Origin: a virus
Taxonomy: Duplodnaviria; Caudoviricetes
Strand: one strand, 5' to 3'
IMG/VR virus record: IMGVR_UViG_3300036861_000061
Coordinates: 1-53,611 of that record
DNA: 53,611 nt
Part shown: piece after piece, positions 1-53,611 of the stretch
How the letters are laid out: the number at the start of each line of letters is the position of its first letter
How positions within the stretch are numbered: position 1 is the first letter of the stretch
Notes under the pieces: generated by a model
Told to the model about the DNA's origin: nothing
Database searches by the model: none
The model's input: only the letters and a program-made list of their open reading frames with translations
Position numbers and translations under genes: made by a program

Positions 1-127
1 GTTTGATAGATACGGCTAGCGTTCTCGGAAGATTACCTGTCCGCCCGTCATGTAATGGACGATACAACGGACAATGCACGATAGAAGCCAGAGGGTATGA
101 GATGAGAACGCTAGCTATATGTGTCAT
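1..127. repeat. Exact terminal direct repeat, left copy (probably assembly overlap of a circular contig)
   Basis: 1-127 is identical to 53485-53611; 127 is a common assembler k-mer length. Confidence 0.95.
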
Positions 128-143
128 CCATCTAACCGGGTTA
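1..143 (+). ncRNA. Long-stem structured element, copy B (begins at 53471 and spans the junction)
   Basis: TAACCCGGT (53471-53479) pairs with ACCGGGTTA (135-143). TGATAGATACGGCTAGCGTTCTC pairs with GAGAACGCTAGCTATATGTGTCA. Both arms recur at 53183-53259. Confidence 0.55.
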
Positions 144-168
144 GTGCAATCAACCGTAAGGAATAGTA

Positions 169-327
169 ATGTATCAAATCATCGCTCACAAAGCACATGG
201 CATCATCGAGGTAGCAGAAGCACATATCCCTGCTAGGGATTTGGCAGCCGCACTTCTGTATGTCAGGGACCTGAATGAGTTCCTTACTCCTGTCGTCTAC
301 ACCGTGGAGAGAGAGGAAGCGTCATGA
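169..327 (+). CDS. Small hypothetical early protein (52 aa, MYQIIAHKAHG...)
   Basis: ATG after a TAAGGA SD-like site; open frame to TGA at 325-327; below the ORF-track cutoff. Confidence 0.6.
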   Translation: MYQIIAHKAHGIIEVAEAHIPARDLAAALLYVRDLNEFLTPVVYTVEREEAS

Positions 328-403
328 TGACTGGTACCGAGACAATCATCCTTGGATGGTTGCTTCTCATCTATGCCAGTGTCAAAATCAAATGGGGTGA
401 GAA

Positions 404-643
404 GTGATAAACGTCGATCGTACGAATGGGGTTCGGTTGGTTACAGACCCTATCGCCAATATCTCACGGAAAGTTGTCGATCTCAAGCCACGCGACACCC
501 TACTAGACGGTAGGGTGGTAGATCACATTCAACTAGTCACGCCAGCGGTTGTACGAGTGATCTTTAGACCATCTCTTATCACAAACGAACGTCTGTCCGC
601 ACTCTTTACCATTGGAGAACGGGTAGTACTACAACACCCATAA
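404..643 (+). CDS. Hypothetical early protein
   Basis: ORF track; co-oriented with neighbouring small ORFs. Confidence 0.5.
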   Translation: MINVDRTNGVRLVTDPIANISRKVVDLKPRDTLLDGRVVDHIQLVTPAVVRVIFRPSLITNERLSALFTIGERVVLQHP

Positions 644-647
644 AGCT

Positions 648-714
648 TGCACTCGGAAGACTGACAAGAGGGTCAGAGGCTATAAAAAAAGGGTTCGAAT
701 CCCCGCCGAGTGCA
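648..714 (+). ncRNA. tRNA-like element (acceptor-like stem plus T-loop, no canonical D or anticodon arm)
   Basis: TGCACTCGG/CCGAGTGCA 9-bp closing stem, CTGAC/GTCAG hairpin, GGG-TTCGAAT-CCC T-loop. Confidence 0.5.
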
Positions 715-718
715 TTTA

Positions 719-790
719 CAAGGTCTAGGACTAGATAAAAGCTAGTATGGTAAAGAACGCTTGAAAGAGTCCTGCCCCGCTAGCTACCTG
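719..790 (+). ncRNA. Repeated structured RNA motif, copy 1
   Basis: GGTCTAGGACTAGATAAAAGC...AGAGTCCTGC...GCTACC; closely matches 1826-1902. Confidence 0.55.
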
Positions 791-819
791 ATATGTACAA
801 CCAAAAGGAGTGATCGTAC

Positions 820-1158
820 ATGGTTACGTACGAAGACGTAGTAAGTGCATGGGACATTCTCCAAGACGCCAACGTTGGCCGTGGAGTTTCCATGCACGAA
901 TTCGCAATTGCGAATGACATCGAGCGCAAGTGCGACCAAAGCAATATAGACTCCTGTCAAGATCCTCTTTCGGCAATGGCTGACATCCTGGTCGGCATGG
1001 GATTTCTAAATCCCATGGCACCGTCAATGGTGAATGAAGCTGTAGGAATGGCTACCTCGGTTGCATTTATGGTTGGCATTCTTGCCGCACGGCAAGAACG
1101 TGAACGCTCTGTAGACATGTCCTCATTTGAAGATATGATGAAGGGAGGTGAAAACTAA
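820..1158 (+). CDS. Hypothetical early protein
   Basis: AAGGAG SD upstream; 112 aa; stop overlaps the next start. Confidence 0.75.
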   Translation: MVTYEDVVSAWDILQDANVGRGVSMHEFAIANDIERKCDQSNIDSCQDPLSAMADILVGMGFLNPMAPSMVNEAVGMATSVAFMVGILAARQERERSVDMSSFEDMMKGGEN

Positions 1159-1472
1159 TGGCACGTACTCTCGACACACTGCCCACCCGAAAGGGCGGAC
1201 ATCGTACAGCTAAGTACCCATACGCGGAATGGTTCGATGGTACAGTGCGAGTCATCCTCAAGGATGAGGATTACTCGGCTAAAACCCTCTCAATGAAATC
1301 TAGCCTAGCGGGTGAGGCTTCAAATCGAGGCTTCGCATTGAACACTCGCTCACTCGACTCGCTCGATCCAGCATCCGGCAAGTCTATCCGTCAACTACTC
1401 AAGCTGAACACTAAGGCGGAGGGGTTCGCTTTCCAAGCAATTCCCAAACCTGCAAAGAATGGTTCTGAGTAG
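1158..1472 (+). CDS. Small basic protein, paralog of 16961-17284 (possible DNA-binding)
   Basis: GGAGG SD; shares M.xTLxxLP, YPYxxW and DYxAKT motifs with 16961-17284. Confidence 0.75.
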   Translation: MARTLDTLPTRKGGHRTAKYPYAEWFDGTVRVILKDEDYSAKTLSMKSSLAGEASNRGFALNTRSLDSLDPASGKSIRQLLKLNTKAEGFAFQAIPKPAKNGSE

Positions 1473-1478
1473 GTGTAG

Positions 1479-1512
1479 GCACGAAGGCTAGGCTCTGGTC
1501 TAGCCTTTGTGC
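1479..1512 (+). terminator. Long intergenic hairpin (terminator or processing stem)
   Basis: GCACGAAGGCTAGGC-TCTG-GTCTAGCCTTTGTGC; no U-tract. Confidence 0.45.
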
Positions 1513-1535
1513 GTGCAACTAAAAGAGAGGTTCAA

Positions 1536-1814
1536 ATGACCATCGCAGATATCATCCGCAATAGTAAAGGTCGCACCCATGGGTGGGAAGTAGAGAATGA
1601 GGGAGATGGTCTAGTCGCCCTAGTTCATCATGGTACAGCCTTGCTCGTTTGGGAACCCGCTAACCTAACCAATGGCTACCTTTGGATAAACATAGGTCGG
1701 GGAAGTGTAAGTGACCAGAACGGACTCAACACTGCTTTCAAGGTGCTAGGACTGCCCTACCGCATGGACCGCGACCAAAGAGGCGGCGGACCTAGAATCA
1801 CTACTCTTGCGTAG
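1536..1814 (+). CDS. Hypothetical early protein
   Basis: ORF 1509-1814; the GAGAGG SD favours the MTIAD start at 1536. Confidence 0.7.
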   Translation: MTIADIIRNSKGRTHGWEVENEGDGLVALVHHGTALLVWEPANLTNGYLWINIGRGSVSDQNGLNTAFKVLGLPYRMDRDQRGGGPRITTLA

Positions 1815-1913
1815 TGCAGACACCCGGTCTAGGACTAGGTAAAAGCAGTGGTTTCCCATTGGGGATTACGAGGTATAGAGTTCAGCTAGCCTCACTGCTG
1901 CCGGGTGCCTGCA
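1815..1913 (+). ncRNA. Repeated structured RNA motif, copy 2
   Basis: TGCAGACACCCGG/CCGGGTGCCTGCA closing stem, CTA-GGAC-TAG hairpin, AGCAGT/ACTGCT stem and two internal hairpins. Confidence 0.6.
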
Positions 1914-1943
1914 ATCCCGCAGGAACGAAATAGGAGGGTCATT

Positions 1944-2096
1944 ATGACCTATCAGGTGGTCCAGATCAGCGACGGGCAGGTCATGGAAGATGACGTGCAG
2001 GAGTCGCAGGTCCAGGAGTATGAGGACGCCATCCTGAACTTCAACATCCTCTTTGCCCGTCCCGACACTCGGGTCGAGCTTCGCCCGGCCGCATAA
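1944..2096 (+). CDS. Small acidic hypothetical protein with G/C-ending codons
   Basis: AGGAGG SD; codons such as CAG GTG GTC CAG ATC AGC GAC. Confidence 0.7.
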   Translation: MTYQVVQISDGQVMEDDVQESQVQEYEDAILNFNILFARPDTRVELRPAA

Positions 2097-2105
2097 GGGA
2101 CAAGT

Positions 2106-2133
2106 GCGAGGGAGGGTTTCGACCTTCCCTCGC
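2106..2133 (+). terminator. GC-rich hairpin with a UUCG loop
   Basis: GCGAGGGAGGGT-TTCG-ACCTTCCCTCGC directly after the stop codon. Confidence 0.55.
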
Positions 2134-2178
2134 GCAACCCTTTATGGGTTAATGTCAATATTCTACCGAAAGGAAATT

Positions 2179-2541
2179 ATGCCAGTAGCAACTATGCTAG
2201 CCATTGCCGCTAGTTTCTGGAGTAGCCATAATTTCATGGCCGCTCAACCAGTTACATGGTCTTGGTTCAACGAACCTCAATCACGTATCTATCCATATCA
2301 ATACTCAACCTACGGCTATACTTTCCTAAACTCATACCACATCAACCTAAATCGCTGGTTCTGGGATCGAGCCTCCAATCGCGACCGATGTGCCGTAGTA
2401 ATCCATGAGTTCGGTCATGCCGCCTTCGGCTTCCAACACACAGAAGCCGGCATCATGGCCCCAGACGCCACAGTCTCGACTCACAACAGTACCCCAGGCG
2501 CCTGTCTTCTGTCACGACAAGCCTGGCGCTACCTTAGGTAG
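2179..2541 (+). CDS. Metzincin/matrixin-like zinc metalloprotease
   Basis: HEFGHAAFGFQH zinc motif, GIMAP Met-turn, hydrophobic N-terminus, AAAGGA SD before ATG 2179. Confidence 0.7.
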   Translation: MPVATMLAIAASFWSSHNFMAAQPVTWSWFNEPQSRIYPYQYSTYGYTFLNSYHINLNRWFWDRASNRDRCAVVIHEFGHAAFGFQHTEAGIMAPDATVSTHNSTPGACLLSRQAWRYLR

Positions 2542-2594
2542 TGAGTGTAAGAAAACGAAATGCATACGGGCTACTATTTTTTTGTTCTCATATA

Positions 2595-2639
2595 CGAACA
2601 TACGTTCCTCTTGAAAAACGCTATCAGACCTGCTAGATT
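2595..2639 (+). promoter_or_regulatory. Gram-positive-type SOS (LexA) box beside a sigma70-type promoter
   Basis: CGAAC-ATAC-GTTC at 2595-2607; TTGAAA (2611-2616), 17-nt spacer, TAGATT (2634-2639) with extended TG. Confidence 0.6.
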
Positions 2640-2819
2640 TTATCTAGCGCCTAACCTGCCATAGGAGGCTCTCATGACCACACAAACATGGACAAAGGGA
2701 TTTCATGTAGGACCCATGAAATTCAGAGTCACACTTATGAAGCATACCTACGCCCCTAAAGATAAACGCTGGGTGCTTCAGACTTCAACCTTCTTCGACT
2801 TTAGAATTTAGATAGTCTA

Positions 2820-2900
2820 GCCCCTGTGGTGGAAATGGCAGACACGCCGGATTTAAGTCCCGGTCCTTTTAGGGTGTAGGTTCGAGTCCTACCAGGGGTA
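2820..2900 (+). tRNA. tRNA-Leu(UAA)
   Basis: GCCCCTG/CAGGGGT acceptor, GGCAGAC D-arm, TTTAAGT anticodon loop, long variable arm, GTAGG-TTCGAGT-CCTAC T-arm; no encoded CCA. Confidence 0.9.
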
Positions 2901-2948
2901 TTATGGAATCTCAGATAATGAGCTCATCAACTACATCGAAAGGTACTA

Positions 2949-3200
2949 ATGGCTAAGACAGCAGACCAAATACTACAAAATGCAGAAGACTACATGAAAG
3001 AGTTGCAGTTACGTAGTCTTAGTATGAATCAGAAGTTGACCGATCTATACCTTGAACAGACCAAGGTAGACAAGTTGCTCAAGGCACTCAAGGGTCCAAA
3101 GGACGACAGCAGTACCCCTAGGAAGCAACGCAAAAGTCAGGTTGGGGATCTGTCCCAGCCTCGCCGCCGGCCACGTCAGAAACGCACTAATAAAATCTGA
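2949..3200 (+). CDS. Hypothetical coiled-coil protein with basic tail
   Basis: ORF track; GAAAGG SD. Confidence 0.65.
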   Translation: MAKTADQILQNAEDYMKELQLRSLSMNQKLTDLYLEQTKVDKLLKALKGPKDDSSTPRKQRKSQVGDLSQPRRRPRQKRTNKI

Positions 3201-3212
3201 TAAGGAGCTATC

Positions 3213-3497
3213 ATGAGTAAGTCTAGAACTGGTAGGACTCTAATCAAGCGAGTCCTGAAATACTTCAAAGAAGATCCAAAGAATCATTGGATTCAGGGGC
3301 AATCCTGGAATGGTAGAGGCGGATACTGTGTCTCAGCAGCACTCAGTATATTTGGAACAAATAAAGCTAATGATGAGGCAAGAAAAGCCCTCCGTGCCAG
3401 TGGTGCAGTTAAATTGGTAGTTATTAATGATATACAAGGATTTAATGCTGTAATTGATATTCTTGAAAAAGGACTGAAGGAACTTGAGAGAACTTGA
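3213..3497 (+). CDS. Hypothetical phage protein (W.QG...YC motif)
   Basis: TAAGGAG SD; 94 aa. Confidence 0.7.
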   Translation: MSKSRTGRTLIKRVLKYFKEDPKNHWIQGQSWNGRGGYCVSAALSIFGTNKANDEARKALRASGAVKLVVINDIQGFNAVIDILEKGLKELERT

Positions 3498-3705
3498 GCA
3501 ACTACCCGAACAAGTTCGTAAAACTTTTGAACGGAACTTATCCATCGGGGATAAGTTCAGACATAAGTATTCTCAACGTACCTGGCAAATACACCAAATT
3601 CATCGTAAGGATGCTATAGTCGAATTAAAGGGACCAGGTGTAGAGAAAAAAATCAGTGTAAGTTTTAATGATCTAAAACGTAGCTGGGAGAAACTAGATG
3701 ACTAG
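3484..3705 (+). CDS. Hypothetical protein
   Basis: ORF coupled to its neighbours. Confidence 0.6.
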   Translation: MRELEQLPEQVRKTFERNLSIGDKFRHKYSQRTWQIHQIHRKDAIVELKGPGVEKKISVSFNDLKRSWEKLDD

Positions 3706-3976
3706 TGTACCAGGAGTAGATGAGTTTGGCTCTTTCCGACTCACAAGTGGTATCTGTGGATGGTGTAACCAGACCGGTATTGTAGTTAGATATGGTCCAC
3801 ACGGATTCGGTCTACCCCTTGATATTGATATCAAAGCCACTATCGGACAAGGCCATACTCACCATAAGAGAGTTTATCCAATCCTTCTAGGAGTTACTTG
3901 TGGTGATTACGCTAAATTTCACCGTCAAGTAGCTCACATCTCTGATCATCTCTTACGGAATAGGGTAACAGCATGA
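3698..3976 (+). CDS. Hypothetical protein with a CxxC motif
   Basis: CGWC; start overlaps the previous ORF. Confidence 0.65.
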   Translation: MTSVPGVDEFGSFRLTSGICGWCNQTGIVVRYGPHGFGLPLDIDIKATIGQGHTHHKRVYPILLGVTCGDYAKFHRQVAHISDHLLRNRVTA

Positions 3977-4064
3977 TAAAACTAGGACCAGGATTTAAAT
4001 TTCTAATTGGAATTTGGATAGTTTTAAGTCTTGAACTAATCATCTACATAGGAGAAAGACTCTA

Positions 4065-4481
4065 ATGGAACTTATTGATAAGCTTGTTCTTCAAACAGAA
4101 CAAGAGATTGGCGAATACAAACGCCAGCGTGAGCATCTTCAATCCAACGTTCAAGACACGTTGGATAAGATTAAGAGTTACGAGATTAAGGAAAAGGAGG
4201 CTCGTAAACTCCTCAAAGTTCTACGAGCTAAGCAGCCTAAACGTTCTACCCCTTTAAAGGATTCTTCTAGGAACGAAATTGATTACGATGGCGCTCTTGA
4301 ACTTCTAAGCGAACAAGAGACTTTTAAGCAATCAGAACTTGAATCCCTCATAGGAGCAGATTCAAAAACTGTCAATAATAAACTACGCTGGTTAAGAAAT
4401 AAAAACAAGGTGATACTCGTACAAACCGGCAAAATGGGACACAAAGACTCAGCTATCTATAAAGTAGTAAGAAATGACTAG
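4065..4481 (+). CDS. Coiled-coil plus probable winged-HTH protein
   Basis: N-terminal heptads; C-terminal FKQSELESLIGADSKTVNNKLRWL resembles an HTH followed by a wing. Confidence 0.55.
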   Translation: MELIDKLVLQTEQEIGEYKRQREHLQSNVQDTLDKIKSYEIKEKEARKLLKVLRAKQPKRSTPLKDSSRNEIDYDGALELLSEQETFKQSELESLIGADSKTVNNKLRWLRNKNKVILVQTGKMGHKDSAIYKVVRND

Positions 4482-4506
4482 TCCTGAGATATGGAGGAAA
4501 TAAAAA

Positions 4507-5439
4507 ATGCCAGCCAACATTGATAGTATGTTTAGTGTCAGAGAAGTTCCTTGGCATGAACAGGGAGTAATCCTAGACGAACCACCCGTAAGTGTCATAG
4601 ATGCACTTCACAAGAGTGGGCTAGATTGGTTAGTTGAAACAAGACCAATCTATATTGAAGATCTAATGGGCATTCATGTTGAAGTTGAACAGTTCAAGGC
4701 TGTTACTAGGATGGATACCCTCACGCCCCTGGGGATCGTAGGAAACCGATACACCCCTGTTCAGAATGTTGATGCCTTCAAATTCCTCGACAACCTCATC
4801 GGCACAGATCTACTATTCGAGACTGCGGGTTCCCTCGGCATTGGACAACGCGTTTGGGTACTCACAAAGGTTCCCGAATTTATTACCATTGGTGGGGATG
4901 ATATTGGGCAGTACGTCCTATTCGCAAACTCCCACGATGGCAAGAGTGCGGTCACAGTCATGGTTACACCTGTGCGGGTGGTATGTCAGAACACACTCTC
5001 TCTAGCACTTAGCAAGCAGACTAAAAATCGCTTCAATATGAGGCACACTCCAAACGTGCATCTTCAGATTGAAGCCGCACGCGATGCACTAGATATGTCC
5101 ATCAACTATAACCAACAATTCAAAGTTATTGGTGATGGACTGGCCAACAGTAGGCTAACCAAAAACAAGCTAGGAAAGATCATTGATGAACTGTGGCCCG
5201 CTGAAAGTGATCGCGCAATTGCTAACCGTGATCAAGCTAGAGATATCATCTATGACCTACATACCTCAGGAGCAACTGTTGGCAATTCCCCTGGAACCAA
5301 GTGGTCTGGACTCAATGCCATTTGTGAATACCTGGACTGGTATCGACCTACACGTGGCGATTCCGATCGTTTCGCTAGAATCAACTTCGAGCCTACTAAT
5401 CCAAAGCAAAAGGCATATGAACTAATAGTGAATAGCTAA
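4507..5439 (+). CDS. DUF932-family phage/plasmid protein
   Basis: Motifs MFSVREVPWH, SGLDW, YTPVQN, FETAGSL, NSHDG, TPVRVVCQNTL and RHT. Confidence 0.9.
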   Translation: MPANIDSMFSVREVPWHEQGVILDEPPVSVIDALHKSGLDWLVETRPIYIEDLMGIHVEVEQFKAVTRMDTLTPLGIVGNRYTPVQNVDAFKFLDNLIGTDLLFETAGSLGIGQRVWVLTKVPEFITIGGDDIGQYVLFANSHDGKSAVTVMVTPVRVVCQNTLSLALSKQTKNRFNMRHTPNVHLQIEAARDALDMSINYNQQFKVIGDGLANSRLTKNKLGKIIDELWPAESDRAIANRDQARDIIYDLHTSGATVGNSPGTKWSGLNAICEYLDWYRPTRGDSDRFARINFEPTNPKQKAYELIVNS

Positions 5440-5759
5440 TGATCTGGATATCCCTCAGCATTGTGGTGTTACTCATATACTCAGGAATAACAGCAATAAT
5501 TGCTAAGCGTGAAGACAATCATCCAGATCTTGAAGATTATTCCTTCGCTGCCCCTGCGGCCCTCTTTGCAATGATGTTCCTACCATTTACCATCGCCATT
5601 TTCATAGCATGGGGAATGGGAGAAGGATGGAGTAAGGCTATCCTAGCTAGAGAAAAGAAAATTCGTAAACTAGAACAAGAGAAATATAAGGCAAACTACA
5701 GGGCAGTAGAACTAGCTAATAGAATTAAGCAACTGGAACAAGAACTAGATATTCATTAG
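5439..5759 (+). CDS. Two-TM membrane protein with coiled-coil tail
   Basis: Two hydrophobic stretches; last gene before the terminator. Confidence 0.65.
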   Translation: MIWISLSIVVLLIYSGITAIIAKREDNHPDLEDYSFAAPAALFAMMFLPFTIAIFIAWGMGEGWSKAILAREKKIRKLEQEKYKANYRAVELANRIKQLEQELDIH

Positions 5760-5801
5760 CAAAAGAAAAGGCCCATCATTTCTGGTGGGCCTTCTCTTTG
5801 C
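5759..5801. terminator. Bidirectional intrinsic terminator between convergent gene blocks
   Basis: AAGGCCCATCA-TTTC-TGGTGGGCCTT flanked by A-rich and T-rich tracts. Confidence 0.85.
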
Positions 5802-5833
5802 GGTGGAACGCGCTCTTTTGCGAAGGATACTTA

Positions 5834-5862
5834 AATCTACTCTAAGCGGGACCCTTTGTCAA
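5834..5862 (-). promoter_or_regulatory. sigma70-type promoter pointing at the terminator
   Basis: Minus strand TTGACA (5862-5857), 17 nt, TAGATT (5839-5834). Confidence 0.6.
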
Positions 5863-5866
5863 GGAT

Positions 5867-6493
5867 CTAATCCACAGAATGCGTCAACCGATCGGGAAGG
5901 TAAGCACTTAGGGGAAGACTTAGACGTGTGCAAATCATATCAGCGGTAGATAGTCTAATTGCCTTCTGCTCGCCGCCTAGAATTCTTTTAAGATGAGAAG
6001 GGTCTAATAATTCACCAGCACCATTACGTAACAATGATAAAAAGGGATCAACTGGTACAAAGACATCTTCTTCTTCAGGAAGAGGATAAAAAGTGTAATG
6101 ACGATTTGGTGGCTTACCCTTACGTTCTTGTGCTAACGCATAAAACATACGCTTCTCTTGCAGATACAAAGCATGTAATTTAGGATCAGCCATAGCTTTT
6201 TTATACTTCTTATAAGCATATTTTGCTTGGCTTTCCCGTCTACGCTCTAACCAACCAGGATCATCTCTACGCCGTCGCTGATATTCAACATTCCATTGAT
6301 TACGACACACCTTACACCAGGCATCAAAATATCTTACCTTAGTTATGTGGTGTGGCTTAGTATAGAAAAAATCAGTCGTTGCCGGATATCGTTTCCCACA
6401 GGCCCCTTTGCAAAGTTTAGTTCCATCCTCGGCAACGGATCGCGAAGTGTATGTAACTCTTTTAGCTTTCCGCATCTTACGCATCCACTCCAA
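5867..6493 (-). CDS. Zn-binding protein with a probable C-terminal HTH
   Basis: CKGAC...CKVC; C-terminal HLKRILGGEQKAIRLSTADMIC resembles a Cro/CI HTH. Confidence 0.55.
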   Translation of the reverse strand: MEWMRKMRKAKRVTYTSRSVAEDGTKLCKGACGKRYPATTDFFYTKPHHITKVRYFDAWCKVCRNQWNVEYQRRRRDDPGWLERRRESQAKYAYKKYKKAMADPKLHALYLQEKRMFYALAQERKGKPPNRHYTFYPLPEEEDVFVPVDPFLSLLRNGAGELLDPSHLKRILGGEQKAIRLSTADMICTRLSLPLSAYLPDRLTHSVD

Positions 6494-6890
6494 TCCAAAC
6501 GAGCATATGGAAAGAATTGATCACAAACATACATTAAGAAACTTTCTTGACATCTTCGTCATCTTCCTCAGTCGGGCAGCCGTGAAATCTTCGCATCAAT
6601 ACGTTCTAGCAATCTTCGAATGGCTCGTAGCTCATTCATGAGGTTCATTATCTCGGCTGCTGTCATCAGAGTTCTCCCAAGATGAGGCGACGCATTATTT
6701 CTTATCTTTCTTTTGTGATCCGTAAATCATCGGCTTACCACGACCTTGTGTCATTCGCTGAAACATCTCACAACGATCTTGACACCACTTATCATCAATC
6801 CTACGTGGCTTTATATGAATATCTTCATCATATGAAGCAGATCCTACTCCAAGAATTGGTGTTTTATCAAAAAAATCAGAATCAAGTTCT

Positions 6891-7238
6891 TTAGGCAAAG
6901 CCATCCCTCGATGATAGTAGGACCCAATACTTAGACTTACGTCTAATCAGTGTGTATGAAACCATAGGACCGTCAACATCAAAAGTCCATTCAGCACTAT
7001 CATCGTCAATCTTGGTACGCTCTACCCATCCTAGGGTACGAGATTCTTCTGGACGACCGGTGCCCCAAACCTCTTGACCGTCCTTCCGTAGACTAACGTA
7101 CCCAAATCCAGGATGATAGTCCCGATTGAGAGCTACCCTCTCTTCAGATGGCTTAGGTTGTATCCCACAAATGTGGAACCCTGGTCCATGTATAGAAGTT
7201 TCAACTTTCCTTACGACCATATATCGGATCACACCCAT
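6891..7238 (-). CDS. Hypothetical protein
   Basis: ORF track, within the leftward operon. Confidence 0.55.
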   Translation of the reverse strand: MGVIRYMVVRKVETSIHGPGFHICGIQPKPSEERVALNRDYHPGFGYVSLRKDGQEVWGTGRPEESRTLGWVERTKIDDDSAEWTFDVDGPMVSYTLIRRKSKYWVLLSSRDGFA

Positions 7239-7749
7239 TCTTCTCTCGAATAGACATTATATATTTCTCTGGCTTCTTCATGTGTTGGAGGGAAACCTCC
7301 AAGAATGATACCATTCGCGGTGTTTCCCCTTCATAGTCAGAGATAATCCTAAATTCAATCTGTCCGGCATCTTCGGAATTACTTCCGACTTGTCCAAGTA
7401 CTCCAAGTCTATGTGCATCGACTTCACGTTCAAGTCCTTCAATAAGTATCCTAATACGTCTTTCATATATATCTCCAACACTCTCTTGACTTGGGCCGTG
7501 CAGTAAACCGTTAATAGGAGACGGTGGAGTGCTCGCCGGCCGTCCGTGGGTGACCCTATCCAGAGAGGCAGCACGTACGTCTGAGAGAGCGTGAGCGTGA
7601 GCTAGTGCAACTGCCAGGCGTTGAGGAAGGGATTGAACTGCCCGCCGCCGCTGGGCCTTGGACTGAACATCACGACGAAAGGCCAGGTGCTGTAATTCGG
7701 CCTCTTCTTTAGCGTTTCTTTCAGCTTGCTTCTTCAAGTTTGAAGCCAC
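7201..7749 (-). CDS. Hypothetical protein
   Basis: ORF track, 182 aa. Confidence 0.6.
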   Translation of the reverse strand: MASNLKKQAERNAKEEAELQHLAFRRDVQSKAQRRRAVQSLPQRLAVALAHAHALSDVRAASLDRVTHGRPASTPPSPINGLLHGPSQESVGDIYERRIRILIEGLEREVDAHRLGVLGQVGSNSEDAGQIEFRIISDYEGETPRMVSFLEVSLQHMKKPEKYIMSIREKNGCDPIYGRKES

Positions 7750-8029
7750 GTTCTACATCCCATGGGTGTATAAAGGATTTACCCTCTTGTATTACTAAAT
7801 AATCCTGCGGACGGACACCGGGTTCTAGTTCCGCCATCATAGCTCCTATAAATATTGCACTCGCATGATTGACTGGACCTCCTACCACTCTAGGTATCGC
7901 ATCAGGCTCTATGATAATAGCGTACCAGTCTTTAGGTCCGAATTTTGAAGTAGGATCTATTTCGTCTAGAATTTCGTCTATCTCTTTATCGCTTAAGACT
8001 TGATCCCGATTCCTGCGAAGGATACCCAT
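7721..8029 (-). CDS. Hypothetical protein
   Basis: ORF track; AAAGGA upstream. Confidence 0.6.
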   Translation of the reverse strand: MGILRRNRDQVLSDKEIDEILDEIDPTSKFGPKDWYAIIIEPDAIPRVVGGPVNHASAIFIGAMMAELEPGVRPQDYLVIQEGKSFIHPWDVERGFKLEEAS

Positions 8030-8475
8030 GCATCCATCCTTTTACACCATGTTTACGAATTCTACGTGTAGTCTTCTTCGCCGCAGTTGAGCGCCTCATA
8101 CCATAGTAGTATTTAATGGTACCTTTTTTCATATCTCCGCTCTCTCCACCAAGCATACTTTACATACAAAGGCCACAGCGGTCTTAATGGGCCTTTTAAA
8201 GTTGGCATCCATCTCCACATAGGTATCATTTTCATCTTTTACTCGCGAACCAATAAAAGAAAATAAAGGCTATTACGCCTGGCCCCCAATAACTCCAATA
8301 AATCATCTATGAGGCTGTCTTAGCTTGTCGTCAGCAGGATACTCTAAAGCTCGATCACACTTCTCTAACACAGAATAGCAAACCTTACAATCCCCGGGAG
8401 CATAATGGACAAACGTTTCCTGTATGTGTTGTATCTCTTCTAAGGAGAAAATAGCATACGGCCCACGATAACCAA

Positions 8476-9159
8476 TCATTTAGCCCTCATACTTTCAGGA
8501 ACAAGAGAACCAAAATCAGCAGCTAATGTCTTAAGATGGCTACTAGTTGTATATTGAACACAAGGTATCTCCCAATTCTTAGCCAATTCTTTTACCTTAG
8601 AAACGTTAGTATGGGTAGGAGTTATTAAAACCTCTATTCTCATCCTTTGAACACGCATACCTGAACTATGAGCTTCTATTCTACCCCAACACGTTACTAT
8701 ACCACCAATACTCCCATGGGTAAACATCCCCTCAGGAGAATAATAGCAATATAAACCACATGTACATTCAGGACTAGGGACTAAATGCGACCTACTAGAC
8801 GCATTACATATAGCCTCCATTTCCCTAGTCCATGTAGTATTATAACCTGATGTAAGAGCAAGCGGCGATATTGCTGCCGCCCGTAATTTAGACTCTAACT
8901 CGTGTAAAACACCAATCTGATTCTTGTTCCAAACAGAACGAGCCAGTTCTATAACCTCATAATCAGGAACAAGTTTCCCATCTGACTCCATTTTATATGC
9001 AGCTGGAGTATTAAAATTATATCTCTTAGATTCTATCTCCTTAATTTGTTTTATAATCTTCTTGCTATCCTGTTCTCTAATATTAAAAGCACGAAATCCT
9101 AATACAGGATCTATTAAATCTGGAATTGTTACATGCTTATTCCCAATAGCTCCATCCAC
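8476..9159 (-). CDS. Cys-motif protein (CTCGLY), paralog of 9295-9813
   Basis: Shares IGNxH, PDLIxPxxGFRxF, ECxCGLY, HSxGMRxQxMRIE and FGSxxPxSMR with 9295-9813. Confidence 0.8.
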   Translation of the reverse strand: MDGAIGNKHVTIPDLIDPVLGFRAFNIREQDSKKIIKQIKEIESKRYNFNTPAAYKMESDGKLVPDYEVIELARSVWNKNQIGVLHELESKLRAAAISPLALTSGYNTTWTREMEAICNASSRSHLVPSPECTCGLYCYYSPEGMFTHGSIGGIVTCWGRIEAHSSGMRVQRMRIEVLITPTHTNVSKVKELAKNWEIPCVQYTTSSHLKTLAADFGSLVPESMRAK

Positions 9160-9160
9160 T

Positions 9161-9280
9161 TCAAACTTTCACCGGCTCTTTATCAGGAACAGGCTTCTCA
9201 ATAGGCTTCTCAATGGGAGCAGGAGCAGGAACTTTTAAAGGCTCTACTATTATTGTTTTTGACTTACCTGGCAATGTCAT
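9161..9280 (-). CDS. 39-aa Pro/Glu/Lys-rich peptide
   Basis: MTLPGKSKTIIVEPLKVPAPAPIEKPIEKPVPDKEPVKV; GAGGA SD; fills the gap between the two paralogs. Confidence 0.7.
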   Translation of the reverse strand: MTLPGKSKTIIVEPLKVPAPAPIEKPIEKPVPDKEPVKV

Positions 9281-9294
9281 TATGCTGTTCCTCT

Positions 9295-9813
9295 CTAAAA
9301 CATTTCTTCATTTTCATTTTTTTGGTTGTATCTCATAGATTGAGGTAACGGAGAACCAAATTCAAGCGCCATTTTCTGTGATATCTTAGAAAATATTGGT
9401 ATATCGCCTATCCAATCTAACTTCTCAAGTCCCTCCCTTGTTATTTTATTATCAGCAGCCAATGCCTCTATTCTCATTTTTTGAGAACGCATACCAGTAG
9501 AATGCACTTGAATCTTACCAGTACACGACACTATACCTATTACCCCATGACCAGCGGAAGGGCAGTTAAAATAACCATATAGTCCACAGTCACATTCCTT
9601 ACCAGGTGGCGTACTAATTACTAACTCTTTATCACTAAAATCAAATCTAACTACTTCAAAGCAACCAAGATCACACTTAGCCTCATTATCACGTTTCCAA
9701 ACGTATTCTATTTGATAAGGAGATACCAAACCATTAATATTTATCCCAAAAATACGAAAACCAATAATAGGCTCTATCAAATCAGGAACTTCAAGATGTT
9801 GATTACCAATCAT
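9295..9813 (-). CDS. Cys-motif protein (CDCGLY), paralog of 8476-9159
   Basis: Motifs shared with 8476-9159. Confidence 0.8.
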   Translation of the reverse strand: MIGNQHLEVPDLIEPIIGFRIFGININGLVSPYQIEYVWKRDNEAKCDLGCFEVVRFDFSDKELVISTPPGKECDCGLYGYFNCPSAGHGVIGIVSCTGKIQVHSTGMRSQKMRIEALAADNKITREGLEKLDWIGDIPIFSKISQKMALEFGSPLPQSMRYNQKNENEEMF

Positions 9814-9841
9814 ATTAAATTACTCCCTTGCGCCCCCCTCA

Positions 9842-10153
9842 CTAAGCAATTCTAAGCTCTTCATTGAACTCCGCAGGGCCATCCTTCTGCCATTCTCCCG
9901 GTGCAAGTTTACGAGCCATAGGAATACTCAAATCGCGAAATCCTAAAACTGCTGGATACACAGCACGCAATTTCTCACCTTCATAGACTCGAACACACCA
10001 TCCAGTATCATGAACATTGGCAGGATTAACTCCACTAAAAGTAAGACGCCAATTAGCAGGAAGTTCTATAATGAAATCTCCTGAACCATTATGACCCTTA
10101 TTAATAAGATACTGAATGGCGGGCGGATTTTTCATACGTTGACGAGAAGCCAT
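9842..10153 (-). CDS. Hypothetical protein
   Basis: ORF track; coupled to 10153-10383. Confidence 0.65.
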   Translation of the reverse strand: MASRQRMKNPPAIQYLINKGHNGSGDFIIELPANWRLTFSGVNPANVHDTGWCVRVYEGEKLRAVYPAVLGFRDLSIPMARKLAPGEWQKDGPAEFNEELRIA

Positions 10154-10383
10154 CAGTAAGACCTATCAGACTGAACAGCGTTATAGGTGGGTTCTCCACC
10201 ATATTCAACCTGATTAAATTGTGCGGCCTTACAAGGACGAGTCTCAAATCCCACTAGATCAGCATGACCCTTGGCATCCTTCATTTCCATATGTACACGT
10301 TCCATGCTGCTATCTAAGATGGCGCCAGCCCTCCCATAGTTTTCAGCCTCGAATGCCATACGAATAGTAACTACAACTCTCAT
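10153..10383 (-). CDS. Hypothetical protein
   Basis: ORF track; GAGGGA upstream. Confidence 0.6.
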   Translation of the reverse strand: MRVVVTIRMAFEAENYGRAGAILDSSMERVHMEMKDAKGHADLVGFETRPCKAAQFNQVEYGGEPTYNAVQSDRSY

Positions 10384-10538
10384 ATCAATCCCTCACATGG
10401 ATGGTGATCATATAGTCAGAAACCCTCACTGCCATCCCTCCCAATTACATTTATCACACCAAGGATGATTAAGATACTTCCAAGGCAACCACTTACCACA
10501 ACCAACACATCTAATTCTCCTATAGTCAGACACATCCT

Positions 10539-10730
10539 TCATTTCAAAAACATCTTTACTTGATAACCATCATCAGTATACAATTCAGTAGGGTTATAAA
10601 AGTCACTCTCTTCTAAAAGAACGGGTCTACCTCTGAATCCATTTAAATCATTAGGACCTTGATGGATACCTGAATTACAACGATCTTCAGGATCTAATAT
10701 TTGTCCACATAGGTGACACACATATATCAT
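10539..10730 (-). CDS. Small Cys-containing hypothetical protein
   Basis: CHLC motif. Confidence 0.55.
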   Translation of the reverse strand: MIYVCHLCGQILDPEDRCNSGIHQGPNDLNGFRGRPVLLEESDFYNPTELYTDDGYQVKMFLK

Positions 10731-10733
10731 AAC

Positions 10734-10925
10734 CTATTCCTCAACTTCTTCGATATCGCCTGGCAATACATAATACCTCTCATGTAGCGCCCAATAAAAA
10801 CAGTCAGGATGAGTCCAAAACTGTTGTTGAGGGCGATCACTATCGGGACGAAAAAGACCTACTTCCCATGCCTCTTCCGCATCCATACCCTCATTACAAA
10901 AACAGCATCCAAACTTGATTTCCAT
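10734..10925 (-). CDS. Small Zn-finger-like protein coupled to the Ro60 gene
   Basis: CCFC...HPDC; TAATG overlap with the TROVE stop. Confidence 0.65.
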   Translation of the reverse strand: MEIKFGCCFCNEGMDAEEAWEVGLFRPDSDRPQQQFWTHPDCFYWALHERYYVLPGDIEEVEE

Positions 10926-12529
10926 TAGTTCTTACTAAAGTCACTAATAACCTGGGGAACTGCTGTGTCAAATCCAACGACATCAAGCATCCCTGCATCA
11001 TTCGAGTCAGCAATACTGAAACCATTGGAAGTCATTCCAACAACAACCAGCTTAGCATTTATTCCGGTCTGGTTACGGTATTCCTTGAGCGCTTGAGCAG
11101 GATGAATCCTGCCAGCCCACGTTTCACTGTCGGTGTAAATAATGAACGTTTCTATAGCCTGCCAATTACCCATTGCATACTGCTGACCAGCGGCGACGAT
11201 AGGGAGAGAACAATCCGTCCAACCGAAGTTCATACGCCGCGTCTCACGCAATAGGTCGTCTAGACGTTGACGGGCACTGAAGCCAACAACTGTAAGACCT
11301 TCGGTGAAGGCAGTAACCATACACTGAGGTTCTACTGCAACATGCACCATACACATTGCACAAGAACCTTCCGCCGCAGACAACATCGTGCCAGCCAAAG
11401 ACTGACCCATAGAACTACTAACATCAAGTCCTATCAGGGTCCTCTTGTTGGTCGGTTCTACGTTCCCGAAAGCGGTATAAAACGCAGCGTCCAGCGCATC
11501 TACAACCTTTGCGTCCACATTCCAACTTCCCGCCCCGCGATATCCGTGCCCAGCACTGTACGTCCTGAGGGCCATCAATATCTGTATAGGGTGAATTCCC
11601 GACTTCAGAATATGTTCCTTGTTGGACAGTTGGTCGCATACGATCTTCTCCGCATCCGACATAGGGGAAAGAACACCACTCTTGGAAAAATTGCCAAGAT
11701 TACGCACAAGTGCGATCATAGGCATACCATTCTCAAGAAGCTTCATCTGAACTTTAGGACTAGGAAGCATATCGGTACGTAATGCTTCACGCGGAAGGTC
11801 AGGATATTTCTGTAGGATATTTACAGTAGCCTCAGGACTTGTAGCCGCTTGGGCATGCATGAATGCCTCATGTAAGGGATGCAGCTTCCTATCAACATCC
11901 CCAGGACCAAACTGCTCAACAGCAAACCTAAGTATACCGTCCATCACGGGATCATCAGCCTTAGGATGCGCTAAACGTAACACATCCCTGTGGGTATAAC
12001 CCTCACGCTGACGGTATTTGATTACTTGATAAGCAAGCTTGTCAGGTTCTTTCTCAAGATACCAATTAGCTACCGCAGTACGGAGTCCGCGGGACCATCC
12101 TTTGAACTGATGGACGTATCCGAGGAATTGGAAGAGATGGGTTCCGATACGCGCAACCTTAGGAAGCGCATTATACGCTGCCTTGCGAGTCTCATCATCA
12201 CCGGTTCCCACTGCCATAGCAAGTGCAAATAACGCCGGATCATTCTTAGGTGCCCTCTTACTTGCGGATACGTCAACAATCTTCTGCACCGCGCGAGGAC
12301 CATCCTCAGCGATGCACTCCAACGCGCCAGTCGCGTTGTCAACAGTTAACTTGCGCTCGGAGATGTAATAGGTCCCACCTTCCGAACCAAGAATTAAGAA
12401 GCGCTCTAGGCGCGCCCACTTGTCGATCTGCCACACGAAGCCGCCAGCAGAGTTCGGAACTTGCGTAGAACCCGGTATCGCCTGCAATTGCGGCGTCACC
12501 CTAATAGAGAAACCCTTGTATGCACTCAT
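10925..12529 (-). CDS. rsr: Ro60 / TROVE-vWA RNA-binding protein
   Basis: TROVE N-terminus QVPNSAGGFV...RLERFLILGSEGGTYY and KYRQREGYTHRDVLRLAHP; vWA MIDAS DVSSSM, TDCSLP, YTDSETW and GMLDVVGFD; 534 aa. Confidence 0.96.
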   Translation of the reverse strand: MSAYKGFSIRVTPQLQAIPGSTQVPNSAGGFVWQIDKWARLERFLILGSEGGTYYISERKLTVDNATGALECIAEDGPRAVQKIVDVSASKRAPKNDPALFALAMAVGTGDDETRKAAYNALPKVARIGTHLFQFLGYVHQFKGWSRGLRTAVANWYLEKEPDKLAYQVIKYRQREGYTHRDVLRLAHPKADDPVMDGILRFAVEQFGPGDVDRKLHPLHEAFMHAQAATSPEATVNILQKYPDLPREALRTDMLPSPKVQMKLLENGMPMIALVRNLGNFSKSGVLSPMSDAEKIVCDQLSNKEHILKSGIHPIQILMALRTYSAGHGYRGAGSWNVDAKVVDALDAAFYTAFGNVEPTNKRTLIGLDVSSSMGQSLAGTMLSAAEGSCAMCMVHVAVEPQCMVTAFTEGLTVVGFSARQRLDDLLRETRRMNFGWTDCSLPIVAAGQQYAMGNWQAIETFIIYTDSETWAGRIHPAQALKEYRNQTGINAKLVVVGMTSNGFSIADSNDAGMLDVVGFDTAVPQVISDFSKN

Positions 12530-12756
12530 TTAAACTCCCCGATACGAGCATTTAGTTCTTTGATACGCTTATTATTCCTGAAAATAGAACGGGAATTACG
12601 TAAAGTAATCACAAACATTATAGCACAAAAAGCAAATGCTAAGGAATTAAGCCAATGACCTTCAATCATAAAAGGCACTTGACTCAACACACATATAGCC
12701 ACCAAAATAGGAGCTATATAAGCAACAACCATACTAAATCTCATGACATCCTCCAC
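12526..12756 (-). CDS. Small two-TM membrane protein between the RNA array and Ro60
   Basis: Two hydrophobic segments; stop overlaps the Ro60 start (ATGA). Confidence 0.65.
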   Translation of the reverse strand: MEDVMRFSMVVAYIAPILVAICVLSQVPFMIEGHWLNSLAFAFCAIMFVITLRNSRSIFRNNKRIKELNARIGEFK

Positions 12757-12762
12757 TTATAA

Positions 12763-12832
12763 AGATACAGATAAATTAATGACTAAGGATATTTATCTTA
12801 AGAGGATAACCCTTTGTCTTCGACCCGTATCT
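12763..12832 (-). ncRNA. Y-RNA-like element Y1 (minimal, 70 nt)
   Basis: AGAUACGGGUCGAAGACAAAGG...CCUUAGUCAUUAAUUUAUCUGUAUCU; outer stem, bulged-C helix, middle stem, small hairpin. Confidence 0.8.
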
Positions 12833-12912
12833 AAACTGTCCCCTCAACCCGTCAAGGTTGATATGTTATGGTCCATTACTAAGTGTTCTCAGAGCCATGA
12901 ACCAAGGCTCAG

Positions 12913-13091
12913 GGGGGAAGCTAGGACTTGAACCTAGAACCTTCGGTTCCCTGTAGATAACCCTAACCTATCGACCCGTAACGTTGCGTTTCCCTGCTGC
13001 TTGGCTGAACACCTATTTAATTATATTGTTACGGATAAATTTATTCGGTAGGAATCATAACCAATGCTCTACCAATTGAGCTACTTCCCCC
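12913..13091 (-). ncRNA. tRNA-Y RNA chimera Y2 (tRNA body with a 112-nt Ro-stem insert replacing the anticodon loop)
   Basis: GGGGAAG/CUUCCCC acceptor, GCUC-AAUUGGUA-GAGC D-arm, UUGGU/ACCGA anticodon stem, CUAGG-UUCAAGU-CCUAG T-arm. The insert has AAUUUAUCCGUAAC before GUUACGGGUCGA. Confidence 0.8.
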
Positions 13092-13096
13092 AAGTA

Positions 13097-13249
13097 TTAC
13101 AGCAAGTGCTCAGCACAATACTCAACCAAATGTTCGGCGCACACCCGCAACGGACCACCGCCGCACAACGGATTGCAGAACTGCAGCACTTCGACCACCG
13201 GCCGTCCGCAAGCTGCGTCCCCGACGTACCACCCGCACCCCGCTGCCAT
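13097..13249 (-). CDS. 50-aa Cys-rich mini-protein inside the RNA array
   Basis: GGGGGAGG SD; MAAGCGWYVGDAACGRPVVEVLQFCNPLCGGGPLRVCAEHLVEYCAEHLL. Confidence 0.65.
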   Translation of the reverse strand: MAAGCGWYVGDAACGRPVVEVLQFCNPLCGGGPLRVCAEHLVEYCAEHLL

Positions 13250-13269
13250 CGTATACCTCCCCCATGACT

Positions 13270-13379
13270 GAGCAGATAAGTTATTGAAGTGGAATTTGAC
13301 CAGCACCACGCCTAGGTGAGAATCGAACTCACTCGCCTTCTTTTCAATAGAAGATAATCCACATTCATTCGACCCGCTC
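13270..13379 (-). ncRNA. Y-RNA-like element Y3 (anticodon-like hairpin plus T-arm)
   Basis: GAGCGGGUCGAAUGAAUGUGGA...UCCACUUCAAUAACUUAUCUGCUC; inside are CUUCU-AUUGAAA-AGAAG and GUGAG-UUCGAUU-CUCAC. Confidence 0.8.
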
Positions 13380-13385
13380 GCTGAT

Positions 13386-13483
13386 TAGACAGATAAGTTA
13401 CTAAACTAGAAATCCCTATTTATAGGGCGACCCCAAGGAACACCTTGGCTGGGGAAGATAATCTAATTTACTCGACCCGTCTA
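13386..13483 (-). ncRNA. Y-RNA-like element Y4 (two non-tRNA hairpins)
   Basis: UAGACGGGUCGAGUAAAUUAGA...UCUAGUUUAGUAACUUAUCUGUCUA; inside are CCAAGG/CCUUGG and CCCUA/UAGGG hairpins. Confidence 0.8.
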
Positions 13484-13494
13484 CTACGACTTAG

Positions 13495-13592
13495 TGTAGA
13501 TAAGTTATAGGAATAAGATAGCGGACTCGAACCGCATATAGCCTCTCGAGGCTACTCTTAACCAATAGATAATCTTATTCAATCGACCCGCA
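13495..13592 (-). ncRNA. Y-RNA-like element Y5 (D, anticodon-like and T arms in canonical tRNA order)
   Basis: UGCGGGUCGAUUGAAUAAGAU...AUCUUAUUCCUAUAACUUAUCUACA; inside are UCU-AUUGGUUA-AGA, UAGCCU/AGGCUA and GCGG-UUCGAGU-CCGC. Confidence 0.8.
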
Positions 13593-13636
13593 ACTAGCGT
13601 TACTAAAGTCTTACTTTTATCGTCCACCAAAAAACA

Positions 13637-14002
13637 TTACCAGGTCTCCTCTTCCGTTGCAAGTTCTTCTTGCTTATTAGGCTCTGGGAGAGTAGTAGAA
13701 ATAGAATCAGCAACTATCTCCACATATTCCTTTTTAGGCCCATCTTCAGGAGCATATTCTCTCCATTGAAGACGACCAGTGATATGCACACTTTCTCCCT
13801 GCTTTAATGCATTAACTGGTTCACGATCATTACCAAAAACAAGAACAGTAAAATACTGATTAATCCATTGCATCTCCCCACTAGCATCCTTCTGTCTACG
13901 GGGAGCATTCATCCTAATCTGAGTAGGACCTTTACCTGATGCTCCAGGATTAGGCTTGGGATCAAATGAAAGTCTTCCACTAAGTACAACGAAGTTTGGC
14001 AA
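13637..14002 (-). CDS. ssb: Single-stranded DNA-binding protein
   Basis: NFVVLSGRL, VHITGRLQWREY, EIVADSI and an acidic tail ending in W; GGAGG SD before a TTG at 14002. Confidence 0.88.
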   Translation of the reverse strand: MPNFVVLSGRLSFDPKPNPGASGKGPTQIRMNAPRRQKDASGEMQWINQYFTVLVFGNDREPVNALKQGESVHITGRLQWREYAPEDGPKKEYVEIVADSISTTLPEPNKQEELATEEETW

Positions 14003-14372
14003 TTCTAGCCTCCACTTTACGTTCCTCCCAACCGGGCATCGCGCCAGCATAGCACACCTGACGCGATACCGCCACGATCCAATCACGTTGACGTTCAGTC
14101 AATACAACTACAGGTAGACAAAGGTTGATATGGTCAATCATCGCATAATCATTAATAATTGCTAAGCGTCCACGGGAGAGCCGAGGGACGCTGAGCAGCA
14201 ACTCATACGTCGGCATGTCGCCTAGGCGTTCCATGGGTTGTCGAAGGGCAGCAGCGAGGGAAAGAGAGCCGTCCTTCACATCTCGTTTCACCGCCGCGCG
14301 GGCGCGCTTGCTAATAATTGACTGAGCCTGTGCTTTAGGTTGGGTCTTTAAAGCGTATGAATAATCAGTCAT
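13980..14372 (-). CDS. Actinobacterial integration host factor (mIHF/sIHF)-like H2TH protein
   Basis: RARAAVKRDVKDGSLSL...MPTYELLLSVPRLSR...LTERQR parallels my recollection of the mIHF pattern RARAELKxxLKxG...LLEALPKVGK...LGDRQR. Confidence 0.7.
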   Translation of the reverse strand: MTDYSYALKTQPKAQAQSIISKRARAAVKRDVKDGSLSLAAALRQPMERLGDMPTYELLLSVPRLSRGRLAIINDYAMIDHINLCLPVVVLTERQRDWIVAVSRQVCYAGAMPGWEERKVEARIAKLRCT

Positions 14373-14632
14373 GTTTCAATATCTTCCCAAATCATTTCCA
14401 ATACTCGTGCATAACCAGCAATATCTACAAGATTATCATGCTTATGCTTATTATATTCCCTACTAAGCTTGGCGCAGATCATCATTACAGCAAAATGCTG
14501 CGGTTCTACCTTGAGGCCAGTGGCCGCAGACGCCATCTGAGCAAACCTAACTGCATCATCATATGCTGAACCATAGTCTGCTCGCCTATCACCATTAGTT
14601 AATGCTAATGCTTCTTCAAGAACGTTAGTCAT
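14369..14632 (-). CDS. DUF6378-like phage protein
   Basis: LEEA..LTNGDRRADYG...KLSR...DNLVDIAGYA pattern. Confidence 0.75.
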   Translation of the reverse strand: MTNVLEEALALTNGDRRADYGSAYDDAVRFAQMASAATGLKVEPQHFAVMMICAKLSREYNKHKHDNLVDIAGYARVLEMIWEDIET

Positions 14633-15389
14633 CCCATAACTCGTCTTTAGTAGGACGATTGGCCCGTTCTATCTCTGTACCCCTGGGGGTAGATAGAATT
14701 CTAAACCATTGTCGTGCGTGCGCACCTCCCAACCTGTCTTTATTCCATTCGATATATCTTCTATCTGGATCACAATCTTTTGGATGTTTTCCAATTCCAA
14801 CTGCGATTTCAGGTACGGCGGTAAGCGCAACCGTACCTGCATAGTCTCCCCATTTATTTGTATGGTGGAGAATAAGAATTGATGTATCGTATTTTCTGGC
14901 AATCTCTTGAAGTTGTTTAAAGAATGGAGTAACTAACTTAGGATCATTACAATCACCAGCAAGCCATAGGGATCGCAATGAATCTAAAATTACATATCCA
15001 GCATGATGATGTTGTATATAGTGTACAAGGCTAGTGAGTTCTTGGTCTAGTGAACAGTCTGGTTCATAGATTTCAAAAAACTCTCCACACTGGCCATTAA
15101 AACATGGCATGTAATGTAACCTACGTGCCATTTCATTAGCACCATTCTCTGCATCAAAGTATACAGAAGGACTGCCAAATGTAACGTTAAATCCTCCCAC
15201 TTCATATCCCCTATTAGTTGTTGCACCCGCAAATGCTAAAGCAAGGTACGACTTCCCAATAGCAGGAGGACCATACATCAAAGTTAGTGTACCCCGAGCA
15301 GCTATATTCTCTACAACCCAATCAATAGGCGGAGGTGGATCTTGAACAAGGCTAGCTGCGTGTAAACTATGCATGAGTATATTCCACAC
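14625..15389 (-). CDS. RecA-like AAA_25/RepA-type helicase (start may be 15374)
   Basis: PPPIDWVVE, Walker A GPPAIGKS, YFDAEN, VILDSL, ILHHTNK. Confidence 0.85.
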   Translation of the reverse strand: MWNILMHSLHAASLVQDPPPPIDWVVENIAARGTLTLMYGPPAIGKSYLALAFAGATTNRGYEVGGFNVTFGSPSVYFDAENGANEMARRLHYMPCFNGQCGEFFEIYEPDCSLDQELTSLVHYIQHHHAGYVILDSLRSLWLAGDCNDPKLVTPFFKQLQEIARKYDTSILILHHTNKWGDYAGTVALTAVPEIAVGIGKHPKDCDPDRRYIEWNKDRLGGAHARQWFRILSTPRGTEIERANRPTKDELWDD

Positions 15390-15765
15390 GCATCTGCTGA
15401 AGCTCTGATTGAAGTCCAGAGAGTACTGACTGCCTAGTGCTAATTTTACTCTTTAATGCATCACACCTTGCCTTACCAACAAGATATTGTTTCCAAACTT
15501 TAGTATCAAGAGCTAGATGAGACTTAGCTCTCCTAATATCTTCTGCTGGTACCTTTCCTCTCTCTAATCCAGCATTATATTCTTCTATGAGACCCTTAGC
15601 AATCTCCTTTTCATATTCAAATTCTAAGTTAGCGAATTGAATCCTTGCCGTTGAGTAGTCATCTCCGAGATTTATAAGTTCTTCGTTAAGTTTTTCGATG
15701 TCTCGAAGTACGTCCCCTGGCTCTCTATCCACGCTTTTTCCAGTTCTGTCTTGTGTTTTTGACAA
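15367..15765 (-). CDS. Helical/coiled-coil protein in the recombination module
   Basis: ORF track; heptad pattern. Confidence 0.65.
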   Translation of the reverse strand: MSKTQDRTGKSVDREPGDVLRDIEKLNEELINLGDDYSTARIQFANLEFEYEKEIAKGLIEEYNAGLERGKVPAEDIRRAKSHLALDTKVWKQYLVGKARCDALKSKISTRQSVLSGLQSELQQMRVEYTHA

Positions 15766-15876
15766 TAACTACCAGCAGGATGATCTATGATAGTAAGTTC
15801 CCAAACTCCTATGCGAGAACAATCAATTATATCACAAAACTTGAGAAAACCACTTCCACCGGAATTAATTGATTTT

Positions 15877-16641
15877 TTAAACCGTTTGATCCATAACACC
15901 TAATTTTACTCTTTGTTTTCTATCTTGGATTGATTGATAGTGTTGTAAGAGAACTCTAAAATCGTCGAATGTGTCGGTAGATTCTACAATCTCGTAAGTT
16001 CCATCCACACAAAGTTGTAATATGCAACGTATATCAGCTGGGTCCTCTCCTGATTCTCGTTCTGCGTATTCATAGGCTTCTAACTGAGGGAAATACTGAT
16101 CTGAATAGACCCGCTTCCCTGTCTTAAGATCAAGTAGTGCCCCCTTGCCTTTATATGTACCCTTCCTACACCTACACTTAAGGTCAAAGGTACCAGCATA
16201 CTTGTACTCACGACTTCCGGTAATAACTTCTGATTCATATATCTCAGGATCGTTCTCAACCAGGAAGCGAGCTAATCCCACCATATAAGGATGCTCTTCT
16301 TCTGTATATTCCTCTAGCTCTAGAACTTTCTGTTCTGTAGCCCACTTCTCTAAGGCTCTATGGATTGCAGAGCCTCTCGTGCCCCCGCGCTGCATCATAT
16401 GATTGGTAGTAAGTTTTTCAGTAGTAAGAGCAGCAACACACTCTTCAGTACTTAACCCATAGAGACTATACCCACGTTCATAAATAAGAGTCAATAAACC
16501 ATTAACTCCAACCGTCATCCCCCACCACGACAAATCTTTGGGTACTGTATTTCTAATAATGGTGGTAACAGATGGATACTCAATACCATCTAAATAGTAC
16601 TTATGCTTACCAGATTGAAACTCAAACTCAGGTCTTGGCAT
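15877..16641 (-). CDS. PD-(D/E)XK exonuclease (RecB/Cas4-like phage exonuclease)
   Basis: YPSVTTI, RGSAIH, YAGTFDL, LLDLKTG, QLEAY. Confidence 0.88.
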   Translation of the reverse strand: MPRPEFEFQSGKHKYYLDGIEYPSVTTIIRNTVPKDLSWWGMTVGVNGLLTLIYERGYSLYGLSTEECVAALTTEKLTTNHMMQRGGTRGSAIHRALEKWATEQKVLELEEYTEEEHPYMVGLARFLVENDPEIYESEVITGSREYKYAGTFDLKCRCRKGTYKGKGALLDLKTGKRVYSDQYFPQLEAYEYAERESGEDPADIRCILQLCVDGTYEIVESTDTFDDFRVLLQHYQSIQDRKQRVKLGVMDQTV

Positions 16642-16873
16642 TCTCGATATCCTGAATCATCTGGCGAAGCATAGGAAGATTTAGTACTACATAAGGCATC
16701 TGTACTTCAAGCCTAATCCGATCTGGACCCAATCCCCAATCAGGGCTAGTAGAAGTAACAAGATCTACATAATTTTGTGTCACACTAAGTGGATAGTGTA
16801 AGGGATAGACCCTATCACCATTAGGTAAAAGAGTTCCTAGCTCAGTCTCGTTCCCACAATGAATACACTTCAT
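16628..16873 (-). CDS. Hypothetical protein
   Basis: CIHC N-terminus; GAGGGA SD. Confidence 0.6.
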   Translation of the reverse strand: MKCIHCGNETELGTLLPNGDRVYPLHYPLSVTQNYVDLVTSTSPDWGLGPDRIRLEVQMPYVVLNLPMLRQMIQDIENAKT

Positions 16874-16960
16874 AAGTCCCTCAACAATAGACTAGGACCC
16901 GAATTTCTTCAGGTCCTAGCGCTTGGTGAGCAGTTCCGCTCCTGAATTCTACGCCGCCCG

Positions 16961-17284
16961 TCAAGCCGGAGCGTCGCCGTTCTTCGACTTACGCACCCGC
17001 TTGGGCATCTCGGACAGCGGGACAGACTGAATGGCAACTCCACCATCAGTCGTAACACTCTTGATGTTAAGACCACGCCGCTCAGCAGCCTTACGAACAA
17101 CGTTAAGAATGGTTGCAGTCTTAGCTGTATAATCAGCCTTACCCTTCTCAACTTCTTCTTTAGTCCCCTGAACTAACTCAATGGGCTGTCCAGTTAACCA
17201 CGTATCATAAGGATACATTTCACCACGGCCCCCGCCCGCACCCTTACGGGTAACCTTAGGAAGCTCCTTCAATGTTTTAGGCAT
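16961..17284 (-). CDS. Small basic protein, paralog of 1158-1472
   Basis: GAGGAGG SD; YPYDTW and DYTAKT motifs. Confidence 0.8.
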   Translation of the reverse strand: MPKTLKELPKVTRKGAGGGRGEMYPYDTWLTGQPIELVQGTKEEVEKGKADYTAKTATILNVVRKAAERRGLNIKSVTTDGGVAIQSVPLSEMPKRVRKSKNGDAPA

Positions 17285-17299
17285 TCTACACCTCCTCTC

Positions 17300-17749
17300 T
17301 TATGCTGGTAGATCAAGTGACACGATGTAATCCCTAAGATCCTCTGCCTTCTCAGGAGTCAATTGTTTCACAGCACGTTCTAGATTATTTATACCCTTAA
17401 TACCCATACTTGTCATCTTATTCTTAATCATAGGATGAAGTGCAGTATCAGTCTCTTTTATAACAGTTACAATCTTCTTAGCCTGAATATCATCTATAAC
17501 AACTTCAGTAGGATTACCATTAGACTTCACATCTTTATTTACATCCTTACGAGCTTCACGAAATGCTACTGCATTCTTTATGTCTCGTTCAAAATCATCC
17601 GTCAAACCAACTACAAAACCCCACGCCTGTTCAAAACTAGGTACTTCCTTCGCCGGCAACCTACTAACAATCGTGTGAACCAAACGCAAAGCCATTTCCT
17701 GCGAGTGCTGGCGCTGAATCTGCGCCGTCCGAATCTCATCGGGATTCAT
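17300..17749 (-). CDS. Hypothetical protein
   Basis: GGAGGA SD; 149 aa. Confidence 0.7.
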   Translation of the reverse strand: MNPDEIRTAQIQRQHSQEMALRLVHTIVSRLPAKEVPSFEQAWGFVVGLTDDFERDIKNAVAFREARKDVNKDVKSNGNPTEVVIDDIQAKKIVTVIKETDTALHPMIKNKMTSMGIKGINNLERAVKQLTPEKAEDLRDYIVSLDLPA

Positions 17750-17761
17750 CGTTCCTCCACT

Positions 17762-18214
17762 TTAGAACAATCTACCGTCAGTGTCAAGAGGTTTTATCCA
17801 AATCAATGTACGCGCCGTTGGCGACCACCTTCGCTCCATATTAACTTTAGCTACTTGCACATCATCCTTCCACGCCCTCCCGTTGAGTGCATCCATGATT
17901 AATTTTAAAGCATTATCAATATCAGGCTTACGATTACGAGGTATAGGATGACGCTTACCAGTAGTATTGAGTAATCCCTTGCTCGTAAAATGACTATTAG
18001 GGCGCTCAACGAACAAAGTAATACTAAGACCAATTGCAATATCGTCAAACCTTGCAAGATTCTTAGCCTCCCAATGCCTTCTTATCTCCCCCTCTGCTAA
18101 CTCCGTTTTCTTTGGAGTATAACTCCAAGTCTTCCCTCCCTTACTTACCGTCCTGGCCCGATCCTTACCTTCAGGCTTACCAGGAATATCTAACATGACG
18201 TGATTATGAGTCAT
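17762..18214 (-). CDS. rusA: RusA-family Holliday junction resolvase
   Basis: IPGKPEGKDRAR and KPDIDNALKLIMDALNG..WKDDVQV. Confidence 0.92.
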   Translation of the reverse strand: MTHNHVMLDIPGKPEGKDRARTVSKGGKTWSYTPKKTELAEGEIRRHWEAKNLARFDDIAIGLSITLFVERPNSHFTSKGLLNTTGKRHPIPRNRKPDIDNALKLIMDALNGRAWKDDVQVAKVNMERRWSPTARTLIWIKPLDTDGRLF

Positions 18215-18385
18215 TCTGGCAAAATTTTATCTAAAAATTCCTTGGTTTTAGCATTCTGTTCATCAACACGCTTAGCAGAGACTATATCCTTAGTAACCCA
18301 AAGTAAGAATGCACCATCCTTTTCTTCCACTAGTTTAATTCCCTCGCACTCGAACCACTGTTGCAGTTTAGGCATAAACTGAGAC

Positions 18386-18721
18386 TCAATCTTTACCAGA
18401 ATCATCATTCCGTTTACCCCACTTCATCCAATTAGGTTGTAACTTCTGCCTCTTCTTAGTATGATCTGCAAAGGTCCTACTACCACTAATAAAGGCATCG
18501 GGATTATTCCTAAGAAGGATATCTCTATGACGAGCACAAACAAAAGCCGTTATAGCACGCTTAGCAAGTTCCTTAACTCTCTTTCCTCCCTTTTCTTTAT
18601 AACGATTACGCTCCTTCTCAAGAGTTATCTCAGCAACAGCAACATCACCACACCATTGACAAAGATGATTCCCACTTTCAATTTCCGGTACTGGAATTGT
18701 TGTCTGTTCTATCTCTTTCAT
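18386..18721 (-). CDS. Hypothetical Zn-binding protein
   Basis: CQWC...CARH. Confidence 0.6.
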   Translation of the reverse strand: MKEIEQTTIPVPEIESGNHLCQWCGDVAVAEITLEKERNRYKEKGGKRVKELAKRAITAFVCARHRDILLRNNPDAFISGSRTFADHTKKRQKLQPNWMKWGKRNDDSGKD

Positions 18722-18724
18722 AGA

Positions 18725-19015
18725 TCAGGTAGAACCACCAATAAGATGACGATATGCACGGGCTATTCCTCCGGCCTCTCTAACGGCTTGAATCTGTTCA
18801 TCCAAGCTAAGAACGGGGAGGATATCAAGCTGTCCCCCATCATATCTTGTGTGACATGTTCGGCAGAGAGGTATAATATTGGATAATTCCATGGTTCCAC
18901 CCAAACTTCTAGGCCAGATATGGGCTGGATCGAGAGGACCACCGCTGCCGCAGTATCGGCACTGTCCCTCATCGGTTACCTTTTCTATTAGAGGTTTCCA
19001 ATTTCTACGAGACAC
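18725..19015 (-). CDS. HNH endonuclease
   Basis: CRYC, AHIWPRSLGG, NIIPLCRTCH. Confidence 0.85.
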   Translation of the reverse strand: MSRRNWKPLIEKVTDEGQCRYCGSGGPLDPAHIWPRSLGGTMELSNIIPLCRTCHTRYDGGQLDILPVLSLDEQIQAVREAGGIARAYRHLIGGST

Positions 19016-19164
19016 GAACGTGGCCGTGCCGAGTTTCTACATATAGATAGATATTAAATCCATTCTCAAGTTTAATATCCTCACATATCTCATTCATCAT
19101 TTTATCAGCCATATCTCTATCATTAGCATAGAAGTAATGACAATCACCAACAGGTGAGACCAGT

Positions 19165-19485
19165 TTAATCCGATATTTCATTTAATTTTAAACCCTTATG
19201 ATATGCCATAGTTCCATATCTACGGTCAAATCCATTACAATAACGATGAGCAAGACGAAGATTCTCTAATGTCGAATTGCCACCGTCCCTAAGGGGTTTT
19301 ATGTGATCTATAGTTGCTGACCATTTACTTTCATCCCTTAAGGTTACATCTATCTCTCGCCCACAAAAGGGACAAAGGATTAAAGGGCCGTCCCTATCTA
19401 TTAACCTTTGAAATGCTCGTCGCTTTCTCTTGGAATTGTAAGCAGCCTCACGCTTTCTTATTTTTTGCTGTCCCTGTCGTTCCAC
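19165..19485 (-). CDS. HNH endonuclease
   Basis: CPFCG, TIDHIKPLRDGG, NLRLAHRYCN. Confidence 0.9.
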   Translation of the reverse strand: MERQGQQKIRKREAAYNSKRKRRAFQRLIDRDGPLILCPFCGREIDVTLRDESKWSATIDHIKPLRDGGNSTLENLRLAHRYCNGFDRRYGTMAYHKGLKLNEISD

Positions 19486-19803
19486 TATTACGTCCTCTCT
19501 TACCGGGGCGATGACGACGGCAACGGAACCTAGACTTGACTAAACGGTCTTTATGTACCCCGCACTCGGGGCATCTCTCATCACGATAACGAGCAAACCG
19601 CGCTTTACATCTATTACATATCATAATGTGGTTCTTCACCCCCTAATACTCGTACCGCGTCATCCACATGCCCTCCCAACCAACCATCCGCATCCTGCTG
19701 CTTCTCTATATACTTAAGTGCAAGTGCAATCCTTGCACGTAGAGCAAGGATTTCATCTCGCAACTCATCCACATAGTCCCCAGCCTCCTGCCAATACGGC
19801 ATC

Positions 19804-20070
19804 TCAGTCATCAGTACCTTCAACCTTGGGCACCGAGGAGGAGATTATATTCGGGCCACGATTATAACTTACCACACAAATTATGTGGTCTGGATTTACA
19901 TATTCAAATCCATCAGCTTTATCAGGTGATGGCTTAATTCGAAGATATCTTCCATCAGCCCTCATTTTCTCTTGTACTTCCACCACATCGCGCGGTTCAC
20001 GTTCATCCAAGAAGTAGAAACCATCCGTGGTTTTAATTATACTACGAGGCATAGGCAATCTCACTCTCAC
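19804..20070 (-). CDS. Hypothetical protein
   Basis: ORF track. Confidence 0.55.
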   Translation of the reverse strand: MRVRLPMPRSIIKTTDGFYFLDEREPRDVVEVQEKMRADGRYLRIKPSPDKADGFEYVNPDHIICVVSYNRGPNIISSSVPKVEGTDD

Positions 20071-20314
20071 GGCCCATAACTAACAGGGTTATATACACCA
20101 TAGAAAAAGCGTCTATCGCGGCCTCATAAAGATCCAGTCCTTCATCCATTCTCTTGACCACTATTGGATCTATATATTCACCCAAAGAGCACACAATGAA
20201 TTTAACGTAGTCTTTACTGTCTATAAAGCCAAACGACTTAACAAGAGTTTCATAATCCTCCGCCGCGTTTACAATATCGACAGCCCGGTCAAATACTTCT
20301 TTAGCATCAGACAT
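20042..20314 (-). CDS. Hypothetical protein
   Basis: ORF coupled to the amidase stop. Confidence 0.6.
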   Translation of the reverse strand: MSDAKEVFDRAVDIVNAAEDYETLVKSFGFIDSKDYVKFIVCSLGEYIDPIVVKRMDEGLDLYEAAIDAFSMVYITLLVMGRESEIAYAS

Positions 20315-20843
20315 GATTTAAATCATCCATATAAGCCATTAGTTTAAATCCTGGACATTCAGTACTTGCACCCGGAGCCTGCTGGTGGCCTCGTACTGGT
20401 AGGTCTTCTCTTGTTTGTGCTTTAATCCAACGAACAAAGGACCTAAGTCTACTCTTAGTGTCTTCAAGAAGCTCATCGTCAGGTCCAATAGCAACCACAA
20501 TGGCGACTGTCCCTTGATTATGACCAAGTTGTGCGGCAGGTGTGTATCCACCACCACGGGCAACCCATAACGAGTCTCCCATGTCGAGTGATCCTCGGGG
20601 TTGAAAGCAGGCGTAGTTATATCCAATATCACACCATCCTCTACCGACTTGATGAAACTGTTGCCAGCTACGTAATTGAGCTATAGCTTCTGACCTGGAA
20701 TCCAGGTGTCTATAGGTTTCAGGAATAGCACCCGGCCAGTGGATATACAATTCATGAACTTCACTCCATGGTCGTCTGTCCATATCGCAGCGCGGCGGGC
20801 GAGCATTCCAGTCTTCTCGACTGTTGATAGTTAGGTCGCTCAT
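20307..20843 (-). CDS. N-acetylmuramoyl-L-alanine amidase (PGRP/Amidase_2-like), probable endolysin
   Basis: SREDWNARPP, LYIHW, QQFHQVGRGWCDIGYN, GHQ...STECPG. Confidence 0.88.
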   Translation of the reverse strand: MSDLTINSREDWNARPPRCDMDRRPWSEVHELYIHWPGAIPETYRHLDSRSEAIAQLRSWQQFHQVGRGWCDIGYNYACFQPRGSLDMGDSLWVARGGGYTPAAQLGHNQGTVAIVVAIGPDDELLEDTKSRLRSFVRWIKAQTREDLPVRGHQQAPGASTECPGFKLMAYMDDLNHV

Positions 20844-20902
20844 TAGATCATCCTAGCATTCGACATAGGTTATATGCAAACATCTTTTTTGAACCTTCAG
20901 CT

Positions 20903-21526
20903 TTAATCATCAGCATCCATTGGTCTGAGTAATCTTTGGGCAATCAATTTCTTAATAGCTTTCTCAACACTTCTATCTTCAGTGATAACAGTAGGACGGC
21001 CAAGCAAGTTTTGAAGCTTAGCTACATTTTCAGCCTTAACTCGTGCAAGATTAAACGCTGCTTGTGACGCATCTTTTGCAGTAATAGGTTTGTTTCCTTC
21101 AAGTCCTTCGACAATTCTTGCAATTGCAAGCTTCTCCGCTTCATCGGCTTGACGGATGGTATCTCGCAAGTCGTGGACCATCTCATCTTCTGATTGTTTC
21201 GAGAAATTCTCTCTGATCCTCTTATAGTCCTCAGCAAAATCACCCTCTGCCCAACTCTTCATTTGTTGACGAGTAACTTCATAACCCTGCTCAGCCATAA
21301 CACGTATAGCCTGAGGGAACTTACCAGCATTATATGCTAAAGCTGTAAGCGACTTAATAATAATCTTAGTTGTAACATTATCCTTTGTTACTTTAATAAG
21401 ATCCTTAGGTTCATCAAATCCTTCTAGGGATTCATAACCCTCTGTACTAATAGGGCCACTAGCATGCTGATTCCCCCGACGGAATTCGGGGTCATCTCCT
21501 GGGAATTGTCCAAGTATTCTAGGCAT
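20903..21526 (-). CDS. Helical protein, possible DNA-binding or small-terminase-like
   Basis: HTH-like YEVTRQQMKSW and C-terminal KLQNLLGRPTVITE; function inferred only. Confidence 0.4.
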   Translation of the reverse strand: MPRILGQFPGDDPEFRRGNQHASGPISTEGYESLEGFDEPKDLIKVTKDNVTTKIIIKSLTALAYNAGKFPQAIRVMAEQGYEVTRQQMKSWAEGDFAEDYKRIRENFSKQSEDEMVHDLRDTIRQADEAEKLAIARIVEGLEGNKPITAKDASQAAFNLARVKAENVAKLQNLLGRPTVITEDRSVEKAIKKLIAQRLLRPMDADD

Positions 21527-22538
21527 TGCTTTTGTCCTCTATCCCGAAGTATCTTTCTACATACCTCGAGAATTTATTCATCAGAGTAGGCTCACCAGAC
21601 ACATCTATTGCTTCATTCTTATAATGGTATGAATGGGGAGCATGTACAGGGTGAACACCGCCAAACGCTGGATTCTCTCCAACATGAAGTCCCATAGATT
21701 GCGCAATTTTACCCAGGCGTACAACAGTCTTAGGACCCGCAGCTAAATGAACATGGTTTTTATGACCCTCCCAAACCGCACCATACACATTCGCACCATT
21801 GACAACTTGCCCATTTTTAACAGCAAAACCAGGACCATTACCAGTATTATGAATAAGCTCAAAAAGAGGGCTATGGCCAGAAGGTCTTGCTCCTGCGCCC
21901 ATTGTATCAGACGAGGTTGGAGGGGCCCCTGGACTGGGGGTGGTTACCTGTCTAGTACGCTCGATAGGTTCGTCAACACTAATCGCACCAGTACGCAGGA
22001 GCAAGTTGTTTGGGTTTCTACTCTGCAAAAATTGTGCAAGAGCAACCCTACGTTGAGCTTCGGGATCTAATTCGGTAACAGTATGTGTACTAGACCCTGT
22101 GCCACTAGATACACCGCCGACACGAAGATTAGGTATAGAACTACTGCTAGGAACACTTGATAAAGGTCGTGCACTATCTATCGTCCTTTCTGCAAGGCCG
22201 CCAGTACCCCAAGGACTATTAGCAACAGCGCGGCCAATAGCATGAAGGTTATTACCTTGAAGAGCATTAAGTATGTTACTATATCTGCCATTCTTTAACG
22301 TCTTGACGGTAGCTGCTATACCTTGATTCCAATCACGATAGACTTTGATATTACCCTGGGTACCGGTGTTACCGGCACCACGCATAGGCAAAGTTGTATT
22401 AAGGGGGTTGAATTTAGCATCATTCTTCCAGTGACCACCTTCAGCGTTCATCCATCCTACCATCGCAGCAGTGTTAACTCGATTAGGCTTAATACCTAAT
22501 CCATGAAGCACATTAACTGCAAAGGTAACTTTATCCAT
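21519..22538 (-). CDS. Two-domain peptidoglycan hydrolase (lysozyme-like plus M15-like Zn peptidase), probably virion-associated
   Basis: WMNAEGG...FNPLNTT...QGIAATVKTL...SPWGT; Ser/Gly/Thr linker; HKNHVH and HSYHY...AIDVS. Confidence 0.7.
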   Translation of the reverse strand: MDKVTFAVNVLHGLGIKPNRVNTAAMVGWMNAEGGHWKNDAKFNPLNTTLPMRGAGNTGTQGNIKVYRDWNQGIAATVKTLKNGRYSNILNALQGNNLHAIGRAVANSPWGTGGLAERTIDSARPLSSVPSSSSIPNLRVGGVSSGTGSSTHTVTELDPEAQRRVALAQFLQSRNPNNLLLRTGAISVDEPIERTRQVTTPSPGAPPTSSDTMGAGARPSGHSPLFELIHNTGNGPGFAVKNGQVVNGANVYGAVWEGHKNHVHLAAGPKTVVRLGKIAQSMGLHVGENPAFGGVHPVHAPHSYHYKNEAIDVSGEPTLMNKFSRYVERYFGIEDKSNA

Positions 22539-22741
22539 TACAATAAAATAGGAATAACAAGATTATGAGGACAGCCTTTATCAAGCAGCACGGCCACGTC
22601 AACCAAAGAAAGATTATTCGCTGCGGCCAGTAGTTCAGCTTCTTTCCATTCAAAATCCAAGCTTTTAGCTATACGTAATCTATATTGAAATATAGACTCT
22701 TTAGGTTCTCTCTGTAATATTATGGGAGTATACTTACCCAC
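22538..22741 (-). CDS. Small hypothetical protein
   Basis: ORF track; ends LLDKGCPHNLVIPILL. Confidence 0.6.
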   Translation of the reverse strand: MGKYTPIILQREPKESIFQYRLRIAKSLDFEWKEAELLAAANNLSLVDVAVLLDKGCPHNLVIPILL

Positions 22742-22970
22742 ACAGTATTCTCCTGTAATTATAGCTCCAAGGAGCCATACTTATCCATATAAGCCCTAAG
22801 GGGCTATAACATATATATTAACTTATCTATTTCTATTAAAATATACAGCCCGAAGGGCTATAAGTTATATTAGTATAGGCCTCCGGCCTATTGCGCGTAC
22901 GCGCGAGGCCAGACTCAATTTTCCCCCTCAGAGCGTCTTCCCGCTGATCCCTCTAGCTGACAAGTAAAAA

Positions 22971-25466
22971 TTATTTATACCCGTACTTTTCAAGTAGGTT
23001 CCCTCCTGTAGATTTACCACTTTCAAAGCCATATTTATTAAGTAGACCACTTTTATCCTTACCCCCCTTGCTAGGTGCAATAGTTGTAAATGGATTAGCT
23101 TGTTGTCTTAATCTACTTAATGGGGTACCTTCTATTTTCTTAGATTTAGACATATTAGGTAGTCTAACTCCACTAGCAGCATCAGCATATCTTACAAAAG
23201 GTATTTGTTGTTCAATAGCAGAAACTACTGCTGCTATAAATGGAACAGCTTGACCATTATAAGCGAGTTTATCACCTTTCCAGTCGGTACCTTTTAGATT
23301 ATCAATCATTGATGCATATTGAGGAATGACTGCATCAGCTAGAGTTCCAAAAAGACCAGTTTCACTTTGAAATACACCAGAGGGGATATAGTGACCAAGA
23401 CGAAGAAGTTCTCCCTTTTTCTTTGAGGGAACCGAACCTTGCAGGTATCCAGGTGTATGAGCATCTGCTCCAGTAAATTGTCCTACAGATTTTCTCCATT
23501 CTTCTGTAATCTGATTCTGTGCTGCTATAGCAGCAGTTAAAACTGGATGATCGGTAGGAAGCACATGATATAAGAAATCAATAGCATTTTTTGTCCAAGC
23601 GATAAATGGAGTGAATGTACCAATTAAGTATTTCTCCCTTGGAGAGAACTTACCATAGCGTCCATACATACGGTCAATATCTCTACCAAGCTTTACTTGA
23701 TGATTGGTATTTTTTAATCCTTGAATAGCTTCATCCATAGCAGCTTTAGATCTAAAAGCCATTCCTCTAGGTATCATACGATTATTACGCAAGGCTTGAC
23801 CAAGCATAGCAGTTTGAAATTGTGATTCTACTCTACCATTGACAGTTTCAAAGACAAACCTAGTGTAAGCACTCCAGGCCCTAGAAAGACCTTTAGGATT
23901 ACCCTCAGCTATTTCATGAGCACCTTTAGCAAGATCAGCTACACTAGTACCTGCTAAATGGTAGTGACCACCAGCAATGGTACGAGCTTTAAATTCATCT
24001 CGCTTCCATGCTTCTAAAGTACCTTCCTTAACCTGTTGATCCATTCTCTTAAGGATACGTTTAGCTGCGACGTAATCAATTAAACCAGAACGAGATACAA
24101 GAGAACGGAAGGTAGCTTCAAGTATATTACCTGTCATCCACTTGGGTGATGTACCAAGAACAACTTGTCTAAACTGCTTACCCCATGTACTAAAAGAAGA
24201 AGGAACTCTACCACCAATAGTGATGTGTTCCATATATCGAGAAGCAACATCTTTAGGAACAGCTACCCAGTACTCCTGTCCATTTTTCTCTCCCCACCTG
24301 AAGGGCTCATATTCCATTCCCTGTTTCTTCGCCTGCTGAACAGCAAGTCTACGAGCGCTTTCCTGATTCGTCTTGACTACAGGCTTACCCATAGGGAAAT
24401 TATTATCAGCAGTAGTAAGATCTTTGTGAGAGAATTCGCGGCCAATGACTTCAGATGGAAGATGTCCTGAACCCCAACCAGCGGCCATCGCCTCATCTAC
24501 ACGACGCTGAACCTCACCCCTACCAATACCATAACGTTTCTGTTCAGCACTCGTCATAGGACGAGTAGTAGGTTCTTGACGTCCACGAATACCTTTTCCT
24601 CTCATTATATCTTCTACACCGGTGGTACCAAGAGTTGCAATCTCTCCCCTAGTACCGATAACACGTAGAGGAGTCTTTACTAAAGGTGACAACATTAATA
24701 CTGTAGAAACAGGATTGTTCTTAGCAAACTGACCAGGATGATGATAAAGTTCTACATAGGACTGAGCAGTCATACTGACGGCTTTAGGTATTCCTCCCGG
24801 TGCACCACCGGGAGCAGCGACAGACCCTAGACGATATATAGAAGCAGGAAGATTAGCTGGAATATCTATAAGTTCTCTACCAACATTTGCTACTACTTCA
24901 TTTGCAGTCTTAGCAGGACCTTTAATTCCTGCAATATCTAATCCCTTTAAAGCAAGAGCAACATTAGGAAATAGACTAGTTGCTGCAATTTTAGCTCCTA
25001 GTTCAGAAGCACCACGAATAGTTCCTAGAAGTCCACCACCCTCCTTTTGTCTTTTATGGTAATCAATTATAGCACCTGCTAAAGCAATATCGGTATTAGA
25101 GGGTATGTCGTGCTGTGCACGACTTCTTGCTAATTCTTCATTACGCGCCATACGGGCCGCGTGGGTATGCAAGACGGCTGCCTGCTCCACTGAAGGGCTG
25201 AAAACGTGCTGAGCACGGGCTACGGCGGCCTGACGGGCCGGCAGAGGAGCGCTCTCGTATGCCCGTGTGACGTCATGGCGATACTGTGGAGTCTTTTTGA
25301 ACTTCTCAGCCCTGTTTAAATCTTTAGCACTCTTTACATCGCGTACTTGAGAAGGAGTTTTAGGAATGATGTGTTTTTTAACTTCACCATCACTACGTGA
25401 TCCGGTTTTAACTGGACCAACCCTTTTCCCAGATTTATCAAATCCAGGTTCTGGCGGAAGAGCCAT
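22971..25466 (-). CDS. Large internal virion/ejection protein
   Basis: 831 aa, Ala/Gly/Lys-rich, at the end of a podovirus-like structural operon. Confidence 0.6.
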   Translation of the reverse strand: MALPPEPGFDKSGKRVGPVKTGSRSDGEVKKHIIPKTPSQVRDVKSAKDLNRAEKFKKTPQYRHDVTRAYESAPLPARQAAVARAQHVFSPSVEQAAVLHTHAARMARNEELARSRAQHDIPSNTDIALAGAIIDYHKRQKEGGGLLGTIRGASELGAKIAATSLFPNVALALKGLDIAGIKGPAKTANEVVANVGRELIDIPANLPASIYRLGSVAAPGGAPGGIPKAVSMTAQSYVELYHHPGQFAKNNPVSTVLMLSPLVKTPLRVIGTRGEIATLGTTGVEDIMRGKGIRGRQEPTTRPMTSAEQKRYGIGRGEVQRRVDEAMAAGWGSGHLPSEVIGREFSHKDLTTADNNFPMGKPVVKTNQESARRLAVQQAKKQGMEYEPFRWGEKNGQEYWVAVPKDVASRYMEHITIGGRVPSSFSTWGKQFRQVVLGTSPKWMTGNILEATFRSLVSRSGLIDYVAAKRILKRMDQQVKEGTLEAWKRDEFKARTIAGGHYHLAGTSVADLAKGAHEIAEGNPKGLSRAWSAYTRFVFETVNGRVESQFQTAMLGQALRNNRMIPRGMAFRSKAAMDEAIQGLKNTNHQVKLGRDIDRMYGRYGKFSPREKYLIGTFTPFIAWTKNAIDFLYHVLPTDHPVLTAAIAAQNQITEEWRKSVGQFTGADAHTPGYLQGSVPSKKKGELLRLGHYIPSGVFQSETGLFGTLADAVIPQYASMIDNLKGTDWKGDKLAYNGQAVPFIAAVVSAIEQQIPFVRYADAASGVRLPNMSKSKKIEGTPLSRLRQQANPFTTIAPSKGGKDKSGLLNKYGFESGKSTGGNLLEKYGYK

Positions 25467-25813
25467 CAGTTTCCACCGGTAGGAGCGTTTGCATTCATCC
25501 AGTCATTCACACTCACTCCATTTACTTCAACGTCACAAACCCAACGAGTAAATGATCTATTACCTTCTTCCTGAATTGCCGTTGGAAAAGCTTGATAGAC
25601 AGAATTAAGTACTACTTCCTGTCCTCCAATTCGAGATTCCAATAATCCCTTAGCTATATCTCCGCCGACCTGATTCAATTCAGGAGCAGAATAGTTATGT
25701 AATCTTACGTCAATTTCAGCACGTACAAAAAAATCAAGGCGAACCATTGCATGGAAGGTATCACCATCATGTACGTTTAAAACTGTAGCTTTATGAATAT
25801 GGTCGGGTATCAT
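25466..25813 (-). CDS. Thermonuclease (SNase-like)
   Basis: VHDGDT, VRLHNYSAPEL, FTRWVCDV, VNDWM. Confidence 0.85.
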   Translation of the reverse strand: MIPDHIHKATVLNVHDGDTFHAMVRLDFFVRAEIDVRLHNYSAPELNQVGGDIAKGLLESRIGGQEVVLNSVYQAFPTAIQEEGNRSFTRWVCDVEVNGVSVNDWMNANAPTGGN

Positions 25814-27288
25814 TTTACTGTTTCTCCAAGGCCAGGGATATGTTTAGCAGCACTGCGGTCAGGTTTCTTAGTAGAAACACCTAGACCTTTGACACTAATA
25901 CCAGCATGCCAGAGTTTATGAATAGTGCCTCTAGAAAGATAACCAAACTGAGCAATATCCAAAGCAGCAGAAACAACAGCCTCAGGAGTATCAGTAGAAA
26001 GACCAATAGCTTTACGCAATTCTGCACTACTAGAATCCTGCCAAAGATCCTTTGCTAATCCATGACGACCCTGTTTTCCTATGTGAGTCTTAGCAAACGC
26101 AGTAAGTTTACCAAAGTTAGATTGTTGCTTAGTCTGCCCAGCAGGAGCTAGAAGTTTATTACCAAATGGAGTTATACCAGTTTCACCCTTACCTTTACCC
26201 CTACCAGGATGGACTAAATTATTCCAGTTATCAACTTTCTTTTGTCTAGTGGTAGGATCTAAATCGGCAACCTGCTTATGTGTCATACCATTAAAGGCAC
26301 CAGTTGTATACATCTTAGAACCATCACCAGCAGAACGTGGATGAATCTGTCTGTTATATCTACGCTGACGAGCATCTACTTGTGCCTGAGTCATATTAGA
26401 AACAACACTAGGCTTCATACCAGCAAAGGCACCAGACGAATAAGGCTTATCTGCTTTAACAGCAGCAACTTTAGCATCGGCTGCTGCAACATCACTCTTA
26501 AGATTAAGGGTTTGAATAGCGGCACCTTTTTGAAACTCTGTGTCACGGAGATCCATAAGAATTTTAGTAGCAGCTTCACCTTCAGCACCCTTAAGGTCGG
26601 CCGCTTTAGAAAGAAGTTCCTGACGTTGATTAGCCACTCTATTAGCAAGATCCTGCTGTGCTTGAGCAGCCTGAGCAGGGAGCACCGCTTGAGCGGTACC
26701 AACATTTCCTATAAATCCTTGTGATTGTGCTCTAGCAACGTCTTGAGAACCTTGCGCTTGAGCAGCAGCACGCATCTTCTGATCGGCAAACTCAGCAGCA
26801 AGATGAGTTGCCATACCAGCGTCTAGCCCTGTACCCCTGATAGCAGCATCTTGTGCGGCACGATCCTCATAACCCTTTTCCGCTGTGTTGATTGTATTTA
26901 GTAGTCCGGCGCCGGATTGACTGATCTTGTCAGCTAATTGACCGGCGCCCGATACAGCAAGACCTACGGACGGTGCAGTGAGGGAGGCAAGCTGGGAATA
27001 CACATCTCCTATTCGCTGCGATGTTTCACGTTGTTGTCTATCTAAATAGCCACCTTGACGTTTAAGCTCAGCCTCTTGTGGTCCATACTGGCCGCGTACT
27101 ATACGCGCTACTGCTGATTCAAGTGCGGGACCTGATAATACTGCACTAGGATTATAGAGTTGTGCCTTAGCTAGATTACTCTGACGTTTAGCTAATAACG
27201 CAGGAGCATATTTTTTCAGCGTAGCATCGGAGAGCTTGGCTCGCTCTCCTGGATTCTTCAATTTATTAGCAATATCAGAAGGAATCAT
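25810..27288 (-). CDS. Internal virion/ejection protein (Ala/Gln-rich, helical)
   Basis: Composition and position. Confidence 0.6.
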   Translation of the reverse strand: MIPSDIANKLKNPGERAKLSDATLKKYAPALLAKRQSNLAKAQLYNPSAVLSGPALESAVARIVRGQYGPQEAELKRQGGYLDRQQRETSQRIGDVYSQLASLTAPSVGLAVSGAGQLADKISQSGAGLLNTINTAEKGYEDRAAQDAAIRGTGLDAGMATHLAAEFADQKMRAAAQAQGSQDVARAQSQGFIGNVGTAQAVLPAQAAQAQQDLANRVANQRQELLSKAADLKGAEGEAATKILMDLRDTEFQKGAAIQTLNLKSDVAAADAKVAAVKADKPYSSGAFAGMKPSVVSNMTQAQVDARQRRYNRQIHPRSAGDGSKMYTTGAFNGMTHKQVADLDPTTRQKKVDNWNNLVHPGRGKGKGETGITPFGNKLLAPAGQTKQQSNFGKLTAFAKTHIGKQGRHGLAKDLWQDSSSAELRKAIGLSTDTPEAVVSAALDIAQFGYLSRGTIHKLWHAGISVKGLGVSTKKPDRSAAKHIPGLGETVK

Positions 27289-27398
27289 TTCTTACCGCCA
27301 TATCCATGTTTGTGCATGAATATCTTTGCGGCCTTAAGGCCCTTCCTGCGTTTTATGCTAAGGAAGATGGCAACTCTTTGTTTTGGGGGCCAAGGCAT
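27285..27398 (-). CDS. 37-aa basic peptide
   Basis: MPWPPKQRVAIFLSIKRRKGLKAAKIFMHKHGYGGKK; ATGA overlap with the next start. Confidence 0.55.
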   Translation of the reverse strand: MPWPPKQRVAIFLSIKRRKGLKAAKIFMHKHGYGGKK

Positions 27399-27522
27399 TC
27401 TAACCACGCTATTTCCATATGAGCTTTAGCTTTCAACATATCTTCATAAAGTAATTCATTATCAGGATCGAGTCTATGACCCTCTAAATACGTTTGATAT
27501 GCTGATATTTCTTCAGAAAGAA

Positions 27523-28296
27523 TCATCGCTTCCCAAATCCTGGTCTTCTGATAGGCTTAGGTTTAATATAATGCTGTACTATTTGTGATACTAAGTCTGC
27601 TTGAGTAGGAGTAGGAGCAGGAGGGTTATTTATTAAAGCTTGTGTTCGTCTATCCGCCGCCGCTACCCCAGCTTCCTTATACTTAATACCACCAGGTGCA
27701 AATTGAGTTTCAGTAGATGATAAATCTATATCTCTAAGATTCTGTCTACCTGTATAGTCAGCTTTAAGTCCACCAACTTTTTGAGTATAACCTTGAGTTA
27801 TATCACCAATGTTCTGCCCAAGTTGTCCAGAGTAGAAAAGACCAGCTTTATTAGCATTGGTCTTCGCTGATTGGATATCTCGATAGAAAGAACCTTGATT
27901 CAGGGTACCACTGATATCATAGTTGTTAGCTTTAAATTGTCCTTCGGAATTAGCACCAAGCATAGTCAAAGCTCTATCTAGAGCCTCTTTATCTTGTCTA
28001 CCCTGTTCTCCTATTTGAGCTTTATGTGTCCCATAGTACTCATCTATATTGGAAAGACTTAACCAATATGCAGGATCACGAATATCCCCACCACCAGTAG
28101 GAGTAGGAGCAGCAATATTCACACCACCGGCCTGTGAGGCAGCAGGAATATAAGAAGGTTGTACTGCTCCCGGCCTTTGTACGCCACCTAAACCAAAGGG
28201 ACCCCACTGATTAATACGAGGAGCTTGTGGTGCTCTAGGAGCATAGTGAATTGTAGTTTGTTGCCGCTTAGCACGCGGAGGCGGAGTAACAGGCAT
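27523..28296 (-). CDS. Internal virion protein
   Basis: Position after the tail genes; NANKAGLFYSG motif. Confidence 0.55.
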   Translation of the reverse strand: MPVTPPPRAKRQQTTIHYAPRAPQAPRINQWGPFGLGGVQRPGAVQPSYIPAASQAGGVNIAAPTPTGGGDIRDPAYWLSLSNIDEYYGTHKAQIGEQGRQDKEALDRALTMLGANSEGQFKANNYDISGTLNQGSFYRDIQSAKTNANKAGLFYSGQLGQNIGDITQGYTQKVGGLKADYTGRQNLRDIDLSSTETQFAPGGIKYKEAGVAAADRRTQALINNPPAPTPTQADLVSQIVQHYIKPKPIRRPGFGKR

Positions 28297-28829
28297 TATG
28301 TATGGATAAAGTAGTTAACCGTTACAGACAATGGATAGTTACCATCAGTAGCGCTACCACTACCTTCAGTGGTTAGAGTGGAAGTGGCAGTTGCAAATGG
28401 GTTTCTAAGCGCCCCCGTACCTAGGGCAGTTTGAGTACCGTTCTCCCACATGCAGATATTTAATGGGTTGCCAAACACAGGGCCGGTCCCTACGGGGACG
28501 TGTGAATGTGCAGGCATATTAGATCCTGCGCTACCAAACGCTGCGCCCAGTGCATGAGTAGCACCAGCCATTACTAATACTCGCTCTTTACCATCAGGTA
28601 TCTTAGGATCAGAACCAGTAACACCAAACGGTGATCCTAAGCCAACTAAAAGCGTACGTAATGGACTACTTGCCGTAATAGTCCGACCGTCCATTAGTAA
28701 CCATCCACCATGGTCTGCATTTCGTATGGAGGTCTTGATATCACCAGTGTCAAAAACGCGACTAGAAGCCCATTCCCAATTCTCTTGACAATCAGGAGGA
28801 TCTACTAATTGTTGAGGAAGGACAGGCAT
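28296..28829 (-). CDS. Tail-collar domain / short fibre protein
   Basis: TGDIKTS...GWLLMDGRT...PDGKERV, NMPAHSH, VNYFIHT. Confidence 0.8.
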   Translation of the reverse strand: MPVLPQQLVDPPDCQENWEWASSRVFDTGDIKTSIRNADHGGWLLMDGRTITASSPLRTLLVGLGSPFGVTGSDPKIPDGKERVLVMAGATHALGAAFGSAGSNMPAHSHVPVGTGPVFGNPLNICMWENGTQTALGTGALRNPFATATSTLTTEGSGSATDGNYPLSVTVNYFIHT

Positions 28830-29332
28830 TAATTCTCGACTCTGAATTGTAAATCAAAGAAACATAAAGGAGTAGTAGTATTTACAGCAGCGACTGTATT
28901 TCTTATTTCTCCTGTTGTGCTTATTGATATTGGAGAACAAGCACCAACAGCAGCAGTAGTTGAATATGGAATAAAAGATCCATAGGTTTCAATACTTGGC
29001 CTATATCCTATGGGGAGGGTAGCAAGTAGGGTGCTAGCAGCTAAGGTAAAATTACCTCCACCAGGACAAGTATAAATATCATGACGAATATAAACAGTTC
29101 CTGTTGCACTACGATAATAGTATAACGTAGCTGGAGTAAATGTACTAAGAGTTACTGTTAACCAAGATGAAGATGCAAACTTAGCAGCAGTAATAGCAGC
29201 ATTTACTATATTACTTGCATCTACATTTTTTGTAAGAATGAGTTGTAGTTCAGTTAAACAATTAAGTACTTTATTATCTTCTGTGGTTATAGGTTGCCCT
29301 ATAATTGGAACCGCTTGAACTGGTAGAGCCAT
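28829..29332 (-). CDS. Tail fibre/receptor-binding paralog 3
   Basis: MALPVQ...TELQ...ATLPIGYRP...EN. Confidence 0.7.
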   Translation of the reverse strand: MALPVQAVPIIGQPITTEDNKVLNCLTELQLILTKNVDASNIVNAAITAAKFASSSWLTVTLSTFTPATLYYYRSATGTVYIRHDIYTCPGGGNFTLAASTLLATLPIGYRPSIETYGSFIPYSTTAAVGACSPISISTTGEIRNTVAAVNTTTPLCFFDLQFRVEN

Positions 29333-29835
29333 TAATTCTCTGCCTTATATGAACCAAATAAACTATAAGGTCCTCTTGAACTTACTATTCCCTTACTGGA
29401 ACCATCGTCACCCTCTAATGTTGAAAGAACACCAGCGGTAGTAAGCCCAAGAGATCCCATTTGAACTACGGTTCTATTTCCAATAATCATACATTTTATA
29501 GTAGTTCCTGGTCGGTATCCAACAGGAAGTGTCGCTATGGTAGTATTTATGAGTACATCTGCACTAAGACTGTGAGGATCGGCTCTAAATCTCACAATGC
29601 CTAGTGGATCTTTATAGAAAGCAAGAGTTGTAGGAGTCCAAGTTACCCCTCCCCCTAGGGTAACTGTCTGCCAAGGGTCTTGAATGAAATCAGTATAATT
29701 CAAATCAGTCCCTAAATTGACCGTACCAAGAGCAGCAATTATTGTTTGAAGTTCAGAAATACAAGCTAGTGTGGCAGCATCAAAAGTAGCATTTGATGTA
29801 CCCACTACTGGTAATGTTTGAACTGGTAGAGCCAT
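29332..29835 (-). CDS. Tail fibre/receptor-binding paralog 2
   Basis: MALPVQ...SELQ...YKDPLGIV...ATLPVGYRP...KAEN. Confidence 0.7.
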   Translation of the reverse strand: MALPVQTLPVVGTSNATFDAATLACISELQTIIAALGTVNLGTDLNYTDFIQDPWQTVTLGGGVTWTPTTLAFYKDPLGIVRFRADPHSLSADVLINTTIATLPVGYRPGTTIKCMIIGNRTVVQMGSLGLTTAGVLSTLEGDDGSSKGIVSSRGPYSLFGSYKAEN

Positions 29836-30341
29836 TAATTCTCTGCCTTAAATTCTGGTCCACCTACCCAACCACGCGGGGATGATGCTACCACCCATGT
29901 ACCTCCGCGAAAGCGTATATTACCATCTATATCAATTTGTAAAACCCTACTAATCTGATTATTATTTGGATTTAAATTAAGGCATAATCCAAATATTATA
30001 CTAACTCCTGGTCTGTTTCCAGCAGGGAGTGTAGCTATAATTGTATTGTCAGTTATATCTATAGTGGGAGTATAAAATTCTGGTCTAATATGTACAATGC
30101 CAAGAGAATCTTTCCAATAAGCCATGGTGGTAGGTGACCATACACCACCATTAACTAAGGTTAATGTTGACCACGTGGGCTGTGTCTCAATTTTCGCAGG
30201 AGGTATAGTATTATTTGTAATATTTACACTTTCAATAGAAGAAATAATTGTTTGAAGTTCTGTTAAAACATTAACTACTTTCTGATCTTCTGAACTACTT
30301 AATTGTTGTAATCGTGGTAATTGTTGTACAGGGAGAGCCAC
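29835..30341 (-). CDS. Tail fibre/receptor-binding paralog 1
   Basis: MALPVQ...TELQ...WKDSLGIV...ATLPAGNRP...KAEN. Confidence 0.7.
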   Translation of the reverse strand: MALPVQQLPRLQQLSSSEDQKVVNVLTELQTIISSIESVNITNNTIPPAKIETQPTWSTLTLVNGGVWSPTTMAYWKDSLGIVHIRPEFYTPTIDITDNTIIATLPAGNRPGVSIIFGLCLNLNPNNNQISRVLQIDIDGNIRFRGGTWVVASSPRGWVGGPEFKAEN

Positions 30342-31873
30342 TAATTATTCCTTGGAGTGATATAAGGAGTATATGCGTCCATTTCAAATGGATTAATAGA
30401 TGTACTTTGTATTTGGAAACTAAATACTCGACAAACGCCTAATGTGTAAAGGCGTCTAGCAGCTTGTGTTGCATTACCACCAAAAAATCCTTCTACGCCA
30501 GATGTACCACTACCACCATAAGTATTAACAGTACCTGTATAGAAAAATATATCCGTTAAAATTAATGTACTAGATAACCCAAAGTCTTTAGAAATATACG
30601 CATCTACTGTTCCTGCACCATCAACATGAATTTCACGAATACGTTTATTACGATATGGTTCCTGAAGATAACGATGTCTATATACTCCTGAAACACTTAA
30701 CCAAGGACCAGTCCACTGAACAGTATAATTAGCCCCATTATCTTGTAATTGATCTATTACATAGCATTTATCAACTCTAGCTGCTGTAGGTATAGCTGAA
30801 AATAATTCTTGATCTGTTGCAGGACGCCATAGAGCAAACTGATTAGCGGTATTAGTATGTTTCCACCAAGAACTAGTAGTAGTATCATAATCTAATGTTA
30901 AATTATTGGTAGTACCAGTGGTGCAAATAGAAAGATAATAATGATCATTAATAAAACCACCACAAGCACGTTTACGTTGGGCAGCTACTATTCCATCTAA
31001 TGTAGGATCTATTTTAATAGAAATATTTTTTAAACTTTTACCATCTGTAACCCATACACCTTTATCTTGAGATAAGAAAAAAGTACCAATAGGAGTTTCA
31101 GTAATACTTCTATATGCTGCACAACCTAATTGAGAAGATAAAACTCTATTAGCACCTGTGTCTAAGTCGTAGACAACCCATGTTTTCTGCTTCTTAAATA
31201 CTAGGAGATATGGACCAGCAGTACCAATACCAGTAATCGAATCACCATCGGTAGGATCAAAATCAACAACATTCGCTGCTGGCCAAACTCCAGGATTACC
31301 AATATCAGAAAAGAAAAGGCGCGAAGGATTGGTAGTATTCCCAGCTATCCACACACGATTCTTAAAATAAACCATATAAGAACCTGTAGGAACAGTTCCT
31401 GAAGTAGCCACCCAAGTAGCAATAGTACCTGTACCAATCCATCTATACGCAGCAGTTGGATTATTAAAGTAGATTGGTCCTACTGATCCAGCAGTTCCCG
31501 TTCCCGCCTGAATAATAGCCGTATCTAATGGCGTTCCAGTAAACACAGCAGTGTTAATATCAGTAGCTGTTCCAACAGTAGAGACAGAATAGACTTCACC
31601 ATCTTCATCTATTGCAATAAGTACATCTCCTGCCGTTGGTACACCATAGGCTCCAAATAAAGCATGTATTTGAGTAGAGCCAGCATTCAATGCTGTAAAG
31701 TTTGAACAAAACGTAGTACAACCATCACGTTTTTTTATAGAACCACGAACCGTTGTAACCACATTAGAACAATCACGACACTCATTAGCTTCAACTAGAT
31801 ATGGAGCAGATTTAGTATTAAGTCCACCGGTAAAATCAGTTTGACGTAAAGGAATACCTCTCATATATTCCAC
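30341..31873 (-). CDS. Tail stabiliser/nozzle (P22 gp10 or tail tubular B-like beta-propeller)
   Basis: DFTGGLN, FKNRVWIAG, RLFFSDIGNP..W, LLVFK. Confidence 0.8.
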   Translation of the reverse strand: MEYMRGIPLRQTDFTGGLNTKSAPYLVEANECRDCSNVVTTVRGSIKKRDGCTTFCSNFTALNAGSTQIHALFGAYGVPTAGDVLIAIDEDGEVYSVSTVGTATDINTAVFTGTPLDTAIIQAGTGTAGSVGPIYFNNPTAAYRWIGTGTIATWVATSGTVPTGSYMVYFKNRVWIAGNTTNPSRLFFSDIGNPGVWPAANVVDFDPTDGDSITGIGTAGPYLLVFKKQKTWVVYDLDTGANRVLSSQLGCAAYRSITETPIGTFFLSQDKGVWVTDGKSLKNISIKIDPTLDGIVAAQRKRACGGFINDHYYLSICTTGTTNNLTLDYDTTTSSWWKHTNTANQFALWRPATDQELFSAIPTAARVDKCYVIDQLQDNGANYTVQWTGPWLSVSGVYRHRYLQEPYRNKRIREIHVDGAGTVDAYISKDFGLSSTLILTDIFFYTGTVNTYGGSGTSGVEGFFGGNATQAARRLYTLGVCRVFSFQIQSTSINPFEMDAYTPYITPRNN

Positions 31874-32472
31874 ATCCCCTTAACCTGCCGGGGTCCATCA
31901 CCTACAAACTGTCTATCCTCTCCCAATCCTCTAAGAGCCTCTTGATATCTACCAAAATGATACCCATGCATTTGACTATCATCTTCAGCTATATACGCTT
32001 CAGCCACTGCATAACGAATCATCGTCTTATGCCAGTCTAATGGCAGAATAGATACATCATCATTAGCAGATAGATCTACAGGATCCTTATAATACATCAA
32101 AGTTAATATATTGGGGACGTTTGGAGTAGGATATAGAATAATGTTTGATCCTATTGCGTAGGATTCAGGAGCACCAGTAACTTGCCCACCCATATTCCAA
32201 AGAAGAAGATCGTCATATTCTTCAATAGATAGTTTCCATCCAAAATTAGGATCTATTAAACCCTTGACTCGTACAAGATCGGTTGGTTTAGTATAAGTAG
32301 CAGTCCCTGATACCACATTAATAGTAGTAGTTACTAAAAGTTCAGGGATAGTTACTTTTCGTGCTATTTCGGCCTGGGCATCATTTAACCATATCTTAAC
32401 TCGACTCCGATACGTATTAGCATCAAAGCCATAATTAAGAACCTCATCTTGCATTTGTAGATATGTACTCAT
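31861..32472 (-). CDS. Head-tail adaptor (tail tubular A-like)
   Basis: WLNDAQAEI, G.P..Y, ILYPTP, LMYYKDP.DL; position. Confidence 0.8.
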   Translation of the reverse strand: MSTYLQMQDEVLNYGFDANTYRSRVKIWLNDAQAEIARKVTIPELLVTTTINVVSGTATYTKPTDLVRVKGLIDPNFGWKLSIEEYDDLLLWNMGGQVTGAPESYAIGSNIILYPTPNVPNILTLMYYKDPVDLSANDDVSILPLDWHKTMIRYAVAEAYIAEDDSQMHGYHFGRYQEALRGLGEDRQFVGDGPRQVKGMWNI

Positions 32473-32479
32473 GGCATAC

Positions 32480-32508
32480 TTGACAATTCCACTCGAAGTT
32501 GCTATAAT
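32480..32508 (+). promoter_or_regulatory. Perfect sigma70 consensus promoter for the tRNA cluster
   Basis: TTGACA (32480-32485), 17 nt, TATAAT (32503-32508) with extended TG. Confidence 0.9.
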
Positions 32509-32515
32509 CGCACGT

Positions 32516-32588
32516 GCGCCGGTAGCTCAGTGGTTAGAGCGGCAGGCTTATATCCTGTATGTCGTAGGTTCAAATCCTACTCGGCGCA
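32516..32588 (+). tRNA. tRNA-Ile(UAU)
   Basis: GCGCCGG/TCGGCGC acceptor; GCAGG-CTTATAT-CCTGT anticodon arm; canonical D and T arms. Confidence 0.9.
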
Positions 32589-32589
32589 T

Positions 32590-32660
32590 TACCGGCTCGT
32601 CTAAAGGCAGGACATAAGGTTTTGGTCCTTATAATCTAGGTTCGACTCCTAGGCCGGTAG
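32590..32660 (+). tRNA. tRNA-Gln(UUG)
   Basis: TACCGGC/GCCGGTA acceptor; TAAGG-TTTTGGT-CCTTA anticodon arm; G73. Confidence 0.9.
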
Positions 32661-32663
32661 TAT

Positions 32664-32737
32664 GGCGCTATAGACTAATTGGATAAGTCCCTAGTCCTTC
32701 AAACTAGATGATGCGGGTTCAAATCCCGCTAGCGCTA
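32664..32737 (+). tRNA. tRNA-Glu(UUC) with atypical C33
   Basis: GGCGCTA/TAGCGCT acceptor; CTAGT-CCTTCAA-ACTAG anticodon arm. Confidence 0.75.
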
Positions 32738-32741
32738 TTAG

Positions 32742-32813
32742 GCCCCCGTAGCTCAACGGTAGAGCAAAGGTCTTTTAAACCTGAGGTTGTGGGTTCGATT
32801 CCCTCCGGGGGTA
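32742..32813 (+). tRNA. tRNA-Lys(UUU)
   Basis: GCCCCCG/CGGGGGT acceptor; CTTTTAA anticodon loop; one mismatch each in the anticodon and T stems. Confidence 0.88.
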
Positions 32814-32831
32814 TTAGAAAGGAAATACACC

Positions 32832-32900
32832 ATGAATGAACATAACTGGTATTGGTTCTTAATCGTAACAATCCTAATAGGATTCATTTTACATGGCTGA
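32832..32900 (+). CDS. 22-aa single-TM peptide
   Basis: AGAAAGGA SD; MNEHNWYWFLIVTILIGFILHG. Confidence 0.5.
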   Translation: MNEHNWYWFLIVTILIGFILHG

Positions 32901-33122
32901 TTACATTACTCATCAGAGCATAACAAAAGTTATACTCTAATGGCTAAAGTACAAATAGAACGATACTACGGACCATCTCATTATTGGGGTTGTATGTATC
33001 CACCCACTACACCTACCATTCGGCCTTATCTATTGAAATTTAGAGCACTTTGTCTGCCAGATAAACCACAAGAAGAACCAGAACAAGAAATACAAGAAAA
33101 CCAATAGCAGTATTAACAGCAC

Positions 33123-33293
33123 TCATTTAGGTTTCATTCCTTTCATTTTCCTGTGTGCAGCAGCAGCTTGTTGGAATCTTTTCTTTCCATACTTCTTCCT
33201 TCCAATAGAAGCCGCTACTGCACCAGGATTACTAACTCCACCATGAGCAGCAATCTTAGCCTTTAGACGATCAAATCCTAAATACTCAGCCAT
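33123..33293 (-). CDS. 56-aa basic protein
   Basis: MAEYLGFDRLKAKIAAHGGVSNPGAVAASIGRKKYGKKRFQQ...; TAATG coupling. Confidence 0.7.
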   Translation of the reverse strand: MAEYLGFDRLKAKIAAHGGVSNPGAVAASIGRKKYGKKRFQQAAAAHRKMKGMKPK

Positions 33294-33541
33294 TAAGCTG
33301 CCTCTGTATTTACTAATTGAATGCGGCTATAAAAGATTCCACGATCCTCTGCATTAAGATTACACGCATCTCCTATAATATAAGCAATCTGTAGCTTATC
33401 ATGTTGAGATAAGGTAGATAAGGCAATAGCATCAGCTAATTGGTCACGCTGTAGTTTAGTAAGTTCATCCAAACCACGCTGACGCTTTTCAACTCCCTTC
33501 ATATCAGCTTCATGTTGTAACTGAGTTCTTCTTTTATGCAT
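33293..33541 (-). CDS. Hypothetical protein
   Basis: Coupled ORF. Confidence 0.6.
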   Translation of the reverse strand: MHKRRTQLQHEADMKGVEKRQRGLDELTKLQRDQLADAIALSTLSQHDKLQIAYIIGDACNLNAEDRGIFYSRIQLVNTEAA

Positions 33542-33978
33542 TAATACACATCCGGTGGTATATAGATAGGACCAGGGCGACCTTTTTTAAGGTCGCTTTT
33601 TATTGCGTGTGCTAGGTGTTCTGATAGTTCTCCGACCTGTTGGGAGAACTGATAATCCTTATCAGCGTCGATTTGAGCCTCCCGAGCGGTCAGGTCGGCT
33701 CCAACGTCGTAGTCCGATCGGCAGACCTCTCTGCATCGCTGGATGACCCTTCCATCAAGGACTTCAGCAGTGAGGACGAGATGATTCCTTCCATGCGCCG
33801 CAGCCCCTTCGAGATAGATCATAAAGTATCTCCCCTCAAATGAGTAGGACACTCGTAGTCGGGAATCTATCTCTAGGAGTTGTTTGGCTATACCACTGAC
33901 ATCATTGTCTATAACAATAGTCTTTCCCCCGCGACCGCGGATGACTTGATCTACGGTTGCAGGAATAATAGAAATCAT
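33541..33978 (-). CDS. Hypothetical late protein
   Basis: Coupled ORF, 145 aa. Confidence 0.7.
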   Translation of the reverse strand: MISIIPATVDQVIRGRGGKTIVIDNDVSGIAKQLLEIDSRLRVSYSFEGRYFMIYLEGAAAHGRNHLVLTAEVLDGRVIQRCREVCRSDYDVGADLTAREAQIDADKDYQFSQQVGELSEHLAHAIKSDLKKGRPGPIYIPPDVY

Positions 33979-34208
33979 ACTAGACTTTGAATATCTTGTA
34001 ATGGGACACGGGCTGTAGTGGCCGTAACAGGATCAGCATATAGCGCTGATGTGGGATTACTTACTAAAGTACCACCAGATACTAATGTAGTTGTGGTTAA
34101 CACAACATGGGGAGTTGAAGGGCCACCAACAACCACTGCACCAGGTTGTATACTATTAAAGGTCCCACTTAATGGGGGGCATGATTTATTTAATGTGAGA
34201 GTAGCCAT
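33975..34208 (-). CDS. Small putative virion protein
   Basis: Thr/Val-rich ORF in the late operon. Confidence 0.55.
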   Translation of the reverse strand: MATLTLNKSCPPLSGTFNSIQPGAVVVGGPSTPHVVLTTTTLVSGGTLVSNPTSALYADPVTATTARVPLQDIQSLV

Positions 34209-34258
34209 TAGAGTGCAATTCTTATTGTGCTCTGATGAGCAATGTAATTAGCCATTGA

Positions 34259-34459
34259 TTATGCAACAGTAATGGACGCAACCTGATCCATAACTGCCGC
34301 TCCGGCAGTAGCAGAATCTTGTCTGCATCCATGATTAGTACGAGTTGTTAGTCCAGTAGTACCAGTAAACTCAAGTTTACCGGAGTCAGCTCTATAAGTA
34401 ATACTTGTAGCAGTGAACTGTTCACCACTGTTCATTGTGATAGTAGCTGTATAAGCCAT
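34259..34459 (-). CDS. Small putative virion protein
   Basis: AAGGA SD; Thr/Ala-rich. Confidence 0.6.
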   Translation of the reverse strand: MAYTATITMNSGEQFTATSITYRADSGKLEFTGTTGLTTRTNHGCRQDSATAGAAVMDQVASITVA

Positions 34460-34466
34460 GATTTCC

Positions 34467-34826
34467 TTAAATTAAATTGTTTGCTACGGCAACAACTAGA
34501 GAAATAATAAAAGTAGCACAACCGACAGCAATAGCAATAAATCTACGATTAGCAGAGTCAGTATTTTCAATAGCTTGCACTCGTCTATCAATAGTAGCCA
34601 TTTGCGTACGAGTTGCCTCTGCAAACTCCTTGGTAGCATAACTACCACGTTCTGAATTGATCTGATCCCTTAATTCATTCATTCCCTCAAGACGACGATC
34701 TATCTCCTTGCGAGCCACTAGTAGAGCTTCATTTTCCTGATTACTACGTTCTTCCAAGACAGCCACCTTGATTTTTAATTCCTCACATTCACGAGTGCGT
34801 GCTCGTAGGTCATCGCTTTCTGTCAT
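34467..34826 (-). CDS. Coiled-coil protein with a C-terminal TM helix (possible lysis accessory)
   Basis: Heptads followed by FIAIAVGCATFIISLVVAVA. Confidence 0.6.
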   Translation of the reverse strand: MTESDDLRARTRECEELKIKVAVLEERSNQENEALLVARKEIDRRLEGMNELRDQINSERGSYATKEFAEATRTQMATIDRRVQAIENTDSANRRFIAIAVGCATFIISLVVAVANNLI

Positions 34827-34844
34827 CTCCCAATTCCTTTTGGT

Positions 34845-34876
34845 AAAAGGCCCCCCTCCGAAGAGGGGGACCCTTT
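34845..34876 (-). terminator. Intrinsic terminator after the capsid genes
   Basis: Minus strand GGUCCCCCUC-UUCG-GAGGGGGGCC-UUUU. Confidence 0.85.
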
Positions 34877-34878
34877 CA

Positions 34879-35232
34879 TTACTCGGAAGGTGCTACAGCA
34901 TCGCCCTTTCCAATAGCCATGAAGCTAAAGAGGTGAGCTATGGTCGCAGTTGTCTGTGCTAATGGAACAGCAGCACCAACAGCAGCAGTTGCATTCACGA
35001 ATGCAATCTTGTTGTCAGTTTCATCCCATTGCACCACAAAGAACGAAGTCTGGCCAGCATCAGCAGCCACACCAGGTTCAAAGTGTGTCAGGTTGTTCAA
35101 ACCTAACAATGACGGGGCTAAAACGTCACCACCAACGGTAGTGGCGCCAGCAGCCGAAATACGACCAATGACCATTTTACGATCACCAATGCTAAACACC
35201 CTACGCTTTGTAACAGTAAAGGTAACAGCCAT
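34879..35232 (-). CDS. Probable capsid decoration/minor head protein
   Basis: Directly follows the capsid gene, before the terminator; Ala/Val/Thr-rich. Confidence 0.6.
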   Translation of the reverse strand: MAVTFTVTKRRVFSIGDRKMVIGRISAAGATTVGGDVLAPSLLGLNNLTHFEPGVAADAGQTSFFVVQWDETDNKIAFVNATAAVGAAVPLAQTTATIAHLFSFMAIGKGDAVAPSE

Positions 35233-35241
35233 GCTGCCCCC

Positions 35242-36528
35242 TTACGAAACAACGCTAGGCGTATCGTCAGCGCCGCCAAACATACGAGCAGTACGGTTAG
35301 GTGCCACGCAACCAAGAGCCACGTACCACTTGAACCATGCTTGCCAGATAGCCTGACGCTGACCGGCAGTAGCGGTTGTCTTCATCTGGAAGATAGAACC
35401 GTTATAAACGTCCAACCAACCAGGACCAACCTGTTCAAACCACTTGAAGCCACTCTTATTGAGAGCAAATGCCCAACCCTTTGGGCAATCATCATCAGCA
35501 ATAACAGGAACCTCATTTACCATGATGGCGGAATAACCACCATGCACAGTAACGGCCTGGGCATCGGTAAAGCGCTTCTGTGACTGATAAGTATCTGCCA
35601 ATCTACGCTTCATACCACGAGTAGTAAGGAAGACTTCGACCTCTCCATTACCACCACCACCAACCAGGTCAGCGACCTGTTCAAAAGCAGACTCACCTGC
35701 GATACCCGCAGATAGGTCAACAGACGCTGCACCGTCCCAATACTGATTACCAGCAACAGATGAATCAATAGAGTGCAAAGTACGGGACTGACCCGTAATA
35801 TTGCGTAATCCATCCATCTCGTTGAGACGTGAGGAACCACCAGCAACACCGTTGGAAAGATAGATTCCAAAGGTGTTGTCGATAGATGCCGGAGTACCAG
35901 TAGCAGCACTTAACGTGACAACACCAGTAGACGCAACAACATTAGTAATCGTAGTACCGACAACTCCAAAAGAAGTTGCACCAGTGGTCTTGACGATAAT
36001 ATCGACAACCATGCCGATCTTAAGATACTGTGTTTCTTTAATGGTAGAACCAGTACCGGCGATTGCTCCAACAGTAACAGTAGAACCAGTTGCAGAAGCA
36101 CATGTAGCTAACAGACCATCACCAGTACCAAAAGCCTGACGATTGATCTGTTTCTTTAGATCCTGTGCAACTCCACGCGACTCTGCCTCCATAACAGAAA
36201 CAAAGGCGCCTTCATTAGACTTGGTTGCCTCAATAGCAACGTCAGTCAATTCGATACCTGCGTAGTGATAACGCAGGGGAACAATTGCGTCAGCCCAATC
36301 CTGACGACCAGCAGCGGGAAGTGTTGCAGCGTCACCACCGGACGACATACCAAAGTTACGGTTTTTGTGAACCGGCACAACGGCACGACGACCAGTATGG
36401 TCAACATGAGCGGAGTCACGTTGTATCTGATCCAGAAGATATGTCTTCTGGTTTAGCTGCTCCACAATTGGACCCACGTACAAGTCCTTCAGAATGGCAT
36501 CAGCAAGGGCCAAACTTTGAGTGGCCAA
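35242..36528 (-). CDS. Major capsid protein
   Basis: 428 aa after the scaffold; AILKDLYVGPIVEQLN, QINRQAFGTGDG, VPVIADDDCP, LGCVAPN; GAAAGG SD. Confidence 0.9.
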   Translation of the reverse strand: MATQSLALADAILKDLYVGPIVEQLNQKTYLLDQIQRDSAHVDHTGRRAVVPVHKNRNFGMSSGGDAATLPAAGRQDWADAIVPLRYHYAGIELTDVAIEATKSNEGAFVSVMEAESRGVAQDLKKQINRQAFGTGDGLLATCASATGSTVTVGAIAGTGSTIKETQYLKIGMVVDIIVKTTGATSFGVVGTTITNVVASTGVVTLSAATGTPASIDNTFGIYLSNGVAGGSSRLNEMDGLRNITGQSRTLHSIDSSVAGNQYWDGAASVDLSAGIAGESAFEQVADLVGGGGNGEVEVFLTTRGMKRRLADTYQSQKRFTDAQAVTVHGGYSAIMVNEVPVIADDDCPKGWAFALNKSGFKWFEQVGPGWLDVYNGSIFQMKTTATAGQRQAIWQAWFKWYVALGCVAPNRTARMFGGADDTPSVVS

Positions 36529-36574
36529 CTTACTTTAACCTTTCTATTTATTGTGGTTTATTTAACTCCACTCT

Positions 36575-36650
36575 GCCCTAGCCCGGTGCTGTACCAATTC
36601 TCTTAGATTTAAGATCCATATCGAAAATCGGCCCTGGCGCTGGGCTGTAC
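36575..36650 (-). repeat. Two imperfect 20-nt direct repeats in the capsid leader
   Basis: gccctagcccggtgctgtac (36575-36594) vs gccctggcgctgggctgtac (36631-36650), 16/20 identical. Confidence 0.55.
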
Positions 36651-36669
36651 TTATGTGGTGTGATACAAA

Positions 36670-36719
36670 TGGAGCTTACGGGAATCGAACCCGTATTTAT
36701 GAAACCCCCAGGCAGCCCC
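36670..36719 (-). ncRNA. tmRNA/tRNA-Ala-like minihelix
   Basis: GGGGCUG-18 nt-ACGGG-UUCGAUU-CCCGU-AAGCUCC-A; G3.U70 and A73. Confidence 0.6.
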
Positions 36720-36755
36720 AAAGTTACTCATATTTAGGAGTAAGGTAAACAGGCA

Positions 36756-37493
36756 TCACCCCCCACCGGCCATTGCACGCCTAATTCGTGCTGCGGCTGC
36801 TTCAGTAGCAACTTCAAAGTCTTTAATATTACCAGGCTCTGTATTAGAAGTTCCACCCTGAACAGCAGGTTTAGGTTGTGCTTCTTTCTTCTCAAAGAAA
36901 TTCTTTTCAGTCTCTCCTACCAACTTCTGAAAATCTGCGAAACCCTTTTGAACCATTTCTTCATCAACAGGATAACGAGCCGCTAAAGCACAGATATAAT
37001 TTACATGATCATCAGTAAGATCAGGATAATCCTTCTTAATCTTATCAATTTCACTATTAACCCATGCGGCAGATTGCGCAGCTTGTTCTTGTGTTATACG
37101 TTCCTGTTCTTTTTGAGTTTGTTCCTCTCTCCAAGCTCGAAGTTCTTTAACCTCAGCCTCTAGTGGATCTACATACTCTTCCTCTTCGGGAGACGGTTTA
37201 GTAGTAGTTCCTCCTAGAGCCTCAGTAAGCTCTTCCTCACTCATATTCATATAAGTAAGAAGTTCAGCTAGTTCCTCAGGCTTAACCGTACGAAGATCTA
37301 CGGTATTGTCTCCAACTTGAAGTGCTGAATAAGGTTCCCACTTCTTCTGCTCTTCAGCATTAGTCATGAATTTCTCCTGAACATACTTATCCCAATGTGG
37401 GACAAGTTGTTCAGCAACATCACGATCTACATCTTCAGGAAGGTTATCTAGAAAGTCTTTGTGAAGTTCATTATCATTAGTTTCTTCAGCCAT
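36756..37493 (-). CDS. Capsid scaffolding protein
   Basis: Acidic coiled-coil protein between portal and capsid. Confidence 0.75.
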   Translation of the reverse strand: MAEETNDNELHKDFLDNLPEDVDRDVAEQLVPHWDKYVQEKFMTNAEEQKKWEPYSALQVGDNTVDLRTVKPEELAELLTYMNMSEEELTEALGGTTTKPSPEEEEYVDPLEAEVKELRAWREEQTQKEQERITQEQAAQSAAWVNSEIDKIKKDYPDLTDDHVNYICALAARYPVDEEMVQKGFADFQKLVGETEKNFFEKKEAQPKPAVQGGTSNTEPGNIKDFEVATEAAAARIRRAMAGGG

Positions 37494-37858
37494 TACTCAC
37501 TCTTTTCCTTGCCCCCAACCTGCTCCATAAACTTATCATGAGCTTCTTGGAACATTTTTGCAGCATCTTCGTACGTCTTAGGTTGATTCTCTAATCCCCG
37601 AGGCTCTACAGACTTCATATTATATTGTGTTACCTCAGGAGTATCACTGCGACGGTTATAATCAATCGCCTTAGAAGCAGCCTTAGTCCCAGGTGAAGAT
37701 GTTCCATCTTCATAGGCTTCCATACGGGAAAGCTGAATCTTAGCATCTTTAAAAAGTTGCTGAATCTGACGATCACCAGGAGAATAATGACCTTCATGAT
37801 CTTTAAACCATTGATCAATATACTCTAACATTTGTTTAGCTGTTAATTTATCAGCCAT
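37493..37858 (-). CDS. Hypothetical head-module protein
   Basis: Coupled ORF. Confidence 0.65.
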   Translation of the reverse strand: MADKLTAKQMLEYIDQWFKDHEGHYSPGDRQIQQLFKDAKIQLSRMEAYEDGTSSPGTKAASKAIDYNRRSDTPEVTQYNMKSVEPRGLENQPKTYEDAAKMFQEAHDKFMEQVGGKEKSE

Positions 37859-38051
37859 AATCTATATCTCCAAAAGAACCCATAGGGGTAGATGGAACCT
37901 TTCTATATCCCCCCACACGGGGGGGCTTATTCTTTTTAATTCTTTTCAGTGTTGCCCTATAGGCACGTTGTGCCCTTGCATATTCAGCAACCGTCATAGG
38001 TTTGCTATTACGAATTGCTTCCTTGGTTGCTTGTTCGCCTGGCGTTGGCAT
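37851..38051 (-). CDS. Small basic hypothetical protein
   Basis: ORF overlapping the end of the portal gene. Confidence 0.5.
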   Translation of the reverse strand: MPTPGEQATKEAIRNSKPMTVAEYARAQRAYRATLKRIKKNKPPRVGGYRKVPSTPMGSFGDIDYG

Positions 38052-40074
38052 TAGCTTGTATCTTTACTCTCTGTAGTTCAAACATAGCATTTTGAAGATC
38101 CTCTTCGAGTTTTGCCATATGGTTTGCTTGGATCTTCAGTAAGTCTCCGCCCACCCTGGCCTGATCAGAAAGAGTCTCCTGCTGTAGTTGGGTTCTGGCT
38201 GCGTCCTGTCCTCTAGCAGATTCACGTTCCTTGTGCAAGCTTACATGAGCTTGCCATACGGCTTGGACTTGACGCGGTGAGCGGAAAAAGCGGGAAGATT
38301 TCATCTCATCTTCATGCCCCGCGATGTGAGTAGGATCATCATCGTAATCATTTATTGGTAATGGTTGACCATTATATAGGAGTCTATTTTCTCTGTTAAC
38401 TTGAGACTCATCTTTGGCGATATCAGAAAAGAAAGCTTCCAATCCGCCCACTTGATAATCACGTAATACTCTCCTAAGTACTCGTGGATCAAGTGGTTGT
38501 TGTGCATATTGTTGATTCTGAACAAATAGTGTTAATGTGTTAGCGATCGCAGCTTGCTGTGCCGCCTTTGAAGACGGGAACTGAGATCCTGCTTGAACTT
38601 CGACCTGGGTGTTACCCTTAAGAGAAGCTCCCCTAAAACTAATGAAATCATAAGCACTGTCTTCTCCGACAAGGGTCACCATTCTCTCTTCTTGATAATA
38701 TTCTGCAATTAACTTAAGAACCATTTGACCAGAATAACCAAGTGAAGTCTCCATTTCAGTAATAGTTACTCCAAGTCTTGTATCATCTTGCTCCAATAAA
38801 AGATTGATAGCAGCAGCAGCAGTTACTCCTGTTGGAACAGTAGCATTAGAAACCTCATGTTGTCCTGAAATCTCACGTATGGTATTAAGAATTCTATCAA
38901 CGTCCTCACTCACGTAGCGAGGCATCTCGGGAGGTTGTAAATATGATGGTGCAGCATTAGCCATTGTTCCATCATAAAGTACTTCTTCTCCCGGTACACC
39001 AGAATAAAAGACTTGAGCATTACGATCTTTCAGTAATGCAGGATTACCAATACGCTGAGCATTCTGTCGTATTTGAGTCTTAGCCTTATTAAGTTCAATT
39101 TGAGGTTCTCTCAATTGATCTACAAGAGAGGTAGGCCAGAATCTCCCGGGAACTTGTACACCACTGAACATGACGTAAGGTAAACCCTCGTAATGATTGT
39201 CCTCATCCCTAAGGACTTTATCCTTGGCCCATACCACATGGCGTCCCTTAGAGAACTGCGTGTTGGACTTCAACCATAATTCCCTAACCTTGACCCCTTT
39301 GTATGAGGTAGATCCACCCATACGCCAAGCGGGGAAAAATCTACTATCGGAAGGTCCCGCAGAAACTTCAGTATCACCGGAAAGTTCAACATCGAAATGG
39401 GAACGAACATACTCTTCACTTTGAACAACCTCTTCTATAATCCATTCGCAGGAGTCTATATCTTTTGCAAGAGGGTCCGGAAGTATTTCAAAAGGATTTC
39501 TAACTTCTAATGACACCTCACCCTGTGAAATGGTTTTTGTGGAAATTGCCATGCTCGAAGGAACTTGACTCTTATATAAGAGTCGACCATTTTCATCTTG
39601 CATTGGATTCCCATTTGCATCAATTACTACTTCTACTTTCTTTCCAGCACTTCCATCCCAACAGATTTTCCAAAATCCTGCACAGCAGATATCTGCCCAC
39701 ATCAATACATCGAACAATTTCTCTTGCATACATAGATCACGCCATTTACCTTCCATAATTCTCTCAGAGAGTTCAGCAGCAGAAATATCAGCATCATCAC
39801 CCGAGTTTGGAATAGTAGTCCAAACAGGACGTTGCTTAGTTTTTTTGGCCAGACGAGTGAGAATCACTGGCATGATCATATTTTCTGTTACTAATTGAAC
39901 ATGCTCAGGAATTCCTACCGGCTTATCAAGACGACCATGATTCCACCACACCCACTGATCACCCAAGAAATGGGCAAGGTTAAGATACCAGTCAGGTTCA
40001 AATCTAGAACGAATCATTCTAGATTGATCTGCTAATTTATTCAGTGCTGTAGTTGAACCAGTATTAATTCGCAC
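38008..40074 (-). CDS. Portal protein (P22-like)
   Basis: 688 aa; ADICCAGFWKICWD, NPFEILPDP, GRFWPTSLVDQLREPQIELNK, EISGQHEVS. Confidence 0.9.
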   Translation of the reverse strand: MRINTGSTTALNKLADQSRMIRSRFEPDWYLNLAHFLGDQWVWWNHGRLDKPVGIPEHVQLVTENMIMPVILTRLAKKTKQRPVWTTIPNSGDDADISAAELSERIMEGKWRDLCMQEKLFDVLMWADICCAGFWKICWDGSAGKKVEVVIDANGNPMQDENGRLLYKSQVPSSMAISTKTISQGEVSLEVRNPFEILPDPLAKDIDSCEWIIEEVVQSEEYVRSHFDVELSGDTEVSAGPSDSRFFPAWRMGGSTSYKGVKVRELWLKSNTQFSKGRHVVWAKDKVLRDEDNHYEGLPYVMFSGVQVPGRFWPTSLVDQLREPQIELNKAKTQIRQNAQRIGNPALLKDRNAQVFYSGVPGEEVLYDGTMANAAPSYLQPPEMPRYVSEDVDRILNTIREISGQHEVSNATVPTGVTAAAAINLLLEQDDTRLGVTITEMETSLGYSGQMVLKLIAEYYQEERMVTLVGEDSAYDFISFRGASLKGNTQVEVQAGSQFPSSKAAQQAAIANTLTLFVQNQQYAQQPLDPRVLRRVLRDYQVGGLEAFFSDIAKDESQVNRENRLLYNGQPLPINDYDDDPTHIAGHEDEMKSSRFFRSPRQVQAVWQAHVSLHKERESARGQDAARTQLQQETLSDQARVGGDLLKIQANHMAKLEEDLQNAMFELQRVKIQANANARRTSNQGSNS

Positions 40075-40361
40075 TACTTACTCACGTTTGGATTGTCTTC
40101 TACGATAGTACCAACTTGAGCAAACGCATTAGCTAATGCATGTTGTTGCTCATACTCAACTGCTATAACCCTTCGCTCGTCCGAAGATAAGTCTTGAGAG
40201 GGCGATTTTGGGATCGAGATTGGTCGAGCGGGGAACTGGATCAAGGCAAGCAGTCTCTGGCGCTCCTGGGCGTGCTCCTGTCGCTCCTGGACTCCTTCAC
40301 TCAGGCAGACGATGAGCGCCGAACCAAGGAAGATGACTGTAATTGCTAATATATAAATCAT
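40074..40361 (-). CDS. Small protein with an N-terminal TM anchor
   Basis: Hydrophobic first 20 aa. Confidence 0.65.
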   Translation of the reverse strand: MIYILAITVIFLGSALIVCLSEGVQERQEHAQERQRLLALIQFPARPISIPKSPSQDLSSDERRVIAVEYEQQHALANAFAQVGTIVEDNPNVSK

Positions 40362-40387
40362 TTATTTATACTAACTATTTAACATTA

Positions 40388-42313
40388 TTAAGGGATGGAT
40401 TGATAACCGGGACTAATATAATTCATACCTGGTTGCCCTACACCACCGCCAGCGGGTACATATGATCCACTGGATGGGACACCATCAATAACGCCCGGCC
40501 AATCGGCTTGTACCGGATATAGCGTGTTAGCCATAGATCGAATATTCGATCGCTTGATATACACATCTTGTAACGTGCGACGTGCCGGCAACGTTAAATA
40601 AGAGGAGGAAGAAATTCCATATGCGGATGCACTGTTAACAGCATCAAACTTCATGAACTCACCATCAATATCCATACGTCGCCAATCCATCGCGTGACCA
40701 GTACCGGACTGTGTGAAAATCCCCTGATATCCATAATCGCCGCTCATCTTGTCAATACGAACCAAGTTTCGAGTTGACGTACCGTAGATCTGAAGCATGT
40801 CGGAGTGGACAGCCAGCGCAGCGTAGACGCCGGTGCCATCCTCCTGGGCCTTGCAGTCCACCCGAGCTACGCTGTCGAAGCGGATGTTCTGCAATGTCAG
40901 GTGCGGCGCATACCAGTAGTCGGTCAGGCTGTTGAGTTGGAAACCATCACCTAGTGAACCACTAAAGCGATGGATGACCCCAGCGGTGATATCAGTCGTA
41001 AAGTTGATTGCCGCCCCACCGCTCGTTGTCGAAAGCTGCAAAGTATCCGTGGCGCGATTGACAACGTAGTACGGATTCCCGGTCACTAAGCCCGCGCCAC
41101 CAGTAATACTATGAAAACCGACCTGTTCATTATTCTGGAACGTATGTCCAGTTGCTGTGATTACATCGGTGGTAGAGTTGCCCGTACAGTTTTTCGGTTC
41201 CGGCGCACTGCCCCTGATCCAAACGCCCTCGCAGAAGATGTTGCCACGGACATTATTGAAAAAGAAAGCCCTCATGGCATTTGCGTCACGCAGTGCTGGC
41301 TGTCCTCGGAAATCTACTTCACCACCACGAATAAAGATCCCACCACCGTTTAAGAATGTCAATGGACCAGCGGTGATCGGTTCATCAAAGATCACCCGAT
41401 ACTTCGTGGTGTTATTGAGTGTCGGGGAACGGTTCGCATTGTTAACATGCAGATCCGTGTAATCCGATAGGTCTGGTGGTTGCCACGACAATAATGGTGA
41501 TGCTGGGAAATATGGAGTTGAGAGTGGCCTACCAGGGTCGCCTGTAACCCTAATCCCACTAGTAGTCTGAAGCTTCGGCTGCTGCCCTGTCGATGCAACC
41601 CAATGCGCGACAATCCTGGCAGCCGACAATTGTGTTGGGTAAAACGCTACTTCATCAATCGTCGAAGAAGTAAAAAGATCAATAGTGCCTCGGTTATTAC
41701 GTGCTCCGATAGTCATTGCGAAACCGAAGTTAGCGAAGTTGCTCGGAGATCCACCACCCGTGGGATTGAACAAAGCAGATACAATCTGACCATCAACAAA
41801 CGCCACCATCAGGTTTCGCGATGCATCAGTTACAACAAAAACAAGATGATGCCACTGCCCATCGTAAATGTTGTTAGTAATATGAAGATTAATACCTTCC
41901 CCACCGGAGTTGTCGCGAATCGAGAAGTGTGTCTTACCAATTGATACCGCAGACAAGTTGTCAGTATTCAAAAGACACTGAACAAGCATTGATGTACCGG
42001 TACTAAGAGTGCCAAACACAGCCTGTTGCAAGGTTGTGGTCGTCTTAATCCAAAACTCCCACGAGGAAGTAGCGACACTCGCTCCCAATGTTCCAAGCGT
42101 GGTAGTGAGAACCCGTTGTGACGAACCCGCTGCAAATGTGACCGCAGTGTCGTTATCCCCAAGTCCAAGCGCCCCTGCAACAGCAAGTGTCGGTGTATTG
42201 ACGTAAGTACCATTATGCGCGCCAACTTGGTCTGTCGCTGTAGTTCCAGAAGGTTCCCCAAGCCGCCAGTATGCGGTCGGAGAGTCCGCGAGAACTTCAC
42301 TGGAATAGCTCAT
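40388..42313 (-). CDS. LamG/ConA-like lectin plus beta-helix-like domain protein
   Basis: VLADSPTAYWRLGE, SWEFWIKT, DGQWHHLV, IDEVAFY; C-terminal HSDMLQ beta-helix-like region. Confidence 0.8.
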   Translation of the reverse strand: MSYSSEVLADSPTAYWRLGEPSGTTATDQVGAHNGTYVNTPTLAVAGALGLGDNDTAVTFAAGSSQRVLTTTLGTLGASVATSSWEFWIKTTTTLQQAVFGTLSTGTSMLVQCLLNTDNLSAVSIGKTHFSIRDNSGGEGINLHITNNIYDGQWHHLVFVVTDASRNLMVAFVDGQIVSALFNPTGGGSPSNFANFGFAMTIGARNNRGTIDLFTSSTIDEVAFYPTQLSAARIVAHWVASTGQQPKLQTTSGIRVTGDPGRPLSTPYFPASPLLSWQPPDLSDYTDLHVNNANRSPTLNNTTKYRVIFDEPITAGPLTFLNGGGIFIRGGEVDFRGQPALRDANAMRAFFFNNVRGNIFCEGVWIRGSAPEPKNCTGNSTTDVITATGHTFQNNEQVGFHSITGGAGLVTGNPYYVVNRATDTLQLSTTSGGAAINFTTDITAGVIHRFSGSLGDGFQLNSLTDYWYAPHLTLQNIRFDSVARVDCKAQEDGTGVYAALAVHSDMLQIYGTSTRNLVRIDKMSGDYGYQGIFTQSGTGHAMDWRRMDIDGEFMKFDAVNSASAYGISSSSYLTLPARRTLQDVYIKRSNIRSMANTLYPVQADWPGVIDGVPSSGSYVPAGGGVGQPGMNYISPGYQSIP

Positions 42314-42867
42314 GCGCGTTCAATAAGTACCGTAAGATCAGACCCAGCAACAGAACTGCCGATTTGGTCAATATCGACAGTTACCGCCTGTCCTGCTGCT
42401 ACAGCAGTAATATCGGGAGCAGTAAGTGCACCAATAGTGCTCCCCGCTGTAATTCTCGGTCGATTTGCTTGTGTTGTAAACATACTTGCACCATCAAGAT
42501 TAACATCTACGATCGCGTCTGATCCTGTTGGCGCAGTACCTACTGCGGCGCGAATACTTACAATAATGATAGGAAATGGCCATACTAATTTAGATTGTCC
42601 AGACCCCGGAGTCAACGTGCCAGCAAAACCAACGGTATCAATACCACTACTAATAGTTCTTACTATTGAACTAAAAGTAATTTCACTAGTTGAAGTAGAA
42701 ATACAATATACAGATGAAGGTGTATAAAATGATTGTCCCGATGAAACAGTAGTATATCCAGTAGATGCTAATTGATCTAATGAACCAAGTCTAATATCCC
42801 CTGGTCCAGCATTGGATACTTTTAATCGTTCTGTAATTAAGATAGGATGGTCATTTCTAATTAACAT
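42310..42867 (-). CDS. Putative minor virion protein
   Basis: VRAAVGTAPTG-like segment, IVDVN, TVDIDQIGS..AGSDLTV pattern. Confidence 0.65.
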   Translation of the reverse strand: MLIRNDHPILITERLKVSNAGPGDIRLGSLDQLASTGYTTVSSGQSFYTPSSVYCISTSTSEITFSSIVRTISSGIDTVGFAGTLTPGSGQSKLVWPFPIIIVSIRAAVGTAPTGSDAIVDVNLDGASMFTTQANRPRITAGSTIGALTAPDITAVAAGQAVTVDIDQIGSSVAGSDLTVLIERA

Positions 42868-44372
42868 GATATATCTGAAGTAGGATCAAGTTGTGGTGGT
42901 GCTAGAGTTTCCTCGTTAGAATGTGCTGCTGAGGTTCCAGAATCTTGAGAATCCATACCACCACGGACACAACTCGGGATACCAATATTACCCTTAACTA
43001 ACACAACGTCATCAATGACGCCGCGTCCGGTAAAGCGTAAACGATTACCACTAGAGAAAGTGTTACCAGTTAACGTTGTGCGAAGTGGGACTTTAGGGTC
43101 AGAATTAGAATAAGTACCTGGAACTAGATTAAGTTCTCCAAGGTATATCGTCCAAAATGGCCAAGTATTGACCACATAACCAGCAACATTACCAAAGTTA
43201 TTGTTCTCAACAATTAGATTCAGATTATAACGCTGAGTCAATCCGTTGATTAAAGATGAAACAGTATTTCCTCTAAAAATTGCAATACCAGTCGTGCTAG
43301 GACGAGATGGGATATTACCATTCTGACCAATTTCCCAACAGTGACGTGCACAATTAATGAAGTTATTATTTACAACTTCTGTATAGAGAACACGCTCTTT
43401 GGTCGATACATCATGAGCAAAGCTACCATTAAATGTGTTGTTGGCAATTTTTACTCTCATGCCAACGTACGGGCTCTCGTCGTAAATCGCAAGACCATAG
43501 TCCGCCCCACTACTAACGCCACCAGTGAATTTAAATCCTTCAATAATAAGTCTACGGATGGCACCAATAGTACTCTCACCAGACACAGTACAAGAAAAAC
43601 TAGGACAATGAATTTCAATACATGTCTTAGGAGTACTAGGGTACATGCTCAGTGAACTATAGGTTCCTGCGCCAGCATTAATTGTCACTGAGTCGTTATT
43701 AGCAATAATGCTGCTCAGTGTACTTGGAGTTGCGTTTACTGGCGTACCACCGCACGGAGCAACCCCTGAAGGAGTAAGAGGACACCCATCGGGACCAACT
43801 TGTGTGCCAGCAGGAGTACCAGGACAAGCATCTTGTAGATCAGGTACCCCATCACCATCAGAATCAACCGGAGGAGCATTCTGCTGGATGACTAATTGTG
43901 GAGGAGTTGAACTGGTAGTGGATGACATATTTGTCCAGAGGTCGCCACTCTTAGTTAACTGGAAACAATTAGAACCAGTATGAAGTTTATCAGGTGGGAT
44001 TGTAACTTCCAAGTAGCCAACCGGATCATCCGGGACAGTAGCTAGTACTTCACCAGGACTAGGAACTCTATTGTATGTGGTCGGTAGCCCACCTTCAGAC
44101 CAGAAGCAAGAAGACGCACGTACTTCAAACGATTGGAAAGTATGCCATTCGGAATGAATGCGTAATTTGGCACTATAAATTTGCGCTGGTGCATTCTGGA
44201 AGTATAAAAATGGCCGACGAATCGGATCACCGTCGAGTTGTAGTGGGTTCGTAGGAGATGCATCAAAATGCGTATTAGGTTGGTCACTACGAACGTAAGT
44301 ATCACTCGTAGCATTCTCAGCAAGCGCCGAGGAAGAAAGCAGCAGAAATAAAAATAGGATAAGAAAGATCAT
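42861..44372 (-). CDS. Signal-peptide protein with DNRLRE/CBM-like domain, TSP3 repeat and right-handed beta-helix
   Basis: MIFLILFLFLLLSSSALA signal; DTYVRSDQPNTHF...SAKLRI; DSDGDGVPDLQDACPGT; repeated I.NN.F rungs. Confidence 0.75.
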   Translation of the reverse strand: MIFLILFLFLLLSSSALAENATSDTYVRSDQPNTHFDASPTNPLQLDGDPIRRPFLYFQNAPAQIYSAKLRIHSEWHTFQSFEVRASSCFWSEGGLPTTYNRVPSPGEVLATVPDDPVGYLEVTIPPDKLHTGSNCFQLTKSGDLWTNMSSTTSSTPPQLVIQQNAPPVDSDGDGVPDLQDACPGTPAGTQVGPDGCPLTPSGVAPCGGTPVNATPSTLSSIIANNDSVTINAGAGTYSSLSMYPSTPKTCIEIHCPSFSCTVSGESTIGAIRRLIIEGFKFTGGVSSGADYGLAIYDESPYVGMRVKIANNTFNGSFAHDVSTKERVLYTEVVNNNFINCARHCWEIGQNGNIPSRPSTTGIAIFRGNTVSSLINGLTQRYNLNLIVENNNFGNVAGYVVNTWPFWTIYLGELNLVPGTYSNSDPKVPLRTTLTGNTFSSGNRLRFTGRGVIDDVVLVKGNIGIPSCVRGGMDSQDSGTSAAHSNEETLAPPQLDPTSDISC

Positions 44373-45181
44373 TGATCTAACACGACTCGAACGAGATATC
44401 CTCTATGATAATAGGTTACAACCCTCGGTCCTGGCGGTTCTACTGGTGGTGCAGGATCGGGGAATGTTATTAGAATAAGTTGTGAAGGTAGTTGCCAAGC
44501 TTTATATGTTACATTTCGCAGCGGTGTAATTGCTGGGAATTGGGGTGGTAATGGATCAGGTACTATAACAAAAGTGTTAGGCTTAGGTTGATAGAACTTA
44601 TAACCTGGTACACTTTGTAGTGGGAAGATAGCCGGTTGTTCAAAGATATCTGGTATTACCAGAATAGTCTTTGGACTGACTAGAAACGGCTTTATCTGAG
44701 AAACAACCAGCGGAGATATCGCTGGAACTTCTACATCCGGTGTTATAAAGAAAACTTCAGGTACCGGCTGATAAGCCTTCTTTATTTCTGGTATCTTTGT
44801 AAATAACGCTGGTGTGTCTTGGAATCCTCCGAGATTCTCTTGAGTAAATAGAACCTGAGAAGAAGGTTGATAAACCTTATATAACTTTCCCTGTAACGGG
44901 AATATTGCAGGTACATCAGGTACTGGATCAGGTGTTACTAAGAAAGTCTGTGGTTGAGGCTGATATCCCTTTTTGGTTGGGAGTCCCGCAACTGGGGCTA
45001 TAGCGGGTATATCTAGAACTGCATCAGCAATAATAAAGTAAATCTTAGGTGATGTTAAATAGACCTTACTTTTGGGAGTGTGGACTATTAATCCAGATGG
45101 AAATTGTCCTTCAAGATAAATTCCCTGCGGACCAAGTGGTGTCTGTACAGTCTTGACACCGATTACAGGAAGGAATGGCAC
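44369..45181 (-). CDS. Pro-rich tandem-repeat protein
   Basis: Six roughly 31-33-aa units of PAIxP...KxYQP...FxxxPD. Confidence 0.7.
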   Translation of the reverse strand: MPFLPVIGVKTVQTPLGPQGIYLEGQFPSGLIVHTPKSKVYLTSPKIYFIIADAVLDIPAIAPVAGLPTKKGYQPQPQTFLVTPDPVPDVPAIFPLQGKLYKVYQPSSQVLFTQENLGGFQDTPALFTKIPEIKKAYQPVPEVFFITPDVEVPAISPLVVSQIKPFLVSPKTILVIPDIFEQPAIFPLQSVPGYKFYQPKPNTFVIVPDPLPPQFPAITPLRNVTYKAWQLPSQLILITFPDPAPPVEPPGPRVVTYYHRGYLVRVVLDQ

Positions 45182-45184
45182 TAT

Positions 45185-45436
45185 TTACTGTGCGTGGACT
45201 TGTGTGTCAACTACAAATACAACACTATAGATGTCACCAAGATTAATAAGATTAGGAGCAGCCTTAATAGCGTCTGTCATTTGAACAGCAAGATAACCTT
45301 CAACAATTTGACTACCCGCAACAACTAATGAGAATCTGGCTCCTCCATTCAAAGGTTGAAGATTGACAGGCATTAGTTCTCCATTAGTTAGGACGTGACA
45401 TATTAACCCACTGAGTTGTGAAAGACCCAGCGACAC
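45185..45436 (-). CDS. Hypothetical protein
   Basis: ORF track; true start probably MPVN. Confidence 0.5.
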   Translation of the reverse strand: MSLGLSQLSGLICHVLTNGELMPVNLQPLNGGARFSLVVAGSQIVEGYLAVQMTDAIKAAPNLINLGDIYSVVFVVDTQVHAQ

Positions 45437-45935
45437 TCAACGTCTTCTGCATTGAGAAGTAGTTAATAATGGTATGGTCAAAAGCACCAGATGTACCACC
45501 AAATGTAACCTGTAATCCTGAGTTAGCAGTTGCAGCCACACCACCAGAGAGAAAGAATCCAGTCCCTTTCATAGTAGCGTTTGCACCAACAGCACCAGTT
45601 GTTAGAACGGTTACCACAAACCTCATAAACCAGGGACCAGACAGTGACGAAACTGGCGCTGTCTGAGCAATAGAAGCACCAAGAGGAGTAGCGCCAACTG
45701 CTGTTGCACTCGTTCCAACGAACGGACTAATGGTTAACGCACCAGTAGCAGCAGTAGTAATCAATCCACCGGCTTCAATAATATATACCTTGCCTGGAAC
45801 AGCATCATAAGCAGGTATGGGTGTATATCTACCAGGCTGCCACATAAGAACAGCAGTAGTTGCTACATCTGCTGCTAGCGGGTCGGTGATCGCTGCTTCA
45901 CAAACTCCACCATCTTCTAAATATTGTCGTGCCAT
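45384..45935 (-). CDS. Putative virion protein (beta-rich)
   Basis: Ala/Thr/Gly-rich ORF. Confidence 0.65.
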   Translation of the reverse strand: MARQYLEDGGVCEAAITDPLAADVATTAVLMWQPGRYTPIPAYDAVPGKVYIIEAGGLITTAATGALTISPFVGTSATAVGATPLGASIAQTAPVSSLSGPWFMRFVVTVLTTGAVGANATMKGTGFFLSGGVAATANSGLQVTFGGTSGAFDHTIINYFSMQKTLSVAGSFTTQWVNMSRPN

Positions 45936-45936
45936 A

Positions 45937-46434
45937 TTACCAAGCTTGTATCACGTTAGGAATATTAGAAATACTAGGAATATCTTCGCCCCAAATAATC
46001 GCGTTGACCGTACTGGTACCAAACGCACCAAATGGATCAGGAAAGTCTTGGGGAGTAGTTGTTTCTTTATAGTTACCACCAGCATCGCCCTGAAAGTCGA
46101 AATTTTCAGTTGATGCGTGCATGCCCAACCAATACGTTGTGCCGGACACAATGCTAACTGATGTTCCAAGGGTAGCTTGAAACACATCAGTCCCCTGTGC
46201 AACAGTTAGATTATCAACACTTGCTACACCAAGTAATCCGGCAGGAGCACTAGCACTGTTTGCATAAATACCTAACCGAATTGCAGTTGCCGTAGGATTT
46301 GCAACTTTCGTCTGTGCTTTAATAATCACTAATTGTCCCGTGGACAATGCGACAAAATCCCATGCTGCCGTAGTACCCACCGTGACGAAGTCCCCAGTTG
46401 TCCCGGCAGACTGCCGGCCGAGAAGCACAGTCAC
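45937..46434 (-). CDS. Putative virion protein (beta-sandwich-like)
   Basis: IRLGIYAN..AP..LL and GTTYWLG pattern. Confidence 0.65.
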   Translation of the reverse strand: MTVLLGRQSAGTTGDFVTVGTTAAWDFVALSTGQLVIIKAQTKVANPTATAIRLGIYANSASAPAGLLGVASVDNLTVAQGTDVFQATLGTSVSIVSGTTYWLGMHASTENFDFQGDAGGNYKETTTPQDFPDPFGAFGTSTVNAIIWGEDIPSISNIPNVIQAW

Positions 46435-48648
46435 TCAGGGTGCACTCAGGTCGTGGATCTGCGCGAGCTTCGCGTTCGCCGCGTTAAGCTGTGCCTGGCA
46501 ATCCCCTGTGGGCGGATCGCCGCCGACGACGAGCAGGTGCACGCTGCGCGGTCGCAACGCCACGGTCAGCGAATTGTCGGTGGCGACCGGGGCTGCCGCC
46601 ACCATCTCAAGATCGAGATGGCCGGCACCGGCGTCCATCATGTTCGAATGCTGATCGTCCACGAGGTAGTGCGTGACCGACTTCCCCGAGTACCCCGTCG
46701 GCAGCTGCACCTTCACGGACGGCGTAACGTCTTTGCGGTAGCGCAAATGCGACAGCAGGATCGACAGGCTCCCAACCGCGTCCTTCGACGCCTGCGCGAA
46801 GACGCCCGGTTGACCGACGTAGCTTGACGACACAATCGTCGGCTTGAGCATGCTCCACTGGCGAAAGACGTTGAGGTTCGCCCATGGATTCAGCCGGGAC
46901 ATCAGGCCGCTGGAATCAAAGCCGTCGAGCAGCCCGTCGGTCGCAGTCCCAAACGAGCCATCCTCCGCGACGGGACTGGTATAGACGGCGTACGCAACGC
47001 CAAGACGTTGCATTTCGATCAGGCTCGCGGCGACGAACGCTGCGTGCCAGTCATTGCGGTGATACTCGAATGTGCGCCACGGCGGAACGCCCTGGCCGTG
47101 AAAGTTGCGAATCTGCCAGCACCACTCGCCGACCGCTATGAACGGCACAGGATTCAAGCCGTACTGTGTCGCCCACTGCGTGACCTGCATCCGCGCACGG
47201 TTAAGTTCGCCGAGATTGCCAGAGTAGTAATGCCAGGAGATGAAATCCAGCGGCACGCTGTGAGTGGCGCAAAACTGGATGAGGTTCTTGACCCAGTCCG
47301 TGTTGAAGTCCGCAAAGTCCCCCGCCCCGACCTTCACGGTCGGATCGACCAGCTTGATTGCACCAACAGTCGCGACATACATGGCATGGAATTGGTCCTG
47401 TGTACCGGCCCAGCCGGAACCATCGGGCTCATTCCACACCGACCAGTAACGAACATCGTGGCCGACCTCGATGAGGGTGTGATACACGAGGTCGCGCACC
47501 ATTCGTCCCCACGCCTCATTGTCGTTCGGCGGGATGTTGCAGTAGTTCGCAAAGTCAGCGCGCGTCGTCGGCCCGGCTGGCACACCATCAAGCTGTCCAC
47601 CTGAGTAGGGCTGCACATTGCCCCCCAGTAGTGTCGGCGTTGACCCGGCGTCACCGATGGTCGCCATCCCAAGTCGCGTGTGATAATCCAACGTGCGGTC
47701 CACCACACGCCAGTCATAGGAATACGCACCACTGATGCCCGAAGTCGGGTGCGCCACATCGGGGGCGCCCGTCTTGATCGGCGTCACGCTGAGATACTTG
47801 CCGGATCGCAGGCCCGTGACGGCCTTGGTAGGGATCTGGGCCATCGTCTCGGTCGCAGGCACGGAGAGCGTCAGCAGCCCACCGAGCAGTTTCTGATTGA
47901 CAGTCGCGCCGATCGTCGTGTTCACAGTCAAGACGTTGAGATCATCGACCGTAATCGACTGGCCGGGTGTGCGCGCCTTGCGACTGAGACGTAGATCCGA
48001 CAGCGACCAGCCATCCGCGCCGGCACCATTGAATCCGAGGATCATCAGACCGGTCGTCGCGCTCGGACTCGCCATTACCGCAGGCGCACCGACGTTCGTC
48101 ACAGTGCCGACCGCCGTCCCGTTGACGTAGAGCCTCAAGACACCACCGACGAACGTGATTGCAAGGCTCACCCACTGGCCAGCAGGGATCGTCGGAGTGG
48201 GCTCATAGACGAGAACTGCGGAAACGGGTGCGGTAGCCTGATTGTGGAAGAACCGAAGCACCATCACGTTCTGATGAATGTCGAGCATCAGGGCTTCGTC
48301 GGCGGACAAGCCCAGCGAAAAGAGGTTCGCGCCAAAGGCGTTCGCCCATGACACATCGCCCTTCACGAAGAACTCAATTGTGAACTCGCGGGCGTCCAGC
48401 AAACCCTCTATCGGCATCCACAGAAACCCGTTCGGCCGCACATAGCAGTGGACGCCCCTGCGGTATTTGCCCGGCGCGTCGCGGATCTTCGAGGTCGCCT
48501 GCCACGGCGCGCCATCGGTCACCGGATCCGCCATGATCAGCCCACCGGCGCCCGGCAGCAGAAGCTTCTCCACATCGGCGTCGAACAGGTACAACGTGTC
48601 CGCCTCAACGGACTGTTGGGCAAGGGGATCCCAAACGGTCACAGTCAC
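46435..48648 (-). CDS. LamG plus GH39-like (clan GH-A) glycoside hydrolase
   Basis: FTIEFFVK/LYVNG LamG; YDWRVVDRTLD, YWSVWNEPD (acid/base), LDFISWHYY, VGEW (nucleophile). Confidence 0.85.
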   Translation of the reverse strand: MTVTVWDPLAQQSVEADTLYLFDADVEKLLLPGAGGLIMADPVTDGAPWQATSKIRDAPGKYRRGVHCYVRPNGFLWMPIEGLLDAREFTIEFFVKGDVSWANAFGANLFSLGLSADEALMLDIHQNVMVLRFFHNQATAPVSAVLVYEPTPTIPAGQWVSLAITFVGGVLRLYVNGTAVGTVTNVGAPAVMASPSATTGLMILGFNGAGADGWSLSDLRLSRKARTPGQSITVDDLNVLTVNTTIGATVNQKLLGGLLTLSVPATETMAQIPTKAVTGLRSGKYLSVTPIKTGAPDVAHPTSGISGAYSYDWRVVDRTLDYHTRLGMATIGDAGSTPTLLGGNVQPYSGGQLDGVPAGPTTRADFANYCNIPPNDNEAWGRMVRDLVYHTLIEVGHDVRYWSVWNEPDGSGWAGTQDQFHAMYVATVGAIKLVDPTVKVGAGDFADFNTDWVKNLIQFCATHSVPLDFISWHYYSGNLGELNRARMQVTQWATQYGLNPVPFIAVGEWCWQIRNFHGQGVPPWRTFEYHRNDWHAAFVAASLIEMQRLGVAYAVYTSPVAEDGSFGTATDGLLDGFDSSGLMSRLNPWANLNVFRQWSMLKPTIVSSSYVGQPGVFAQASKDAVGSLSILLSHLRYRKDVTPSVKVQLPTGYSGKSVTHYLVDDQHSNMMDAGAGHLDLEMVAAAPVATDNSLTVALRPRSVHLLVVGGDPPTGDCQAQLNAANAKLAQIHDLSAP

Positions 48649-49082
48649 TCATCCCACGCAATATAAAAGTCGCAAATTTGTCCAGTACCAGTAGGAGTAA
48701 CTATCACGACACCGGACGTTGTTGCATTTTCTAGGATGAACTCACCAGGACCCCACGTCCAGATAACGCCAGAACCGACAGCCGCTCCTAAAGAAGCCTG
48801 CTTGTCGAGAACGGCGTTAATAGTTGCATCTACTGTATGAGTCTGGGCTCCTGTCGCCACAGCCACCTTAGAAAAGTCAGATTCAGGAACAGGAGTTATC
48901 GCTGCTCCCTTAGTCCCGGTAGCACTTGCACGTCCTACTCCAATAGCAAGTGCTGTTGAGGTTGTATTGAATATTCCAATTTCACGTATCTGCGGTCTAA
49001 CGGCAGCAGTCGCGTAAACAGAGGGTCCACGCGCTGCGGTTGGAACAGCAGCCATACGTCCTGATATTGCAAATCTAGCCAT
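48645..49082 (-). CDS. Putative virion protein
   Basis: Ala/Thr-rich; ends YIAWDE; GTGA overlap. Confidence 0.65.
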   Translation of the reverse strand: MARFAISGRMAAVPTAARGPSVYATAAVRPQIREIGIFNTTSTALAIGVGRASATGTKGAAITPVPESDFSKVAVATGAQTHTVDATINAVLDKQASLGAAVGSGVIWTWGPGEFILENATTSGVVIVTPTGTGQICDFYIAWDE

Positions 49083-49085
49083 GTC

Positions 49086-49430
49086 TCACACGTATGCCCA
49101 CAGGACGAATCCTGTCACGGCGGTAGTAGTTGCACCAGTTGTCATTGTCAATCCCTCACCAATCTTAGTAACCCATATTGGAAAACCACTATCGGGAAAT
49201 ACCGGCATAGAAGTAGAGGCTCCCGGCACCATAGTAGGACTTATTGCTGTCCCGGCGCCGGCAGGTTTCGAATTGAAGGTGATACCACCAGCAGCAGTTC
49301 CTTGCACTAACAAGAAGCCCAACACAGCGACCTTCTTGTCAGTTAATGATCCAGTACCGGCAGCAACGAGGGAGGAATCTGTGGTGGCAGTAGCAACGTT
49401 AACGTTAGCTGTTTGTATTGAGTATCCCAT
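49086..49430 (-). CDS. Putative virion protein
   Basis: Thr/Gly-rich coupled ORF. Confidence 0.65.
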   Translation of the reverse strand: MGYSIQTANVNVATATTDSSLVAAGTGSLTDKKVAVLGFLLVQGTAAGGITFNSKPAGAGTAISPTMVPGASTSMPVFPDSGFPIWVTKIGEGLTMTTGATTTAVTGFVLWAYV

Positions 49431-49831
49431 TATTCTTTCTTGAGTTTCTCTATCTCACGCTCAAAGAAGGACCATTTTCCCCGCGCTACTTTGAGTTCGT
49501 GTTCTAATTTAGCGATTTCTTCGTCTTTATCTCCCACGAACTCCATTCCTACTAGGCGCCCAACGTTGATGGCACACTGTTCACAAAGATGAACATCATC
49601 TACAGTAATCAGTAACCCATTAACCTCTTCCACTCCTCCATCGTAAGTGGCTGCTAAATCAATCCATCTTTGAGGATTCATATATTGCTGTCTACAGGAA
49701 GTACAAAAAGCATAGAAAGGAGGTTCAGGTTGCTGTATGAGACGTATATTGCCAACTGATCCTTCCTTAAATCTAGGATTATATTTAATATCAGGCATTA
49801 GATCCTGCCAGTACTTCCGTTCTAAGTCCAC
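49430..49831 (-). CDS. Hypothetical Zn-binding protein
   Basis: CTSC...CEQC and a coiled-coil tail. Confidence 0.65.
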   Translation of the reverse strand: MDLERKYWQDLMPDIKYNPRFKEGSVGNIRLIQQPEPPFYAFCTSCRQQYMNPQRWIDLAATYDGGVEEVNGLLITVDDVHLCEQCAINVGRLVGMEFVGDKDEEIAKLEHELKVARGKWSFFEREIEKLKKE

Positions 49832-50087
49832 CTTGGTAGATACTAATAGTCATCATATCGTTAGACCAACCCGGTTGAGGTTTGTGGTCAGGATTAGCAT
49901 GTCCACTAAACGTTAAGCCAAAGTAGTATTTATTGGGATCACCAAGACAACCACTCTCGATCATATCGACAGCACAAATCTTAGCTTCCTCGAATTCTTT
50001 TAGACATTCATTAGTAGCAGCATTCTTATGTGCTAAAGATGGTATATCTTCTACTGCTACGTTACTAAAAAATTCACTCCAACTCAT
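49791..50087 (-). CDS. Hypothetical protein
   Basis: SGHANPDH.P.PGW motif; GAGG SD. Confidence 0.65.
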   Translation of the reverse strand: MSWSEFFSNVAVEDIPSLAHKNAATNECLKEFEEAKICAVDMIESGCLGDPNKYYFGLTFSGHANPDHKPQPGWSNDMMTISIYQGGLRTEVLAGSNA

Positions 50088-50225
50088 TACTCGTACCTCG
50101 CAATGTCAATTGCGTTCACAAACAAGTTTGTAAACTTATAGCTCATCGTCTACTCCCAAATTTAATATAGTAATATGATAAACACCACTTACACGTACAA
50201 CCATGTTTGAAGTGTTTACAAGGTT

Positions 50226-51719
50226 TCAATACAAAAAGGCCGGTTTGGCTTGTCGCTTCCCCCGTCTGCGATCTTTCCATGCGGCTAGGTCCGCTCCTGT
50301 CAAAGGTTCATCAGTTAATGGATTAATAGGAGTATCAACCTTCTCCGCAGGAGTCAAGTAAGGACGTGCCATCACGACATATCTCAAGGCATCAAGCAAG
50401 TGATCGTCCCTTTTGACTGGTGCTTCCTTAGGATCGTTTTCAGACCCTCTAGGAGGTTTGCTCCATCTATATTTTCTAAACTCGTCAATGGTATTAACAC
50501 AATTGGCCATGACGTAGAGCTTTTTGTGCTCAAGACGCACAGCAACTCTATTAATTCCGGCTCGTACGTCATTTTGTCCTGGGAAGGCTGTGATCCCATA
50601 ATCGTGATATTCTTGTTGCAATGACCGGCCCGTATTATGTTGTACATTTCTAGCGCTCGGATCAATAATATACCACTTAGGACGAATGTTCTTTACCGCG
50701 CAGTAAACCTTTATCTCATGGCAGACTTCCGCAACAGTTTTTCCTTGAGCACAAATCTCATGAAAAACAACAAGACTGTCATCAGGAGTATGCATGATGA
50801 ACAGAACAGCCGCCATGTTGCGGATACCAGGGTCGATTCCGACGTAGACGGTGTTAACGAGATTGTGTACGTCTTGTTCGGGGATGACGTGATCGAAGTG
50901 GGGGTATACGAGCCCGTGTAAGGCGATGAAACGACCAGTCTTTCTCGCTTCCCTTTCTTCAGGAGAGTATTCAGCAAGCGCTTCCTTCTTGGCAGTCTCG
51001 TTGATGTAGGGGTTATCGTCCATGTCAACGAGTTGGACGAAACAGTGGGTAAGTTGGTGTTTGGTATATGGTACATAATACTTATCATACATCCATGACA
51101 TACCATGAACAGGAGTCATCGAGATGATAATGTCCCCGTTATTGTCGATGATTCTAGCTCTATTCTCTTTATAGATATCCTCGGGCGGCTCTTCATCGAA
51201 ATGTACGCGATCCAAAGATGCGCCACCGTGGTTAAAGGCCGCCTGCTCGTAAGTTTTAAACTGACATATGGAACCATTTTTAAACCGTAATGTACGACGC
51301 TCACGGTTATATGCAGTCTTCCAGGTCCCACCGTCCAACTGTGCAGGTGGAATCCACCGCTTGAGCTCTTCATATACAACCAATTCTATTTGATCGAAGT
51401 CCATTGCCACAATGCGCCATCTATAAGGTGGCGTTTTGTGTTTGTAAGGAAGAAGATGTTCAGGAATCACATCTTCATCACAAGCTTGAATAATGTCATC
51501 CACACAACAAGTAATAGTCTTTCCAGCCCTGTTGCCTCCCAAGAACCATTTCCAATGCTTTTTAGATAACAAGAAGTCATGTTGCTTTGGGTAAGGATGA
51601 AAAAACAATAAAGGATTAGCTTCAGCACCCTGAATAATAGAATACAGATCATCGAGAAGTTGCTCACGCTTCTCTGGTTTCATTTTCTGTATTTTTTTCC
51701 AGTCGATTAGATATGCCAT
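50226..51719 (-). CDS. terL: Terminase large subunit
   Basis: PYPKQ, Walker A GGNRAGKT, Walker B VHFDEEP, SMTP, GIDPG, DHLLDALRY. Confidence 0.95.
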   Translation of the reverse strand: MAYLIDWKKIQKMKPEKREQLLDDLYSIIQGAEANPLLFFHPYPKQHDFLLSKKHWKWFLGGNRAGKTITCCVDDIIQACDEDVIPEHLLPYKHKTPPYRWRIVAMDFDQIELVVYEELKRWIPPAQLDGGTWKTAYNRERRTLRFKNGSICQFKTYEQAAFNHGGASLDRVHFDEEPPEDIYKENRARIIDNNGDIIISMTPVHGMSWMYDKYYVPYTKHQLTHCFVQLVDMDDNPYINETAKKEALAEYSPEEREARKTGRFIALHGLVYPHFDHVIPEQDVHNLVNTVYVGIDPGIRNMAAVLFIMHTPDDSLVVFHEICAQGKTVAEVCHEIKVYCAVKNIRPKWYIIDPSARNVQHNTGRSLQQEYHDYGITAFPGQNDVRAGINRVAVRLEHKKLYVMANCVNTIDEFRKYRWSKPPRGSENDPKEAPVKRDDHLLDALRYVVMARPYLTPAEKVDTPINPLTDEPLTGADLAAWKDRRRGKRQAKPAFLY

Positions 51720-52576
51720 GTTTTTTCTTCCAGCCGAGAGCGTTAAAGACGTCCTCCTGATTCAGCCCATAATTACAACAAATTATAAAGATTGAGTAGG
51801 ACCATCCATACGTTTGTCTGTAACGTCTGTAATGTTTTCTAATAATTGGATCACGCATAAGTAATCCGAAATCTTTAGGCGGCGATCTAAATCTTCATTA
51901 ATTTCATCCATATTCTGAAGAAAGTGTATATCATACTCATATAGAAGTCTTATTTTGTAGTCTATATTCTTTATTTGTGTTTTTAGACTATCTTCGATAT
52001 TAAGGGTATTACATACATATACACCACAAATGGTAAATCCCATAATGTACTCCGAAACATTTTATGAGATGGGACTCCGGGTAGGTGTTCTATATAAAAT
52101 AGGCCCCCTACATGAAGTAGAATAATGCAGATAAGGTACCGCAAACTTAGGTACCTGATAATTAGGTACATTATCTTCCCCCCCCCATACCTTATACCAC
52201 TTCAACCTTCTTATACTGGATATTCCAAGTGCTAGACCATCTCTTATAAGACTATATCAATATAGTACCTTACACCTAGTGAACTACTTAGTAATCTAGT
52301 AATCATATCATCTTACTACTATAGGTTATAGTACTCCTATTGATAGTACTTATCATAGTGGTACTACTCATCCTAGTACTTATGATAGTAGTACTTTCCC
52401 GAGTAGTAGTTAAGCTGGTGTGCTTAGGACTACTCGGTGTCGTCCCCTCCTGACCCTCTTGAAAAGAGCACTAAGGGAAGGAGATTCCCTAGATCGTTCC
52501 GCCGCGAGACGGTTCTAACTCCCAACCAATAGTAGGGTTGCGTATGTCATAGCTCTTACACCTTGCCAGGTACTAC

Positions 52577-52605
52577 TTGACTTCGATCACACCGTGTGAG
52601 ACCAT
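52577..52605 (+). promoter_or_regulatory. Candidate early promoter with a palindrome in its spacer
   Basis: TTGACT, 17 nt, GACCAT; TCACAC-C-GTGTGA at 52587-52599. Confidence 0.4.
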
Positions 52606-52939
52606 GCTTCTTACAGACACCACCGAAGGAGCCTGAATCCCTGTAGCTGGGCCAGACCTAGCGCTGACGACATAGAGGAACCGACGACTAGACGTAGGCC
52701 GTCCTAGGGAGAATCACTCCCCTGGATCTGTGCGCCCGCGCCTGGGGTGTCAACTAGGACTGTAGAAGCCTCGCCCTCTGAACCGGGCACTCGGGAAGGA
52801 TGTAAGATGCTTGCTACTTCAGGAATTCATGTGTTCATCCAACTGATGGGCGTATGGGCTTGCATTTTCGGCTTTGTCGGTGTGCTTTGGTTTGCCGCCG
52901 CGAAGTCTGCTCAACCATCGCGTAAGGATGGGGAGAATC

Positions 52940-53188
52940 GTGAGTGAACTCTTCTACATCCAGTCTTACATGTTCACTTGCGAGCCTAGAGACATCTCCA
53001 ATCTGGAAGGGTCCTGCATCATTGAGGACCGTTTTGGAAAGAGGTGCGCTCGATTGAGTGATCGAACTGTTAGGGATGGAATAACCCAAAGTAAGCTCAC
53101 TACAATAGAACATGCCGTCAGTGACGTGAACACATCGCTAGAAGCGCTTGGGCTGGACATTTGTCTAGTGATCGAGCGCTACGTTTGA
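52940..53188 (+). CDS. Hypothetical early protein
   Basis: GGGGAG SD before GTG 52940, within ORF 52874-53188. Confidence 0.55.
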   Translation: MSELFYIQSYMFTCEPRDISNLEGSCIIEDRFGKRCARLSDRTVRDGITQSKLTTIEHAVSDVNTSLEALGLDICLVIERYV

Positions 53189-53259
53189 TAGATACGGCTA
53201 GCTTGGTCAATGCGCGAAAGCGGGAACTACCAAGCTAGCTGTATGTGTCATCCATCTAA
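53183..53259 (+). ncRNA. Long-stem structured element, copy A
   Basis: TGATAGATACGGCTAGCTTGGT...ACCAAGCTAGCTGTATGTGTCA enclosing CGC-GAAA-GCG. Confidence 0.55.
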
Positions 53260-53269
53260 GGAGAGTCAA

Positions 53270-53464
53270 ATGTTCAAGTCGGGAGATAGGGTCCTCTATC
53301 GAGACGACATCAGCCTTCCCGCAGGAACAGTCATCCACATCAATCACTACAACGATGGATCGCTCGACGATTACTACGTCGAATGGGACGACCACAAAGA
53401 GGATGACTTGTACCTCGCCGGTCAGCTTATGCCCGATGGTCCAAGCCTAGGACTCACCTGCTGA
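53270..53464 (+). CDS. Small SH3/KOW-like hypothetical protein
   Basis: TAAGGAG SD; FKSGDRV...GTV...YYVEWD. Confidence 0.65.
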   Translation: MFKSGDRVLYRDDISLPAGTVIHINHYNDGSLDDYYVEWDDHKEDDLYLAGQLMPDGPSLGLTC

Positions 53465-53484
53465 GTGTAGTAACCCGGTCTAAT

Positions 53485-53611
53485 GTTTGATAGATACGGC
53501 TAGCGTTCTCGGAAGATTACCTGTCCGCCCGTCATGTAATGGACGATACAACGGACAATGCACGATAGAAGCCAGAGGGTATGAGATGAGAACGCTAGCT
53601 ATATGTGTCAT
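53485..53611. repeat. Exact terminal direct repeat, right copy
   Basis: Identical to 1-127. Confidence 0.95.

What the first reader, a model, noticed from the sequence alone, without database searches (positions are those of the whole stretch)
12913..13091. tRNA whose anticodon loop is replaced by a circularly permuted Y-RNA stem
Seen: perfect acceptor, D and T arms and a 5-bp anticodon stem, but 112 nt (12948-13059) sit where the 7-nt loop belongs. The insert has both Ro-stem arms in reversed order relative to the other four elements (AAUUUAUCCGUAAC first, GUUACGGGUCGA second), closed by a loop of about 45 nt. The ends offer G-1 and C73, the tRNA-His identity pair, which may be chance in a G/C run. 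Known, from memory: YrlA resembles a permuted tRNA with the Ro stem in the anticodon position and a closed acceptor stem. Inference: this is the same geometry with an open, processable acceptor end. It could be a chargeable or RNase P-matured Y RNA, a two-piece Y RNA after loop cleavage, or an evolutionary intermediate between tRNA and YrlA.
Basis: partly seen in the sequence, partly recalled or inferred. Interest (0 to 1): 0.9.

Follow-up and report, generated by a model that had tools for sequence, protein, structure and literature searches.

The report
Phage Y RNA built in tRNA order
A phage gene next to its Ro60 (Rsr) gene encodes a tRNA-shaped RNA that carries the Ro60-binding hairpin where the anticodon loop should be, and the same design recurs beside Ro60 genes in many phages and bacteria.

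Summary
On the minus strand, 13090-12914 forms a 7-bp acceptor stem, a D arm, a 5-bp anticodon stem and a T arm. A 112-nt insert (13059-12948) replaces the anticodon loop. The insert carries the Y-RNA module: a bulged-C helix (UUAUCC / GGGU[C]GA), a second helix and the GGUUAUC motif.

The element lies 384 nt upstream of a phage rsr (Ro60) gene on the same strand, among four other Y-RNA-like units.

It is not a one-off. My scanner found 107 distinct elements of this design in 79 fetched loci, and 65 of those loci hold rsr. They come from phage contigs and six bacterial phyla. Pairs my scanner did not impose covary: the Levitt 15:48 pair, a Ro-helix pair and the enclosing anticodon stem. A model built without the window ranks this element first in the window (58.6 bits).

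It is a YrlA-class Y RNA encoded in tRNA order, with an open acceptor end and a closed Ro helix. Rfam 15 gave no Y-RNA family match, and the papers I could read do not describe the design. Three relevant papers were not held.

RNase P/CCA maturation, Rsr binding and histidine charging (G-1:C73) are inferred, not shown.

The parts
13091..13091 (-). G-1, can pair with C73 (tRNA-His-like eighth pair)
13084..13090 (-). acceptor stem, 5' strand GGGGAAG
   Evidence: 7/7 pairs with 12914-12920
13066..13083 (-). U8 A9 and D arm (GCUC AAUUGGUA GAGC); A15 partners U48 (Levitt pair)
13060..13064 (-). anticodon stem, 5' strand UUGGU (after A26 at 13065)
13047..13052 (-). second helix (H2), 5' strand CCUACC; pairs with 12962-12968
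   Evidence: sequence; R1 alignment; family helix
13028..13039 (-). Ro-helix strand UUUAUCCG plus UAAC extension (the strand that lies at the 3' end in ordinary Y RNAs)
12983..13027 (-). 45-nt apical loop closing the Ro helix; unusually long for the family
   Evidence: motif-to-motif distance 56 nt here, 3-24 nt in the 105 others measured
12971..12982 (-). Ro-helix strand GUUAC-GGGUCGA with bulged C at 12973 (putative Rsr contact, related to GNCGAAN0-1G)
   Evidence: motif from Chen 2014
12956..12968 (-). H2 3' strand GGUUAGG overlapping the conserved GGUUAUC motif (the YUAY of YrlA)
   Evidence: Chen 2014 figure legend
12938..12947 (-). anticodon stem 3' strand ACCGA and 5-nt variable loop AGGUU
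12921..12937 (-). T arm CUAGG UUCAAGU CCUAG
12913..12920 (-). acceptor stem 3' strand CUUCCCC and C73; no CCA encoded (next bases C, U)
13497..13603 (-). neighbouring Y-RNA-like unit 1: Ro strands at the ends, then D-like arm, hairpin and T arm (Yrn1-like order)
13387..13482 (-). neighbouring Y-RNA-like unit 2 (two hairpins, no T arm)
   Evidence: read by eye
13270..13379 (-). neighbouring Y-RNA-like unit 3 (D-like arm and T arm)
12763..12832 (-). neighbouring Y-RNA-like unit 5 (simple hairpin type)
10925..12529 (-). rsr (Ro60 orthologue, 534 aa): TROVE plus Ro60 vWA domains
   Evidence: E 1e-36 and 7.6e-60
12526..12756 (-). 76-aa ORF between the RNA array and rsr; its stop overlaps the rsr start; no family match

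Best explanation
The element is a phage-encoded Y RNA of the tRNA-like (YrlA) class, but it is encoded in ordinary tRNA order rather than the permuted YrlA order.

Order of parts: 5' acceptor strand, D arm, 5-bp anticodon stem, a long arm in place of the anticodon loop, variable loop, T arm, 3' acceptor strand. The long arm carries the Rsr-binding module: helix H2, the bulged-C Ro helix closed by a loop, and GGUUAUC.

Shown here: the anatomy; linkage to rsr on the same strand; membership of a conserved, covarying family found beside rsr in phages and bacteria.

Inferred:
1. It is transcribed with the four other Y-RNA units, the small ORF and rsr.
2. Host RNase P cuts at the 5' acceptor end and 3' trimming plus the CCA-adding enzyme finish the other end. 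This is what happens to the opened acceptor stem of M. smegmatis YrlA.
3. Phage Rsr binds the bulged-C helix.
4. The tRNA-shaped end tethers Rsr to a tRNA-recognising partner or substrate, or protects the RNA from exonucleases, as proposed for YrlA and Yrn1.
For: - Anatomy is perfect at every tRNA stem.
- rsr lies 384 nt downstream on the same strand.
- The Y-RNA signature occurs 5 of 5 times in this one 800-bp array, with 0 expected.
- In viral contigs the signature hit 97 stretches. tblastn then listed an rsr homologue in 34 loci, of the 101 then held, next to or near it.
- My scanner found 107 distinct tRNA-order elements in 79 loci. It required 7/7 acceptor pairs, a 4-bp D stem, a T arm, the Ro motif inside, length under 190 nt and no upstream closing partner. 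65 of the 79 loci hold an rsr homologue.
- Pairs the scanner did not impose, counted on 77 non-window members: Levitt 15:48 is G:C 58, A:U 17, other 2. Ro-helix pair 72:97 is G:C 63, A:U 13, other 1. The Ro helix is 95.9% paired. Overall 87.3% of cells pair against 72.3% in shuffles (0 of 500 reach it).
- RNAalifold on the unfitted MAFFT alignment predicts acceptor, D, Ro helix and T stems.
- The enclosing anticodon stem averages 3.02 pairs. The permuted mean is 2.0 and the maximum of 1000 permutations is 2.32. Nine members have perfect 5-bp stems with nine different sequences, the window among them.
- Model R1, built without the window, ranks 12915-13089(-) first in the window at 58.6 bits, E 3e-13, with H2 and the Ro helix aligned.
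- Precedent: M. smegmatis YrlA is cut by RNase P and gains CCA in vivo and stays bound to Rsr (Chen 2014, section read).
Against: - No expression, end-mapping or binding data exist. Only DNA holders from soil metagenomes were listed.
- The 45-nt apical loop and 177-nt length are outliers in the family.
- The Ro motif reads GUCGAUAG, one base off the published GNCGAAN0-1G. A U at that position is common in the family.
- The minimum-free-energy fold prefers a local hairpin over the enclosing anticodon stem.
- Most family members have a hairpin with a 7-nt anticodon-like loop after GGUUAUC instead of an enclosing stem. The junction geometry is therefore not uniform, and the window belongs to a minority subtype.
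- R1 also scores the phage's true tRNAs at 52 and 51 bits, so the score margin over a plain tRNA is small.
- My scanner imposed acceptor, D and T pairing, so covariation in those three stems is partly circular.
Confidence: 0.8

Rival explanations
1. A dead tRNA gene: a phage tRNA was disrupted when a Y-RNA hairpin, or the junction of two Y-RNA units, landed in its anticodon loop. The product has no function.
For: - The phage carries five ordinary tRNAs elsewhere.
- The apical region is an outlier in length.
- No expression data exist.
Against: - All four tRNA stems and the A15:U48 pair are intact.
- The same architecture is conserved in 107 elements with compensatory changes, and is linked to rsr.
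Confidence: 0.06
2. A tRNA precursor whose 112-nt insert is an intron that is removed to give a decoding tRNA.
For: - ARAGORN in intron mode calls it.
- The Rfam tRNA model scores several bacterial relatives at 40-59 bits as tRNAs of 120-150 nt.
Against: - No group I intron or any other Rfam family matched at E up to 10.
- The insert is far shorter than the bacterial tRNA group I introns I recall (a recalled size, from no call).
- Nothing resembling a 7-nt anticodon loop would remain between the stem strands.
- What is conserved in the insert is the Ro-binding module, not splice-site features.
Confidence: 0.03
3. A two-piece Y RNA: the 45-nt apical loop is cleaved after transcription. The mature particle would then have free ends at both the acceptor stem and the Ro helix, like RNase P-cut M. 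smegmatis YrlA.
For: - The window's apical loop is uniquely long. It follows a GUAAC/GUUAC extension that also occurs as a small 5' hairpin in neighbouring unit 1, as if it were a former inter-unit spacer.
- The M. smegmatis precedent for a two-piece, Rsr-bound YrlA.
Against: - In 105 other members the Ro helix is closed within 3-24 nt, so a closed Ro hairpin is the family norm.
- No processing site is evident.
Confidence: 0.1

Closest known systems
YrlA (Y RNA-like A) of Salmonella, actinobacteria and actinophages (Chen 2014, PMC4201824; Wang 2018 preprint 10.1101/312249)
   Same: - Encoded beside and co-oriented with rsr.
- Same modules: GNCGA-type Ro strand, helix H2, the YUAY (GGUUAUC) motif, a variable region ending in RGGYY, and T and D arms with tRNA tertiary pairs.
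- The Ro site sits on the arm that occupies the anticodon position.
- I saw these modules directly in the canonical phage YrlAs of FuzzBuster, Cashline, BearBQ, ScottMcG and Magritte.
   Different: - YrlA runs Ro strand, T arm, closed acceptor stem-loop, D arm, Ro strand, so its ends lie in the Ro helix.
- Here the order is acceptor, D, Ro hairpin, T, acceptor. The ends lie in an open 7/8-bp acceptor stem and the Ro helix is closed by a loop.
M. smegmatis YrlA after processing (Chen 2014, section read)
   Same: A tRNA-like domain with a 7-bp acceptor stem that is open. RNase P makes the 5' end, CCA is added to the 3' end, and the RNA stays bound to Rsr.
   Different: - There the open acceptor arises by cleaving a closed loop and gives two RNA pieces.
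- Here it is written into the gene order and the RNA can stay in one piece.
D. radiodurans Yrn1 (Chen 2014, passages read)
   Same: A Y RNA with tRNA-like features in D-then-T order, encoded upstream of rsr in a polycistronic array that includes a tRNA.
   Different: In Yrn1 the Ro helix extends from the acceptor-equivalent stem and an anticodon-like arm lies between the D and T arms. That is the design of the window's neighbouring units 1 and 3, not of this element.
b7a-tRNA (Burroughs and Aravind 2016), known to me only through the Wang 2018 Discussion
   Same: [quoted passage not shown]
   Different: I could not read the paper. I cannot say whether b7a-tRNA carries a Ro-binding arm or overlaps this family.
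tmRNA and viral tRNA-like structures
   Same: tRNA mimics with an open acceptor end that is processed and can be charged.
   Different: - No mRNA-like part or pseudoknots.
- ARAGORN and Rfam call no tmRNA here.

Membership tests
Bacterial/phage Y RNA | Encoded within 4 kb of rsr on the same strand (criterion of Chen 2014) | tested here: met
   The element ends at 12913 and rsr starts at 12529, both on the minus strand.
Bacterial/phage Y RNA | Ro60-binding motif GNCGAAN0-1G or a bulged helix | tested here: inconclusive
   The motif reads GUCGAUAG, one base off the published form. The bulged-C helix forms, and its pairs covary in the family.
Bacterial/phage Y RNA | Ro-binding stem formed by the RNA's own 5' and 3' ends | tested here: not met
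   The Ro helix is internal and closed by a 45-nt loop. The likely ends are in the acceptor stem.
Bacterial/phage Y RNA | Bound by Rsr | not testable with these tools
   Needs EMSA or co-immunoprecipitation.
YrlA | D and T arms with tRNA tertiary pairs, including a covarying Levitt 15:48 pair | tested here: met
   A15:U48 in the window. Family counts are G:C 58, A:U 17, other 2 of 77.
YrlA | Conserved YUAY motif after the Ro-side strand | tested here: met
   GGUUAUC at 12962-12956.
YrlA | Permuted order (T arm, closed acceptor stem-loop, D arm) | tested here: not met
   The D arm comes first, the T arm last, and the acceptor is open. There is no T arm within 220 nt upstream and no D arm downstream.
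tRNA | Cloverleaf stems with conserved D- and T-loop residues | tested here: met
tRNA | 7-nt anticodon loop; Rfam RF00005 at or above 29 bits | tested here: not met
   112 nt lie between the stem strands. Rfam gives 18.6 bits for a stretch at the 5' end only, and default ARAGORN makes no call.
tRNA with group I intron | Group I intron core in the anticodon loop | tested here: not met
   No intron family matched at E up to 10 in 12500-13900.
tRNA-order Rsr-linked Y RNA (family defined here) | Match to a covariance model built from 77 other members | tested here: met
   Best hit in the window at 58.6 bits, E 3e-13, with the Ro module aligned. True tRNAs also reach 52 bits.

The most novel reading that the evidence does not exclude
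These tRNA-order Y RNAs are matured like tRNAs and are aminoacylated. The window's RNA and about a third of the family carry the G-1:C73 histidine identity pair. If so, Rsr would be tethered to a charged tRNA mimic that lacks an anticodon. A phage could use such a mimic as a decoy for host tRNA-directed nucleases, or to couple RNA decay to charging status. The family would also be the link between authentic tRNAs and permuted YrlA, because the junction of two tandem copies reads as a canonical YrlA.
Probability: 0.12. Interest if true: 0.85.

Novelty: new variant of a known kind. Interest (0 to 1): 0.68.

Why it matters
- Bacterial Y RNAs are described as having their ends in the Ro-binding stem, and the tRNA-like YrlA class as a permuted tRNA with a closed acceptor. 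A widespread, rsr-linked class written in native tRNA order with an open acceptor changes that picture.
[quoted passage not shown] Those are among the groups where I find this design, so it may explain the gap.
- RNase P/CCA processing, seen so far only in M. smegmatis, could be a common route for these RNAs.
- The 'dimeric tRNA origin' model of YrlA gains a concrete substrate. Some tandem arrays share one acceptor sequence across units (L124, L202, L231) and can be read either way.
- For phage biology, it shows a phage carrying five Y-RNA-like units of three designs in front of its own Ro60 gene.

Tried and rejected
- Rfam at gathering and at E up to 10 gave no Y-RNA family hit.
- blastn of the RNA array against annotated phages gave no match.
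- Rsr-seeded locus searches found nothing in viral contigs or genome contigs, and one 42%-identical metagenome contig. No close relative of this phage was found.
- tblastn of Rsr against annotated phages gave 354 records, all under 60% identity.
- I read the RNA regions of seven of those phage records. Five showed canonical closed-acceptor YrlAs. Sixama and Comrade showed other or no clear units. None of the seven had the tRNA-order form, and none has a Y RNA annotated.
- Several ARAGORN intron calls were rejected as artefacts that join the D arm of one canonical YrlA to the T arm of the next: L023 and L013, and probably L064, L034 and L031.
- Model R1 does not separate this family from tandem canonical YrlAs or from plain tRNAs, so I did not use it for counting.
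- Sequencing runs: no RNA holder was listed. There were two soil-metagenome DNA holders, one probably the source. Laying them showed no variants.
- The GC-rich spacer 13092-13312 gave no structure signal (z = +0.5), and its 70-aa ORF matches no family.
- Not held: Sim and Wolin 2018, Sim et al. 2020, Burroughs and Aravind 2016. The supplements of Chen 2014 (Tables S1 and S2, Figures S1 and S3) were not seen and may list or draw some of these loci.
- Literature searches that returned no description of this design.

Full report
**1. What is there**

The feature lies on the minus strand. Read 5' to 3', it runs as follows:
- G-1 at 13091.
- Acceptor strand GGGGAAG (13090-13084), then U8 A9.
- D arm GCUC-AAUUGGUA-GAGC (13081-13066), then A26.
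- UUGGU (13064-13060).
- A 112-nt insert (13059-12948).
- ACCGA (12947-12943), then variable loop AGGUU.
- T arm CUAGG-UUCAAGU-CCUAG (12937-12921).
- Acceptor strand CUUCCCC (12920-12914), then C73 (12913).

Every stem is fully paired.

The insert folds as one long irregular arm:
- CCUACC (13052-13047) pairs with GGUUAGG (12968-12962), with one bulged U. I call this helix H2.
- UUAUCCGUAAC (13038-13028) pairs with GUUACGGGU[C]GA (12982-12971), with C12973 bulged.
- A 45-nt loop closes the arm.
- GGUUAUC follows H2 on the 3' side.

ARAGORN in intron mode calls c[12912,13090]. It made no such call in 100 dinucleotide-preserving shuffles of the window. Default ARAGORN and Rfam do not call the element.

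**2. Context**

The window is its whole assembly, a 53.6-kb phage contig. It has a portal, an SU10-type adaptor and a large terminase.

The ORF at 10925-12529(-) is a Ro60 orthologue (Rsr) with TROVE and Ro60 vWA domains. An ssb gene lies at 13637-14086.

Between ssb and rsr, all on the minus strand, lie five copies of the signature CGGGTCGA-N8/9-GRTTATCY. No copies are expected by chance.

The other four units have the Ro strands in the usual order, GGGUCGA first and UUAUCU last. Units 1 and 3 carry a D-like arm followed by a T arm. That is the order Chen 2014 describes for D. radiodurans Yrn1.

A 76-aa ORF with no family match sits between the array and rsr.

**3. What is known**

- Chen 2014 (PMC4201824; Results, Methods and Discussion sections read) defines YrlA as T arm, closed acceptor stem-loop, then D arm. 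It names a GNCGAAN0-1G Ro motif and a YUAY motif.
- The same paper shows that M. smegmatis YrlA is cut by RNase P and receives CCA in vivo.
- Wang 2018 (preprint 10.1101/312249; passages and Discussion read) solved the tRNA-like domain. [quoted passage not shown]
- A Thermus phage Ro60 binds two upstream Y-like RNAs and host PNPase (PMC12135203, passages read).

**4. Relatives**

No close relative of this phage was found. Rsr in annotated phages is under 60% identical.

The Y-RNA signature hit 97 viral-contig stretches. tblastn listed an rsr homologue in 34 of the 101 loci then held.

Canonical phage YrlAs share every module with the window element, but in permuted order. The modules are the Ro strand, H2, GGUUAUC, a variable region ending RGGYY, the T arm, the acceptor, the D arm and the other Ro strand. 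The canonical examples I read were FuzzBuster, Cashline, BearBQ, ScottMcG, Magritte and contigs L005, L009, L105 and L106.

True tRNA-order elements are those with no T arm upstream and no D arm downstream to close the acceptor. They occur in contigs L030/L050/L086 (identical), L044, L080, L102/L103, L104, L107, L108 and L115.

L080 has the closest Rsr fragment, 62% identity over 170 residues. It shares G-1, C73 and the trailer CCUGAG with the window.

My scanner found 107 distinct tRNA-order elements in 79 loci. Of those loci, 65 contain an rsr homologue. Most of the rest that I looked at have the element near a locus edge.

By record title, the bacterial carriers include:
- Sorangium and Polyangiaceae.
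- Deinococcus.
- Cyanobacteria.
- Chloroflexota.
- Armatimonadota.
- Gemmatimonadota, including Longimicrobium.

Titles of loci after L195 were not shown to me.

**5. Is the structure supported?**

The scanner imposed acceptor, D and T pairing, so only features it did not impose count as tests. On the 77 non-window members (MAFFT alignment A2):
- The Levitt tertiary pair 15:48 is G:C in 58, A:U in 17 and other in 2.
- The Ro helix is 95.9% paired. One of its pairs switches between G:C (63) and A:U (13).
- H2 is 65-79% paired in this unfitted alignment.
- Overall 87.3% of cells pair, against 72.3% in shuffles (0 of 500 reach it) and 37-55% with partners slid by 1-3 columns.

RNAalifold independently predicts the acceptor (including -1:73), D, Ro and T helices.

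- At canonical positions the mean is 3.02 pairs. The permuted mean is 2.0, with a maximum of 2.32 in 1000 permutations. Shifted registers give 1.5-2.4.
- Nine elements have perfect 5-bp stems of nine different sequences, and 30 have at least 4 pairs.
- The eight others with a perfect stem have only 4-8 nt between GGUUAYC and the 3' strand. In the window that gap is 8 nt, read from the sequence.

So the window belongs to a subtype in which the whole Ro module sits inside the anticodon stem.

In many other members a hairpin with a 7-nt, anticodon-like loop (CUNNNAA) follows GGUUAUC. This is the 'V' stem-loop of Chen 2014. In the R1 alignment, genuine tRNAs align their anticodon arm to it.

**6. 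Membership of the window element**

R1 was built from the 77 other members. It ranks 12915-13089(-) first in the window at 58.6 bits, E 3e-13. H2 and the Ro helix align, with a 53-nt insertion at the apex. The phage's own tRNAs score 52, 51, 33 and 31 bits, so the margin is modest.

The window element is atypical in size. The distance between the two Ro-strand motifs is 56 nt, against 3-24 nt in the 105 others measured.

The local hairpin that the minimum-free-energy fold prefers overlaps the H2 5' strand. It therefore conflicts with a family-conserved helix.

**7. The acceptor end**

- G-1:C73 occurs in 37 of 107 elements. 37 of the 42 elements with C73 have G-1.
- An eighth pair is possible in 77 of 107.
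- CCA directly follows position 73 in 18 elements, and follows one base later in 9 more.
- The window encodes no CCA.

This fits RNase P and CCA-enzyme maturation, as for M. smegmatis YrlA. It also leaves histidine charging open. None of this was tested.

**8. Verdict**

The element is a YrlA-class Y RNA written in tRNA order.

I found no description of this design in Rfam 15 or in the library searches. Two reviews, Burroughs and Aravind 2016 (b7a-tRNA) and the Chen 2014 supplements were not available to me, so priority is not settled.

[quoted passage not shown] That is consistent with this class having been missed.

Some tandem arrays share one acceptor sequence across units (L124, L202, L231). 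They can be read as tRNA-order units or, at the junctions, as canonical YrlAs. This links the two designs but does not give the direction of change.

Noticed in passing
window 13497-13603, 13387-13482, 13270-13379, 12763-12832 (all minus strand): Four further Y-RNA-like units of at least two designs lie in one array with the tRNA-order unit. Units 1 and 3 have a D-like arm followed by a T arm (Yrn1-like order). Units 2 and 5 are simple hairpin types. Unit 1 starts with a small hairpin GUAAC-GCUA-GUUGC directly before GGGUCGA. This mirrors the GUAAC/GUUAC extension of the tRNA-order unit.
   Followed up: partly
window 13092-13312 (minus strand): A GC-rich spacer (58% GC against 44.5% for the window) sits between unit 3 and the tRNA-order unit. 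It contains GGUGGUCGAAG (a GNCGAAG match) and a 70-aa ORF with no family. It shows no folding signal (z = +0.5).
   Followed up: partly
L239 1934-2010 (Microbacterium phage Magritte, OR553905.1 76028-76104): The feature annotated as tRNA-Arg(tct) is the 5' half of a canonical YrlA: Ro strand, GGUUAUC, a hairpin with loop CUUCUAA, and the T arm. The closed acceptor and the D arm follow it.
   Followed up: partly
L124 4604-4870, L202 1634-2075, L231 3176-4863: Tandem tRNA-order units share one and the same acceptor sequence. [quoted passage not shown]
   Followed up: no
family-wide, e.g. L127 5451-5571, L162 2930-3050, L215 6474-6596: The hairpin after GGUUAUC has a 7-nt loop of the form CU-NNN-A-A/C with a variable middle triplet (CCA, GUC, CAU, UUU, GCU and others). 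It looks like an anticodon loop with U33 and a purine at 37.
   Followed up: partly
L175 and L179 (Sorangium), L133 and L154 (Deinococcus): In these bacteria the tRNA-order Y RNA sits at the edge of, or within, an array of ordinary tRNA genes next to rsr. In Sorangium it lies downstream of rsr and is followed by about ten tRNAs.
   Followed up: partly
window 32515-32813 and 2820-2900: The phage carries five ordinary tRNAs: Ile-UAU, Gln-UUG, Glu-UUC and Lys-UUU in one tight cluster, and Leu-UAA apart. None is tRNA-His.
   Followed up: no

Follow-up and report, generated by a model that had tools for sequence, protein, structure and literature searches.

In the account of Chen 2014, Y RNAs are thought to be tethers that bring Ro60 to a partner, and are recognized as RNAs encoded no more than about 4 kb from a Ro60 gene on the same strand, with GGUCCGA and GNCGAA(N)G given as the protein-contacted 5′ strand of the Ro60 site. 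Co-transcription followed by processing is reported there for the arrays of Deinococcus and M. smegmatis. Two of the RNAs described, YrlA and Yrn1, have T loops that are TruB substrates; they differ in how the T and D arms are oriented with respect to the 5′ end, and in whether the stem-loop lying between the two arms takes the acceptor or the anticodon-arm position. YrlA runs in the order V, T, closed acceptor stem-loop and full D arm, and in it the anticodon-stem position is occupied by the Ro stem (Chen 2014; Wang 2018 preprint). Yrn1 is described as drawable with a T arm, D-loop features and an 'anticodon arm' whose stem has 5 bp and whose loop has 6 nt; pseudouridine is present in its T loop, its 'D loop' is reported to be without dihydrouridine, and its D arm is called uncertain (Chen 2014). 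Among phages, the Yrl1 and Yrl2 RNAs of Thermus phage phiLo bind the phage Ro60 and form complexes with host PNPase, as described in PMC12135203 (NAR 2025), and PNPase has a precedent as a Ro60 partner in Deinococcus (Wang 2018 preprint).

The record IMGVR_UViG_3300036861_000061 is a complete virus record with a length of 53,611 bases and direct terminal repeats, analysed here at its full length and referred to as the window. The sequencing runs listed as containing it are two DNA runs of soil metagenomes, one of which may be its source, and no RNA run is among them. The window carries an array of five Y RNA-like units on the minus strand, which is the strand of rsr, between the genes for SSB and for a Ro60 orthologue, and an AAA_25 ATPase, an exonuclease and a RusA resolvase are encoded further upstream on the same strand as rsr. 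Among 8000 relatives of the Rsr protein, the nearest has 66% identity. The two flanking genes and the five units are listed below.

10925..12529, minus strand: rsr, Ro60 orthologue of 534 aa (Pfam TROVE 1e-36, vWA_Ro60 7.6e-60)
12830-12765, minus strand: Y1, plain hairpin Y unit (sequence, fold)
13090-12913, minus strand: Y2, ends formed by tRNA-like acceptor, D and T arms, enclosing GGGUCGA..GGGUUAUCU (partial tRNA-model match)
13379-13270, minus strand: Y3, hairpin CUUCU[AUUGAAA]AGAAG, T arm GUGAG[UUCGAUU]CUCAC, then a further stem (same Ro helix)
13482-13386, minus strand: Y4, two plain hairpins without a T arm (same Ro helix as Y5)
13592-13495, minus strand: Y5, whole Y-RNA-like unit with nested cloverleaf (sequence; MFE gives the cloverleaf with a terminal closing helix)
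13637..14086, minus strand: SSB gene, upstream of the Y array

The 5′ end of Y5 lies 44 nt past the SSB stop and its 3′ end (13495) 966 nt upstream of the rsr start (12529), placing the unit on the strand of the Ro60 gene and within ~4 kb of it. The 1.1-kb interval between SSB and rsr is without a convincing ORF and no ORF of at least 60 aa overlaps Y5, while ORFs just downstream of rsr had no family by PHROGs or Pfam and the GC-rich spacer at 13093-13269 gave neither a structure signal (z = +0.27) nor a Pfam family. A promoter and terminator scan of 12300-14200 found nothing framing Y5 (promoter-like sites: 5 vs. 3.7 ± 2.1 in shuffles; terminator-like sites: 4 vs. 1.6 ± 1.7), and the spacers separating Y units are 6–12 nt, so that co-transcription with rsr followed by processing is the simplest reading. 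Comparison of 12800-13700 with GenBank phages (blastn, distant mode) returned no match and a single-protein Rsr scan of IMG/VR no relative; in alignment-based IMG/VR scans the nearest Rsr was 55% identical, indicating no close phage relative there. A pattern scan of IMG/VR for GGGTCGA..GRTTATCT gave 119 stretches, nearly all single and probably due to chance, and only two were array-like (L044 with 3 sites, L074 with 2 sites).

All five units share a 5′ CGGGUCGA, an (A/G)UUAUC 8–9 nt further on and a 3′ (A)AYUUAUCU, and the GGGUCGA motif is common to Y1–Y5. The ends of Y1, Y3, Y4 and Y5 pair GGGU(C)GA with UUAUCU, leaving the C bulged, and the pairs flanking this helix vary yet still pair (AGAC/GUCU, GAGC/GCUC, AUAC/GUAU and UG-/-CA). 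The acceptor ends of Y2 are tRNA-like and free, and its Ro motif is internal; the Rfam tRNA model matched Y2 partially (13090-13032, 18.6 bits), its D arm gave a partial YrlA-model match (11.5 bits), and units of its type also occur in L146, L136 and L154, where the tRNA model spans 120–156 nt. The T arm of Y3 (13332-13300) gave a weak YrlA-model match of 8.8 bits.

Our survey set comprised 240 rsr loci, 80 each taken from IMG/VR, metagenomes and species genomes, and was searched along with 6 kb of the window surrounding rsr for units of the form GGYCGR..RUUAYC. Across these 241 sources, 440 distinct Y units were found on the rsr strand compared to 8 on the opposite strand. The fourth position of the Ro helix could be scored in 134 units with the 3′ anchor A(C/U)UU(G/A)(C/U)C, of which 87 had C/G, 43 U/A, 3 U/G and 1 C/A (Fisher p = 2.6e-30, n = 134, a statistic that ignores relatedness), and the units of the window have the U-A form of this covarying position. 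GUCGAU of Y5 matches GNCGAA at 5 of 6 letters, and the ends of Y5 pair into a stem that carries this Ro60-site-like motif with its bulged C. Judged from sequence, the end-helix of the units is the bulged helix that is known to bind Ro60 in animals and Deinococcus. The gathering score of RF01656, a nematode small RNA family that we take to belong to the stem-bulge RNAs, relatives of Y RNAs, was reached by two plain Y units (L169 2702-2775 and L343 2289-2358). Established for Y5 are its position, strand, motifs, helix covariation, the recurrence of its architecture and its non-membership in YrlA and tRNA. Its identity as a Y RNA is well supported and highly probable, with Ro60 binding predicted from the helix.

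Between the strands of the Ro-type helix, Y5 contains a tRNA-ordered set of stems, whose elements are given here in 5′ to 3′ order of the RNA.

13592-13581, minus strand: 5′ strand of the Ro-type bulged helix, UGC-GGGU(C)GA-UU, with C13585 bulged (shared motif, covariation)
13580-13572, minus strand: 5′ strand of a 9-bp stem at the acceptor position, GAAUAAGAU (MFE and centroid)
13571-13570, minus strand: UA linker resembling U8-A9 (sequence)
13569-13556, minus strand: D-like mini arm UCU[AUUGGUUA]AGA with a 3-bp stem (in the MFE, not in the centroid)
13555-13538, minus strand: hairpin at the anticodon-arm position, G-UAGCCU[CGAG]AGGCUA-U, 6–7 bp with a 4-nt loop, without an anticodon loop
13535-13521, minus strand: T arm GCGG[UUCGAGU]CCGC, flanked by U13536 and U13520, a possible fifth pair U.U (canonical T-loop letters)
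13519-13511, minus strand: 3′ strand of the 9-bp stem at the acceptor position, AUCUUAUUC (MFE and centroid)
13510-13495, minus strand: 3′ strand of the Ro-type helix, comprising the bulge or internal loop CUAUAAC (13510-13504), UUAUCU (13503-13498) and ACA (13497-13495)

In the closing helix 13592-13581 is paired with 13503-13495, and within it 13589-13583 faces UUAUCU 13503-13498 as G.U, G-C, G.U, U-A, (C bulge), G.U and A-U. The minimum free energy structure from RNAfold is exactly the cloverleaf, with all four helices perfectly paired, and the centroid structure is without the D-like stem. The folding energy of Y5 is ordinary for its composition (z = −0.47; 63 of 200 shuffles at least as stable), which means that the case for the fold must rest on comparison with other sequences.

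We compared Y5 with Rfam families at cut-offs of 69 bits for YrlA (RF02553, 114 positions), 38 bits for Y_RNA (RF00019) and 29 bits for tRNA (RF00005). Over the whole record, the YrlA model gave no match over Y5 at E ≤ 10 and only fragments of Y2 and Y3, and the metazoan-type Y_RNA model gave no match at E ≤ 10; all 4227 Rfam families, tRNA included, gave no match at E ≤ 10 when run on 13485-13605 alone (121 nt). ARAGORN at default settings made no call. At an 80% threshold it called 13578-13510 as 'tRNA-???' (ga), a call without weight since this setting gave 42 calls in the window and 21–32 per 53.6-kb shuffle. YrlA is ruled out as the identity of Y5 by the lack of a model match and by the order D-like arm, hairpin, T arm, with the T arm abutting the closing stem. 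A tRNA is ruled out by the lack of a model match, the 4-nt CGAG loop and an acceptor-place stem that continues into the Ro helix, and a metazoan-type Y_RNA by the RF00019 result. Its arm order makes Y5 neither YrlA nor built like Y2.

An earlier note on this DNA, made from its letters, had listed the cloverleaf elements of 13495-13592 and proposed that a tRNA-ordered module is joined to a Ro-type helix through the stem at the acceptor position; all the elements are present on the minus strand, and the proposed joining is supported. Its observation that the conserved UUAUCU doubles as part of the tRNA core was sound, although the motif (13572-13567) corresponds to tRNA positions 7–12, one base more than the 8–12 it gave. 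The separation it drew from YrlA held, with opposite arm order and no YrlA-model match, end to end or otherwise, at E ≤ 10, as did that from Y2 with its free acceptor ends and internal Ro motif. In the comparison of covariance models that it suggested, neither the YrlA nor the tRNA model matched, the latter thus rejecting the module.

Recurrence of the architecture was assessed with a covariance model built from Y5 alone and run over all 240 loci (R1), in which Y5 itself scored 121.8 bits as a self-match. The best full-length matches, each checked by eye and by folding, had the same architecture and lay only on the rsr strand; they came from viral contigs (L140, 32.5 bits; L170, 30 bits), metagenome contigs (L222, 29.5 bits; L248, L243, L241 and L280) and metagenome-assembled genomes (MAGs) of Actinomycetota, Solirubrobacterales/-aceae and Conexibacteraceae (L309, 29 bits; L331, L367, L325, L317 and L313). 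The same model had no match at E ≤ 1 in the actinophage rsr loci of Sixama, I3 and Blueeyedbeauty. A family model from 13 sequences including Y5 (R2) gave 159 matches at E ≤ 0.1 when run over the window plus the 240 loci, every one of them on the rsr strand. Fifteen units scored at least 50 bits, namely the 13 training sequences, among them Y5 (84 bits), and two outside the training set, L217 (52 bits) and L313 (65.3 bits); the lower matches were mostly other Y-unit types with the same handle. Besides the window, 14 of the 240 rsr loci thus have the architecture with a score of at least 50 bits, including Actinomycetota MAGs and two viral contigs.

Right after UUAYC, 12 of 14 sequences (Y5 included; the exceptions are L170 and L280) have a 3- or 4-bp hairpin with a UGG-containing loop, for example UCU[AUGGGC]AGA, UCU[CAUGGGC]AGA, UCU[CCUGGUAA]GGG, CCU[GUGGAA]AGG and CGAG[UCUGGCC]CUCG. 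We aligned 13 sequences to R1, and in this alignment, which was fitted to the Y5 structure and so favours it, 90.3% of cells were paired compared to 69.2% in shuffles (0 of 500 as high) and 38–49% with partners slid. The 9-bp stem was 82.2% paired with 7 of 9 pairs changed on both sides, and the anticodon-position helix, variable in length and sequence, was 93.6% paired and had two-sided changes in all 7 of its pairs. In the D-like helix (97.2% paired) changes were mostly one-sided, from U-A to U.G, and the T helix (100% paired) was nearly invariant, with GCGG/CCGC in 12 of 13. Y5 matches the R2 family over its full length and has its mini hairpin with a GG loop, its variable hairpin and its GCGG T arm; by these comparisons it is a member of a recurrent family that Rfam models do not recognize. 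The parts of the literature on Y RNA, Ro60/Rsr, YrlA, Yrn1 and YrlB available to us hold no description of this family, although the supplementary tables of Chen 2014 may list such units. A regular-expression classifier of architectures gave a rough background only, because its 3-bp GG-hairpin rule was noisy (on visual inspection 5 of its 13 'miniD->T' calls belonged to other types) and it sorted several true members into other bins; at least 60 YrlA-order units were counted in the same loci, making the permuted form the commoner one.

Four further distinct loci have a cloverleaf positive for the Rfam tRNA model inside a Y-type stem.

L351 2099-2170: nested tRNA-like unit, 53 bits
L161 5050-5116: nested tRNA-like unit, 46.9 bits, 9-nt loop
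L285 646-714: nested tRNA-like unit, 43.4 bits
L175 1867-1929: nested tRNA-like unit, 41.9 bits

These units have true D arms and, by folding, three of the four have 7-nt anticodon loops (L164 repeats L161 and is not counted separately). Placed beside them, Y5 looks like the stripped-down end of a series of nested tRNAs. The canonical orientation, known so far from Deinococcus Yrn1, is suggested by this survey to be widespread, from full tRNA-like inserts to stripped-down cores, and such a graded range bears on the origin of Y RNAs from tRNAs.

The reading that explains these results best, and that we hold to be slightly better than an even bet as a whole, is that Y5 is a phage Y RNA combining a Ro60 handle with a compact tRNA-like module in canonical order that forms an elbow. 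One transcript would run from the SSB and recombination genes through the five Y units into rsr, and Y5 would then be cut out. Its ends would pair as the bulged GGGU(C)GA/UUAUCU helix, the handle for the phage Ro60, and the other half would be a compact, anticodon-less tRNA-like module in normal tRNA order with the 9-bp stem in the acceptor place, followed by the 3-bp D-like GG hairpin, the variable hairpin in the anticodon place and the canonical T arm. The GG loop may dock on the T loop to make a tRNA-type elbow that caps the long Y stem, and host TruB may convert the T loop to carry pseudouridine. The folded module would protect the RNA and could be the effector end, either gating Ro60 or linking it to PNPase or some other partner from the host.

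The D/T elbow itself is plausible, with the chances for and against it about equally balanced. Y5 has the letters for U8-A14, A21, G18-U55, G19-C56, U54-A58, G53-C61 and purine 57; against an elbow stand its stems, with 3 pairs in the D arm, 4 plus U.U in the T arm and 9 in the acceptor place. The main alternative, possible though we lean against it, is that the T arm is the sole tRNA-derived working part, as is reported for M. smegmatis YrlB and D. radiodurans RNAs a and b, and that there is no elbow; the GG and tetraloop hairpins would then be spacers, like the YrlA V region after its conserved YUAY, and the cloverleaf look would be that of any three hairpins closed by a stem. Units in YrlA order (L219, L295 and L297) indeed have a hairpin between UUAYC and the T arm. 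The conservation of the D-like stem is not independent evidence, since its 5′ half lies within the UUAUCU common to nearly all Y units, and a 3-bp hairpin with a GG loop can arise by chance, as it occurs at the same offset in 18 of 243 units without a T arm, barely less often than in T-arm units without a strict D arm (13 of 120). The centroid without a D-like stem, the failure of the tRNA model to match, and the uncertain D arm of Yrn1, whose 'D loop' is without dihydrouridine in the description of Chen 2014, all fit this alternative, as does the very short junction between hairpin and T stem (2–3 nt in Y5 and 0–1 nt in actinobacterial relatives vs. 4–5 nt in tRNA). It accounts less well for the UGG loop in 12 of 14 family members, spanning Actinomycetota MAGs, viral contigs and Y5: the GG loop is kept in a family that has no other D arm, whereas no constant GG is seen in the V hairpins of YrlA-order units, where a true D arm is present elsewhere. 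The equivalents of U8, A14 and A21 are also all in place in Y5, and the fuller nested units combine the same topology with true D arms.

Decay could also have produced a reduced cloverleaf. Y5 would then be the relic of a tRNA gene nested in a Y stem, comparable to L351, L285, L175 and L161, that has lost its anticodon loop, and the module would be free of selection, with the Ro handle alone mattering if anything does. Nested units that are positive for the tRNA model and have 7-nt anticodon loops do exist, and Y5 falls below the reporting limit of that model. We nonetheless regard a relic as quite improbable, given that 14 other loci, whose sources are unrelated, have the same reduced design with its pairing kept, and that Y5 has an intact T loop with its G53-C61 equivalent and four perfectly paired helices. 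Scarcely credible is that the repeats are DNA sites (origin iterons, or replication or recombination operators) or a short coding region rather than RNA genes, as the position of the array among SSB, AAA_25 ATPase, exonuclease and RusA genes and the four- to fivefold presence of GGGTCGA and TTATCT might suggest, when the unit type tracks rsr and not replication genes in hundreds of unrelated loci (440 vs. 8 by strand), paired positions covary as RNA helices with G.U included, and no ORF of at least 60 aa runs over Y5.

If Y5 is taken as a phage Y RNA with a nested tRNA-like core, a broader reading of the array can be formulated, which is tentative and, with all its parts taken jointly, unlikely. 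The soil phage would carry a kit of five Ro60 handles with differing effector ends, among them two opposite topologies of tRNA mimicry: Y2 with free tRNA ends, and Y5 with a tRNA core nested through its acceptor end and minimized to an anticodon-less elbow. Y5 would direct the phage Ro60, accompanied by PNPase of the host or a different nuclease, to machinery by which the tRNA elbow is read, or would sequester that machinery, with RNase P, TruB, the ribosomal L1 stalk/E site and a tRNA-directed anti-phage nuclease as candidate targets. Were this so, the Y5-type family of Actinomycetota and viruses would be a distinct, undescribed class of Y RNA. The phage array is a small natural test set, offering five Y designs in one transcript-sized stretch of a compact, complete genome, in which one Ro handle is combined with a plain hairpin, a two-hairpin end, a T-arm end, a free-end tRNA and a nested mini-tRNA. 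Should a true elbow form in the nested design, it would be placed at the Y stem's tip, in contrast to YrlA with its elbow at the side, and an elbow-binding partner would be positioned differently relative to the Ro60 ring.

Compared with tRNA (RF00005), Y5 has the same order of acceptor, D, anticodon and T arms, the U8-A9 linker, A..GG..A in the D-position loop and a UUCGAGU T loop closed by G-C, but it is without a 7-nt anticodon loop and a free CCA end, its D stem has 3 bp, its variable region 2–3 nt, and its 9-bp closing stem runs into the Ro helix. The phiLo Yrl1 and Yrl2 RNAs are likewise phage Y-like RNAs upstream of a phage Ro60, and are presented in PMC12135203 as stem-bulge-stem RNAs with a CGAA motif, in a description that does not mention a tRNA-like module. 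In M. smegmatis, Rsr binds YrlB in addition to YrlA, and 'a possible T-arm' is noted for YrlB (Chen 2014); compared by description only, YrlB is placed between YrlA and rsr, the Y5-type units being instead the farthest upstream, and those of Actinomycetota MAGs stand in arrays with YrlA-order units. YrlA (RF02553; Salmonella, Mycobacterium, mycobacteriophages) shares with Y5 the linkage to Rsr, an effector module resembling tRNA, the T-arm type GCGG(G)UUCGAnUCC(C)GC and YUAY/UUAYC after the Ro stem; Y5 differs in its opposite arm order and in being without a closed acceptor hairpin or a full D arm.

Yrn1 of D. radiodurans (Chen et al. 2000, 2013, 2014), here set beside Y5 by its published description only, is the closest in layout. 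Like Y5 it belongs to an array of several RNAs that lies upstream of rsr and shares its strand, and it has a T arm and both strands of the Ro60 helix recognizable. As its D-loop features are described as lying 5′ of the anticodon-position stem-loop, the Ro stem would take the acceptor position, as in Y5. Yrn1 is described with a 5-bp stem, a 6-nt loop and no clear D arm, whereas Y5 has a 6–7-bp stem with a tetraloop and a defined 3-bp hairpin with a GG loop, and is phage-encoded. The earlier note had regarded Y5 as a new, second way of fusing a tRNA elbow to a Ro stem, which does not stand, as Chen 2014 gives this orientation for Yrn1 and the layout recurs in other rsr loci. The canonical orientation is not new in principle, the layout described for Yrn1 being the arrangement claimed for Y5, and Y5 is, as predicted from its arm order, a phage Y RNA with a Yrn1-type, canonical-order tRNA-like core.

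Complete, tRNA-model-positive cloverleaves sit within Y-type stems adjacent to rsr, the Ro60 orthologue gene, at several of the fetched rsr loci (L-numbers; L164 is a repeat of L161):

L351, 2081-2191: nested tRNA-like unit beside rsr, tRNA-model-positive
L285, 628-733: nested tRNA-like unit beside rsr, tRNA-model-positive
L175, 1822-1955: nested tRNA-like unit beside rsr, tRNA-model-positive
L161/L164, 5004-5142: nested tRNA-like unit beside rsr, tRNA-model-positive

Three of these nested units have 7-nt anticodon loops, with anticodons GUU, CUU and CAC, and the cloverleaves could be tRNA mimics or genuine tRNAs whose leader and trailer make the Ro60 site. At L161/L164, a viral contig, at least six Y units lie at 4849-5559, downstream of rsr. 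They fall into four designs, with plain hairpins accounting for three units, the YrlA order for two and a nested tRNA for one, making this array even richer than that of the window.

Plain hairpin Y units adjoining rsr at two further loci (L169, 2702-2775; L343, 2289-2358) matched the Rfam family RF01656, the nematode sRNA ceN72-3_ceN74-2, at its gathering score of 38 (38.1 and 44.9, respectively), which suggests that these units retain the animal-type two-stranded Ro helix.

Other features of the window were as follows:

13093-13269 (-): spacer between Y3 and Y2, 177 nt
12526-12756 (-): 76-aa ORF between Y1 and rsr
46001-49000: G+C-rich island, 57-61% G+C
2820-2900 and 32515-32813 (+): five tRNA genes (Leu-UAA; Ile-UAU, Gln-UUG, Glu-UUC, Lys-UUU)

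The spacer has 60% G+C compared to ~44% for the record, as against which the island also stands out, spanning a 737-aa ORF (46435..48648, -). On the minus strand the spacer showed no folding signal (z = +0.27) and zero Rfam matches, and its two overlapping 67-70-aa ORFs had no Pfam family. The 76-aa ORF, which shares 4 bases with the beginning of rsr, had no Pfam or PHROG family, its sole matches being weak and membrane-protein-like (E ~0.09). The tRNA genes are far from the Y array and on the strand opposite to rsr, whereas Y units and tRNAs are interleaved at many other phage rsr loci.

Y2-type units, which are tRNA-like RNAs, combine D and T arms and free acceptor ends with a long insert that bears the Ro60 motif in place of the anticodon arm:

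Window, 12913-13090 (-): tRNA-like, Ro60 motif in insert
L146, 2578-2703: Rfam tRNA model match
L136, 2761-2880 and 2570-2690: two units, Rfam tRNA model match
L154, 2689-2844: Rfam tRNA model match

The Rfam tRNA model covered 120-156 nt at L146, L136 and L154 (46.9, 44.9 and 44.7 bits), and the design seems common among viral rsr loci. Compared to YrlA, a known bacterial Y RNA, Y2-type units are a circular permutation.
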